NCBI GenBank assembly: GCA_963741205.1
Contig: CAVUHW010000013.1
Location: 32,001 to 96,000 of the forward strand
Direction: 5' to 3'
Length of the DNA: 64,000 nt
DNA from: Nitrospirota bacterium
Lineage (GTDB): Bacteria > Nitrospirota > UBA9217
Shown one piece after another: positions 1 through 64,000 of this stretch; the stretch's first letter is position 1, and each line of letters starts with the position of its first letter. The position numbers were made by a program, and so were the translations under genes. The notes under the pieces were generated by a model, which was not told the origin of the DNA, made no database searches, and saw only the letters and a list, made by a program, of their open reading frames with translations.

Positions 1-734
1 TTGCTCATGGCCCGGAACGCGGAGAGCGGATAGAGGACCAGCGATACGTCCGCGCTTCTCAGCTCTTCCACCGTGAAGAGCGGCGTGGCTCCGAATTCGG
101 TGATGTTCGCAAGGATGGGCACTTTCACTGCCTGTGCGAACTTCTTGTAGGTGGCAAGATCCGTAACGGCCTCGGGGAAGATCATGTCAGCGCCGGCAGC
201 GACGCAGGCAACGGCCCGGTCGATCGCGGCCTCGATCCCCTCGACCGCAATGGCGTCGGTCCTGGCCATGATGACGAACTCGGAGTCGGTCCTGGCGTCG
301 ACCGCGGCCTTGATCCGGTCCACCATCTCTTCTTTGGGAACGATGGCCTTGCCCGGCCGGTGGCCGCAGCGCTTTGCCTGGACCTGGTCCTCGATATGCA
401 CCGCGGCAGCGCCGAACTTGATCATGGACTTGATCGTGCGCGCGATGTTGAACGCGCTTCCCCAGCCGGTATCGATGTCGACCAGGACGGGTAGGTCGGT
501 GATGTCGGTGATGCGCCGGACGTCGGTAAGCACGTCGTCCATGGTGCTGATGCCGAGGTCGGGCACCCCAAGCGAACTTGCGGCAACGCCGCCGCCCGAG
601 ACATAGAGGGCCTTGAAACCCGTCCGCTCCGCCAGCCGCGCGGCATAGGCATTGACCGCGCCCATGACCTGCAGCGGTTTTTCTTCCCTGAGTGCGGCCC
701 GGAAACGGGCGCCGGCGGAGCTTGCTCTTGTCAT
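1..734 (-). CDS. prpB: 2-methylisocitrate lyase (3' end runs off window)
   Basis: Read by hand (not in ORF track): [25 protein letters not shown]...[14 protein letters not shown]...LVDIDTGWG...[17 protein letters not shown]; KRCGH catalytic motif; GGAGGA RBS upstream. Confidence 0.93.
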
Positions 735-774
735 TGTGGGTCCTCCTCGGAGACTAGCGCTAGCGACACTTTTC

Positions 775-901
775 TGTCATTCCCGCCCCGACGGAGTCGG
801 GATAAACTCCAGCGGGCTTGCCGCGATTTCATCGGGGAATCCATTTTGAAGTTTAAATTGAAAAAGCCAGCCAATGGATACCTGCTTTCGCAAGTATGAC
901 A
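775..901. repeat. GTCAT...ATGAC-bounded REP/MITE-like palindromic repeat, copy 1 (degenerate)
   Basis: TGTCATTCCCGC...GGGGAATCCATTTTGAA...TGGATACCTGCTTTCGCAAGTATGACA; related copies at 12732 and 24154. Confidence 0.7.
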
Positions 902-1395
902 CCTGTGGCGGGATTCGCTGCGATATTACTACGATACAATAATCAAATATATGTTCACTTACTCTCCGAAGTCAAGGGGTATTCGGAAACTCTGTGACCC
1001 CGCGGCGGATGTCGCGTTATCAAGTCCCGCCATTTTGGGATGTTTGAGGGACTCCACTGACCGGCAGAGGAATGCTTGATGCATGTTCTCTAGAGCAAGT
1101 ATCGTTCCAGAATGTTGCAAGGATGAAAGGAAAGAATAAGTTGTTGATATGAAAAAAGACTGAAATGGAGTGACGAGGCTGGGCAGATCTTTCGCACATG
1201 CAACTACGTTCATGTTCGCAAGTTCTTGCAGGCAGCATTTTGCATCTTCCTCGCGGGGTATATATCCCTTCGACAAGAGGACATAGCGATATCAAATTGT
1301 CATTCCAATTTATTTTTACAACAAAGACAATTTCTGATAAACTCTTTTTGTCGCTAGCTTGCGTCAGAGAAACCTGAAACCAAAGGAGTCTGCCA

Positions 1396-2003
1396 ATGGC
1401 CGAGCCTTGGTATGGTAGGTCCTGTCGTTTCCTCGCTTTTATCATGCTGGGAGCATCGGCCCTCTTCGTTGCCTGCGCTTCAGTGTCGATCGAATCGGCA
1501 CGCGATCCCGGTTTTTCCGGCAAGATCAGCCGTCTCTACGTGCTCATCAGGGACGACGGTCAGCTCAAAAGTTCCTATACGCAGAACCTTCAGAAGGCAT
1601 TGACTGAGCGCCTGTCGGCCCGGGGAATTGCAGTCTCAAGTCGAGATCGCCTCTCCTTTGGAATTGGATGAAAGCAAGTATTCGCGGGATATTAAAACAT
1701 TCTCACCCGATGCCGTCCTGGTCGTTCAGTGGGTGGGAGGCACACGCCGTCTTCGCGAGGCAATAGAAGTTTTCTGGGATGCGAGCCTGCGCATTCCGGA
1801 TGACAAAGGCGCGCATCTGGCGCGCTACTATTCACATGTCGGGCGGCTCCAGCCTGTCCAGAATGACTGAAATGGCGGACGGCATGCTTTCCAAGCTGGA
1901 GCAGGATGGGATAATCACCCCCTTCACAAAGGCCGTCAAACAACAGGAGAGCACTGTTCCTTCTCCGGGTTCCGTCGGACCCGAAGGCGGCGCCGGTAAA
2001 TAG
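1396..2003 (+). CDS. Hypothetical lipoprotein, split by frameshifts
   Basis: Signal peptide ending LFVAC; reading continues across ORF pieces 1396-1671, 1628-1870, 1779-2003. Confidence 0.5.
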
Positions 2004-2066
2004 CAGTTCCCTCGATCATTATTTCCCTGCCTTGGGCGGCAGGAATCTATTGTAAGGAGAAAAAAC

Positions 2067-2568
2067 ATGGCTAAGGCGGCAAAGAAAGCAAAGTCAACAG
2101 CAGCACGGCGCATTGCGAAACCGGCGCCGGCGGTAAAGAGGCGCGGCAGCTCCTTCGTTTACCGCGAAGACGGCGAAGGAGATCACCGCGACCTTTAATG
2201 ACAGCATCGGGCTTACCGCGAAGGTGGCCGCAGCGGTCGCAGCGGCGAAGGTGAACATTCTCGCCGCTACCGGCCAGTCGGCAAGCGGGATGCGCAGAAA
2301 CGCTACCTTCACCCTGATCGTGGACGATTACGCCAAGGCGGAGAGGGCCCTCGATAAAATCGGCGCCGAGGATATCTGCGAGTCGTCGATCGTCATGGTC
2401 GAGACGCCGAACAAAGTGGGCGCCCTGGAAAGGGTGGCGAGACTCATCGCGGACGCCGGTATCGACATCTACTATTTCTACGCCACGACCAGCTCCGGTA
2501 AGACGGCGACCTCCGTATTCAAGACGGCCGACGACAAAAAGACGATCAAGGTATTGCGGGAAGCCTAA
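2067..2568 (+). CDS. Tandem ACT-domain protein with Lys/Ala-rich N-terminus (one frameshift near 2160)
   Basis: AAGGAG RBS then ATG 2067 MAKAAKKAKST...; shifted frame gives two ACT-like repeats (NDSIGLTAKVAAAVAAAKVNI; NKVGALERVARLIADAGIDIYYFY). Confidence 0.75.
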
Positions 2569-2615
2569 GGGCGGGTTAAGGAGTCAAGAAGACTTCGCTT
2601 TCACTCATTTGCTGT

Positions 2616-4829
2616 TCACGGGCGGGTGTGCCTGAACATCTCTGCAAGGTCCTGCCAGCGAGGGTCGGCAATGATCTCCTCCAGGGAAAGCGGGTTTTTC
2701 TGCCTCCAGTTGGGGTACTCGGTTACCGTGCCCGGCAGATTCTGCTGATCGATCGTCCCGATCACGTCGTCAAGGCTCACGAGCACGAGCTTTGAGGGAG
2801 AGACGGAGAGGTACCGGTAAATCGCGCAGCACAGCTCGGGTGTCATCGGGGGAACAGGCGAGGGATCTCCCGGGAAGATGCCCGGGAGCATACCGTGCGC
2901 CTGAAGCGCCTGGAGCATCAGTTTCCGGTCCCGCTCCCGGTTGTTCTGCTGCTGGAGATACTGTGAGTCGTCGCGGATGATCCCCACCCGCTTTTTCGCG
3001 TCCAGGTCCCGGCCGGACCAGTAGCCGGAGAGCGTGGGAAGGTCATGGGTCGCTATCGCGCAGAGCGCCATCGCGGGGAAGCGATCGGGAGCGATGAAGG
3101 AAGGGTCGGGATAGTTCCGTTCGAAATAGAAAAGCCGGTACGACAAAATGCCGAAGCGCTGAAGCATCCAGCGCGCCTCGTCCGTAATCGTTCCGAGGTC
3201 TTCGCCGATCACCAGGGTCCTGTTTCGCACGCTCTCCAGTGCGATGATCCGGAGGAGCTCTTCGGCATTGCACCGCACGTACGCACCGTCGCGGGGCGCA
3301 GTCCCCTGCGGGATCCAGAAGAGCCTGAAGAGGCCGAGGGCGTGGTCAATCCGAAGCGCTCCCATATGCTGCATGTTCTTCCTGATCGTCCTGATGAACA
3401 GGTCATAGCCGCTTTCCCGAAGCTTGTCCGGGATCATGGGCGGAAACCCCCAGTCCTGGCCAAGCGTGTTGAAATCATCGGGCGGGGCGCCCACCGCCAC
3501 CTGTAACGCCAAAACATCCTGATACATCCATCCGTCGCTGCCTCCGCAGATCGCTCCGACGGCCAGATCACCGTACAGACCGATCGGCATGTTCCGGGAC
3601 GCGGCCGCTGCTGACACCTCGGCCATCTGGGTGTCGATGAGCCACTGGATGTAGGCAAAAAAGAGCACCCTCTTTTCATTGTCCTTCCCGAAGGCGACAG
3701 CCGCCCCGCTGTGCGGCGAGTGGTACTCTTCCGGCCACATTGTCCACACACATGCCTCGTGTACCGTATTCATCCGCTCCGAAAGAGCGAGGAAGAGGGC
3801 GTAGTTCTCGAGCGGCTTCCCTTCCGAGGCCAGATACTCCCGGAATGCCTTGCCCCTCGGAGATCCCTTCAGGTAATGATCGCGGTAGAAAAGTTCAAAG
3901 GCCCGTTCGAGCAATTCCTGTTTGACGGCCGCGACACCCTCATAGTCAATGTGCTCGCTTTTTTTGAGTGACGCGATCTTTTCCGCGGTCTGCGCCGACC
4001 GTGGGATGTGAGCCGTCTCGGCAACAGCGTCCAGGTCAATGTAGATGAGGTTTTTGTACAACCTGCTGACGGGAGAATAGGGGCTTATTCCGTAGGGGAC
4101 GGTATTGGGGATCGCATGGAGCGGGTTGATCCCGACCAGACCGGCGTCCAGCTGCGACGCCCAGACGACGAGCCTGCGCAGGTCGCCCAGATCGCCGACT
4201 CCCCAGTTTTGCTCCGAACGAAACGCATAGAGATTGGCTGCAATGCCCCACGTCCTCCCCGTCCCGAGTTTTTCCGGCATATAGCATGAATCCGGCGTGA
4301 TGATCAGGCGGGCCGACCGATCGAGTGAGCAGGCGCCGTTTCCGAAGACCGGATCCGGGTGCGAGCAGGTGACCGAGAGGGTGTAATAACCGATTTCCCT
4401 TTCGGGGATGGACAGCAGGATTCTTACGATCCGCCGGTCATCGATGATCTGTTGCTCTTCAACCTTCAGTGTGCCTGCCGGAAAATCGATCGTCTGCTTC
4501 TTCCCCGCTTCGTCCTCCACGGTCAGCACGATACTTGCTGCGTGCTCCTTTCCTTCCGGCACCGGCAAGTGCATTGACAGGCGGTGCGGCTGGGCATGGA
4601 CCGAGATGATCGTTACGGGGTCAAGCACGGCGTGCCAGGGCTGCATCTTTTTCTTCACGATTCCCCGGCTGATGTCTTCCGCGGTGCCGACCGGGAAGCC
4701 CATTGCAGACAGAATCGCTGCCCTCGTTTGCGGGGAAGTGACATGCCTGTTGCCGAAGATATCGTAATACTCGGGGAGAATGCCGGCAAGCTCGGACAGT
4801 TCGGCTATCAGATTTTCGTAGTTGTCCAT
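2616..4829 (-). CDS. malQ: 4-alpha-glucanotransferase (amylomaltase, GH77)
   Basis: WGVGDLGDL, SPYSPVSR, GDLAVG, GAPPDDFNTLGQDWG, RIDHALG, GEDLG, THDLPT, QNLPGT motifs; probable start MDNYEN at 4829. Confidence 0.95.
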   Translation of the reverse strand: MDNYENLIAELSELAGILPEYYDIFGNRHVTSPQTRAAILSAMGFPVGTAEDISRGIVKKKMQPWHAVLDPVTIISVHAQPHRLSMHLPVPEGKEHAASIVLTVEDEAGKKQTIDFPAGTLKVEEQQIIDDRRIVRILLSIPEREIGYYTLSVTCSHPDPVFGNGACSLDRSARLIITPDSCYMPEKLGTGRTWGIAANLYAFRSEQNWGVGDLGDLRRLVVWASQLDAGLVGINPLHAIPNTVPYGISPYSPVSRLYKNLIYIDLDAVAETAHIPRSAQTAEKIASLKKSEHIDYEGVAAVKQELLERAFELFYRDHYLKGSPRGKAFREYLASEGKPLENYALFLALSERMNTVHEACVWTMWPEEYHSPHSGAAVAFGKDNEKRVLFFAYIQWLIDTQMAEVSAAAASRNMPIGLYGDLAVGAICGGSDGWMYQDVLALQVAVGAPPDDFNTLGQDWGFPPMIPDKLRESGYDLFIRTIRKNMQHMGALRIDHALGLFRLFWIPQGTAPRDGAYVRCNAEELLRIIALESVRNRTLVIGEDLGTITDEARWMLQRFGILSYRLFYFERNYPDPSFIAPDRFPAMALCAIATHDLPTLSGYWSGRDLDAKKRVGIIRDDSQYLQQQNNRERDRKLMLQALQAHGMLPGIFPGDPSPVPPMTPELCCAIYRYLSVSPSKLVLVSLDDVIGTIDQQNLPGTVTEYPNWRQKNPLSLEEIIADPRWQDLAEMFRHTRP

Positions 4830-5522
4830 ATAAGAAATATTACCACGTTCTATCCGGAAATGTTTGAGCCGGTGCTGCTTGTGCCGGTATGGGGTGAGGT
4901 TCCAGATCGGTAATTTTGGGGAGAGTAACTTTAAGGTTTTCTTCTCGATCCTTGACGCGAGAGCGCAGCTGCAAACCCCAAAAGACAACATAAGGATATG
5001 AGGTGCTTTGTTAATGAAGTTATCAGTAGATCCCACTGCACACTTTGCTGCAAAACAGAGTATTGTCCGTCAAAGCGAGTGAAAAGCTCGATTGATCGGC
5101 GCTATTTCACCCATGAAACAGGGGCATTTGCCCCAATTCGTATCGTAATAGTGTTGTACAAGGATGGCAGCATGGTTATTAGTTTAATATCTCCCCGAAT
5201 CTCCTTGATTAAATAATCGAAATTTATTTCTAATTATTATGAACATAAGCTTAAGCTTAGCGTAAAACTTGCACTGTTTATTGGCTAAATACTTTTCTCA
5301 CGTCAGCATCTCCACTGATTGGTTGGCATTTTATCCAGAGGTTATGGGACGGCTGGGGGACGTAGTTGCACCCGTTGCGTAGAGGGATTTTGAAGTTGTT
5401 GTGAGAAGCTGATTTTAGGAAAAAGATAATAGTTCAGGGTTCAAAGTTCAAAGTTCGAAGTAATAATATAGTCCAGAGCTCAAACCAGAGTTCAATATTG
5501 AGACCGCGAGAGGAGAACGAGC

Positions 5523-5777
5523 ATGATACATAAGGCCAGAGCAACATGCAAAAATGGACACACCGTGGAATTCGGTCCTTGCAACAAGGAGTTCACCAAG
5601 TTCTTCCTTTTCAAATCGGTTTGTACTTCGACGGACCATGAGGTCGTTTCCGCCGATGAGATCCAGTGCCAGCAGTGCAAGACGATCCATATGGCCCGGC
5701 TATGCAAGAAATGCGGGGAGTATGTGCCGGTGGCGAAGTTCAATCAGAAAACTCAATTTGAAAGATTAAAAAGATAG
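5523..5777 (+). CDS. Small Cys-rich putative zinc-ribbon protein, 84 aa
   Basis: AGGAG RBS; CKNGH, CQQC, CKKC and two more Cys. Confidence 0.7.
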   Translation: MIHKARATCKNGHTVEFGPCNKEFTKFFLFKSVCTSTDHEVVSADEIQCQQCKTIHMARLCKKCGEYVPVAKFNQKTQFERLKR

Positions 5778-5848
5778 TTCAGGGTTTATTAGCCGCGAAT
5801 GAACGTGAATAGAGGCAAGGATTAATTGAGGGTGGAGGGGGCCGCTCG

Positions 5849-5971
5849 GGCAAAAGAGAATGCCCTTGGATGGAAACCGATTATGTGTTGCTCCAATTCA
5901 ACGACACATCGCGAAGAGCACGAAAGGCATATCGGGTTTTCGTGCAAGAAGGGTTAATGGGTCAGACTTAA
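5849..5971 (+). pseudogene. Fragment resembling the C-terminal part of a REP-associated (Y1/IS200-like) tyrosine transposase
   Basis: Hand translation GKRECPWMETDYVLLQFNDTSRRARKAYRVFVQEGLMGQT*, similar from memory to the W..TDYVL..F.....AR..YR.FV.EG segment of RAYT-like transposases; no start or catalytic HUH part. Confidence 0.5.
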
Positions 5972-6151
5972 AGATTGAGATTTGTTTGGAAATAAACATG
6001 CGGGTTTTTTATCTTGAAATTGATAGTTGTTTCACTTTGACGAGAGGACGGATTTGTAGAACCTGAGGTGATCCTGTCCCTCGTTGCTCCGGTATTCGCC
6101 GACTAAGTAAACGTGTAATACCCCACGGCACACTCGCTGCTCAATTCCCCT

Positions 6152-7879
6152 CTAGGGTTTGATCTTGTACTTCTTGATCTTGTAATACAGGTTCCGAACC
6201 GCCGTTCCGAGGAGCTGCGCGGCCTGTTCACGGTTTCCTTTGGCCTCGTGGAGAGCGCGCTCGATGGCGGCTCGCTCCGCCTCGGCGATCACCTGGGAGA
6301 GGGGCCGGACCGGCCCCGCTTGCTGACCCAGGATGATCTGGCCGATGCGTTCGCACTCGAAAAGGGGCAGGTGCGCGAGCTCAATGGTCCTCTCCGCGGG
6401 TTTCATGTTGATCATGGCCCGTCCAATCACGCTCTCCAGCTCCCGCACGTTCCCCGGCCACTGGTAATCCTTCATCGCTTCCATTGCCTCGTCCGCGATC
6501 CGCTCGACCTGCCTGCCGTAGTCCCGGTTCAGCCGCACGAGCAGATGTGTCGCGATCACCGGAATGTCGTCCGTAATGCTCCGGAGGGGCGGGATGCGGA
6601 TCGGGAGCACGTTCAGGCGGTAGTAGAGGTCCTCGCGAAAGGAACCGTCCTTGATCTTCAGCTCCAGGTTGGCGTTGGTCGCGGCGATGACCCGCACGTC
6701 CACGGCAATGGGTATGGTGCTGCCGACCTTCATGACCTCTTTTTCCTGCAGCACCCGAAGGAGTTTTTTCTGGAGGGAGGGCGTGATGTCGCCGATCTCG
6801 TCCAGGAAGATAGTGCCCCCTTGGGCCTCCTGGAAGAGGCCGCGCTTGCCGCCCTTCATCGCGCCGGTGAAGGCGCCCTCCTCGTAACCGAAGAGCTCAC
6901 TTTCGAGCAACTGCTCGGGCAGGGCCGCGCAGTTCACGCGCACGAACTGGCCCTTGCTCCTTCTGCTCGCGTTGTGGATGGCGTGGGCGAAGAGCTCCTT
7001 GCCGGTCCCGCTCTCGCCCCGCAGGAGCACGGTAGCGGGCGTCCCGGCGGCGCGCATGGCCTGTTCCTTGGCGGAGGCCAGTGCCGCGCTCGTTCCCACG
7101 ATGTCGTCCCACGTATACCGCGCTTCGAGGCGTCGGATGAGCTTTTTGGCGTGGGCGAGCTCCGAGGTCAGGGCCATGATCTCGGAGATGTCCTGGATCG
7201 TTCCCACGCTGCCGCGGATTTTCCCGCCGATATAGATCGGGGCCACGTTCACGATCACTTCTTTTTTCACGGGTCCGACCTTCATCCGTATGTTCCTGAC
7301 GGGCCTGCCGGTCTTAAGCACCTGCAGGTGCATGCTCTCGCCTTCCGCGATGTCCACCGTCACGGGCTTGTCCACGACCGCGTCCTTCGCAAGCCCGGTG
7401 ATGCGCGTGTACGCCGGGTTGACGATGATGGTGTTGCCGCGCTCGTCCGCCACGGAGATGGCGTCTGCCGTGGACTCGATAACCGCTTCGAGGAGGCTCC
7501 GCACGTTCCAGAGGCCGGTCACCTTGTCCGCGAGGGTCCTGATCTCCGTGATGTCGCGAAAGACGGCCACGGCGCCGATGACCTCTCCGTCTTCGCTTCT
7601 GACCGGCACCCGGTTCGTGACGATGACGATATTATTGAGGCTCTGTTCCTGGTTGATTTCGGGCTTGCCCTCGGCGAGGACTACGTGAAGGCGGGTGTTG
7701 GGAATGACCTTGATGGCGGGACGGTCGAGCACCATCCCGGCCTTGAGGCCCGTGATCCGCTCCGCGGCCCGGTTGAAGAGGGTAACAATGCCGGACCGGT
7801 CCACGGCGATCATCCCGTCATGGGTAGAGTCGAGGATGATGTCTATTTCACGAGCGGTAAGGGTGGCCATGTCATGCAC
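6152..7879 (-). CDS. PAS-PAS sigma-54-dependent Fis-family activator (BkdR/RocR-like)
   Basis: Two PAS repeats, GESGTGKE Walker [32 protein letters not shown]-terminal HTH. Confidence 0.93.
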
Positions 7880-7977
7880 CTGGATGAATTGTACTGTATC
7901 TCATGCCCTTTGGCAATTGTACCATGAGTATTCGCACTGAGAGAGCATGCAAATTTTTTGTTCTTTTGCTCGCGCTG

Positions 7978-9896
7978 TTATCGCAATTCCTCAAAAAAAT
8001 TCTTGAACTCTTCCCGTTCGTCGGTGATCCTGCACTTCGGAATGGACTTCAAAAAGGACTTTCCGTAGTTCTTCGTCATGATGCGCGAGTCGAGGACCGC
8101 GACCGCGCCTTTGTCCGTTTTCGTGCGGATGAGCCTGCCGAATCCCTGGCGGAACAGGAGCGTGGCCTGCGGGACCTGGTACTCGAAGAAGGGGTTATTG
8201 AGCCTTTCCATGCGCGACTCGACGATGGGATCGTCGGGCACGGCAAAGGGGAGCTTCGCGATCACGACGCATTGGAGCGCGTCGCCGGGGATGTCGATCC
8301 CCTGCCAGAACGACGCGGTGCCCATGAGCACGGCATGGGGGATGCTCTTGAACTGCTCGATCAGGCGGTAGGCCGGCATCTCGCCCTGGCACAGGAATCC
8401 GAGGTCCGGCAGCTCCCTCCGCAGCGTCTCGGCGCTCTTTCGGAGCTGGCCGTAGCTCGTGAAGAGCACCAGCGTCCTTCCCCGCGTAATCGACAGAACG
8501 GACTTCAGTTCGCTGTCGAATTTTTCCTGGTAGCCTTCCGCCTGCTGGTCCTCCAGTCCCGGCGCGATATAGAGCATGGCCTGGTTCTCAAAATCAAAGG
8601 GCGAGTCGAGCAGAAGCTCGGCGGGCGCGTCGAGGCCCAGGCGGCTTCTGATGTACGTGAAGGAACCTGCCGAGGAAAGCGTGGCGGACGTAAGCACCAC
8701 GGTCTCCGTCTTGCCGAAGAGCTGCTCCCTGAGCGTTTCGGCGACGTCGATGGGAGAGGCGACGAGGCGGTAGCGCTGGTTCTCGCGCTCGGCCCAGTAC
8801 ACGAAGCCCTCGGCGCTCTGGTCCAGGTTCATGCGCACGGCGGCGGCGAGCGACTGGGCGCGCGAGGCGAAGGCCTTGACCTCGAGCTCTTCCTCCTGCG
8901 ACTCGGCGATGAGTTCCAGGAGCGCGTCAGAGAGCTCCATGAGCGGTTCGCTCAGGATGTCGGGAATGATGTTGCGCCGTCTGATCCTCATGACGGGCTC
9001 TTTCAGCCAGCAAGGGGTGGAGGTTCAGGAAGAAGTTGTCGGAAATGACCCGGAGCCCGTCGACCATGCCGCGCACCGTCTGGACCTCCGGCCCCTGCGC
9101 CGTGAGCCGCGTCAGGAGGCCCTTGCGCGTGCGCTGGGAGAGGAGCGTGTCCAGGAGGTACTTGACCGAGAAGTTCGTCACCTCGACGCCCAGGTAATCG
9201 GTGGCCACGTCCTCGACCTGGTGGGCCTCGTCGAACACCACGGCCTTGTACTGCGGGAGCACGTTTCCTCCCGTGGCCATGTCGGCGAAGAAGAGATGGT
9301 GGTTGGCCACGAGGATATGGGCCTGCTGTTCGATCGATTTTGTTTTCTGGTAGAAGCAGTCTTTGTAATAGGAGCAGTCCTTGCCGAAGCAGAGGTCCGC
9401 CTGGCGGCAGGCCTTGGCCCAGAGACCGTGCGGCGGTTCGACGGCGAGTTCGCTCCGGAGGCCCGTGCGCGTCATCGTGGACCACTCGAAGAGGCGGTTC
9501 AGCGGCTCGATCTCGTTCTGTTCGTAGAGGCTGCCGATGCGGCAGTGCGTCGAACCTTCGGAGGCAGAGGTAGTTCTCCCCGCCCACGCACAGGGCATAC
9601 CGGAAATCGCCGAGCACCTTTTTCAGGAACGGCAGGTCCTTGTCCACGAGCTGCTGCTGGAGGGCCTTGGTATAGGTCGCGACGACGGCGCGGCTGTTCT
9701 CGTTTCGCGCGAAGAGGATGAGCGGGACGAGGTACGCCAGGCTCTTGCCCACGCCGGTGCCCGCCTCGACGATGAGGTGGGTCTTATCGGCAAGCGCCTT
9801 CTCGACCGCGGCGGCCATATCGATCTGCTGGGGCCGGTGCTCGTAGTTTTTGTTCATGGCCCGGCTGATCATCCCGGATTCGCCGAAGATCTTCAT
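7978..9896 (-). CDS. dinG: DinG/YoaA family ATP-dependent helicase (frameshifted)
   Basis: RPQQ Q-motif, EAGTGVGKS, Fe-S Cys segment, DEAH, TSATL, SPFDF, LFTSY, SFWQGID, KLPF, QGFGRLIR across three ORF pieces. Confidence 0.88.
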
Positions 9897-10196
9897 GCGT
9901 TCATTGGTCCCATAAAGTAACACGGGGCAGGGGAGATTGCAAACGCTATCTGATAGTGCGGCGCACCTCTGTGAGCCTGCCAAGAATGACCTCAATTGGG
10001 AATCCATCTCGTATTGGCCTTGTAACGAAGACTGCAGTTTTTTCGCCGAAAGCTTCACCTGCAGCTCCCTTCCCAATCTCTTCACCTTACCTTCATTGTC
10101 AACAAACCACAATTCTACTTGTATATCCCGGTTTTTTTAGGGTTTTTACCGGCTTTTTGTTGCACTAATCCGGTTGTTGTGTTACTATGCTGGCTT

Positions 10197-11220
10197 ATGC
10201 GAACGGCTGTTTTCCTTATAATTTTTGCTTTTCTGGCGCTGCCCGCCGGTTCCGGCGCGGCCGACCAAGGGACTGACGGTCAAGGGCGTGCGGTTCTCGA
10301 CCTATTCGACCTTCACCCGCATCGTATTCGAAGTCGAAGCGGCTGCGCCGTATGTCCTGACGAGGTCGCGGGACGGCAAGAGCATCATGCTGGGTTCCTA
10401 TGAAGGGCCCCTCGTCCTCTAGTCGCCTCTGCCTGCGATCCATGACAGCATGGTGGCCGGCATGGAGACCTGGGAAGAGGCGGGCAGGACCTATCCTGGC
10501 GATCCGTCTCGCAACCGCCGCGGGCGAGGCAAAGGACTTTGCCCTTCGCGGTCCGGACCGGATCGTCCTCGACATCATGAAGGGGACGGCCGCATCCGCT
10601 CCCGCGCCTCCGCAGGACCAGCCGGTCGTGGTCGTCCTCGACCCGGGCCACGGCGGCAGGGATTCCGGGGCTCTTGACGGGACAGGCGGTCGAGAAGACA
10701 TTCGATCTCGAGCTTGCGCTGGCCGTCGGTAAAATCCTTCGCGACGTCGGGCCGTCTGAAGGTGGTCATCACCCGCGAGAAGGACCAGGCCCTCACGCTC
10801 GACGAACGGGCAGCCTCGGCCAACGCCGCGGGGGCGTCGGTCTTTGTGAGCATTCACGCCGCGCCCGGGGCCGGCGCCCGGGTCTATATCCAGGATCTCA
10901 CCGACGACGCGGAGGCCGCGGCCCAGGCCCGCCCCGTGAGCGGAGACTTCCTCGGTTACGAGACCGGGAGCGAGCGGCGGGAGATGGTCTGGAGCAAACA
11001 GCAGGCGCCGCATGCGCAGCAGAGCGGCGAACTCGGCCGGAAACTCGCGCGCCGGCTCGCGGGAAATGAGAGCGCCGAGCCGGTGCAGGCCCCGCTCGCC
11101 GGGCTGAAGGCCGTGGACGCGGCCGCGGTCCTGATCGAGGTCGGCATGGGGCAGGACCTCGCACGGTCGGCCCAGGATATCGCCAGGGGGATTGAGCAGT
11201 ATGTCACCGACAACCGATAG
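10197..11220 (+). CDS. N-acetylmuramoyl-L-alanine amidase with AMIN-like N-terminal domain (frameshifted)
   Basis: Signal peptide; VRFSTYSTFTRIVFE; VVLDPGHGGRDSGA; FVSIHA; VLIEVG. Confidence 0.85.
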
Positions 11221-11794
11221 AAGCATTCGGGATAACCGCCTGCTGATCGCCGTCATCATCGGCATCGTTCTCGTCGTTGCAGGAGGATTTTACTTCTGGA
11301 TGCGCATGAACACCGCCGATGCAGCCGGAAATCGGCGGAGCAGGGCGCCACTTCGCTGATCCAGCCTGCCTTCCGCAACGAGCCGCTCGCCGTGACGCTC
11401 TACTATCCCCTGGAGGGCATGCTTGTTGCCGGGACGGCACCGGTAAAACGGCAGCCGGACACGCAGGCGCAGGCGCGGGAAACACTCGTTGCCGTGCTTC
11501 AGGACCGGCGGGCCGCGCAGGCCCCCGTGCTCAGGGACATCAAGCTTCGGGCATTCTATCTCGATGCGCAGGGAACGGCCTACATCGACCTCACGCCGGG
11601 CGAGTTGTCCGTCCGGGCATCGGCGTGGGATGAACAGCTTGCCGTCTATGCGCTCGTGAACACGCTCATGCAGAATTTCGAGGAGATCAAGCAGGTCGCG
11701 TTTCTCGTTGACGGCACGGGACGCCCAGACCCTCGCGGGGCACATGGACCTGTCCCGGAAGTACGTGAAGAGAATGGACCTGGTAAGGCAGTAG
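11201..11794 (+). CDS. GerMN-domain membrane protein (frameshifted)
   Basis: N-terminal TM helix; GTAYIDL, EQLAVYALVNTL, VAFLVDG, TLAGHMDLS; typical amidase-GerMN-murI order. Confidence 0.8.
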
Positions 11795-11804
11795 AACCGG
11801 TTAC

Positions 11805-11876
11805 GGGTTGCGAGAGGCGGGTTGCAGGTCTGATCGGGTTTAACCCGGATACCTGCTAACTCGCAACTGCGCAACT
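11805..11876. repeat. Heptamer inverted-repeat element
   Basis: GGGTTGC-GAGAGGC-GGGTTGC left arm; ACTCGCA-ACTGCGCAACT right arm. Confidence 0.6.
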
Positions 11877-11889
11877 ATTATTTTATCTC

Positions 11890-12693
11890 ATGCAAAAAGC
11901 CATCGGCATATTCGACTCCGGCATCGGCGGGCTCACGGTGCTCAAGGAGATCGTCGCGACGCTGCCCGACGAGAACATCATCTATCTCGGTGACACGGCG
12001 CGGGTCCCTTACGGCATCCGCTCGGCCGAGACGGTGACGCGCTACAGCTTCGAGAACACGCAGTTCCTGCTCGCGCAGGAGATCAAACTGCTCGTCGTCG
12101 CCTGCAACACGGCGTCGGCCATCAGCCTCGAGGCGGTGAAGAAGGAGTATCCGCTGCCGGTCATCGGCGTGCTGGAGCCCGGCGCTCGCGCCGCCGCGGC
12201 CGCGACAAGGACGCGGAAGGTCGGCGTCATCGGCACCGAGGCAACGATCGCGAGCGGCGCCTACGAGAAGGCGATCAGGAGGATCGCCCCCGGCGTGGAG
12301 GTCGTCAGCCTGGCCTGTCCGCTCTTCGTCTCCCTCGCGGAGGAAGGGTGGACGGACAACGACGTGGCCCGGCTCGTGGCTGAAAAATATCTTTCGCCGC
12401 TCCGCGGCTCGGGCATCGATACGCTGGTATTGGGCTGCACCCACTATCCCCTGCTCAAGCCGGTCATCAGCAGGGCCGTCGGGCCGGGGATTACCCTTAT
12501 CGATTCGGCGACCGAGACCGCCAAGGAAGTGGCGGGCGTGCTGGAGAAGCTCAAGTGGCGGGGGAACGGGAAGGGCGAGGGGGTGCGCAAATTCTACGTG
12601 ACCGACACGCCGGCGCGCTTCGAAAAGATCGGAAAGCGTTTCCTCGGCGAATCGCTCCTGCGCGCCGAACAGGTGAGGGTCGGGGGAGTGTAG
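11890..12693 (+). CDS. murI: Glutamate racemase
   Basis: FDSGIGGLTV, PYG, VACNTAS, LGCTHYP. Confidence 0.97.
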   Translation: MQKAIGIFDSGIGGLTVLKEIVATLPDENIIYLGDTARVPYGIRSAETVTRYSFENTQFLLAQEIKLLVVACNTASAISLEAVKKEYPLPVIGVLEPGARAAAAATRTRKVGVIGTEATIASGAYEKAIRRIAPGVEVVSLACPLFVSLAEEGWTDNDVARLVAEKYLSPLRGSGIDTLVLGCTHYPLLKPVISRAVGPGITLIDSATETAKEVAGVLEKLKWRGNGKGEGVRKFYVTDTPARFEKIGKRFLGESLLRAEQVRVGGV

Positions 12694-12731
12694 CGGGGAT
12701 GCGTCTTACGGTTACGCACCGCTCATCGTTC

Positions 12732-12810
12732 GTCATCCCCGAATGTATCTATCGGATCCATTTTGAACCGAATTAATTGGATTCCCGCTCATAAACGTTG
12801 CGGGAATGAC
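12732..12810. repeat. GTCAT...ATGAC REP-like repeat, copy 2
   Basis: GTCATCCCCGAA...TCGGATCCATTTTGAA...GGATTCCCGC...GCGGGAATGAC. Confidence 0.75.
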
Positions 12811-12874
12811 ATTTTGTAATGTTGTTATTGTGTCGAACTGTGAATCGCCGCGAAGCGGCGCCGAGGTCGTTCTC

Positions 12875-13530
12875 ATGAAAAAAGAATGCGAAGAGACAAG
12901 AAAGGCCCTCCCGAAGTATCTGCACGGACACGTTTTCAGGGCCGAGCGGGGCAGGATTGAGAGGCACCTGGGCCAGTGCGTGATCTGCAGGTCGGAATTC
13001 GAAGCGCTCAGGCGGACCGAGGAAACCCTGCAGATCCTGAGGGACATCAACGCGTCCGGGGGCGTTGTGGGCAGGGTCAAGGACGGCGTCTCCGCGCTCG
13101 GCAAGATCAAGAAACTTTTTTACCATCCGTTCTGGATCGCGGGGATCGCGCTGGTCGCGGCGGCCGCCATCTATTACCTCATGACGCCGCGGCAACTCGC
13201 TCTCGAGATTGACAGCATAGTCAAGACGGAACCGACGACGTCGGCTCCACGGTACGGCAACCGCCGTCTCGATGCGCCCAACAGCCCCGGCGAGCGTATC
13301 CACGACTAGCGGCTGACCGTCGGGCAGCCCCTGCCCGAAGCTTCAGTCGTTAAGCCGAAGGCAACGCGTCGACTTCCGGCTAAGAAGCCGTCCGCTCCAC
13401 GACGTGCGAAGCAACTACCGAAGGCGCCGGCCGAGGCCGCGTGCTTCCTGCCTCGACCTTCGCCGGAACCTGCGCCGGGAACATGGAGCTCCAGCAGGGC
13501 ACGCCGCTGGCTCGCGGATTCGCGAAATAG
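12875..13530 (+). CDS. zf-HC2 (anti-sigma-like) membrane protein; C-terminus frameshifted, end approximate
   Basis: C...HLGQCVIC (HxxxCxxC), TM helix, Pro/Ala-rich tail continuing in shifted frames past 13309. Confidence 0.65.
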
Positions 13531-13583
13531 CACACTGAAGGCAGTCCGACCGAAAATAATCCGCGAGAACGGACTACACGATC

Positions 13584-14940
13584 ATGTCCCTCGACACAGT
13601 CATACCGGGAAACCATCGATTATCTCTTCGGGCTGCAGAAACACGGCATCAAGCTGGCCCTGTCCAACAGTTTCCGGCTCATGGAGCTCATGGGCGGCCC
13701 CCAGAGGAAATTCAGGACCGTTCATGTCGCGGGCACGAACGGCAAGGGATCGACGGCGGTGTTCATCGCGAATATGCTCATGGCCGCAGGATACCGGGTC
13801 GGCCTGTATACGTCGCCTCATCTCGTAAGCTTTACGGAGCGGATCAGGGTGGGTGGAGAGCCGATTCCCGAGGCGCGGGTCGTTGAGCTGGCGAGGCGGG
13901 TCCGTGAGGGGTATCGCGACAGTCACCGCGACGGACGGGTCCGGCGTCATGAGCCCCACGTTCTTCGAAGTGACGACGGCCGTCGCGTTCAGCTACTTCG
14001 CCGAAGAAGGCGTGGACATCGCCGTGATCGAAGTGGGCATGGGCGGCCGGCTCGACTCGACGAACGTGATCACGCCGCTCGTTTCGGTCATCACCAACAT
14101 CGATATCGAGCATACCGAGTATCCTGGGCGGTACCCTGGAACAGATTGCAGGTGAGAAAGCGGGCATCATCAAGCCCGGCGTGCCGGTGATCACCGGGGT
14201 AATACAGCCGGAGGCGAGGGCGTGATCGAGCGGGAAGCAGCGGCGAAGGGATCCCCTGTCTTTCGTCTGGCGAGAAGAATTTCGGCCTGAGAACGTCGTC
14301 CCCGGCCGGGAACAGGTCTTCGATTACCGCGGTATGAAAGCGGCCTACCGGGGCCTGCGTGTGCGGATGCTGGGCCGTCACCAGGTGGACAACGCCAGTC
14401 TTGCGCTGGCCGCTCTCGAGTGCCTCGGCGAAGCGGGCGTCGCCGTTGACGAGACCGCGATCACGGCGCGGACTCGAACAGGCGCAGTGGGAAGGGCGCA
14501 TGGAGCGCGTCGCGCAGTGTCCCGATATTTATCTGGACGGCGCGCATAACCCGGCGTCGGCAAGAAAGCTTGCCGAGACCATCCGGGCGCTTTTGCCCAG
14601 CGTACCGGAAGCTGGCGCTGGTCATCGGCATCCTCGGCGACAAGGATTTCAGCGGCATCGTCAGGGAGATCGTTCCCCTGGCGGACCGCGTGGTGGTGAC
14701 CCGGCCGCAGTATGCCCGCGCATTGGACGTCCAGACGCTCGCCGCGGAGGTCCGGAAACTGCACGGCGCTGTGAGCGCGGCTGAGACTGTCGGCGAGGCG
14801 ATCCATCAGGCCCGGGAGGAAGCGTCGCCTGAAGACTTGATTCTGGTTACCGGATCGCTCTACGTGGTCGGCGACGCCCGGGCGCTTCTGGTCGCCCGCG
14901 CCGGCCAGGACGGGGAACTCACACAGGCCTTAAGGGATGA
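13584..14940 (+). CDS. folC: Folylpolyglutamate/dihydrofolate synthase (frameshifted)
   Basis: [57 protein letters not shown]. Confidence 0.92.
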
Positions 14941-15125
14941 GGTTTCGGAAATGCGGACTATCCCTCACCCTACCCTAAGGAGAGGTGGCAGGGTGAGGAG
15001 CATGCAGTTCGCGGATTTCACCCTCACTCGCGCGAAGCGCACCCTGCCTTCGCGCTACGCACTCATAAACGCTGGCCGCAGGCCCATAACCGCTGGATGC
15101 AGGCGAATTGTGGATTGCGGAGTGA
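14941..15125. repeat. Composite spacer: heptamer arms, CCCTCACCC hairpin and ~45-bp GCACCCTGC element
   Basis: TTTCGGAAATGCGG; CCCTCACCCT...AGGGTGAGG; CGCACCCTGCCTTCGCG..CACTCATAAACGCTGGCCGCAG; AATTGTGGATTGCGG. Confidence 0.6.
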
Positions 15126-15146
15126 AAAGCTAAAGGGCTTGCACGG

Positions 15147-17190
15147 ATGACCATAACGCGCGGTACTGTATGCATACTCACCCTGGTTCTTTTTTTTGCC
15201 GGCCTCGTGGCCGGCCCGCCCCGGCGCGCCCTGGCAGAGACGCCCGCGAAAAAAATCCCCGTTTCCGTGACCGCGGACAAACTCGATTATGACCGGGCCA
15301 CTGACGTCTACATTGCCGTGGGACATGTGAAGATCGAACAGGAAGGCATCAAGCTGGAAGCGGAAAAGGTGGTGCTGGACAGCAAGACCGGAGTGGCAGA
15401 GGCGGAGGGGAACGTGTACCTCCAGGACAAGGGTGACGTTATTCATGCGGAGCGGCTGAAGATCAACCTGAACACCCGCGAAGGGGTCATCTATAAAGGC
15501 GACATGTTCATGCAGAAGGACAATTATCATCTCAGGGGGGACGTTATCGAACGGCGCTCGGAAACCGTGTATCATGTCGAGCACGGCGAGTTCACGACCT
15601 GCGATGAATCCGAATGGTACATCAAGGCGGATGAGATGGACATCGACATGACCCGCTACGCGACCGGCAAGGATGTGTCCTTTAAGTTGGCCGGGCTCCC
15701 TGTACTCTATACGCCTTACTTCCTCTTTCCCGTCCGCAGGCAGAGCGGCTTCCTGATCCCCATAGCGGGCTACAGCAGCAGAGACGGGGTCTAGTGTCGA
15801 AAATACCTTCTTCTGGGCAATGTCCGATTACCGGGACATGACGTTCTACTCCGATTACCGTGAGCGGACCGGACATGGCACCGGGATCGATTACCGATAC
15901 AACAACTCCCAGGAGTCCGCCGGGCAGGTCTCTACGAAATTCTGGGACATGTACCATACCGGCGAGTCGCGATGGGACTTCCGGCTTCAACACAAGGAAG
16001 AGTTCGCGGAGGACCTCTCGGCCCGCGCTGACATCAACCTCGTGAGCGACCAGAACTTTTATCACGACCTCGAAAAGAATCTCGTGGCGAGCTCCAAGCC
16101 ATACCTCGATTCGAACGCCTTCTATGTGGAGCGATGGAACGCTTCCTCGATCTATCTCCTGGGCCAGTACTCGACCGACCTCACCACGACCAATGAAAAT
16201 ACGGTCCAGAAACTTCCGGAGCTCCGGTACACGATCTTTGAGGAAACGCTTGCCGGACCCGTTCATCTCAACTTTGACGGATCTGCCATTAATTTTTATA
16301 AGCAGTCGGGAGACGGCGCCCGGCGCATGGACCTCAACCCGCAGCTGACCGCGGTGTTCGGCAGCGGCGGTCTCAGCTTATCGCCGCACGCGGGGGCCAG
16401 GGCCACCTTCTACGACCGGAGCGCCACCGGCGCTGAACCGGCAGAGCGTAAATTTTTTTATGCGGGCGCGGATATGAATATGAGGGTCTCGCGGGTGTAC
16501 GGCTCCGACAGCGGTGCCGGGATCGGGCGGGTGCGTCATTCGATCGAACCGACGATTTCCTATACTTACATCCCTCACATCGATCAGGGGAACATCCCCG
16601 TGTTCGATTCCGTGGACACCGTTGCCGCGCAGAACCTGACGACTTTTTCGATCATCAACCGTTTGACGGCGCACTACCGGGCAGCGAAGGACTCCACCGC
16701 GTTTTCGACCTTCGACGTCATGGTCTTCAAGCTCTCCCAGTCTTATGACCTGAACGTGAAGGAGGATATCCCCGGCGCCGCCCGCCGGCGTTCCCCGGTC
16801 CTGGGTGAGCTGTATGTGACTGCGCCCAAGGCGCCGACCCTGTCTGCCAGCGCCACCTATGATACGTACACCAGGGCCGTGGCCTCTCATTCCGTGGGGG
16901 TCTCTTACGCGGCGGGAATATACTCGGTGAACCTCAGTGAACAATTCCTCAAGGTTCCCGAGATACGGTCCCTGATCGGGGGGGGGACACTGATACTCGG
17001 TAAGTGGACCCTGGGCGGACAGTGGACTCGCGATGAGGTGAACAACACGACGCAACAGGAGGATTACTCGCTCCACTATGCAGCGCAATGCTGGGGGATC
17101 AGAGGGACCTATACCGTGAGGCCCGGGGAATACCGGTATATGGTCATGCTGGACCTCAAGGGCATCGGGAGCCGGGGCTCCACCAAGTAG
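15147..17190 (+). CDS. lptD: LPS assembly outer-membrane protein LptD (frameshift near 15790)
   Basis: OstA-like N-domain (ADKLDYD), FTTC, PVLYTPY, RQSGFLIP, QKLPEL, RHSIEP, terminal QCW...LKGIG. Confidence 0.9.
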
Positions 17191-17208
17191 CGGTAGGGAG
17201 AGGTGTGA

Positions 17209-17529
17209 ATGGCCGAAGAAATTATCGTTCTCATCACCGCATCCTCGCAAGGCGAAGCGGAGAAGATCGGATCGGCACTCGTTGACGAGCACCTTGCCGG
17301 TTGCGTGAATATCGTACCCGGCATCCGCTCCCTGTTCTTCTGGGAAGGCAAGATGCAGGACGAGCAGGAGATCCTGCTGATCTGCAAGAGCAGACAGCCT
17401 CTCCTGGAAAAGATCATAACCAGGGTAAAGTCGCTCCACTCCTATGCCGTGCCCGAAGTCATCGCCCTGCCGGTAGTCGGCGGCTCAGGTGACTATCTCG
17501 GCTGGCTGAGGGACGCGACGAGGCAGTGA
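17209..17529 (+). CDS. cutA: Divalent-cation tolerance protein CutA
   Basis: LAGCVNI, SLFFWEGK, HSYAVPEVI. Confidence 0.95.
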   Translation: MAEEIIVLITASSQGEAEKIGSALVDEHLAGCVNIVPGIRSLFFWEGKMQDEQEILLICKSRQPLLEKIITRVKSLHSYAVPEVIALPVVGGSGDYLGWLRDATRQ

Positions 17530-17539
17530 ACCGCGGAGG

Positions 17540-17608
17540 GCATGGCGCAGAGCGCATCGCGTAACGCATCAAGATTTTACGCCATGCTCCATGCGCTATG
17601 CGCCATGC
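17540..17608. repeat. Heptamer inverted-repeat element
   Basis: GCATGGC-GCAGAGC-GCATCGC left; GCCATGC-TCCATGC-GCTATGC-GCCATGC right. Confidence 0.75.
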
Positions 17609-17614
17609 AGATGG

Positions 17615-17815
17615 GGCTACGGAGACGCCTTTCGAGGTCATGGTGGGCGCGGTACTTACCCAGAACACGGCGTGGTCCAACGTTGAGAAGGCCATAGCGA
17701 ACCTTAAACACGCACGGTTGATGACGCCCGTCGGCCTGGACCGCACAACGGTCGGCAAACTGGCGGAGCTTATCAGGCCGAGCGGCTACTTCAGATAGAA
17801 GTCAAAAAAATATTA
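17615..17815 (+). pseudogene. Truncated HhH-GPD / endonuclease III-related gene remnant
   Basis: ETPFEVMVGAVLTQNTAWSNVEKAIANL...IRPSGYFR* then KSKK; N- and C-terminal parts absent. Confidence 0.75.
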
Positions 17816-17820
17816 AAACG

Positions 17821-17850
17821 TTGACACTTAGACGGCCTTTATGCTAAGAT
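17821..17850 (+). promoter_or_regulatory. Sigma-70 promoter of M23 peptidase gene
   Basis: TTGACA-N18-TAAGAT with TG extension. Confidence 0.7.
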
Positions 17851-17886
17851 ATTACTTGGTTCCATGCGCCTTTTTCGGGAGAGGTT

Positions 17887-18822
17887 ATGAGACTTAACAA
17901 GTCCAGAAGGCTTAAGAAAAAAGAGTATTATACCTTTATGTTCCTGCCCGGTCCCAACGAGCGGGTGCGCTCCCTGAGCATTTCAAAATCGGTCCTCAAG
18001 ACGGCGTTGCTTTCACTGGCAGCCGTCGCCATGCTCTCCGTTTATTTCGTCTACGAATACAACGATGCAAAAGACAAGGCATGGGAACTGCAATCCGTCC
18101 GAGAGGAATTGATGCAGCAGAAAGCCCAGGTGCAGAGCTTTGCACTCAATCTCCTGGACTACCAGCGTCAGATGTTCCTGCTACGCGACCTTGACACCAA
18201 ACTCCGGCGGGTCGTGAGCCTCGGCCCCCGGGACCGTGCACAACAGGTGCTTGGAATCGGCGGGCCCGATGAACTGGGCCTTCAAAACCTTGCGACCATG
18301 GGCGAAAAGAAGCAGGAAGAGGCGCTCAAGGAAATGCATCAGGAACTTTCACAGTTGAAGGGCGCAGCCTCTCGCCAGGAAATCAGCCTCCAGATGCTGA
18401 TCGAGTATTTCGAGGACAAGCGTTCATTGTATGCGTCCACGCCGTCGGTGTGGCCCGTACGCGGCTGGATCACCTCGTCATTCGGCAACAGGAACTCGCC
18501 ATTCAGCGGGATCATGAAGTTCCACGAGGGGATCGATATCGCTGCACAGACCGGGACGCCGGTGATGGCGCCAGCGGACGGGGTCGTGGTCAAGGCGGGT
18601 TTCAGCAGCGGATACGGCAACATGGTCGAGCTCAGCCATGGATACGGCATCAAAACGGTGTTCGCGCACAATTCCCGGATCAATGTGAAGGCTGGACAGC
18701 GGATCACACGCGGTGATGTCATTTCCTATGTGGGGGATTCCGGATCGAGCACGGGACCGCACCTCCATTATGAAGTGCGGTTGAACGGTTTGCCGGTAAA
18801 TCCCCTCAAATACATGAATTAA
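17887..18822 (+). CDS. M23 family metallopeptidase with TM anchor and coiled coil
   Basis: HEGID, GYGN, STGPHLHYEV. Confidence 0.93.
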   Translation: MRLNKSRRLKKKEYYTFMFLPGPNERVRSLSISKSVLKTALLSLAAVAMLSVYFVYEYNDAKDKAWELQSVREELMQQKAQVQSFALNLLDYQRQMFLLRDLDTKLRRVVSLGPRDRAQQVLGIGGPDELGLQNLATMGEKKQEEALKEMHQELSQLKGAASRQEISLQMLIEYFEDKRSLYASTPSVWPVRGWITSSFGNRNSPFSGIMKFHEGIDIAAQTGTPVMAPADGVVVKAGFSSGYGNMVELSHGYGIKTVFAHNSRINVKAGQRITRGDVISYVGDSGSSTGPHLHYEVRLNGLPVNPLKYMN

Positions 18823-19022
18823 GAGGTTCAACCACGTAAATGCCTCCTCATCTGGACGGCATCTTCTCTTCTCCACATAACACGGCTCAATCCATGGTTG
18901 ACCGGGGAAATGAGCATGGGGGATACGAATGAGGCTCTTTCCCTTTGTGTTAAAACCGTTTCCGTCCTCTGGTTTCCTGAGCGTCAGCCGTCGGCGGAAA
19001 CAAGCAAGGAGGAGTAAGTTTT

Positions 19023-19229
19023 ATGTCAATGGGGAAAGTAAAATGGTTTAACGAGTCCAAGGGGTATGGTTTTATTGAGCCGGAGGAAGGCGGACGCGAC
19101 GTGTTCGTGCATTATTCGGCGATCCAGGGAGAGGGCTATAAGACCCTCTCCGAGGGGCAGACTGTAGAGTTTGAAATTATTCAGGGAGAAAAAGGCCCCC
19201 AGGCATCCAACGTGTCGAAAAATACTTAG
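19023..19229 (+). CDS. Cold-shock protein
   Basis: [31 protein letters not shown]; GGAGG RBS. Confidence 0.97.
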
Positions 19230-19280
19230 GAAGCCGGATCGGCGGAGTGCCGCAGGATCCGGTATAAGCGCATGATCGAG

Positions 19281-19315
19281 AGCCCCGAGGGACCCCCCCA
19301 TCTTCGGGGTTTATT
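19281..19315 (+). terminator. Possible intrinsic terminator between convergent csp and ArsR genes
   Basis: AGCCCCGAG...TTCGGGGTT hairpin followed by TATT. Confidence 0.45.
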
Positions 19316-19388
19316 CATTTCCGCTCCCCGCCCGCCGCATGCCGGGCGATCGCTGCTTTCGTCCCGGTGCGAGTTCAAGCGGTGCACG

Positions 19389-19735
19389 CTATGCCCCGGT
19401 CACCGTTTTTTTTCTGGCCGCGTGCTGCTCAAAGAGCACTTCTTTCATCAATGAGCATGCCTCGATGACCTTCGGATTGGATACACGGTAAAAGATATTG
19501 ACGCCTTCCCGCCTCGTCATTAGGATTCCCTTGTGGCGCATGACGGCGAGGTGCTGCGACACGTTTGCCTTGGAGGCCCCCAGTGCGGTTACCAGCTCCG
19601 TGACGGTTTTTTCTTCGTTTTTCAGGGCATTCAGAATCTCGATTCGCTTCGGGTTGGTGAGCGTCTTGCAGATTTCCGCCTGCATTTCGAACAGGGTTTT
19701 GTCAGGGCTTTGTCGGTGAGTGTCGTTGTCTTCAT
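19389..19735 (-). CDS. ArsR/SmtB family transcriptional regulator (probable 5' frameshift)
   Basis: KTLTNPKRIEIL, ANVSQHLAVMR, RREGVNIFY; ATG 19735 preceded by GAGG and TTGACA-N17-TAAAAA. Confidence 0.88.
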
Positions 19736-19944
19736 GCCTCTTTTTTACACGTAATGCGCTTTTTTGTCAAGAAATTAATCGTCGCTTCCAAGGACTCCAG
19801 ACCGCAGTTCATATCTCGACGTCCCGGACCGCTCCGTCTTCAACCGGGCTTGCAGGGGCCGGGATTATTTTCTTGAAATCCTCTGCAAAAATGATAATAT
19901 GAAAAAATTGTCGCGAAGATTTTCGCCTGGCGGAGAAATGTGAA

Positions 19945-22588
19945 ATGATCGGCACGATTCTGAAAAAAGTATTCGGCACGGCAAACGAGCGGGAACTGAA
20001 GCGCATCCAGTCTGCTGGTGGACGAGATAAACGCATTTGAGGCGGAGATCTCCGGCCTCCCGGACGCAGGGCTTGCGGGCCAAGACGGACGAGTTCAAGA
20101 AGCAGGCTCGAGGACGGCGAGACGCTCGACGATCTTCTCCCCGAGGCCTTTGCCGTGGTGCGCGAGGCGTCGAAACGGACCCTCGGCATGCGCCACTTCG
20201 ATGTCCAGCTCATCGGCGGCATCGTGCTTCACTCCGGCAAGATCGCGGAGATGAAGACCGGAGAAGGAAAGACCCTGGTGGCGACGCTGCCGGTCTACCT
20301 GAACGCGCTGACCGGCAACGGCGTGCACGTGGTCACGGTGAACGACTACCTCGCCCGGCGCGACGCCCAGTGGATGGGCCCGGTCTACCAGTTCCTCGGC
20401 CTCTCCGTGGGCGTCATCGTTCACGGTCTCACGGACGAAGAGCGGCAGGCGGCCTACGGCTCGGACGTGACCTACGGCACAAACAACGAGTTCGGCTTCG
20501 ACTATCTCCGCGACAACATGAAGTTCGACCTCAAGGACTATGTCCAGCGCGAGCTCAACTACGCCATCGTGGACGAAGTGGACTCGATCCTGATCGACGA
20601 GGCCAGGACCCCGCTCATCATCTCCGGTCCCGCGGAAGAGTCCACGGACAAGTATTACAAGATCAACCGCATCATCCCGAGCCTCAAGAAGGACGCCGAC
20701 TACACCATCGAGGAGAAGACCAAGACCGTGGCCCTGACCGAGGAGGGGAACGTCAAGGTGGAGCGGATGCTCGGCGCCGGCAACCTCTACGACCCCTCGA
20801 ACGTCGACCTCGTGCACCACGTGCACCAGGCCCTGAAGGCCCATGCCCTGTTCCACCGCGATGTGGACTACGTGGTCAAGGACGACCAGGTGATGATCGT
20901 GGACGAGTTCACGGGCAGGCTCATGCCGGGCAGGCGCTGGAGCGACGGACTGCACCAGGCCATCGAGGCCAAGGAAGGCGTCAAGATCGAGAACGAGAAC
21001 CAGACCCTGGCGTCGATCACGTTCCAGAACTACTTCCGGCTCTACAGCAAGCTCGCGGGCATGACCGGCACGGCCGAGACCGAGGCCGCGGAGTTCGCGA
21101 AGATCTACAACCTCGACGTGGTCATGATCCCCACCCACCAGCCCATGATCCGCATGGACAATCCCGACTTCATCTACAAGACCGAGCAGGCGAAGTTCAA
21201 CGCCGCCATCAGACGAGATCGAGGAACTGCACAAGAAGGGCCAGCCCGTGCTGGTCGGCACCATCTCGATCGTCAAGTCCGAGACCCTGGCGTCGACTGC
21301 TCAAGAAAAAGGGCATCAGGCACACGGTCCTGAACGCCAAGTACCACGAGATGGAGGCCGAGATCGTGGCCCAGGCAGGACGGTACAGCGCGGTCACGAT
21401 CGCCACGAACATGGCGGGCCGCGGCACCGACATCGTCCTCGGCGGCAACCCCGAAGGGCTCGCGCGCCAGGCGCTCAAGGCAAAGGAATATACGAAGGAA
21501 GAGTGGGACAAGACGCTCGAACAGTTCAAGACGCTCTGCGCCGAGGAAAAGGAAAAGGTCATCGCCGCGGGCGGGCTCCACATCCTGGGCACGGAGCGGC
21601 ATGAGTCGCGCCGGATCGACAACCAGCTCCGCGGCCGTTCGGGCCGCCAGGGAGACCCCGGCTCTTCGCGGTTCTATCTCTCGCTCGAGGACGACCTGCT
21701 TCGCATCTTCGGCTCCGACCGCATCTCGGGCCTCATGGGCAAGCTCGGCATGGAAGAGGACGTGCCCATCGAGCACCGCATGGTGTCGCGGGCCATCGAG
21801 AACGCGCAGAAGAAGGTGGAGACCCACAACTTCGAGATCCGCAAGCACATCCTCGAATACGACGACGTGATGAACCAGCAGCGGAAGGTCATCTACGAAC
21901 AGCGCCGCCAGATCCTGGCGGGCACGGACCTCAAGGAAGAGGTGCTCGGCCTGGCCGAGGACATGCTCGACGGCATGATCGGTTTCTACTGCCCCGAGGA
22001 CGCCTATTCCGAGACAGTGGGATATCACGGGCCTCAACGACGCGCTGGCGGCCAAGTTCTCCTTCCGCCTGGCCGGCATCGATCCGCATTCCCTTTCCCG
22101 CGACGAGTTCCGCGCAGAAGCTGTGGGAGGCGATCAAGCAGAGCTACGAGGACAAGGAGAAGGAGATCGGCCCCGAGCTCATGCGCCACCTCGAGAAGGT
22201 GTTCATGCTCCAGGCCGTGGACCACCAGTGGAAGGACCACCTCCTGGCCATGGACCATCTGAAGGAAGGCATCGGCCTCCGGGGCTACGGGCAGAAGGAC
22301 CCGCTCATCGAGTATAAAAAAGAAGGCTTCGACATGTTCGAGGAGATGAAGCTCCGCATCGTCGAAACGACGGTCGAGAACCTCTTCCGCATCAAGGTGG
22401 CCGCCAAGGAGCAGGGCGAGGAGATCGAGCGGAAACAGCGCCGCCAGATCGCGAACCTCAGCTTTGTCGGCGCCGGAGACGCGGCAGCGGCAAAGCCCGC
22501 GCCGGTGCATGCGGCGCAGAAGGTCGGCAGGAACGACCCCTGCCCCTGCGGGAGCGGGCTGAAGTACAAGAAGTGCCACGGGAAGTGA
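19945..22588 (+). CDS. secA: Preprotein translocase ATPase SecA (several frameshifts)
   Basis: [70 protein letters not shown]. Confidence 0.97.
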
Positions 22589-22600
22589 TTCATCATCATC

Positions 22601-22695
22601 AGAATTGCGGAATGCGGATTGTAGGAATGAGCTGAAGCATCGCGGGAATGGTCTTTCGTATTTTATCCGTGCCCATCCGTGTCCATCCGTGGTTA
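22601..22695. repeat. Heptamer arm plus nonamer tandem repeat after secA
   Basis: AATTGCG-GAATGCG-GATTG; ATCCGTGCC-CATCCGTGT-CCATCCGTGG. Confidence 0.6.
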
Positions 22696-22703
22696 AACAG
22701 TCT

Positions 22704-23510
22704 ATGAGAATCGCCGGAATACAGATAAGTGCCGGACCGGACATCGAGCGAAACGTCCAGCGCGCCGTGGACATGGCCGAGGTAGCGGCGGAGAAGGACG
22801 CAGGGATCATCTGCTATCCCGAACTGTTTCTGACCCCCTGGTTCCCGAGGCGTGAGGACAAGGCGCTCCGCTCCCTGGCCGCGAACGCCGCAAGCGAAAC
22901 ACTCGCGCGGTTTCAATCCCTTTCTGAGAACACGAAAACCGTTCTCATCGTTCCCTTCTTTGAATCAGCGGACGACAAAAATTATAACAGCGCCGCGGTT
23001 TTCGACTCCGGAAAGCTCGTCGGCGTGTACCGCAAGATGCACCTGCCTGACCTTCCGCTCTACCGCGAACAATTTTACTTCTCAGCCGGCGACGCCGGCT
23101 TTCCCGTATTCGAAACCTCGAAAGGAAAGATCGGCGTCCAGATCTGCTGGGACAACCTGTTCCCCGAGGGCAGCCGCATCCTCGCGCTTAAAGGCGCGGA
23201 GATCATCTTCTCGCCCACCGCGGCGTCGATCAATACGCACAGCCTCTGGGAACGCGCCATTACGGCAAACGCCTTTGCGAACAATCTTTTCATCTTCCGG
23301 GTGAACCGCGTGGGGAAGGAAGAAGGCATCTCGTTTTACGGCCGGAGCTTCTGCGCGGACCCCTGGGGCGAAATGGTTTCCGAGCTTGCAGGCGGAAAAG
23401 AGGCGATCGTCATCGCGGACATCGATCCTGCCGAGCGCAAAGCAGCCGCAGAAACCTGGGGCTTCCTCAACCACCGCAGGCCCGGGGAGTACGGGGACCT
23501 GGTGAAGTAA
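22704..23510 (+). CDS. Nitrilase/carbon-nitrogen hydrolase (N-carbamoylputrescine amidase-like)
   Basis: E-K-C triad: YPEL, YRKMHLP, ICWD. Confidence 0.9.
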   Translation: MRIAGIQISAGPDIERNVQRAVDMAEVAAEKDAGIICYPELFLTPWFPRREDKALRSLAANAASETLARFQSLSENTKTVLIVPFFESADDKNYNSAAVFDSGKLVGVYRKMHLPDLPLYREQFYFSAGDAGFPVFETSKGKIGVQICWDNLFPEGSRILALKGAEIIFSPTAASINTHSLWERAITANAFANNLFIFRVNRVGKEEGISFYGRSFCADPWGEMVSELAGGKEAIVIADIDPAERKAAAETWGFLNHRRPGEYGDLVK

Positions 23511-23574
23511 TTTCTGACGGCCGAAGACCTTTCCCCGAACAGTTTCCGAATCCTCTACTCGAATTTTTTCTCTC

Positions 23575-24087
23575 GTGGATCACATGGACCTTCTAGAAGG
23601 AATATACACCCGCAGGAGCATCCGGCAATATACGGACCAGCCTGTCGAGCGGGAGCAGCTGCTCGAGATCATCAAGGCCGGGACCTGGGCTCCTTCGGGA
23701 ATGAACAACCAGCCTTGGCGGTTCGTGATCGTCACGAGCGCTCAAGTCAGGAAAGACCTTGCGAAGCACACCAGGTACAACTTCATCATCGAGCGAGCGC
23801 CGGCATGCATCGCGGTTTTTGTGGACAGGACTGCCATGTATAACGACGTCAAGGACCATCAGTCCATGGGGGCCTGCATCCAGAACATGCTGCTCGCCGC
23901 TCATGCCCTCGGCCTGGGAGCTGTCTGGCTCGGCGAGATACTGAGGAATGCGGATGGAGTGCGTGTGCTTCTTGGGTTGCCGCAGGATATGGAACTCATG
24001 GCGGTGGTGGCGTTCGGGCATCCTGCTTCTCCGAAGCACTCGTCGAAACGCAAAGACGTATCCGAAGTACTGATCAAAGAGTTGTAG
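23575..24087 (+). CDS. Nitroreductase family protein
   Basis: RRSIRQY, APSGMNNQPWRF, QNMLLAAHALGLGAVW. Confidence 0.92.
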   Translation: MDHMDLLEGIYTRRSIRQYTDQPVEREQLLEIIKAGTWAPSGMNNQPWRFVIVTSAQVRKDLAKHTRYNFIIERAPACIAVFVDRTAMYNDVKDHQSMGACIQNMLLAAHALGLGAVWLGEILRNADGVRVLLGLPQDMELMAVVAFGHPASPKHSSKRKDVSEVLIKEL

Positions 24088-24153
24088 TTTTCTCCGTGGC
24101 TATCGATCATCCCTGCCTGTTTAACCAATTTTCAAATCGCTCATATAACCGCT

Positions 24154-24238
24154 CGTCATCCCCGAAAGCTTCTATCGGGGATCTGGTTTCCCAAACGATA
24201 AAACCGGATTCCCGCTCAGAATCTCTGCGGGAATGACG
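24154..24238. repeat. GTCAT...ATGAC REP-like repeat, copy 3
   Basis: CGTCATCCCCGA..TCGGGGAT...GGATTCCCGC..GCGGGAATGACG, flanked by TATAAC/GTTATA. Confidence 0.8.
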
Positions 24239-24311
24239 CGAGGTGGAGTTATAGAGGGGCCCATTTGCTATAATAATTTCAGGCCCGCATCACGCAGTTA
24301 TGGAAAAATCT

Positions 24312-25343
24312 ATGAAAGCCATGGTGCTCAAAAAAACCTCCGACCTCACCGAAAACCGGTCTCCCCTTGAACCGGTCGATCTGCCGGTCCCCGTCCCCAC
24401 GGAGCATGAAATCCTCATCAAGGTTTCGGTCTGCGGAGTTTGCCACACGGAGCTGGACGAGATCGAGGGAAGGACGCCGCCTACGAAACTTCCAATCATC
24501 CCCGGCCACCAGATCGTCGGCCGGGTTGTGCAAGGGGGGAGCAGGACCGATATGTTCAAGATCGGCGCAAGAGTCGGCGTTGCTTGGATTCACTCCGCCT
24601 GCGGAAAGTGCATATTCTGCGCGAGCGGCCAGGAGAATCTCTGTGAGAAGTTCAAGGCCACGGGGAGAGACGCGGATGGCGGGTATGCGGAGTATGCCGC
24701 AGTCCCTGAAGCATTCGCCTACGAGATACCTCAGGTCTTCAGCGACGCCGAGGCAGCCCGCTCTTCTGTGCGCAGGGGCCATCGGCTATCGTTCGCTCCG
24801 TCTGGCAGATATGAGGGACGGAGACAATATCGGGCTTACGGGATTCGGCGCATCCGCCCATCTCGTGCTGAAGATGGTCCGATATCTCTATCCACAATCA
24901 AAGGTCTTTGTCTTCTCCCGCACGGAAGGCGAGCGGCAATTCGCCAAAGAGCTCGGCGCTGTCTGGTCGGGAGACGTTGGGGAGGAATCGCCGGAGAGGC
25001 TTCGCGCCGTCATCGACACAACTCCCGCCTGGAGGCCCGTGGTCGAGGCGATGAGGAACCTTGCAGAGGGGCGGGAGGCTTGTGATCAACGCGATCCGGA
25101 AGGAAGACCGGGACAAAGAATCACTGCTCGCGCTTGATTACTCCGCGCGATCTCTGGATGGAGAAGGAGATCAAGAGCGTGGCGAACATCACGAGAAAAG
25201 ATGTCGAGGAGTTCCTTGCGCTTGCCGGGAAGATTGGGATCAAGCCTGAGGTCCAGGAATATCTGCTAGAAGATGCGAATACCGCGCTTTTAGAATTGAA
25301 AGAACGGAAGATACGGGGAGCGAAGGTGCTCAGGATCGGATGA
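24312..25343 (+). CDS. Zinc-dependent alcohol dehydrogenase family protein (frameshifted)
   Basis: CGVCHTE, PGHQ, CGKCIFC..ENLC, LLCAG, GFGASAH. Confidence 0.9.
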
Positions 25344-25346
25344 ATC

Positions 25347-26637
25347 TCAGTCCGTCCGAACCATCTCCGCGACGCATTCAATGTGATAGGTATAGGGGAA
25401 CATGTCCACAGGCTGGAGCCGGTCCAGACGGAAGCCGAAGAGGTGAAAGAATTTCAGGTCCCGGGCCAGGGTGGAGGGGTTGCACGAGACATAAATGATC
25501 TTCTGCGGGACGAAGGCGAGGACGCGTTCAAGGGTTTTCAGGGTCGCGCCGGCGCGGGGCGGGTCGAGCACGATTACTTCCGAACGCATTTTGCGCTGGA
25601 TCAGCGTTTTTAATCCTTTTTGCAGGTCGTCGGCGATGAATTCCGCGTTGGTGATGTTGTTCAATGCGGCGTTCGCCTTTGCGTCATCGATGGCTGCGTA
25701 GCCCGATTCGATACCGATGACCGCTTTGGCCTTTTGCGCGAGGGGGAGGGAGAAATTGCCGATGCCGCAGTAGAGGTCGAGTACGGTCTCTTCACCGGAA
25801 AGCGCGGCAAAATCAAGGACCGTCTTGACCATGTTCCTGTTCTGTTCCCAGTTGACCTGGAAAAAATTCCCTTCCGTAGCGTGGAGCTTAAGCCCCCCGA
25901 GCTCGAGCGCGAGCTGGTTCCTGCCGAGGGCAGAGACCTTCTTCCTGTTTGCGAAGCCGGAGATGCCGATCACTTCCGGGACCACTTTCCCGAGGTCCGT
26001 AAAAAAGGCCTCCAGCGAAGGCAGCGTGTCCTGCTCGCTGAACAACAGCACGTGCACGTCTCCCGAAGGGGTGGCATTGATATGAATCTCCGCGAGCGGC
26101 GGCAGCCGGTCGGCCAGCATCCGTACACCCTTGAGGGTTTTGTTGATGAGGGGATTTATCAGAAAGGCGTCGTCGACCTCGATAAGGTCGTAGGAGCCCT
26201 GCCGGAAAAAGCCGATCCGCTGTTTTCCTCCCGATGTCCTGACATTGAACTGCGTTCTCAGGCGGTAATGGTCAATGCGGGGAGAGGAAATGACGGGAAG
26301 GGGACGCTTCGGTGTTATCCCTCCGATCCTCGCGAGCGTGTCCAGCAGGATCTCCTGCTTGAAGGCAAGCTGAGCCGGGTACGAGATGTGCGGCCACGTC
26401 GCGCCGGTGCATTGTTTTTCCCCGTTGCACGGGGGGGAGATGCGGTCCTTTGACGGTGTGATGACCTCGACGAGGTTTGCTTCCAGGAACCCTTTCCGCT
26501 TGCGCCTGATCTCGATCCGCACCCGCTCGCCGGGAAGCGACCCCGGAAACGAACACAGCCTGACCGCTTTCCAGCCGCGCCAGGCCGCTTCCGCCGTGCA
26601 CGAGTTTTTCGACGATGACCTCTGCATGTTCCTTCAT
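25347..26637 (-). CDS. rlmD: 23S rRNA m5U methyltransferase with TRAM domain (frameshift near 26555)
   Basis: EKLVHGGSG, LPGE, FFQVN, DLYCGIG, LDPPRAG, YVSCNPSTLARD, DMFPYTYHIE; ATG overlaps receiver stop. Confidence 0.88.
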
Positions 26638-26987
26638 CCCAGGATTTTCTTGACGGTTTCCCGCAGCAGGTCCGTATCCGCCGATTTTACAATATACGCG
26701 TCGGAACACCAGCTCCCGAAATCATGCTTGTAATCTTCATAGGCCGTGCAGATGATGACCGGGAGGGTGCTGTCTTTTTCCTTCATCTTGCGCAACGTCT
26801 CGATCCCGTCCATATCGGGCATGCGCATGTCGAGCGTGACGAGGTCGAATTTGGCCGCTTCCATCGCCCCGAGTGCCTGTACGCCGTCTGCGACCGTGGT
26901 CACGGCAAACCCCATATCTTCAAACTCCTCTTTATAGAGCTCCCGGATATTCGCTTCATCATCGACAACCAGAATCTTTTTCATCAT
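26634..26987 (-). CDS. Single-domain response regulator
   Basis: ILVVDDE, LDMRMPDMDG, ICTAY, YIVKS. Confidence 0.93.
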   Translation of the reverse strand: MMKKILVVDDEANIRELYKEEFEDMGFAVTTVADGVQALGAMEAAKFDLVTLDMRMPDMDGIETLRKMKEKDSTLPVIICTAYEDYKHDFGSWCSDAYIVKSADTDLLRETVKKILG

Positions 26988-27146
26988 TGCCTCCTTACCT
27001 GCAGTGAGCCTCTGGTTTACTAAAACTTTTTTTCGACTTTGCTCGCGCTAACGTAACAGGAAAACGCTGACATACTATTGTATGACCTTAATTGAATGCC
27101 CAGTCATTAATCTACTCTAACATGATATTACCGCGCCATGCACAGT

Positions 27147-29540
27147 TCAAGCCTTCTTTTCCTCCGGCTTTGGGATGGGCAGTTTGATCGTGAAAACAGC
27201 CCCCCCGCCTTCCTTGTTACGCAACTCTATCTTTCCGCGGTGGGCCTTTATGATCCTGTTGGTAATGGGTAGGCCCAGGCCGGTGCCGCGCGGTTTGGTG
27301 GTGTAATAAGGGTTGAAGACATTGTGCATGGTCTTCGACGAAATGCCGGGCCCCGTATCACCGAATTCCACCGAGGCCTCCCTCCTATCTTCCGAAAGAA
27401 AGGTCCTGACCGTCAGCGTTCCGCCGTTCTCCATGGCTTCCATGGCGTTCTTCAAAATATTGATGACTGCCTGCTTGATCTGTTGCGGGTCGATCAAGAG
27501 CGCGGGGAGGTCCGGAGACAACTCTCTGCACAAGGCGTATGCGGCGATTGGTCAATTCGTCCTCATAGAGCAGGAAAACGTCCTGGAGCAGGGCGTTCAT
27601 GTCGGTAAGGGCGAACTGCGGGGCCGTCTCCTTGATGTACGTCAGGTTGTCATGGATGATCCCCTCGAGGCGCGAGACTTCGCTCAGGATGATATCGATG
27701 TACTTTTTCTCCTCGCCGTGCTGCATTTTTTTCCCGAGCCGCCGCGTGAACCCGCCGATGGAGACAAGGGGGTTCCTGATCTCATGGGTGATCTCCGCCA
27801 TCATGGCCCCGAGGGCCGCCATTTTTTCAGACTGCACGAGCTGCTCATGGAGGGCTCGCATGTCCTTGTTCATGGTTTCGAGATTCGTGTGGATGATGGC
27901 GTTTTCTATGGCAAGGGCCGACTGATGCGCGAACATGGTGAGGAACCGGACGTCCCGGTCGGTGATGGGACGCTGATTGAACATGTTGTCAACGAGGATG
28001 ACGCCGATGACGCGGTCTTTCGCCACGAGCGGCACCGTCGCGAAGCTGTTGACTGCCAGCAGATTCCGGAGATACTTCGGGACAATCGGATCCGACGCAG
28101 CGTCGGTGATATTGTAGGGTTTCTTGTCGAGCACCGTAAGGGCGAGGACCCCTTCGTTCGGGTCGAGGACGATCCTCATGCCGCGCGCGAGGTCGTTCAA
28201 CGCAGAATCCCGGTGTTCGAAGAGGTCGCCGGTCTGGATCCATTCCATGAGGCTCTTGTGCTTGCCCGACACCTCGCTCCAGGCCCTGCCTGCCTCTTCC
28301 CAGCTCGTCGGGCCGACCCCCATCATTCCCTGGAGCGTGTTGGATCGTTCATTGGTGAGAAGGAGGATCGCCCGGTTGAAGCCCAGGCCTGAGCCGCCCA
28401 TGGTGGCCGCCGTCAGGATGATCCGGAGCAGGCGGTCGAGGTTCAGGGTCGTGCTCATGGCCGTACCGATGTCGTTGAGGATGGCGAGTTCCTGAGCGCG
28501 GGTCCGCGCCTCGGTCGCAAGGTCTTCCATGCGTTCGTACATCGCGGCGTTTTCGACCGCCACGGCGGCGCCGCTCGCCACGGTGGTCAGGAAATGCAGG
28601 TCGTCCTCGTGAAAACGGCTGTCCCTCCTTTTTGTTGTAGACCGTGATGATCCCGATCACCTTGTCGCGGTACAGCAGGGGAACGCTGATGACGGAGCAG
28701 GCGCTGTCGGCCGGGCACTCCGCAAGGGAGGAATCCCCGCGGATGTCCTGGATCAGAAGCGGCTGCTTTTCCCGCGCTACCCGGTCTGTCACGGCAAGAT
28801 CGATCTTTGCATCGACGCTCGTGATGGCGTCCCCGGTCACGCTGTAGGATGCAAAGTCTGTATGGGACGCGATTTCCGGAAGGTTCATGAGTCGGATGGT
28901 GCAGCCCTGGGCACGAAGGGACTGTGCGCTGTTCTTAGCGATCGAGCGACAAGAGCTGCTCGAGGTCGAGGGTGGAGGTGAGCGCCATGCCTATCTCGTA
29001 AATCGTAGCGAGCTCGGACAGGCGGTCCTGGATGTTCTGGATCAGCTGGGTGCTCTTGATCACGCCGCTGACCTGGTTCGCCGTTGTCGTGAGCAGCGTG
29101 AGGTCCGCTGACGTGGCCTGCCAGGTTGATGCGGAGAGCACGAAGATTACGCCGAGGCAGCGGTCCTCGTCCATGATGGGCGCGGCCACGAGGGACTTGA
29201 ATTTGCCGATTCCTGATTCCGGCACGTACTGGAACCGCGGGTCCGAATAGGGGTCCTCGAGCGCGAGCGGCACTTTTTGCTCGGCCACCCATCCCGCAAT
29301 GCCCATGCCGAGCGGAAAGCTCATCCTGCCGATCGGCTCCTGATTCAGCCCGACTGCCGCGGCGAGCGTGACGGTTTTTCCCGAGCGGTCGATAAGGAAG
29401 ACGGACGCCCCGTCCCTGCCCATGCCGCGCGCGACGAGCTCGACGATGCGCCGGAGCTTCTCCGTGAGGCCGATGGCCGAGTTCGATATCCGGCTGATCT
29501 CGCTCAAGATGCCGAGTTCTGTTTTTTCGAGCGCTTCCAT
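27147..29540 (-). CDS. Multi-GAF sensor histidine kinase (frameshifted)
   Basis: Three GAF-like repeats; HEIRNPL H-box, NAMEA, DTGPG, GTGLGL. Confidence 0.88.
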
Positions 29541-29625
29541 GGTGATCCGCAGGGTCAAGCCGCATGGGGCAAGGGTCAAGTTTGTTTTCCCTTGCAACGT
29601 GCTCCTTGCTACATGCCCCTTGCTC

Positions 29626-31071
29626 CTATTCCTTCCTCATCGTCTTCCGGTATACCTTCACGTATTCCTGTGCCGAGTTTTTCCAGGAAAAATCCTGCTT
29701 CATGCCGGTCCGCATCAAGAGCGTCCATTTTTCCCGGTTGCCGTAAACTACGAGCGCCCGCCGCAGACAAGCAATGAGCGCCGGGGACGAATATTCCTTG
29801 AAGACAAAACCGGTCCCCCGGCTCGTCCGGCTGCCGTAGTCAACGACCGTATCAGCGAGTCCGCCGGTCTTCCTGACGACAGGCACGGCGCCGTACCGGA
29901 GCGCTATCATCTGGCCGAGCCCGCACGGCTCGTACTGTGACGGCATGAGGAACAGGTCGCATCCCGCGTAGATGTTCTTGGCGAGTTCCTCGTTGTACTG
30001 GAGGAGCACCCGCATCCGGCCTTCGTTGCGGGTGGCCGCATCGGTCAGAAGACGGTTATATTTTTCGTCTCCGGTCCCCAGAACAACGAGCTGCACACCC
30101 AAAGACAGGATTTCCGGCAGCGCCTCCGTCACGATATCGAGCCCCTTCTGGTCCACCAGGCGCGTGACCATGCCGATCAGCGGGCCTCCGGCATCCGGCA
30201 GGCCGAGACGCTTGAGGAGTTCCTTCTTGCATACGGCCTTGCCGGCAAGACGAGAGGCACTGAAGGATCGCGGCAGGTCTCCTGCCCGGCCGGGGTCCCA
30301 CTCTGCGTAGTCGATCCCATTCAGGATGCCGTAGAGGTCCGCGGCGCGCTTCCTGAGAACGCCATCCAGGCCGCCGCCGTATTCGGGCGTCTGGATTTCA
30401 CGGCTGTAGGTACGGCTCACGGTCGTGATGCTGTCGGCATACACCAAGCCGGCCTTGAGCAGGTTCATCTTTCCCCAGAACTCGAGTCCCCCGGGCGTGA
30501 ACACGTCCCAGTCAAGACCGGTGAGTTTCATGTCCCAGTGCCAGAACAGGCCCTGATAGCCGATGTTGTGCACCGTGAAGACCGACCTTGCTTTGCGAAG
30601 CGCCGCGTCCGCATGGTAGATTTTTTTCAGATAGAGCGGCACGAGCCCGGTCTGCCAGTCATTGCAGTGCACGATGTCGGGTCGCAGGTTCAGGGCGATG
30701 CAGAGCTCCAGGACGGCGCGCGAAAAAAAAATGAAGCGTTCGGCATTGTCGGCATAGTCGGCCCGGGCCGTACCGTAGAGTTCGGGCCGGTCGTAATAAA
30801 CGTCCTTGTTGATGAAATAGACCGTGACATTCCTGCCCATTTTGCCCTTGAGCACGTCGCACCGCTCCCGCCATGTCCCGAGGGGAACGACGAATGAGGC
30901 AACCGGCTTGAGCTTGTATGCATCGACGTCCACCTGCCGGTAGCGCGGCATGACGACGCTCACGTCATGGCCCAGATCCGCGAGGGCCGGTGGAAGGCTT
31001 CCGGCAACGTCCGCCAGCCCGCCGGTCTTCGCGAAAGGCGCCGCCTCAGAGGCGGCAAAGAGGATTTTCAT
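29626..31071 (-). CDS. glgA: Glycogen synthase
   Basis: KTGGLADV, HCNDWQT, TVHNIGYQG, EPCGLGQM. Confidence 0.97.
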   Translation of the reverse strand: MKILFAASEAAPFAKTGGLADVAGSLPPALADLGHDVSVVMPRYRQVDVDAYKLKPVASFVVPLGTWRERCDVLKGKMGRNVTVYFINKDVYYDRPELYGTARADYADNAERFIFFSRAVLELCIALNLRPDIVHCNDWQTGLVPLYLKKIYHADAALRKARSVFTVHNIGYQGLFWHWDMKLTGLDWDVFTPGGLEFWGKMNLLKAGLVYADSITTVSRTYSREIQTPEYGGGLDGVLRKRAADLYGILNGIDYAEWDPGRAGDLPRSFSASRLAGKAVCKKELLKRLGLPDAGGPLIGMVTRLVDQKGLDIVTEALPEILSLGVQLVVLGTGDEKYNRLLTDAATRNEGRMRVLLQYNEELAKNIYAGCDLFLMPSQYEPCGLGQMIALRYGAVPVVRKTGGLADTVVDYGSRTSRGTGFVFKEYSSPALIACLRRALVVYGNREKWTLLMRTGMKQDFSWKNSAQEYVKVYRKTMRKE

Positions 31072-31090
31072 AGCTCGATGGACTCAGGAG

Positions 31091-31233
31091 AAATTTTCAC
31101 CGCAGAGGACGCACCCTGCATTCGCGGTTCCACTCATAAGCGCCGGGCGCAGTCAGGGGCTGCAGAGAAAAGATTTTAGATTCAATATTCAAGATTTAAA
31201 TCTTGGCGCATTCCGCGTCGTCTGCGGTAAATT
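31091..31233. repeat. Nonamer-type inverted-repeat element interrupted by the ~45-bp element
   Basis: AATTTTCACCGCAGAGGACGCA ... TCTGCGGTAAATT; insert at 31110-31152 matches 15038-15081. Confidence 0.65.
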
Positions 31234-31248
31234 CGCGTTTTGCCCGTA

Positions 31249-32250
31249 TCACAATTTTATTTCCCGCAGGAACTTCGCCGCGTCCTCCGGAGGGGTGGGA
31301 TTGATGTAGAACCCCGATCCCCATTCGAAGCCGGCGACATTCGTCAGCTTGGGCATGAGTTCGATATGCCAGTGGTAGTAGTCGTTGCGTTCGTCGCGGA
31401 ACGGCGCGGTATGGATCACATAGTTGTACGGCGGGTTCGAGAGCGCCCGGTCGAGCCGGATGAGGACGTTCTGCAGGAGGCCCGCAAGGTCCTTGAAGTC
31501 GTCGTTTGTCGAACATGCGTAGCAGGAGAGGTGCGTCTTGGGCATGATCCAGGTCTCGAAGGGGAAGCGCGGCGCGTAGGGCGCAAGGGCTATAAAGTGC
31601 GGCGACTCAAGGACGATGCGCGTCCTGGTCTGCATTTCCTGCCGGATGATATCACAGAAGATGCACCGTTCCTTAAGGTCGTAATGCCGCTTGCAGCCTT
31701 CGATCTCCTCCTGCACCTGAATCGGCACGATCGGCAGGGCAATGAGCTGTGAATGCGTATGCTCCAGTGTCGCGCCTGCGATGATCCCCTCGTTCTTGAA
31801 TATCAGGGTGTATTGAAAACGGGTGTCTTTTTTCAGGTCCTCCATGCGGTCCCGGTAGGCCCAGAGCACCTCTTCCATCGCCTTTCTCGGCAGAGTCGCC
31901 AGCGTGGCGTCGTGGTCCGGGCTTTCAATGATCACCTCGTGCGCGCCGATGCCGTTCATCTTGTCGAAGATGCCCTCGCCGGCCTTGTTGAGGTCGCCCT
32001 CGATCTGAAGGGCCGGGAACTTGTTCGGGACCACCCGGAGCCGCCAGCCCGGGCCGTCGGGAGAGGACGCGCCGTTGTCGCGATAGGCGAGAACTTCGTG
32101 CGGCGTGGTCCGCTCGTTGCCGGCGCAGAAGGGGCAGAACCCTGTTCGCTTCTTGTCACGCTGGTCCTTAAAATCGTTGGGGCGTTTGCCCCGCTCCGAT
32201 GAGATGATGACCCATCGGCCTGTTATGAGATCTTTTCGTAATTCTGGCAT
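31249..32250 (-). CDS. galT: GalT-family nucleotidyltransferase (HIT superfamily)
   Basis: ELRKD, RGKRP, CPFC, NKFPAL, GAHEVIIE, HTHSQ, AGFEWG. Confidence 0.88.
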   Translation of the reverse strand: MPELRKDLITGRWVIISSERGKRPNDFKDQRDKKRTGFCPFCAGNERTTPHEVLAYRDNGASSPDGPGWRLRVVPNKFPALQIEGDLNKAGEGIFDKMNGIGAHEVIIESPDHDATLATLPRKAMEEVLWAYRDRMEDLKKDTRFQYTLIFKNEGIIAGATLEHTHSQLIALPIVPIQVQEEIEGCKRHYDLKERCIFCDIIRQEMQTRTRIVLESPHFIALAPYAPRFPFETWIMPKTHLSCYACSTNDDFKDLAGLLQNVLIRLDRALSNPPYNYVIHTAPFRDERNDYYHWHIELMPKLTNVAGFEWGSGFYINPTPPEDAAKFLREIKL

Positions 32251-32294
32251 CGACAACTCCTCGGCCCCGCAATCGTTGAATCAAGGGCGTCTCT

Positions 32295-32323
32295 ATTATA
32301 ACCATCCTCTTCCCGGTTGTCAA
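32295..32323 (-). promoter_or_regulatory. Sigma-70 promoter of galT-glgA
   Basis: TTGACA-N17-TATAAT on minus strand. Confidence 0.75.
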
Positions 32324-32354
32324 AAGAACTCTTGCTGTGCTATGATGAAACGTC

Positions 32355-32831
32355 ATGGCGCGCAGGATCGACAAACTTTCGGCAACCCTCTTCAGGATTC
32401 TCAAGGCACGTGGGATGGAGGGCCGGCTTCACGAGTACCGCATATTCGGGCTGTGGGGCCGCACGGTGGGACCTGCCATTGCCCGCCATGCGCAGCCACG
32501 CGCGCTTCGAGGCAAAAAGCTCGCCCTGATCGTGGATAGCCCTGCCTGGATGCAGCAGCTTTCGCTCATGAAGCCCGAAATCATCGAAAAGCTGAACCGG
32601 GAGCTGGGCGGCGCAACTATCGGCGACCTCACAATGAGGCTGGGCGAAGTCGCGTCATCGGGCGAGCCGGAAGCGGATGAGGGGTCTACCGGCGTGGCGC
32701 TCTCCGCCGACGAGCGGGACACGATAGAGCAGTATGTTCACGACATCGGCGACAGTGAAACCCGCGAAGCCATCAGGCGCGTGATAGAAAAGGATTTCAT
32801 AAACAGGAAAAAAAGGCAGCAACAATCATGA
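32355..32831 (+). CDS. DUF721/DciA-like protein
   Basis: WGRTVGPAIARHAQP, VDSPAWMQQL, IIEKLN. Confidence 0.8.
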   Translation: MARRIDKLSATLFRILKARGMEGRLHEYRIFGLWGRTVGPAIARHAQPRALRGKKLALIVDSPAWMQQLSLMKPEIIEKLNRELGGATIGDLTMRLGEVASSGEPEADEGSTGVALSADERDTIEQYVHDIGDSETREAIRRVIEKDFINRKKRQQQS

Positions 32832-32925
32832 GGCACAGGTCTTCAGCGAATGATGCAACCCATCCAGGGGGCGCTGGGGAATTACGGCCGTCATGGCGCC
32901 CGCTGCGTTGGTTCCCGCGCAGCAT

Positions 32926-33468
32926 TCATTTTTTTGGATAGGCAATACGCCCCTCACGGACCTCGGCCCAGGGCGTCAGCGTGTGGGCCTTCTCAGAGGT
33001 CCTGCTTATGATGTCCATGACCGCAATCCCTTGCACGGTAAGCGCGTCGCCTATGAGCGACCGGTGGCAGCGCCAGGGCACTGCCTCGGCGCACATGATA
33101 ACAGTTCTTCGCTCCTTTGCTGCCGCGATGAGTTCCCGAAGGCTTTCCTCGAACGCCTCTGTCTGCATGTAGTCGGCAAAACCCCGGAACGAAGCATTCT
33201 CCCATCCCTGGTTCACAGAGTCTTTCTTCGCATGCCGCAATCCTCCCAGCCCCGGCATATGCGCATAACCAATACCGGAAGCCTTGAGACTGTTTGCCAG
33301 CGTGTCGCTGGTAAACTGCGGGTTGTGGCGCGACCGGGGAATGGTCCGCACATCGGCCACGAGCTGAATGTCATGCCCTGTCAGCATGTTGATGAATTGA
33401 TCGATGGGATGGGTTGAATGGCCGATGGTAAAGACGACAGTGGCTGTTTTTTCCTCGTACGGTGTCAT
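32926..33468 (-). CDS. DUF488 family protein
   Basis: FTIGHS, DVRTIPRSR, LGG, MCAEAVPWRCHRSLI. Confidence 0.88.
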   Translation of the reverse strand: MTPYEEKTATVVFTIGHSTHPIDQFINMLTGHDIQLVADVRTIPRSRHNPQFTSDTLANSLKASGIGYAHMPGLGGLRHAKKDSVNQGWENASFRGFADYMQTEAFEESLRELIAAAKERRTVIMCAEAVPWRCHRSLIGDALTVQGIAVMDIISRTSEKAHTLTPWAEVREGRIAYPKK

Positions 33469-33486
33469 GATAAAAACTTTGAACAA

Positions 33487-33572
33487 CCCCTCACCTTAAT
33501 CCTCTCCCCTGAAGGGGAGAGGAAACAAAGGAAGCCCCTCTCCCCGAGGGTGAGAGGGCCGGGGTGAGGGGG
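33487..33572. repeat. CCCTCACC/CCTCTCCC double-hairpin REP-like element
   Basis: CCCCTCACC..CCTCTCCCCTGAAGGGGAGAGG...CCCTCTCCCCGAGGGTGAGAGGG..GGTGAGGGG. Confidence 0.75.
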
Positions 33573-33590
33573 GTGTATTCATGCTCACCA

Positions 33591-34166
33591 TCAAATTGAT
33601 CTCGGCCTGCTAATGAGCGAGAAGAATTCCTCCCTGGTCGCCGGGTTCGTCCGGAAAACACCCAGGACCGAGGAGGTCACGAACATGGAATTCTGTTTCT
33701 CGACGCCCCGCATCATCATGCAGAGGTGGCGCGCCTCGATCATGACGCCCACGCCGTCGGCGTTGATCGAGTCCTTGATCGCGTAGGCGATCTGCTCGGT
33801 GAGCCTCTCCTGGATCTGGAGCCGCCGGCTGAACATGTCCACAAGGCGGGCCAGCTTGCTGATGCCGAAGACCCTCCCGCGGGGGATGTAGCCGATATGG
33901 CAGCGGCCGTAGAACGGCAGCATGTGGTGCTCGCACATGCTGTACATCTCGATGTCCTTGACGACGACCATGCTGGTCGTTTCCTGCTCGAAGCAGGCCT
34001 GGTTGATGAGCTTTTCGACGTCGGCCTGATAGCCCGAGGTGAGGTACGCCAGGGAGGCAGCGACGCGCTTGGGCGTGTCGACGAGCCCCTCGCGCGCCGG
34101 GTCTTCACCGAGTTCGACCAGCAGTTCCCTTACCAGGTTCTGAATCCGTTCACTGTTTCCGCTCAT
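33591..34166 (-). CDS. folE: GTP cyclohydrolase I
   Basis: [45 protein letters not shown]. Confidence 0.96.
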
Positions 34167-34677
34167 GGGATAGTTCCTTTCTGAGGAGTTCTGTGTAGCC
34201 TTCAAGCGGCTTCATGGCCTTTCCCGATAAAGCCGCAGCAACCTTATGAATCGGCGTGCCCGAGCCGGGCATCATAAGCCCCGGCGACAGCTCGTGAAGG
34301 GGGAGCGCGAGATACGGCCGCCTGGCGATGTCCGGGTCCGGAAGCGTCAAGTCCTCCGTCTGTGTGACCAGTTCGTCATAGAGAACAAGATCGAGATCGA
34401 TGGTCCTGGCCGCATACCGGTCCTTCGTCCGTATGCGTCCCAACTCTGCCTCGATGCGCCGCAGAATGTGGTGCTTCACATCAACGGCCGGGAGTTCTGT
34501 TTCGATTTCGACGACGCAATTGTAATACGAAGGCTGTTCAGGCCTATCTTCCGCCTCCGTTAGGTAGACCGTGGAGACCGCGCGGACCGTCGTCAGGCCG
34601 GAAAGAAGGAGTAAGGCCTTTTTTACGTTCTCTTCGGGATCGATGTTCGATCCGATGCTGACAAAGGCACGCGTCAT
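34150..34677 (-). CDS. folK: 6-hydroxymethyl-7,8-dihydropterin pyrophosphokinase
   Basis: SIGSNI, YYNCV, IEAELGR, RTIDLDL. Confidence 0.9.
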
Positions 34678-35036
34678 GATCTGCCCGGCTGCCGCCTCGT
34701 GATCTCCACCCCCACACTCCGGGCAAACCGGAGGGCCGTGGGTTTTTCAACCCTCACGCAAACGTCCGCGACGGCCGGGTGTTCGAGGCAGACCGCGGCC
34801 ACGGCTTCGGCCAGTGCCTCCACGAGAAAGAACTTCGAGCTTTCGGCCATGACCACGACTTTTTTCTTGATGGCCCGGTAATCCACCGCGTCCTCGAACC
34901 GGTCGCTTTTACCGGCCCTGCTGAGGTCCGCGGAGAGGGCAAGGTTGATCAGCACATCCTGTTTTTCCCGCCGCTCGTCGTCGTTGATCCCGACGATACA
35001 GCGTACGAGCAAATCACTAATCAGGATTCGGTCCAT
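34674..35036 (-). CDS. folB: Dihydroneopterin aldolase / FolX-like epimerase
   Basis: IVGINDDERREKQ, VDY, LVEALAE, KPTALRFARSVGV. Confidence 0.85.
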   Translation of the reverse strand: MDRILISDLLVRCIVGINDDERREKQDVLINLALSADLSRAGKSDRFEDAVDYRAIKKKVVVMAESSKFFLVEALAEAVAAVCLEHPAVADVCVRVEKPTALRFARSVGVEITRRQPGRS

Positions 35037-35805
35037 TTGCCGCCTCCAGAAGGTGCCTGCCCCCGTCAACGTAGATGACCTGACCGGTCACGAAATCACT
35101 CGTGAGCAGGTAGATGACCGCGTCCGCGATGTCGTCAGGTCCGCCGTGCCTCTTGAGCGGCATGGACTTCGCAAGTTGTTCAAGATAGCCTTCGTCTTTG
35201 CCCGCGGGAGGGAGGATGAGTCCAGGCGCCACGCCGTTCACGGAGACGCCGGGGGCAAACTCCAGGGCGCACATCATAGTCAGCGTCGCGAACATCTGCT
35301 TGCTCAGGACATATGCTACATGGGTCCCGTCGTACCCGCGTATTCTCGTATCCAGAAGGTTGATGATTTTTCCGCGGTTGACGAGCCTCGCAAACTCCCG
35401 GGAGAGGACGAAGGGCGCCCATGCGTTTACCTGCATATGCTGCACCACGTCCCCGAATCCGACATCCATGATCGTGCTGGGAAGAAAAATGGAGGCGTTG
35501 TTGACCAGGATATCGAGCGACCCCGCGGCCTGGAGCGCGCGCGCGATCAGCATCTCGTACTCCTCGGGCTTCTCCAGGTCGGCCATGACCCTCCAGGATT
35601 TGGCCCCGCAGTCTACGACCTCGCCGCAAACCTTGATGGTGTCCGCTTCCAGGTTCTTCCGGTCATGTGCCACGATATGCACGCCCTCTTCGGCAAGCGC
35701 GATGGCAAGGGCGCGGCCGATGCGTTTGCTCGCGCCGGTGACCAGGGCGACCTTTCCCTTCAGTTTGTCGTTAGCAGTACTCTGTCCGCCGGTGTGCAGG
35801 GTCAT
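35017..35805 (-). CDS. SDR oxidoreductase, pteridine reductase (FolM/PTR1)-like
   Basis: TGASKRIG (Arg typical of pteridine reductases), NNASIF, YVLSK, VNGVAPG. Confidence 0.85.
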   Translation of the reverse strand: MTLHTGGQSTANDKLKGKVALVTGASKRIGRALAIALAEEGVHIVAHDRKNLEADTIKVCGEVVDCGAKSWRVMADLEKPEEYEMLIARALQAAGSLDILVNNASIFLPSTIMDVGFGDVVQHMQVNAWAPFVLSREFARLVNRGKIINLLDTRIRGYDGTHVAYVLSKQMFATLTMMCALEFAPGVSVNGVAPGLILPPAGKDEGYLEQLAKSMPLKRHGGPDDIADAVIYLLTSDFVTGQVIYVDGGRHLLEAANGPNPD

Positions 35806-36149
35806 GCAGCCCTCTCGCCCCGCTGTTGGGCGGCCAGAAGGTCGATCTTGGCCGCCACGATGAAGTCGTTCATGGACAACCCGCCGATCTTGTGCGTCGA
35901 CAGCGACAACCTCACCTTATTGTACGAGATGAGGATGTCGGGATGATGGTCCTGCTCGTTCGCGATGGCGGCGACGGCGTTCACGAAGTCCATGGCCTGG
36001 CGAAAATCCTTGAAAAGAAAATCCCTGGTGACCATGGTTCCGGTCAGAGACCACTGCGGGATCTCGCGCATGAGCTCCCCGGCCTCTTCCCGCGACAGGG
36101 GTGCGCTCCCCTTAACAATCGGTTTCGCTGTTTGTTCTGCGAGTTTCAT
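35802..36149 (-). CDS. Pterin-4-alpha-carbinolamine dehydratase
   Basis: FKDF, DHHPDI, STHKIGGLSMNDFIVAAKID. Confidence 0.92.
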   Translation of the reverse strand: MKLAEQTAKPIVKGSAPLSREEAGELMREIPQWSLTGTMVTRDFLFKDFRQAMDFVNAVAAIANEQDHHPDILISYNKVRLSLSTHKIGGLSMNDFIVAAKIDLLAAQQRGERAA

Positions 36150-36170
36150 AATGACCTCCTGAAATATCTA

Positions 36171-36275
36171 TGGACGCAGATTTGCGCGGATAAAAGCAGA
36201 TCAATCCGTCGTATCTTAAAACCAAGCCATACACCTTGAAGTTAAATCCGATTTTCCCGCCTTTATCTGCGTCCA
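36171..36275. repeat. Nonamer-type inverted-repeat element
   Basis: Perfect 11-bp inverted repeat TGGACGCAGAT / ATCTGCGTCCA with degenerate inner units. Confidence 0.7.
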
Positions 36276-36292
36276 AAATATATTTAGTATCT

Positions 36293-37499
36293 TCACCGTA
36301 TCAATCCGCGCAGGCTTTCTTTCGCTACCGGTTCCGCCTTCCGTATCAATTCCCGCGCGGCCTCCACTTTGTCCCACACATTGCACATCATGGCGCCCCG
36401 GACCTTGCCGTTCCTGAGGTAATAGATCACGCCGGTGTCGTTCTCCTTTTGCCAGTCGGCGAAGGTCTCAAGATCCGCGCTCACCTCGCCGACGGCCTCG
36501 TATCCGAACTCGAAGAGGTCCGAGAAGAAGTAGGGCATGTAGGTGTAGGGCTCCCGCGCGCCGGCCATGTTCCTGCCCGCCCACTTGCCCTGGTTCAAGG
36601 CGTTGTCCCAGTGCTCTACGCGCGTCTGTTTCCCGAGCGCCTGGTAGGGGAAGAACGCGATGTCACCGGCCGCGTAAATGTCCGGGAGTGAAGTTTGAAG
36701 ATACTCGTCGACGATGACCCCGTTTGCGGTCTGCAGTCCAGCCTTGCGCGGCAGATCAAGAGAGGGCGCAATGCCGATTCCGGCGATCACCATGTCCGCT
36801 TCGATCTCCTTTCCGCTTTCGGTGCGGACAACGAACCCGCCCCCCTTTTTACGGAGCGATGAGGGTTTTTCCCCCGCAAGAGTCCGCACCCCGCGCAAAC
36901 GATACTGTTCCAGAAGCGCCTTCCCCAGGTACTCGGGAAAGACCCGGTTCACGAGGTAGGAATCGGGAAAGATCATCGTCACGTTGACCTTATTTACAGC
37001 GAGCGCAGCGGCGATTTCCGAGCCGATAAAGCCTCCTCCGATGACGACCGCGGATTTTCCCTCTGTCGATTCCTTCCGCATCCTCACGTAGTCGTCAAGT
37101 GTCCGGAAATAGCAGACACCGTCGAGGTCCCCGCCGGGGATAGGCAAGGTCCGCGGAACGCCGCCCGTCGCAAGGAGAAGCTTTTGAAACCGGTATTCCT
37201 TTCCTGCTCCGGTCATAATTTTTTTCTGTTTCGGATCGAGCGTTGTAACCGTGACACCGGATGCCAGGGTCACCCCGTTCCGGTCATAAAACGCCTGGTC
37301 GTGGAGAAAGATATCTTCGACCTTCTTTTTGCCGAACCAGAGTTTCTTCGAGAGCGGAGGGCGGTCGTAGGGGAGGTGCTTCTCGGAACCGATGAGCAGG
37401 ATGCCGCCGTTTCCTGTCCCGCTCCCGGATGCCTTCTACAGCCGACGCCCCGGACAGCCCGCCGCCGATGATGATATAGGTGTATGTCTGATCAGCCAT
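36293..37499 (-). CDS. FAD/NAD(P)H oxidoreductase, AIF/ferredoxin-reductase-like (5' frameshifts)
   Basis: IIGGGLSG, YDRPPLSK, LLLATG, GGGFIGSE, IYAAGD, RVEHWDNA, FSDL..GYEAVG, GVIYYL. Confidence 0.88.
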
Positions 37500-37752
37500 A
37501 TCGTGCGCCTCCTGAATCTGCCCCGGTCCCGAGACGGAACCTTGAGGAGTGTCGTAACGGGTACGCAGGCTGCGTCGTCGAACGGCGCAGCCCGAAATAG
37601 AATGATTCCGGACAAGCTGTAAGACCCCCGATTGAATCATTCGAGGGCCGGCTAAAAGGCTGCATTCGACTTTTTACGTCTTCTTCAATATTACTATATC
37701 ACACTTGCTTACGAGTATTCGGGAGGGTGGCCAGGCGAGTAGGGGGCGTACC

Positions 37753-38484
37753 TCATGGCAGATCATAGATTTGCCGCATCTCTTCGGAGTTTCCTCCGTT
37801 CGCTCCGTGTACAATAAGCGGCGGCAGGACCTCGATCCCGGTTCCGGCAGCCTTAACCGCCTCGATCAGCACAAGCGATGCGGGCTTGTGATGAAGGGGA
37901 TGCACGAAGCGCAAACGCTTCGGCTCAAGTTTTTTCTCCCGCATCAGCGACATCAGTTCCGCCGTGCGAGGTGCTGGGAATATGAGGAAGTATCTTCCGC
38001 CGTTTTTCAGCATTGTATGGAGATTTATCCACACATCGAGAGATGCCATCCGGTCCTGCCGCGCGGTTTGCCGTTCCGCGAAGGGGCTTGTTTTGCCTGA
38101 ACCGTATTTTGTATAGGGGGGATTCGCAACGATGACGTCGAAGCAGTCAGGTGAAAACGACCGGTCCAAATACCTGATGTCCCGACCCGCAGGGGAAATA
38201 TGGTCCTGAAGTCCGTTTTTTTCAATATTACGGCAGAGCAGGTCGTAAGCTTGCGGTTCGATCTCATCTGCAACGAAGCGGGCTTTGGGGAATTTTTTCG
38301 CGAGCAGAAGTGAGATGATCCCCGTGCCGGAGCCTGGTTCCAGAACGCTGTCCCCGGGTTTTATGCGACAAAAGTCAGCGAGGAGGATACTGTCCTGGGT
38401 AAAGCGGAAGCCCTTCTGGGGCTGCTCGATCCTCACCACACCCGCTCCGCGAAGCGAGATGCTGTCCTGGGTGACGGAGGTCAT
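37753..38484 (-). CDS. tRNA1(Val) adenine-N6-methyltransferase-like SAM methyltransferase
   Basis: QPQKGFRFTQDSILLA, EPGSGTG, NPPY, PKRLRFVH. Confidence 0.85.
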   Translation of the reverse strand: MTSVTQDSISLRGAGVVRIEQPQKGFRFTQDSILLADFCRIKPGDSVLEPGSGTGIISLLLAKKFPKARFVADEIEPQAYDLLCRNIEKNGLQDHISPAGRDIRYLDRSFSPDCFDVIVANPPYTKYGSGKTSPFAERQTARQDRMASLDVWINLHTMLKNGGRYFLIFPAPRTAELMSLMREKKLEPKRLRFVHPLHHKPASLVLIEAVKAAGTGIEVLPPLIVHGANGGNSEEMRQIYDLP

Positions 38485-38873
38485 GGTATCTTTTCCACAT
38501 ACTCGGAAGGCAGCCGTTTGGGTCTTCCATTAGGATCGACATACACCATTTTGGCCCTGCATTCTGCTAAGACCCGACGGGATGTCTTCTCCCGCATAAT
38601 ATGTTCGAATATCATGGTGGCTCGGGTGACATCCCTGACCCAGGTCTCGATTTCGAGCGTGTCGCCGTACCGCGCGGGAGATTTGTAGTCTATTTCCACG
38701 CGGAGCACCATGAATATTGTGCCCTCGTTCATGAGGCCCTTGACGGAAAAACCCTTTGCCGCCAGGTACTCGGTACGCGCCCGCTCCATGTATCGGAGGT
38801 AATTGGCGTAGTAGACCACCCCGCCGCAGTCGGTGTCCTCATAATAGATATGAACATCCATGGTGTGGTTCAT
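38481..38873 (-). CDS. YbgC/FadM family acyl-CoA thioesterase
   Basis: YYEDTDCGGVVYYANYLRYMERAR, YKSPARYGD. Confidence 0.9.
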   Translation of the reverse strand: MNHTMDVHIYYEDTDCGGVVYYANYLRYMERARTEYLAAKGFSVKGLMNEGTIFMVLRVEIDYKSPARYGDTLEIETWVRDVTRATMIFEHIMREKTSRRVLAECRAKMVYVDPNGRPKRLPSEYVEKIP

Positions 38874-39112
38874 ATGCTCTCCCTTTGGGGAGACAGTGTA
38901 AGATATTTCCTTCGTTTTGTCGAGCGGAAGATAAAGGGGTAAGATAGTATAGGGTAGAAAGAGGAAAGAACAGGGCTGAGCACATCTCGAGCGCACAATA
39001 AACGAGCATCAAGCGATATGCAGATGGAATGCGGTATGGAGAGTCGGGAAGGACAGGCGAATGAACGCCGGGCGCTGTGGAGTACGGAGAAAGCAGTATG
39101 TATCGAAAAAGT

Positions 39113-39430
39113 AAAAAAAAGGCGCTGCCCGCGAACCGGTTTTGATATTCCGCTGAACCCCACGTTCTCCCGGAAAGTACAACCTGCTTCTGCGGCTCCG
39201 CTCTGCAGACCCTATGAAGCGTAGTGTGTGTATTGCTCTTTCCGAGCGCCGTGCGGCTTAGGGGTTTTGGCTCTTCCGTTCTTTATGGATGCCTGTAAAA
39301 CAACCGGGAGACTGGCCACTCAACTTGCAGCCCTCTTACCGGCCTCGGCGACCCATCGAGCGCGGTGCCTGATCCCCTTTAAGACGGGTTATCATCTGAA
39401 CACCTATTGGTGATGGTTCGGCAACGCCCT
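39113..39430 (-). ncRNA. Putative ~310-nt structured non-coding RNA of unknown family
   Basis: 5' GGCGUUGCCGAACC pairs with 3' GGUUCGCGGGCAGCGCC followed by U8; inner helices ACCCGUC/GAUGGGU, UCUCCCGG/CCGGGAGA, ACCCCUAAGC/GCUUCAUAGGGU, GCUC-GGAAA-GAGC; upstream promoter; no credible ORF. Confidence 0.6.
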
Positions 39431-39444
39431 GTAAACTTTCTTAC

Positions 39445-39495
39445 CGTTATCAAAGAACGACTTTCTGAATATTTTCTACTAATACTATACCACAT
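39445..39495 (-). promoter_or_regulatory. Extended -10 promoter and boxA-like motif upstream of putative ncRNA
   Basis: Minus strand TGTGGTATAGT, then GTCGTTCTTTGATAAC. Confidence 0.55.
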
Positions 39496-39621
39496 TTGCA
39501 ATGCAGTCGCGAAATTTTTTTCATATAACCCTTGCCTCTGCAGTCGACGAGGACAAGCTCCCATCATCAGAATTATCTTGACCATCAAGAGAATTGTCTT
39601 TACAATTTCATCCCGTTATAT

Positions 39622-41150
39622 ATGGTTAGGATCATTCCCTCAAAAGAAGAATTTCTCCGGAAAGCGGGGTCGAGCGAGGTCCTGCCTCTTGCCGCGGAAC
39701 TCGATGTGCAGGAGCTGACGCCGCTGGCGGCGCTCGAGGCCTTGAGACCCTCGGGATACCCCGTCCTTCTTGAAAGCGCGCGAGTGGATGGCCGGATCGG
39801 ACGATATTCTTTCGTTACCGCTGATCCATACCTGATCTTTCAATCCCGCGGCGATACGGTAGATCTTATCCTTCCAGCGACTCCCGCCGGAAAATTCGGC
39901 AGACGGGCGGCAACGAGGCGCAAACCGCTTTTAAAACTGCGGGAACTTCTGAACAACTACCGGACTGCCAGAGTTTCCGGCCTTCCTCCTTTTACCGGCG
40001 GGGCGGTTGGTTTTTTTTCTTATGACTTCGTTCATCAGCTTGAGAATCTTCCGCGCAACGCAGCTGCCGATGTTGATATTCCTGAAGCATATTTTATCTT
40101 CGTAGACCTTGTTGTTGCCTTCGACCATGTCCTCAACAAAAGTTGGGTGATCGTAAACCCCGGCGCGCGAGAACAGGAACTGGGGTTCCGGAGGCCCGGT
40201 CCGGAAGAGTGGGATGGGCTCTATGACCGGGCCGCGGCAAGACTAGTCGCCGCGATCTCAAAGCTGGACGCCGCATCACTGCGGAGCGGGGCGTCCAGCG
40301 CGGAAGCCCATCCGGCGCATAAGCGGTCTCCCTCGTTTCCAATCTGAGCCGGGCCGCATTCGAGTCGATGGTCCGGCGATGCAAGGAGTATATCGCCGCG
40401 GGAGACATCTACCAGGCCAACCTTTCCCAGCGGCTATCCGCGGCCATCGGCAACGCGGACCCGCTCCGCCTGTACCGCATCCTGCGCACTATTAATCCCT
40501 CTCCCTTTGCTGCCTTTCTCGATTTTGGCGATCTGCAGCTCGTGAGTTCCTCGCCCGAGCGCCTTGTGCGGCTCCGCGAAGGGGTCGCCGATACCAGGCC
40601 GATCGCGGGCACGCGCCGGAGGGGGACCGACCAGGCGGAGATGCGTGAACTGTCCGCCGAACTGCTGACGAACGAGAAAGAGCGCGCCGAGCATATCATG
40701 CTTCTGGACCTCGAACGGAACGACCTCGGCAAGGTGTGCGAATACGGCACCGTCTCCGTCGATGAGTTTATGGTTGTGGAGGACTACTCCCACGTGATCC
40801 ACATCGTTTCGAATGTTCGCGGTTCACTTGCGCCGGGCAGGGACGCCTTCGATCTCGTAGGCGCCGTATTTCCGGGAGGGACGATTACGGGCGTTCCGAA
40901 GGTGCGCTGCATGGAAATCATCGACGAACTCGAACCGGTGGCGCGCGGGCCTTACACCGGTTCCATCGGTTACTTCTCGAACACGGGTGATATGGACCTG
41001 AACATCATCATCAGGACATTCGTGATCAAGGACGGTCACGCCTATATCCAGGCAGGTGCAGGGATCGTTGCCGATTCCGATCCCGAACGGGAATATTTCG
41101 AGACCCTTCAGAAGGCCGAGGCACTCAAGAAGGCGCTTGAGATGCTGTAG
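39622..41150 (+). CDS. Anthranilate synthase component I / aminodeoxychorismate synthase family (frameshift near 40335)
   Basis: LLESA, GRYSF, FTGGAVG, GDIYQANLS, SSPE, TRPIAGT, KERAEHIMLLDLERNDLG, GAGIVADS. Confidence 0.9.
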
Positions 41151-41180
41151 CGCGGGGCCTTTTCAAAACATTTAAAAGGC

Positions 41181-41210
41181 TTGACAAACCCGATGGACAC
41201 CGTATAGAAT
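41181..41210 (+). promoter_or_regulatory. Sigma-70 promoter of cysS
   Basis: TTGACA-N18-TAGAAT. Confidence 0.7.
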
Positions 41211-41293
41211 CATATTTCCTGCTGTCAATCCGTAAGTCCGACCTGTTTGAATCGTCGGAGCGGTCGAACGATCTTAGAGAAGGATTTTTGTTC

Positions 41294-42769
41294 ATGATCA
41301 AACTCTATAACACACTCACGGGAAAGAAAGAGGAATTTATCCCCATCAATCCCGGCAAGGTCGCTATGTACGCCTGCGGCGTGACGGTCTACGACTTTTC
41401 CCATCTCGGCCATGCGCGCGGGGCCGTGGCCTTCGACCTGATACAGCGTTACTTCCGGAGAAAGGGGTTCGACGTCAAGTACGTTCGTAACTTCACGGAT
41501 GTCGACGACAAGATCATCAACCGCGCGAAGGAAGAGGCCATCAGTCCCGCCGAGGTTGCGCATAAATATATCGCCGCCTATCAGGAGGATATGAAGCGCC
41601 TGGGCGTCGGCAGGGCGGATGTGGAGCCCAAGGCCACGGAGCACATAGCGGAGATGATCGAAGTCATCAAGGGCCTTGTGGAAAAGGAGCACGCCTATGT
41701 CGTGGAGGGAGATGTGTATTTCCGCGTGTCCAGCTTCAAGGATTACGGTAAACTCTCGAAACGAAACCTTGAGGACTTGAAGGCGGGCGCTCGCGTTGAG
41801 GTAGACGAACGAAAGCAGGACCCTCTGGACTTCGCGCTTTGGAAGGCGTCGAAGCCTGGAGAGCCAGCCTGGGACAGCCCCTGGGGTCCAGGACGGCCCG
41901 GCTGGCACATTGAGTGTTCGGCCATGGGGTTTAAACATCTGGGCGACACTTTCGACATCCACGCGGGCGGCAAGGATCTGATCTTTCCGCACCATGAGAA
42001 TGAGATCGCCCAGAGCGAGGCCTATTCGGGCAAGAAGTTCGTGAACTACTGGCTCCATAATGGTTTTGTAAATATCAACCAGGAGAAGATGTCCAAGTCG
42101 CTCGGCAACTTTTTCATGATCCGCGACATCCTGAATGAGTACGATGCCGAGGTGGTCCGGCTGTTCCTCCTGTCAACGCACTACCGCAGCCCTATAGACT
42201 TCTCGGACGCGAATTTGAAGGACGCGCGCTCCGGCCTCGACCGCTTCTACACCATGAAAGAAGGAATCATCAAGTTTCTCGCCGGAAAGGAACCGTCATC
42301 CGCCAAGCCCGAAGAGGTCGTTGAGGTAGCAGACCGGCCGCTGTATGCGAAGATACAGAACCTTCCGCAAGGCTTCGAAGAGGCCATGGATGACGACTTC
42401 AACACCGCTTTCGCCATCGGCCTCATCTACGATCTTGTGCGCGATATCAATAAATATCTTACTGAGGCGGACAAAAAGAACCAGGATGCGGCGTACTGCA
42501 TCCTGTCCTCGGCCATGGCTTCCTTTGAGAATGTGAGCAAGACCCTCGGCATTTTCCTTCGCGAGCCCGAGGAATGGTTCAAAGAGGGCAGGCTCGCCGA
42601 TGCCAAGGTCACGATTCCTACCGAGCGAATCGAAGAATACATCCACCTTCGGAACGAGGCGCGGGCCCGCAAGGACTGGGCCGAGGCGGACCGGATCCGG
42701 AAGATCCTCGATGAGGGCGGCGTGGAGCTTTTTGACCGGGCCGACGGAACGGTCTGGAAGCCGAAGTAG
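41294..42769 (+). CDS. cysS: Cysteine--tRNA ligase
   Basis: CGVTVYD, HLGH, GWHIECS, FPHHENE, KMSKS. Confidence 0.98.
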
Positions 42770-42774
42770 TTCGA

Positions 42775-42908
42775 ATCAAGCTCCCCAATCCCAAGCATCA
42801 AATAATAAATTAAATTTCAATATTCATAAATCAAGTTCCAAACAGATTAAGATTCTTATTTGTTTTTTGGATATTATTTGGAATTAGGAATTTGAGTTTT
42901 GAGATTTC
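42775..42908. repeat. AT-rich heptamer inverted-repeat element
   Basis: AAGCTCC-CCAATCC-CAAGCAT-CAAAT left; ATTTGGA-ATTAGGA-ATTTGAG-TTTTGAG right. Confidence 0.65.
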
Positions 42909-42917
42909 TCATCCATC

Positions 42918-43664
42918 ATGCATCGACAAAAAATATTCGGTATTAATCCGGTTACTGAGGCCCTGAGGTCCGGACGGCCGATGCAGCGGATCCTGATTGC
43001 CGAGCAGCGGAAGACGGGCAGGGAAGTCATCGAGATCGCCCGTCTAGCCAAAGAACGGGGCATCGAGGTGAGGTTGGCGTCCCGGGACATGCTGAACCGG
43101 GAGGCGCCAAATGCCCCGCATCAGGGTGTTATAGCGGTCGTCTCGGCAACTCAATATGTGATGTTGGACGATATCCTTGGGATACCGGCACAGCTCGGCG
43201 AGGCGGCGCTGTTCCTGGTTTTGGACGGCGTCGAAGACCCCAGAAACCTCGGTGCCATATTGCGGACCGCTGAGGCCGCAGGAGTCCACGGCGTTATCGT
43301 TCCCGAGCGGAGGGCGGCCGGCCTCACCGAAACGGTGGCAAAGGTAGCCGCCGGTGCGCTGGAATATGTGCCGGTGGTTAAAGTCGTCAACATCGTAAAC
43401 ACAATCGAAGTCCTTAAGGCAAACGGGATTTGGACTGCCGCGGCTGAGGCAGGGGGTGAAGCCGTGTTCTGGGATGCAGACTTTGTCCGGCCCACGGCAC
43501 TTGTATTAGGCGGTGAGGACAAAGGGGTGCGCAGACTGGTGAAAGAGCATTGCGATGTCCTCGTATCCCTGCCGCTCACGGGACGCATCAATTCGCTGAA
43601 TGTATCGGTTGCGGCAGGGGCCCTGCTGTACGAGGTTATGCGGCAGCGCAGAAAGAGCTCATAG
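42918..43664 (+). CDS. rlmB: 23S rRNA Gm2251 methyltransferase
   Basis: GINPVTEAL, HQGV, EDPRNLGAILR, GGEDKGV, SLNVSVAAG. Confidence 0.95.
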   Translation: MHRQKIFGINPVTEALRSGRPMQRILIAEQRKTGREVIEIARLAKERGIEVRLASRDMLNREAPNAPHQGVIAVVSATQYVMLDDILGIPAQLGEAALFLVLDGVEDPRNLGAILRTAEAAGVHGVIVPERRAAGLTETVAKVAAGALEYVPVVKVVNIVNTIEVLKANGIWTAAAEAGGEAVFWDADFVRPTALVLGGEDKGVRRLVKEHCDVLVSLPLTGRINSLNVSVAAGALLYEVMRQRRKSS

Positions 43665-43736
43665 GTCATACCCTCGTGCCTCTCCGGGGCGGACGACGGA
43701 GAATTTTTTCAAGGCCCCATAATCCAATCTTTTTGC

Positions 43737-43766
43737 TTGACAATATTGTCCTCAATATCATATAAT
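43737..43766 (+). promoter_or_regulatory. Sigma-70 promoter of tRNA-tuf operon
   Basis: TTGACA-N18-TATAAT. Confidence 0.8.
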
Positions 43767-43869
43767 TACAATTCTTTGGCGCGGCAGTCATAAGTGTATG
43801 ATATTACGTGATAAGCAAATGGGCTTGTCATCACGGGACAAAGCGGCGCGGTGTGTCCAGAGATTTCTT

Positions 43870-43945
43870 GCCACCGTAACTCAGTTGGTAGAGTAGCTGA
43901 TTTGTAATCAGCCTGTCGGGGGTTCGAGTCCCTTCGGTGGCTCCA
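43870..43945 (+). tRNA. tRNA-Thr(TGT)
   Basis: Cloverleaf, GCTGA-TTTGTAA-TCAGC anticodon arm, GTTCGAG, CCA. Confidence 0.96.
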
Positions 43946-44030
43946 TTTTCCCAGTTCCGAGGATTTGAGTTTCAGCGCAAGATGATCGTGATTCCGTGGT
44001 AGAAACAATCTGCAAAGCGAGGCGGTTCCC

Positions 44031-44116
44031 GGGGAGGTGCCCGAGTGGCCAAAGGGAACAGACTGTAAATCTGTCGGCGTCAGCCTACGGAGGTTCGAAA
44101 CCTCCCCTCCCCACCA
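44031..44116 (+). tRNA. tRNA-Tyr(GTA)
   Basis: ACAGA-CTGTAAA-TCTGT, long variable arm, CCA. Confidence 0.96.
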
Positions 44117-44187
44117 GTTGTGAATTGCAGATCGGCGATTGCGGATTGCAAATTGAAATATTTAATCCTCAATCCGCAATCCGAAAT
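44117..44187. repeat. Heptamer inverted-repeat element between tRNA-Tyr and tRNA-Gly
   Basis: ATTGCAG-ATCGGCG-ATTGCGG-ATTGCAA left; AATCCTC-AATCCGC-AATCCGA right. Confidence 0.75.
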
Positions 44188-44192
44188 AGCAT

Positions 44193-44269
44193 GCGGGAAT
44201 AGCTCAGCTGGCTAGAGCGCAAGCCTTCCAAGCTTGGGGTCGCGGGTTCGAATCCCGTTTCCCGCTCCA
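44193..44269 (+). tRNA. tRNA-Gly(TCC)
   Basis: CAAGC-CTTCCAA-GCTTG, CCA. Confidence 0.96.
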
Positions 44270-44320
44270 TAAACCGTTCAAAAGGTTTGAACGGATCAAA
44301 CCGTTGAAACCGTTTCAGCC

Positions 44321-44396
44321 GCCCATGTAGCTCAGTTGGTAGAGCACATCCTTGGTAAGGATGAGGTCAGCGGTTCAATCCCGCTCATGGGCTCCA
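44321..44396 (+). tRNA. tRNA-Thr(GGT)
   Basis: CATCC-TTGGTAA-GGATG, CCA. Confidence 0.96.
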
Positions 44397-44455
44397 TGAG
44401 AAACTGCAGGACAGGATGCAAGAGTAATTTCACTTTCCAACAGGAGGCGGACAGC

Positions 44456-45656
<1,201 letters not shown>

Positions 45657-45660
45657 TTTC

Positions 45661-45730
45661 ATTGCGAATTTCAGATTGCGGATTTCGGATTTTTTTTCAT
45701 TCCGCATATCCGCAATCCGCATTCCGAAAT
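45661..45730. repeat. Heptamer inverted-repeat element after tuf
   Basis: ATTGCGA-ATTTCAG-ATTGCGG-ATTTCGG left; ATTCCGC-ATATCCGC-AATCCGC-ATTCCGA right. Confidence 0.8.
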
Positions 45731-45753
45731 CAATATAGAGTGAGGCCATACAA

Positions 45754-45906
45754 ATGCGGGAAATCGTGCTTCTCGCTTGCGGCGAGTGCAAGCGAAAAAA
45801 CTATTCAACGACCAAGAACAAAAGAAACACGCCGGACAAGCTGAACCTGGACAAATATTGCCGGTTCTGCCGCAAACACACAGTGCACAAGGAGACAAAG
45901 GCGTAG
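45754..45906 (+). CDS. rpmG: 50S ribosomal protein L33 (Zn-binding form)
   Basis: Hand translation [50 protein letters not shown]. Confidence 0.96.
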
Positions 45907-45940
45907 TCAGGCAGTGAATGGCGATGCGGGGTTAGGACAC

Positions 45941-46016
45941 AGGCCAGTAGCTCTAATGGTAGAGCTCCGGACTCCAAATCCGGCTGCTGGGGGTTCGAGT
46001 CCCTCCTGGCCTGCCA
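45941..46016 (+). tRNA. tRNA-Trp(CCA)
   Basis: CCGGA-CTCCAAA-TCCGG, CCA end; canonical position before secE. Confidence 0.96.
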
Positions 46017-46051
46017 TTTTTTCGGAATCCTGTGCGGAGAGAGGCTTGGAT

Positions 46052-46237
46052 ATGTTCAAAAGGCTGATGGAATTTCTCCAAGAGGTAAAGCTGGAGCTCA
46101 AGAAAGTTGTGTTTCCGACGAAAAAGGAGGTCATAGGTTCTACCTGGGTGGTGATTATCACCGTGCTGATATGCGCCTTTTTTCTGGGGCTGGTAGATTT
46201 GGGGTTGGGAAGATTGATGACCCTTGCCTTTAAGTAA
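46052..46237 (+). CDS. secE: Preprotein translocase subunit SecE
   Basis: FLQEVKLELKKVVFPT plus TM helix. Confidence 0.95.
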   Translation: MFKRLMEFLQEVKLELKKVVFPTKKEVIGSTWVVIITVLICAFFLGLVDLGLGRLMTLAFK

Positions 46238-46245
46238 AGACCATT

Positions 46246-46791
46246 ATGCCGATGAACTGGTATGTAGTCCATACGTATGCAGGATTTGAGAATAAGGTGA
46301 AAGCCAGCATTCTGGAGACGGTATCCAAGCTCGGACTGCAGGAAAAAATCGGCCAGGTTCTCGTTCCGACCGAAGAGGTCTTGTCCATCAAGGCGGGGAA
46401 AAAACGCAAGTCGCAGCGGAAATTTTTCCCCGGCTATATCCTCATCGAGATGGAGATGGACGACGACTCCTGGCATATCATCAAGGAAACGCCCAAGGTG
46501 ACCGGCTTCGTCGGCGGCAGCACGAACCCGACGCCGCTCTCCGAGGACGAGGTGAAAACAATCCTCAAGCAGGCCGAGGAAGGGGCGGTTGCCCCCACCC
46601 AGCCCTTGCATGCTTACCAGAAGGGGGACCGGGTCAGGGTGATCGACGGTCCGTTCAGCAGTTTTATCGGCACCGTTGAAGACGTCAATCCCGCGCACGG
46701 CAGGCTCCGGGTCATGGTGAGCATCTTCGGACGTTCGACTCCGGTCGAGCTGGAGTTCCTTCAGGTTGAACGGGAAAAAGAAACCAAATAA
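46246..46791 (+). CDS. nusG: Transcription termination/antitermination factor NusG
   Basis: [29 protein letters not shown]. Confidence 0.97.
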
Positions 46792-46852
46792 AAAATTAGG
46801 ATTCAAGATGTAACATTCAAAGCGGTTTTAATAAACATACAGGAGCATAGAG

Positions 46853-47278
46853 ATGGCAAAAGAAATTACAGCAAAAATCAAGCTTCAGGTGCCGGCGGGC
46901 AAGGCCAATCCGGCCCCCCCGGTAGGCCCCGCGCTCGGCCAGCACGGCGTGAATATCATGGAGTTCTGCAAGACCTTCAATGCCAGGACCCAGAAGCTGG
47001 GCGATACCATCGTCCCCGTCATAATTTCGGTGTACTCGGACCGGTCGTTTACGTTTATCACCAAGACGCCGCCGGCCGCGGAACTCCTGAAAAAGGCTGC
47101 GGGGATCGTTAAAGGCTCCGGCGTGCCGAACAAGGACAAAGTCGGCAAGGTGACCCGCGCGCAGATCAAGGAGATCGCCCAGACAAAGCTTCCGGACCTT
47201 AATGCCGCGACCGTCGAATCGGCCATGCGCATGATCGAGGGCTCGGCCAAGAGCATGGGGCTGGAAATTGTCGATTAA
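46853..47278 (+). CDS. rplK: 50S ribosomal protein L11
   Basis: [12 protein letters not shown]. Confidence 0.98.
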
Positions 47279-47362
47279 CGACATTCTGCGAATGTCGAAT
47301 TGAAAAGGGAAGTTGGAAATTTCGTAATTTACAATCTTGCAATTTCCGAGTATGAGTTTACA

Positions 47363-47394
47363 TGCGGGAGGCTGACAACAGCCGCTACTACCGC
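47363..47394 (+). promoter_or_regulatory. Putative L1-binding autoregulatory leader
   Basis: GCGGGAG-GCTG..CAGC-..ACCGC hairpin abutting rplA RBS. Confidence 0.55.
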
Positions 47395-47405
47395 GAGGAG
47401 GAACC

Positions 47406-48107
47406 ATGGCAGGGAAAAAGTATAAAGCAGTGGCGGCGCTCGTGGATCCGTTAAAGCAGTACGGCGTCGAAGAGGCCATCGGACTCGCCAAGAAGACGGC
47501 CAGGACCAAGTTCGATGAGACCGTTGATCTGGCGGTTAGACTAGGCGTCGACCCCAAGCAGGCGGACCAGATGGTGCGGGGAACGGTTGTGCTCCCGCAC
47601 GGGACGGGGAAAAAGGTAAAGATCCTCGTCTTTGCCAAGGGAGAGAAGGATAAAGAAGCGCGGGATTCAGGGGCTGATTATGTTGGCGCCGAGGACCTCG
47701 CTGAAAAGATTCAGAAGGAAGGATGGACCGATTTCGATGTCGTCGTCGCTACTCCCGACATTATGGGTCTCGTGGGAAGGCTCGGCAAGGTTCTCGGCCC
47801 CCGCGGCCTGATGCCGAACCCCAAGACCGGCACCGTCACGTTTGACGTGGCCAAGGCAATCAAGGATATCCGTGCCGGAAAAGTCGAGTATCGCGTGGAA
47901 AAGGCGGGCATCGTTCATGTTCCGGTAGGCAAGGCGTCATTCGATGAAAACAAACTCATCGACAATGCCAGGGCTGTGCTGGAGTCCATTCTGAAGGCAA
48001 AGCCGTCGTCGAGCAAAGGCAAATATCTGAGGAGCGCGGCCGTCTCCACCACCATGGGACCGGGTATTAAAATAGACACGGCCCAGATCGAGAAGATCGC
48101 CGGATAA
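47406..48107 (+). CDS. rplA: 50S ribosomal protein L1
   Basis: [24 protein letters not shown]. Confidence 0.98.
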
Positions 48108-48115
48108 TAAACAAC

Positions 48116-48180
48116 AAATTCTAAATCCGAAGCACGAAATCCTACCCGTTTTAGAATTTCGGATTTAGAAATTAGAGTTT
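48116..48180. repeat. Heptamer inverted-repeat element after rplA
   Basis: AAATTCT-AAATCCG-AAGCACG-AAATCC left; TTTTAGA-ATTTCGG-ATTTAGA-AATTAGA right. Confidence 0.75.
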
Positions 48181-48214
48181 GCAGCAAAAAAGGTCGGTCC
48201 CCGCCAGGGGATGC

Positions 48215-48295
48215 GGTCCGAGACAGCGGGCACCGAGGGGGAAAACAGCGAATTACCCTTCGGTTTAATTCCGGAAACGGAGCCTGCCGAGACCC
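48215..48295 (+). promoter_or_regulatory. L10 leader RNA
   Basis: CCGAGACAGCGGG...TTAA...CCTGCCGAGA kink-turn pattern upstream of rplJ. Confidence 0.75.
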
Positions 48296-48379
48296 GGGTG
48301 AAAGAAAGTTTCTTTAAGCCGCTTTCTTTCAAGATTTCCGGGACGGTCATCGGGAATTCTTGAAAGAAAGGAGGATAGC

Positions 48380-48892
48380 GTGAATAAGCAGGAAAAAAAA
48401 GAAACCATTGACGAACTGCATGAGAAGTTTGCCCGTGCCAAGACCGCGGTGATTACCGGCTATTCTGGTATCAACGTCGAACAAATCACCGAGCTCCGTT
48501 CGAAGCTGCGTAAGTCGCAGGTAGAATACCGGGTCGTAAAAAACACGTTTGCCCGGCGGGCAGTCGAAGGCACCGGCCTCGAGCCGCTCAAGGACTACTT
48601 CGTGGGGCCGGTGGGCATCGCGCTCGGTTTTGACGATGTGGTCGCGCCGGCAAAGGTGCTTTTCGAGTTCAACAAGACGCAGGGAAAGCTCCAACTGAAA
48701 GTAGGCGTGCTCGACGGAAAGCTGCTCCAGCAGGCGGACATCAAGGCGCTTGCGACCCTGCCGTCGCTTAACGCTCTCCGCGGAAAAATCATCGGGCTTC
48801 TCCAGGCGCCTGCCTCGCGGATGGTCGGCGTTCTCGCAGCGCCCGGCGGACAGATTGCCAGGGTCATGAAGGCGAAGGCGGAAAAAGGGTAA
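48380..48892 (+). CDS. rplJ: 50S ribosomal protein L10
   Basis: ELRSKLR, VVKNTF, ALATLPS. Confidence 0.96.
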   Translation: MNKQEKKETIDELHEKFARAKTAVITGYSGINVEQITELRSKLRKSQVEYRVVKNTFARRAVEGTGLEPLKDYFVGPVGIALGFDDVVAPAKVLFEFNKTQGKLQLKVGVLDGKLLQQADIKALATLPSLNALRGKIIGLLQAPASRMVGVLAAPGGQIARVMKAKAEKG

Positions 48893-48961
48893 GGCTTGCA
48901 CGGAAACATTCGGTAATATTTCACAATAAAATTATAATAATATTCCCAGGAGGAAAATATA

Positions 48962-49333
48962 ATGGCAGATTTAGCGAAAATGGTTGATGAACTGAGCGGT
49001 CTTACCGTTCTTGAAGCGGCAGAATTGAGCAAGATGCTTGAGGAGAAGTGGGGCGTGTCAGCAGCGGCACCCGTTGCCGTAGCGGCTGCTGGCGGGGCCG
49101 TAGCAGCTGCAGTTGAGGAGAAAACCGCGTTCGACGTCATCCTGGCGGCTGCAGGCGCTCAGAAGATCAACGTGATCAAGGTCGTGCGTGAACTCACCGG
49201 GCTCGGCCTCAAGGAAGCGAAGGACCTCGTGGAAGGTGCTCCCAAACCCGTGAAGACAGGGGTCTCGAAGGAAGATGCCGAGAGCATGAAAAAGAAGCTG
49301 ACTGAGGCAGGCGCAACCGTCGAGGTCAAGTAA
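48962..49333 (+). CDS. rplL: 50S ribosomal protein L7/L12
   Basis: [26 protein letters not shown]. Confidence 0.98.
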
Positions 49334-49360
49334 TCAAGCATCATCAAAGCAGGAATGGCC

Positions 49361-49405
49361 AAGTCCTTGCCCTCCGGCATTGATCCGGAGGGCAAAGGAC
49401 TTTTT
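49361..49405 (+). terminator. Intrinsic terminator/attenuator between rplL and rpoB
   Basis: AAGTCCTTGCCCTCCGG...CCGGAGGGCAAAGGACTT followed by T-run. Confidence 0.85.
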
Positions 49406-49549
49406 GCGTTTATGGATGCTGCATGCCGATTCGCTGATTCGACACGCAGATCACCGCACGGGTAAGTGTACAATGAAAAATGCACATCGGGAGTCAGTAG
49501 TCGTCTGCATTTTTCAGTCTGCATTTCAAGCCGTATGAGGGGTGCGAAT

Positions 49550-52500
49550 ATGTCAAAAGAAAAAAGAGAGCTTGTCCGCGTCAGGAAGGATTTTTCCAGG
49601 ATCCCGACGATTCTGGAGATCCCCGATCTCATCGAGATACAAAAAAAATCCTATGATCATTTTCTGCAGAAGGACGTCGCGTCCGACAAGAGAAAAGACA
49701 TGGGGCTCCAGGCGGCCTTCAAGAGCGTATATCCCATCTACGACTTCAACGAGACCGCCATGGTCGACTACCTCGGCTATTCGCTCGGCGAGCCGAAGTA
49801 CAGCATCTGGGAGTGCCTGCAGCGCGGCGCCACGTTCGCCGCGCCGCTCAAAATCAAGATGCGCCTGGTGTTCTTCGAAAAGGACGAGCAGACGGCTACC
49901 AAGCGTGTCAAGGACATCAAGGAGCAGGAGGTGTATGTTGGAGACCTCCCCCTCATGACCGAAACGGGCACGTTCATCGTGAACGGGACGGAACGCGTCG
50001 TGGTGAGCCAGCTCCACCGCTCGCCGGGGGCGTTTTTTACCCACGACAAGGGCAGGACCCATGCGAGCGGCAAAATTCTCTACTCGGCCCGCATCATACC
50101 CTACCGCGGCTCCTGGCTTGACTTCGAATTCGACGTCAAGGACATCATCTACGTGCGCATCGACCGTCGAAGGAAGATCCCCGCTACGATCCTCCTCAAG
50201 GCCTTCGGGTATTCGAACGAGGACCTGCTTCGGATGTACTACCCCATCGAAGACATCCGGCTCAAGAAGGACGGCTTCACGCGCAGCCTCCACCCCGACG
50301 TTCTGGCGGGCATGAAGGCGCCCATCACGATCACCGACAAAAATACGCGCGAGCAGATCATAAAAGAGGGCGCCAAGATCACCCGGGTGGCGATCAAGAG
50401 GATGGAGGCCGCAGGCATCACTGAAATTCCCATACCCCGGGAGGAACTGATCGATCGCATCGCACTTCGCGACGTAATCGACCCCGAGACTGGCGAGGTG
50501 CTGCTCCCCGCAAACGAAAAGATCACCGAGGCGTTCCTCACGAGGGTCGCGCAAACCAAGGTCGAGAAGATGGAAGTGATCTACATGGACGGCATCCACG
50601 TGATCGCAGCCATACGCGACACGCTCCTGTCCGACAAGGTGCAGACGTCGGACGAGGCGCTCCTCGAAATCTACCGAAAGATGCGTCCCGGAGAGCCGCC
50701 GACGATCGATATGGCGCGCAACCTTTTCAACGGGATGTTCTTCAATGCCAAACGCTACGATCTGTCGCCTGTCGGCAGGCTGAAACTGAATAAGAAACTC
50801 AAGCTCGACATACCGATCGAAAAGACCATCCTGACCGCCCAGGACACTGTAGAGGTGATCCGCTATCTGGTCAGCCTCCGGACCGGCAGGGGCGAGGTGG
50901 ACGATATCGACCATCTCGGCAACCGCCGGGTCCGCTCCGTCGGCGAACTCCTCGAAAACCAGATCCGCATCGGACTCGCCCGGATGGAACGCGCCATCAA
51001 GGAACGCATGAGTCTCCAGGATATCGACACCCTCATGCCGCATGATATCATCAACCCCAAGCCGGTGATCGCGGCCATTAAAGAGTTTTTCGGGTCGAGC
51101 CAATTATCGCAGTTCATGGACCAGACCAACCCCCTCGCGGAAATTACGCACAAGCGCCGGCTATCGGCCCTGGGGCCCGGCGGACTTACCCGGGAACGCG
51201 CGGGATTCGAGGTGCGCGATGTGCACACCACGCACTACGGCAGGATATGCCCGATCGAGACGCCGGAAGGCCCGAATATCGGTCTTATCGTCTCGCTTGC
51301 GACCTATGCCCGGGTGAACGATTACGGTTTCATCGAGGCGCCGTACCGGGAGGTCAAGGCCGCGAAGGTAACCGACAAGATCGAATATCTTTCCGCCGTA
51401 GACGGCGAGAACTACGTGGTTGCCCAGGCGAACACTCCCATAGACGGACGAGGCAGGATCGCCGTGGACAGCGTGTCGGCCCGCGTGAGCGGCGAGTTCA
51501 AACTGGTCTCGGCAGAGGAAGTGCAGTTCATGGACGTATCGCCGAAACAGATCGTCTCGGTCTCGGCGGCGCTCATTCCGTTCCTTGAGAACGACGACGC
51601 GAACCGGGCGCTCATGGGATCGAACATGCAGCGCCAGGCCGTGCCGCTGCTCCGGCCTCAGGCCCCGGTCGTCGGCACCGGTATGGAACGTGTCGCCGCT
51701 CGCGACTCGGGCGCCATCGTTTCGACCAAACGAGACGGCATCGTCGAATCGGTCGATTCAACCCGAATCACGGTGAAGGGTGAAGACGCCAAGGGCCGGA
51801 CGGTTATCGATACGTATCCGCTCATCAAGTTCTATCGCTCGAACCAGAACACCTGTATGAACCAGAAGCCGATCGTCCGCATGGGCGACAAGGTGAAAAA
51901 AGGACAGGTGATCGCCGACGGGCCGGCCACGGACCTGGGCGAACTCGCACTCGGTCAGAACGTGCTCGTGGCGTTCATGCCCTGGAGCGGCTACAACTAC
52001 GAGGACGCGATCATCATCAGCGAAAAACTGGTGAAGGAGGATCGCTACACCTCGATCCATATCGAAGAATTCGAGATCGAGGCCCGAGACACCAAACTCG
52101 GCAAGGAAGAGATCACCCGAGACATCCCGAACCTCGGCGAGGAGACCTTGAGAAACCTCGATGAGAACGGGATCATCCGCATCGGCGCGGAGGTCCTGCC
52201 CGGCGACATTCTTATCGGCAAGGTAACGCCCAAGGGCGAGACGCAGCTGACACCGGAAGAAAAACTCCTGCGGGCCATCTTCGGCGAGAAGGCCGGAGAC
52301 GTGCGGGACGCCTCTCTCTATGCACCGCCGGGCATTGAAGGAACGGTTATCGATGTCAAGGTCTTCTCGCGCAAGGGCGAGGACAAGAACGAGCGCCTCA
52401 AGACGCAGGAGAGCGAGGAAATCTCCCGGCTTCAGAAGGAATATCAGGATGAAATGCGCGCGGTCAAAGAGGATAAGTACAAGCGAATCCGAAGAATTCT

Positions 52501-53542
52501 GATCGGCAAGACGGCCAGCGATAAAGTCGTCAACTCCAAGACCGGCAAGACCGAGCTTGCCAAGGGCAAAAAGATCACCGTCGAGATACTCGACAAACTG
52601 CAGGAAAAGGACCTCGCCAAAATCAAGGTGGAGTCCGAGGACTACCCCGCCAAGCTTCAAGAGGTTTTGGACAGCGCCGAGAACCAGCTCAGCATTCTGG
52701 AGTCAATCTATGACGAGAAGATCGGGAGGCTGAAGCGCGGTGATGACCTGCCGCCCGGCGTGGTAAAGCTTGTCAAAGTCTACGTGGCCATGAAACGCAA
52801 ACTCTCCGTGGGCGATAAAATGGCCGGCAGGCACGGCAACAAGGGCGTTGTGTCCCGGATCGTCCCGGAGGAGGACATGCCTTATCTTCCCGACGGGACC
52901 CCCGTCGAGATCGTCCTGAACCCGCTCGGCGTGCCGTCCCGTATGAACGTCGGGCAGATCCTGGAGACGCACCTGGGCTGGGCCGCCAAGGCCCTGGGCC
53001 TGCACGTGGCGACCCCCGTGTTCGACGGGGCCTCGGAGGACCGGATCAAGGCGATGCTCAAGGAAGCGAAACTGCAGATCACGGGCCAGTCGCAGCTTTT
53101 CGACGGACGTACCGGAGACCCCTTTGACAAGCCGGTGACCATCGGGTACATGTACATGCTGAAGCTCCATCACCTGGTCGACGACAAGCTGCATGCCCGC
53201 TCCATCGGCCCCTATTCGCTGGTAACGCAGCAGCCCCTGGGAGGCAAGGCTCAGTTCGGCGGGCAGCGCCTGGGCGAGATGGAAGTCTGGGCGCTCCAGG
53301 CCTACGGGGCTGCATACTGTCTCCAGGAATTCCTCACGGTGAAGTCCGACGACGTGTCCGGACGAGCCAAGATCTACGAAGCGATCGTAAAGGGAGAGAA
53401 CACGCTGGAACCCGGCCTGCCCGAGTCGTTCTACGTGCTCATCAAGGAGCTCCAGAGCCTCTGTCTCGACGTCGAACTCATCGAGCGCAAGAACGAGAAG
53501 GAACGAGTGATCGGACTGGAGAAGATTTCGTCGGCAAGGTAG
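49550..53542 (+). CDS. rpoB: RNA polymerase beta subunit
   Basis: [32 protein letters not shown]. Confidence 0.99.
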
Positions 53543-53590
53543 CGGGGGGAAATTATAGGTCCATAAGACCTATTTGGATTTGGGATTTAG

Positions 53591-57822
<4,232 letters not shown>

Positions 57823-57873
57823 TTATTTTCCTGTCGCGTCACGATGTTGAACGGAAAGTGAGCTAAAAAAAGC

Positions 57874-57903
57874 TTGACAAGTCCGCGCTCATATCGATAT
57901 AAT
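57874..57903 (+). promoter_or_regulatory. Sigma-70 promoter of str operon
   Basis: TTGACA-N18-TATAAT. Confidence 0.8.
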
Positions 57904-57966
57904 TACCGGGTTTTGACTCAATGTTTTTAAAAACGTACTATTTTGTTGTTTTTAAGGAGTAATCTC

Positions 57967-58338
57967 GTGCCTACCATAAGCCAACTGGTTAGAAAAGGCA
58001 GATCACTTGCCGCAAGCAAGACGAAGAGCCCGGCGCTCAAGAGTTGCCCCCAGAAGCGGGGGGTTTGCATCAGAGTGTATACCACAACCCCGAAGAAGCC
58101 GAACTCGGCACTCCGGAAAGTGGCCAGGGTGAGGCTCACGAACGGTATGGAAGTTACAACATACATCCCGGGCGTCGGGCACAACCTGCAGGAGCACTCC
58201 ATCGTCCTCATCCGCGGTGGGAGGGTGAAGGATCTTCCGGGCGTGCGGTACCACATCGTCCGGGGAACGCTGGACACCGTCGGTGTTGCAAACCGCAAGC
58301 AGGGCCGTTCTAAATATGGCGCGAAGAGGCCGAAGTAA
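57967..58338 (+). CDS. rpsL: 30S ribosomal protein S12
   Basis: GTG start [25 protein letters not shown]. Confidence 0.98.
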
Positions 58339-58445
58339 CTACAACAAAAGATGAGCGACGAGGGATGCGAGATGCAAAATCGTCGATCGTCCCGGGCGAG
58401 CGCAGCAAGCGGTCGATCTTCTCATAATCCTTAAGGAAGACATAT

Positions 58446-58916
58446 ATGCCGAGAAAAACAGTTATCGTAAAACGAGAGACATTACCGGATCCGAAGTACA
58501 ACAGCAAGATGCTGGCAAAGTTCGTGAATGTGCTCATGCGCAAGGGAAAGAAGAGCACGGCAGAAGCGATCTGCTATAAGGCTTTGGACCGCATTCAGGC
58601 AAAGACCAACAGCGACCCCATAGCCGTTTTCAAAAAGGCGGTGGAGAACCTGAAGCCTACTCTCGAGGTGAAGTCCCGCAGAGTGGGCGGCGCATCGTAT
58701 CAGGTCCCGATCGAGGTCAAGCAGCCGCGCAGGCTTTCGCTTGCCTATCGGTGGCTGCGTCTGTATGCATCGCAGCGCCCCGAAAAATCCATGGTGGAAA
58801 AGCTTGCCGGAGAGATCCTCGATGCATCGAATAATACGGGCGCGGCGGTAAAAAAGAAGGACGATGTGCACCGGATGGCAGAGGCCAATAAAGCCTTCGC
58901 CCATTATCGCTGGTAA
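58446..58916 (+). CDS. rpsG: 30S ribosomal protein S7
   Basis: [25 protein letters not shown]. Confidence 0.98.
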
Positions 58917-58943
58917 GGTGTTCAGGTAGAAGCGGAGGAAGTT

Positions 58944-61034
58944 GTGGCTAGGCAGTATTCACTTGAAAATACACGAAACATCGGTATTATGGCTCACATC
59001 GACGCCGGGAAAACGACGACGACCGAGCGCATTCTCTATTATACCGGTGTGTCCTATAAGATCGGCGAAGTGCACGACGGTACCGCGGTCATGGACTGGA
59101 TGGTTCAGGAGCAGGAACGCGGCATCACCATCACCTCTGCTGCGACGACCTGCTTCTGGCGGGACAAGCGAATCAATATCATCGACACTCCCGGCCACGT
59201 CGATTTTACCATCGAAGTGGAGCGCTCACTTCGCGTGCTCGACGGTGCAGTGGCGGCATTCGACTCGGTGAGCGGCGTAGAGCCCCAGTCCGAGACGGTC
59301 TGGCGTCAGGCTGACAAGTATAAAGTTCCCCGGATTGCGTTCATGAATAAGATGGATCGCATCGGCGCGGACTTTTACGTGAGCGTGCAGTCTATGATCG
59401 ACCGGCTCGGCGCGAACGCAGTGCCGATCCAGCTTCCCATTGGCGCTGAAGACAAGTTTCGCGGGTGCATTGACCTCGTGAAGATGAAGGCCGTCCTGTT
59501 CGACGACGAGACCCTCGGCGCAAAATATGTGGTTGAAGATATCCCGGCCGAACTCCTCCCCAAGGCAAAAGAGTACCGGGAGAAAATGATCGAGAAGATC
59601 GCCGACGCTGACGACGTCGTGATGGATAAGTTCCTGAACGGCGAGCAGCCGACGGAAGCTGAAATCATGACAGCGATCCGCAAAGGCACGATCGCAATGA
59701 CCATTTTCCCGGTCATCTGCGGTTCGGCATTCAAGAATAAAGGCGTACAGCTTCTCCTCGATGCGGTGGTGGACTACCTCCCGTCTCCCCTGGACATCCC
59801 TCCGGTCACCGGCATTGGACCTAAGGGAGAGGAAGTAGTTCGCACTGCCTCCGACAGCGAGCCTTTTGCAGGCATAGCGTTCAAGATCATGACCGATCCG
59901 TTTGTGGGGCAGCTCACGTTCGTCCGGGTCTATTCCGGTACGCTGACCTCCGGGTCGTACGTATACAACTCGACCAAAGGGACCAGAGAGCGTGTCGGCA
60001 GGTTGCTCAAAATGCACGCGAACAAGCGCGAAGAGATCGAGCAGATATATTCAGGCGATATTTGTGCGGCTGTCGGACTTAAGAGCACGCTCACGGGGCA
60101 TACGCTCTGTGATGAAAACAAACCCGTGATCTTGGAAGCGATGGTTTTCCCGGAACCGGTGATCTCCGTGGCCATCGAGCCCAAGACCAAGGCAGACCAG
60201 GAAAGGCTTGGCTTCTCGCTCCAGAAGCTCATGCAGGAAGACCCGTCGTTCCGCGTGATGACCGATCAGGAGACGGGGCAGGTCATCATCTCAGGCATGG
60301 GAGAGCTTCATCTGGAGATCATCGTCGACCGCCTTTTACGCGAGTTTAAGGTTGATGCGAACGTGGGTAAACCCCAGGTGGCGTACCGAGAAACGATCAA
60401 GAAGAAAGTTGTCGCAGAAGGCAAGTTCATTCGCCAATCAGGCGGACGCGGTCAATACGGCCATGTGGTTCTCGAGCTCGAGCCTCAGGAGCCAGGAAAA
60501 GGCTTCGAGTTCGTGAACAAGACCGTGGGCGGCTCGGTTCCCAAGGAATATGTGGGGCCGACCCAGAAGGGTATTGAAGAGGCCATGGAAAACGGCGTAC
60601 TCGCCGGGTATCCCGTGGTTGATATGAAAGTTACCCTCATCGACGGCTCTTATCATGATGTCGACTCCTCGGAAATGGCCTTTAAGATCGCCGGCTCCAT
60701 GGGATTCAAGGAAGGCGCTGCAAAGGCCAATCCGACATTGCTCGAACCGATCATGGCAGTCGAAGTCGTGTGCGCCGAGGAATACATGGGAGACATCATC
60801 GGCGACCTCAGCTCCCGCCGCGGCCGGGTGCAGGGCATGAACATGAGAGGGGCGGGACGGGTCATCACGGCGCAGGTGCCGCTCTCGGAGATGTTCGGTT
60901 ACGCGACGGATATCAGGTCCAAGACCCAGGGTCGTGCTACCTACACCATGCAGTTCGCCCACTATGAAGAAGTACCGAAAAACATATCAGAGCAGATAAT
61001 CGCAAAAGTAAAAGGCGAAGCTGTTAAGAAATAA
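58944..61034 (+). CDS. fusA: Elongation factor G
   Basis: [30 protein letters not shown]. Confidence 0.99.
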
Positions 61035-61087
61035 TAAAGTTCACCAGTTTAAATTAGATTTACACTTCCTGAGAGGAGGCGGACAGC

Positions 61088-62289
<1,202 letters not shown>

Positions 62290-62306
62290 GAGAGAAGGGA
62301 TACAAC

Positions 62307-62612
62307 GTGACACAGAAGATCAGGATACGATTAAAAGGATACGACCACAGGCTGCTGGACCAGTCCGCACTTGAGATCATGGATACGGCAAAGAGGACCG
62401 GGGCAAAGGTGTCCGGGCCGATTCCGCTTCCGACCAGGATCAATCGCTGGACCGTCTTGCGCTCTCCGCACGTGGACAAAAAATCCCGTGAGCAATTTGA
62501 GATCAGGACGCACAAACGGCTGATGGACATACTGGATCCTACCCCGCAGACAGTTGATGCGCTCATGAAGCTTGATCTGGCGGCAGGGGTTGACGTGGAA
62601 ATCAAGCTGTAG
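62307..62612 (+). CDS. rpsJ: 30S ribosomal protein S10
   Basis: GTG start [25 protein letters not shown]. Confidence 0.97.
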
Positions 62613-62684
62613 TACTGAAACCAGACCGCGAAAGGATTGGTCGGTACGATCAGAGTATCCTTGAGTCGGATGAAGGGATAGGCA

Positions 62685-63299
62685 ATGAGCAAGGGAATTA
62701 TAGGAAAAAAGATCGGCATGAGCCAGCAGTTCAGCGGCGGCGAACTCATCCCGGTGACCGTGATTCAGGCAGGCCCCTGCACCGTGGTTCAGAAGAAGAC
62801 CGCGGGGAAAGACGGCTACGACTCCGTGCAGCTCGCTTTCGTTGAGGAGAAAAAGAAGGAGAGGGTGACGAAGGCAATGGCTGGTCACTTTCAGAAGGCG
62901 AACATGCAGCCGCACCGGTTTCTTCGTGAATTCCGCACTGCGGAGTTCGAGCAAGGGCAGGTCGTCACCGTGGATATTTTTACGAAGGGCGAACGCATTG
63001 CCGTAAGCGGTGTGAGCAAAGGAAAAGGGTTCGCCGGCGTGATGAAGCGGCACCAGTTTGCCGGCGGTCCCGGCGGCCACGGCTCCATGTTTAACCGCAG
63101 ACCGGGATCCATAGGCGCCAGCGCCTACCCGTCGCGGGTATGGCCGGGCAAAAAACTGCCGGGGCACATGGGTGTGGTGAATGTCACGCTTAAGAATATA
63201 GAGATTGTAGAGGTACGTCCGGACCAGAACCTGCTGTTTGTCCGCGGAGCAGTTCCGGGCGGAGCGAATGGACTCGTCCTTATCTATAAGGCTGATTAA
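62685..63299 (+). CDS. rplC: 50S ribosomal protein L3
   Basis: [25 protein letters not shown]. Confidence 0.98.
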
Positions 63300-63324
63300 C
63301 AGCGAGAAGTAGAGGAAAGCTAAA

Positions 63325-63948
63325 ATGCCGTCAGTCTCAATGGTAGACCAAAACAACAAAAAAGTGAAGGATGTAGAACTCCCGAACCTGTTCTCCGCGG
63401 AAGTTCGTCCCTACCTCATGCACGCAGCTGTTGTCAATCAGTTGGCGAACAGGAGAGCCGGGACCGCAGCCACCAAGAACAAGGCGCTGGTTAGCGGTGG
63501 CGGGAAAAAACCCTTCAAGCAGAAGGGGACGGGCAGGGCCCGCGCCGGTAGCAACCGCTCTCCGTTGTGGCGGCATGGGGGCACGGTCTTCGGACCCACG
63601 CCGAGAGATTATTCCTACGCTCTTCCGAAAAAGGCCAAACGGGCGGCACTCATCGATGCCATCACGTCCAAGGTCGCCGAGAACAGGATGATCCTGGTAA
63701 ACAGTCTTGAGCTCGCTGAGCCCAAGACCAGACTGGTATCGTCGATGCTCGAAAACCTCGGGGTGCAGGAAAACGCGCTTGTACTCATCACCGGCGAGAA
63801 CAAAAACCTGAGGCTGGCTGCACGGAATATTCCATCGGTAAAAGTGTTGAAGATGGACAATATCAACGTATATGACCTGCTCAAGTATCGGTACCTCATT
63901 ACCACGCAGGATTCTTTGAATATGATGCAGGAGGTATACGGCAAATGA
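63325..63948 (+). CDS. rplD: 50S ribosomal protein L4
   Basis: KQKGTGRARAG, FGPTPR. Confidence 0.98.
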   Translation: MPSVSMVDQNNKKVKDVELPNLFSAEVRPYLMHAAVVNQLANRRAGTAATKNKALVSGGGKKPFKQKGTGRARAGSNRSPLWRHGGTVFGPTPRDYSYALPKKAKRAALIDAITSKVAENRMILVNSLELAEPKTRLVSSMLENLGVQENALVLITGENKNLRLAARNIPSVKVLKMDNINVYDLLKYRYLITTQDSLNMMQEVYGK

Positions 63949-64000
63949 CGACTGATTTTTATGACATCATCCGTGTGCCGAGGATAACCGAGAAGGGCGC
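63945..64000 (+). CDS. rplW: 50S ribosomal protein L23 (5' part only)
   Basis: MTTDFYDIIRVPRITEKG, ATG overlapping rplD stop. Confidence 0.85.
   Translation, partial: MTTDFYDIIRVPRITEKG

Follow-up and report, generated by a model that had tools for sequence, protein, structure and literature searches.

The window, that is, the entire 64,000-nucleotide stretch of Nitrospirota DNA analysed here, contains a gap between a thioesterase gene (38873-38481) and a divergent trpE gene (from 39622), and an RNA gene was located on the minus strand of this gap (Table 1). The core of the RNA is composed of a closing helix (P1), a small hairpin (P2), two stacked helices (UGAUA/UAUCA and CCGU/GCGG) and then two multi-helix domains. 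P1 consists of 14 pairs with a 3-nt bulge on its 3' side. Within Domain I there are a long-range helix and a hairpin whose conserved loop is AAGUUGA, and the tip of Domain II is a nearly invariant hairpin at 39220-39186 (GCUUC...GAAGC). An extra hairpin was observed as an insert within Domain II in some relatives. The modelled fold is thus multi-branched, consisting of a closing stack and two large domains, and is not a rod with a central bubble.

Table 1 Features of the RNA locus in window coordinates. Plus and minus refer to the strands of the window.
Feature	Position	Strand	Remarks
Conserved RNA core	39121..39428	-	308 nt; score of covariance model R1 here, 314.1 bits; structure mapped to window coordinates
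P1, 5' strand, GGCGUUGCCGAACC	39415..39428	-	First 10 bases invariant in 21/21 rows; 99-100% paired with 39137-39121
P1, 3' strand, GGUUCGCGGGCAGCGCC	39121..39137	-	Read from the sequence; pairing kept in the alignments
Hairpin P2, CACC-loop-GGUG	39401..39412	-	Stem nearly invariant; loop variable, 4-7 nt
Domain I	39260..39378	-	Closed by AGGGG/CCCCU; helices 6-14
Domain II	39157..39257	-	Long irregular arm; helices 15-21
U8 tract	39113..39120	-	Directly after P1; terminator-like end together with P1
BoxA-like leader element, GTTCTTTGATAAC	39446..39458	-	13-nt pattern; presumed NusB/NusE site as in rRNA operons
Extended -10 promoter, TGGTATAGT	39484..39492	-	Read from the sequence; TGnTAnnnT
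trpE (N-terminal part; gene split in the window)	39622..40347	+	Pfam Anth_synt_I_N, E 9.1e-32

Conservation of the fold

BLASTN with positions 39100-39500 as the query matched 23 of 41 related genomes. Apart from the window's own genome, which has a single BLAST copy of the RNA, matches were obtained in 22 of 24 genomes of its family and in 0 of 16 genomes of other families. The conservation in these relatives starts a few bases from 39428 and stops at about 39113, showing that the boundaries given in the initial annotation were correct. That annotation had also described the pairing of the 5' segment 39428-39415 with 39137-39121, directly followed by T8 on the minus strand, and this helix was kept in all relatives.

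Covariation was counted in two alignments of the core members, referred to as type A. The first, A1, was a MAFFT alignment of 21 homologues; the RNAalifold consensus was derived from its 14 same-genus rows and then counted on all 21. In A1, 90.1% of the cells paired, compared with 35-43% when the 3' partners were slid, and changes on both sides were found in 38 of 97 pairs against 20.7 ± 2.6 in shuffles, none of 500 reaching 38. The second, A7, contained 82 distinct type A sequences aligned to the covariance model. It showed 89.3% of the cells paired and both-side changes in 70 of 93 pairs, against 44.5 ± 2.4 in shuffles (0/500) and 25-35 with slid partners; like those of another alignment, A2, its counts are biased towards the model to which the sequences were fitted. 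Relatedness inflates the shuffle control, and the MAFFT-based A1 counts are the cleaner control for covariation. Within A7, helices 1 and 2, which form the closing helix, were 99.6% and 99.3% paired with both-side changes in 4 of the 5 helix 2 pairs, and P2 (helix 3) was 96.6% paired with changes on both sides in 2 of its 4 pairs. Furthermore, the folding energy of the 318-nt stretch was -129.3 kcal/mol, compared with -104.0 ± 5.1 kcal/mol for 100 dinucleotide shuffles (z -5.00), none of which was as stable.

A protein-coding gene was considered and rejected. When 37 homologues were compared for a conserved open reading frame, the longest open stretch, with a median of 87 aa, switched strand and frame, and the homologue lengths fell into the three classes modulo 3 as 7/15/15. 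No protein is thus conserved at this locus, in agreement with the earlier observation that the gap holds no convincing protein.

Among the seven helices listed in the initial annotation, P1 alone was kept as written, two partly overlap real hairpins and four gave way to covarying pairings. The proposed GGCC/GGCC and CUGC/GCAG helices are the two that overlap partially with real hairpins, though not in the form written. In place of ACCCGUC/GAUGGGU, the covariation-supported consensus pairs CCGU with (A/G)CGG near the 3' end. Both the 8-bp UCUCCCGG/CCGGGAGA helix and the GCUC-GGAAA-GAGC hairpin are displaced by CCCGG/GCCGG and CGGAAAG/CUUUCCG, and ACCCCUAAGC/GCUUCAUAGGGU is replaced by CCCCU/AGGGG and GCUUC/GAAGC. 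The broader claim of a structured, stand-alone non-coding RNA with paired ends was borne out by compensatory changes in relatives, with covariation above that of shuffles, and by its presence in RNA libraries. Taken together, these findings make it almost certain that the locus is a real structured RNA gene.

Family, distribution and expression

The whole window was compared with Rfam 15 (4227 models, including OLE, raiA, ROOL, GOLLD, HEARO, riboswitches and T-box). At the gathering score, five tRNAs and nothing else were detected. At E<=10, the locus (38850-39650) gave two chance matches and no 6S RNA. Eight paralog loci had no Rfam match, and among ten loci searched at E<=10 there were 8 weak matches, with no family at more than one locus. 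A literature search at the level of titles and abstracts found no description of such an RNA. It is therefore very likely that the RNA belongs to no described family, as the initial annotation had suggested; we regard it as an undescribed family of highly structured, abundantly expressed RNAs of about 310 nt, in which the window copy is a core member of type A.

The resemblance proposed earlier to 6S/Ms1-type binders of RNA polymerase did not hold at the level of architecture. Like those RNAs, this is an abundant stand-alone RNA with paired 5' and 3' ends. 6S RNA, however, has a rod-like fold with a large central bubble mimicking an open promoter, whereas two branched domains are found here, and the 6S model has 187 positions as against about 310 nt. 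Moreover, canonical 6S RNA (RF00013) was found elsewhere in all five genomes tested, at 86-106 bits; that of the window's genome lies on another contig (C26) and scored 105.6 bits. RNase P RNA (RF00010), tmRNA (RF00023) and SRP RNA (RF00169) were likewise detected at other loci above the family cut-offs in all five genomes, the window's own included, and no T-box match was obtained with Rfam. In line with this, the initial annotation had seen none of the signatures of tmRNA, RNase P, SRP or T-box.

We then used a covariance model, R1 (313 positions, 93 pairs), for wider searches. R1 matched 62 of the 64 genomes of the order (order, class and family comprise the same 64 genomes), including 32/32 high-quality genomes and 19/19 genera. 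In an even sample of the phylum, it matched 36/36 genomes of this family, and under stricter filters the RNA was not found in the 114 genomes searched from 23 other Nitrospirota families. A collection comprising one genome per species was scanned with an exact pattern, yielding 90 stretches; 80 of these were taken to R1. Among the matches listed, all 34 loci titled Nitrospirota, Nitrospirae, Nitrospiria or Nitrospiraceae matched R1, and none of the 46 others did. In metagenomes, the same pattern occurred at at least 80 loci, and R1 confirmed 48 of the 80 listed; two pattern matches in viral contigs were not confirmed. Within the scope of these searches, the family is therefore restricted to a single lineage of uncultured Nitrospirota at the level of a class, with phyla other than Nitrospirota reached solely by the exact pattern.

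R1 also gave weak full-length matches of 34-78 bits at other loci, which are divergent copies designated type B. When aligned with MAFFT and folded independently, type B showed the same architecture as type A: 85.8% of the cells paired, compared with 34-42% when slid, and both-side changes occurred in 53 of 96 pairs against 27.7 ± 3.7 in shuffles. A combined alignment of the type A and type B 3' halves (A5) was left out, as it was misaligned in a conserved hairpin. R2, a model of the type B 3' half, was built from an automatic RNAalifold structure with 9 pairs only and is in effect a sequence profile. At 70 bits or more, R2 gave type B-grade matches in 12 of 37 sampled genomes of the family and, under stricter filters, in 0 of 114 genomes of the 23 other families. 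Five copies are present in one genome, of which three form a tandem array; in the window's genome, a single type B copy lies on a different contig. An extended -10 element lies a few bases before GGCG in most of the 24 type B rows, many of which also have a consensus -35, and a conserved block of about 60 nt is present upstream of the promoter in about half of them.

Expression was examined in public sequencing runs. In at least 20 soil or rice-paddy runs (14 recorded as RNA, 7 studies), 18-35% of the words sampled from 39100-39440 were present. For four RNA runs, each from a different study, the contigs were placed on 38800-39750 at 80% likeness. The contig cover was confined to 39120-39471 and was zero over 38864-39119 and 39472-39750 in these runs, and the summed depth reached 8931 in run X7, in which 16 of 84 placed contigs were at least 99% alike. 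In one X7 contig, 39437 is joined to 39132. Because conservation is lower in the flanks than in the RNA, and the contigs placed at 80% likeness come from relatives, the abrupt limits of the cover partly reflect likeness and do not prove transcript ends. These results indicate that the RNA is abundant in RNA libraries; as to the discrete transcript that the initial annotation expected, the contigs, which give neither RNA ends nor strand, provide only a hint.

Promoter, leader and 3' end

In each of the 43 type A rows examined, namely the 43 of 44 rows with the leader element described below, an extended -10 promoter of the form TGnTAnnnT preceded the mature 5' end by 45-67 nt (in one case by 94 nt). 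The leader measures 45-66 nt, or 94 nt in one row. As judged from the promoter position, transcription probably starts near 39477, about 49 nt upstream of 39428.

Between the -10 element and the RNA, 43 of 44 type A rows contain an element GNTCTTT(G/C)..., which ends 13-27 nt (in one case 39 nt; mode 16) before GGCG. The rRNA operon of the same genome has GGTCTTTGAAAAC in its leader and GTTCTTTGACAAC in its 16S-23S spacer; the box in the window (39458-39446) is one base off the spacer box and two off the leader box. The same box was found in rrn leaders and spacers of seven genomes of the class, that is, the window's and six others. The 13-nt pattern occurs four times on both strands of the 4.27-Mb genome: in the rrn leader, in the 16S-23S spacer, in the present leader and at one other place. 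This fourth occurrence lies upstream of an ammonium-transporter-like frame. Furthermore, the window element fits the published consensus GYTCTTTAANA, which is gamma-proteobacterial, at all but one position (PMC5725501). We read the element as a boxA because of its likeness to the rrn leader, its rarity in the genome and its fit to the consensus.

The box of the RNA is TCTTTCT in one genus (rows L054-L057, L059, L060 and also L092), in which the rrn boxA stays TCTTTGA. The box of the RNA thus does not track the rrn box there; co-variation of the two was looked for in this genus and none was found, which gives no support to the boxA reading and is neutral to mildly negative for it. The box is also absent from the type B paralogs and from one second type A copy, all of which start at the mature 5' end, and accordingly it is not needed for the fold itself. 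On balance, we consider it somewhat more likely than not that the boxA is functional.

At the 3' end, all 37 type A rows of the model-fitted alignment A2 have CGCC followed by five or six U. The second position of the U run is C in one row, and two rows end in A. No strong local hairpin was found at the U tract (median dG of the last 40 nt, -6.5 kcal/mol over 82 sequences), and none was detected there by a simple terminator scan. The sole helix abutting the U tract is P1, the strands of which are about 290 nt apart. Type B copies have an ordinary hairpin terminator instead, in most rows 20-40 nt downstream.

This arrangement resembles that of an rRNA operon leader (rrnTAC), in which the same box lies between the promoter and a strand that pairs with a distant downstream strand. 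In the published tether model for rRNA, the leader strand is retained close to the RNA exit by NusB-bound boxA up to the emergence of the trailer, and in Enterobacteriaceae the leader strand boxC follows boxA by 18-19 nt (PMC10250234). The corresponding spacing here is 13-27 nt, with a mode of 16. The two systems differ in scale and outcome. The rrn operon loops out 1.5-3 kb, whereas about 290 nt would be looped out here; the long-range rrn helix is an RNase III site, whereas here a U tract follows that would end transcription; and the product of the former is rRNA, whereas no SSU or LSU rRNA match was obtained with Rfam at the present locus. The rRNA-like geometry of box and strand on a small scale suggests that a tether may aid closure of P1 and termination.

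On this basis, a route of synthesis can be proposed. NusB and NusE would bind boxA in the nascent leader and thereby convert RNA polymerase into an antitermination/chaperone complex of the rRNA type, which would shield the untranslated transcript from Rho. With the leader held at the polymerase, the 5' strand of P1, which begins 13-27 nt after the box, would stay close to the site of RNA exit. Some 290 nt later its 3' partner would emerge, whereupon P1 would close and, together with the U tract, end transcription, and the leader would then be trimmed to the conserved GGCG 5' end.

BoxA elements in leaders of other non-rRNA transcripts are comparable, although the transcript here is a short structured non-coding RNA and not an mRNA. 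A boxA has reportedly also been described upstream of CRISPR arrays. The published survey of boxA elements outside rRNA operons did not, as its authors note, consider non-coding RNAs (PMC5725501).

Possible modes of action

As a whole, the observations are in our judgment best explained by a stable particle that acts in trans and is synthesised through the rRNA-type boxA system, a reading that we favour with some reservation. The mature RNA would be folded into a stable particle, most likely together with protein partners, and its role would be either housekeeping or one of global regulation. Whether or not the particle is a trans-acting ribonucleoprotein appears to us evenly balanced.

An alternative is that the conserved junctions are the core of a ribozyme or of an RNA-only assembly, catalytic or self-assembling, and not a scaffold for proteins. 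The 93 conserved pairs and the conservation of at least 97% at 65 of 314 positions, 12 of them unpaired, would fit this idea, since such complexity is typical of ribozymes and of ornate homo-oligomer RNAs, and so would the tandem copies in one genome. Ornate bacterial RNAs are now known to form homo-oligomers, according to PMC12286853. Against this, no known ribozyme family in Rfam matched. In addition, when all pairs of unpaired columns were scanned for stacked covarying pairs, only trivial matches between A-rich stretches and the U tail were obtained, that is, no pseudoknot or long-range tertiary pairs beyond the nested helices. We consider this alternative unlikely.

The gene neighbourhood raises another possibility, namely, that the RNA, with a short divergent control region in common with trpE, senses or signals the status of tryptophan or tRNA-Trp, or controls the transcription of trpE via the back-to-back promoters. 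A divergent trpE is the upstream neighbour in 47 of 49 type A rows, with at least 19 genera represented. The distance is 133-199 nt in most cases, the exceptions being 306 nt and, where a second copy stands in tandem, 632 nt, and the downstream gene varies. This strict adjacency is not accounted for by the boxA-made trans-acting particle. The RNA is, however, transcribed away from trpE and is thus outside the trpE mRNA, and no T-box or other trp-related Rfam family matched. The type B paralogs lie in unrelated contexts, beside dinB-like, UDG, radical SAM, phosphoribosyltransferase, YkuD and THUMP genes. Moreover, stable RNA genes commonly keep the same neighbours even when no functional link exists. 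A tryptophan-linked regulator thus seems improbable.

A cis-acting leader or riboswitch of the thioesterase-methyltransferase operon, with termination at the U tract, was also considered, because the thioesterase gene is on the same strand 240 nt downstream and the U tract could be an attenuator. The thioesterase (with the methyltransferase) follows in only 8 of 25 loci, however, and elsewhere the next gene differs or is convergent; this variation indicates that the RNA is not a cis leader of downstream genes. The helix that would act as terminator is identical with the one that closes the fold, no alternative anti-terminator is conserved, and the contigs of the four RNA runs stop at the U tract, leaving the 38864-39119 interval uncovered. 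These results make a cis leader very improbable. Finally, a very divergent universal RNA (6S, RNase P, tmRNA or SRP) or a guide or scaffold RNA of a mobile element (omega RNA, retron or intron remnant), which the size, the paired ends and the multiple copies in some genomes (up to five, three in tandem) might recall, is largely refuted and scarcely credible, as all four universal RNAs were found elsewhere in each of the five genomes, no Rfam family matched (HEARO and intron families included), the genes beside eight copies serve ordinary metabolism and repair, Pfam detecting neither a transposase nor a reverse transcriptase or nuclease among 25 proteins, and neither of the two viral pattern matches fitted the model.

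Returning to the stable particle made through boxA, a more specific version may be stated tentatively, although we regard it as doubtful. The RNA would join RNase P, 6S, tmRNA and SRP as the fifth abundant RNA particle with a housekeeping role. It would borrow rRNA antitermination with about 290 nt looped out, use its end helix as its own terminator and belong to one deep lineage of Nitrospirota, and it would perhaps be tied to the control of ribosomes or translation.

To our knowledge, large bacterial RNAs with so many conserved helices are rare, and nearly all of those that are understood are ribozymes or cores of essential particles; the few orphans that we know of (OLE, raiA, ROOL and GOLLD) each opened new biology. 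The raiA motif RNA, of about 200 nt, and OLE RNA also stand alone as genes, with folds that are both complex and conserved and with numerous invariant bases at the junctions, and are likewise lineage-restricted and highly abundant. We know of neither a boxA leader nor a closing-helix terminator for either of them. Both differ from the present RNA in that their Rfam models do not match it and that they occur in Bacillota/Actinomycetota and not in Nitrospirota. raiA RNA is described in PMC12968392 as abundant, with its biochemical function unknown. OLE RNA, which is reported to form a ribonucleoprotein, is about 600 nt long (PMC9723947), compared with about 310 nt here.

Almost all genomes of an entire class of uncultured Nitrospirota from soil, sediment and groundwater have retained the present RNA, which is among the transcripts recovered at high depth in soil metatranscriptome assemblies. 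Its covariance model can be used to annotate the gene in metagenome-assembled genomes, and the RNA may serve as a lineage marker in metatranscriptomes. With a predicted transcript of about 360 nt, as compared with an rRNA operon, the gene offers a compact natural test case of whether boxA-bound Nus factors help distant strands to pair. If the proposed synthesis is true, control by boxA would extend to a short non-coding RNA, and a terminator formed by a helix with a range of 290 nt would be unusual.

Surroundings of the RNA and composition of the bin

The trpE gene lying divergently beside the RNA was broken into two open frames in the window, and both parts matched adjoining stretches of DNA in relatives. 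The split may come from a frameshift or a stop, or else from faulty assembly of this bin. When the window's own genome was searched with the boxA pattern, the 13-nt element found in the leader of the RNA, the fourth match genome-wide was located about 50 nt upstream of an open frame, which looks like an ammonium-transporter gene disrupted by frameshifts. The stated contamination of this bin is 4.94%. Outside the window, the genome gave two matches to RNase P RNA that exceeded the cut-off, scoring 274.7 and 232.5 bits, and the presence of two such RNAs in one genome suggests that the bin includes a second organism.

Locations of the features described
Feature	Location	Strand	Remark
trpE, first open frame	39622-40347	+	Anth_synt_I_N
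trpE, second open frame	40368-41150	+	Chorismate_bind
Five-tRNA gene cluster	window 43870-46013	+	
boxA-pattern match no. 4	C8:174472	+	own genome, outside window
RNase P RNA matches	C10:64992-65363 and C15:24401-24835		own genome, outside window
Tandem copies of the RNA (three)	L062:8690-9884	-	relative's contig
Type B upstream block	some 40-100 nt before the RNA		example L064:1950-2010
Clostridiales/Oscillospiraceae pattern-matching loci	L089, L107, L115, L119, L125, L127, L134		

Pattern matches outside the lineage and a joined contig

The search pattern also matched seven loci in Clostridiales/Oscillospiraceae MAGs, none of which fitted the RNA model. All seven matches had the same 312-nt span, and the loci probably have in common one conserved sequence unrelated to the RNA. 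Among the contigs of RNA run X7, one (depth 46.8) linked window position 39437 to 39132, so that the sequence just upstream of the RNA 5' end was fused to its 3' part, going back 306 with one letter between. This joint could reflect a circularised RNA, a relative in which the RNA occurs in tandem, or an artefact.

Tandem copies and the type B upstream block

In one relative, three copies of the RNA were arranged in tandem, two of type A and one type B-like, each preceded by its own promoter. The same genome carried a fourth copy 7 kb from the array and a fifth on another contig. Conservation was also seen ahead of the type B promoter, where roughly half the type B rows, from different genera and gene contexts, shared a block of about 60 nt; this block may be a binding region for a regulator.
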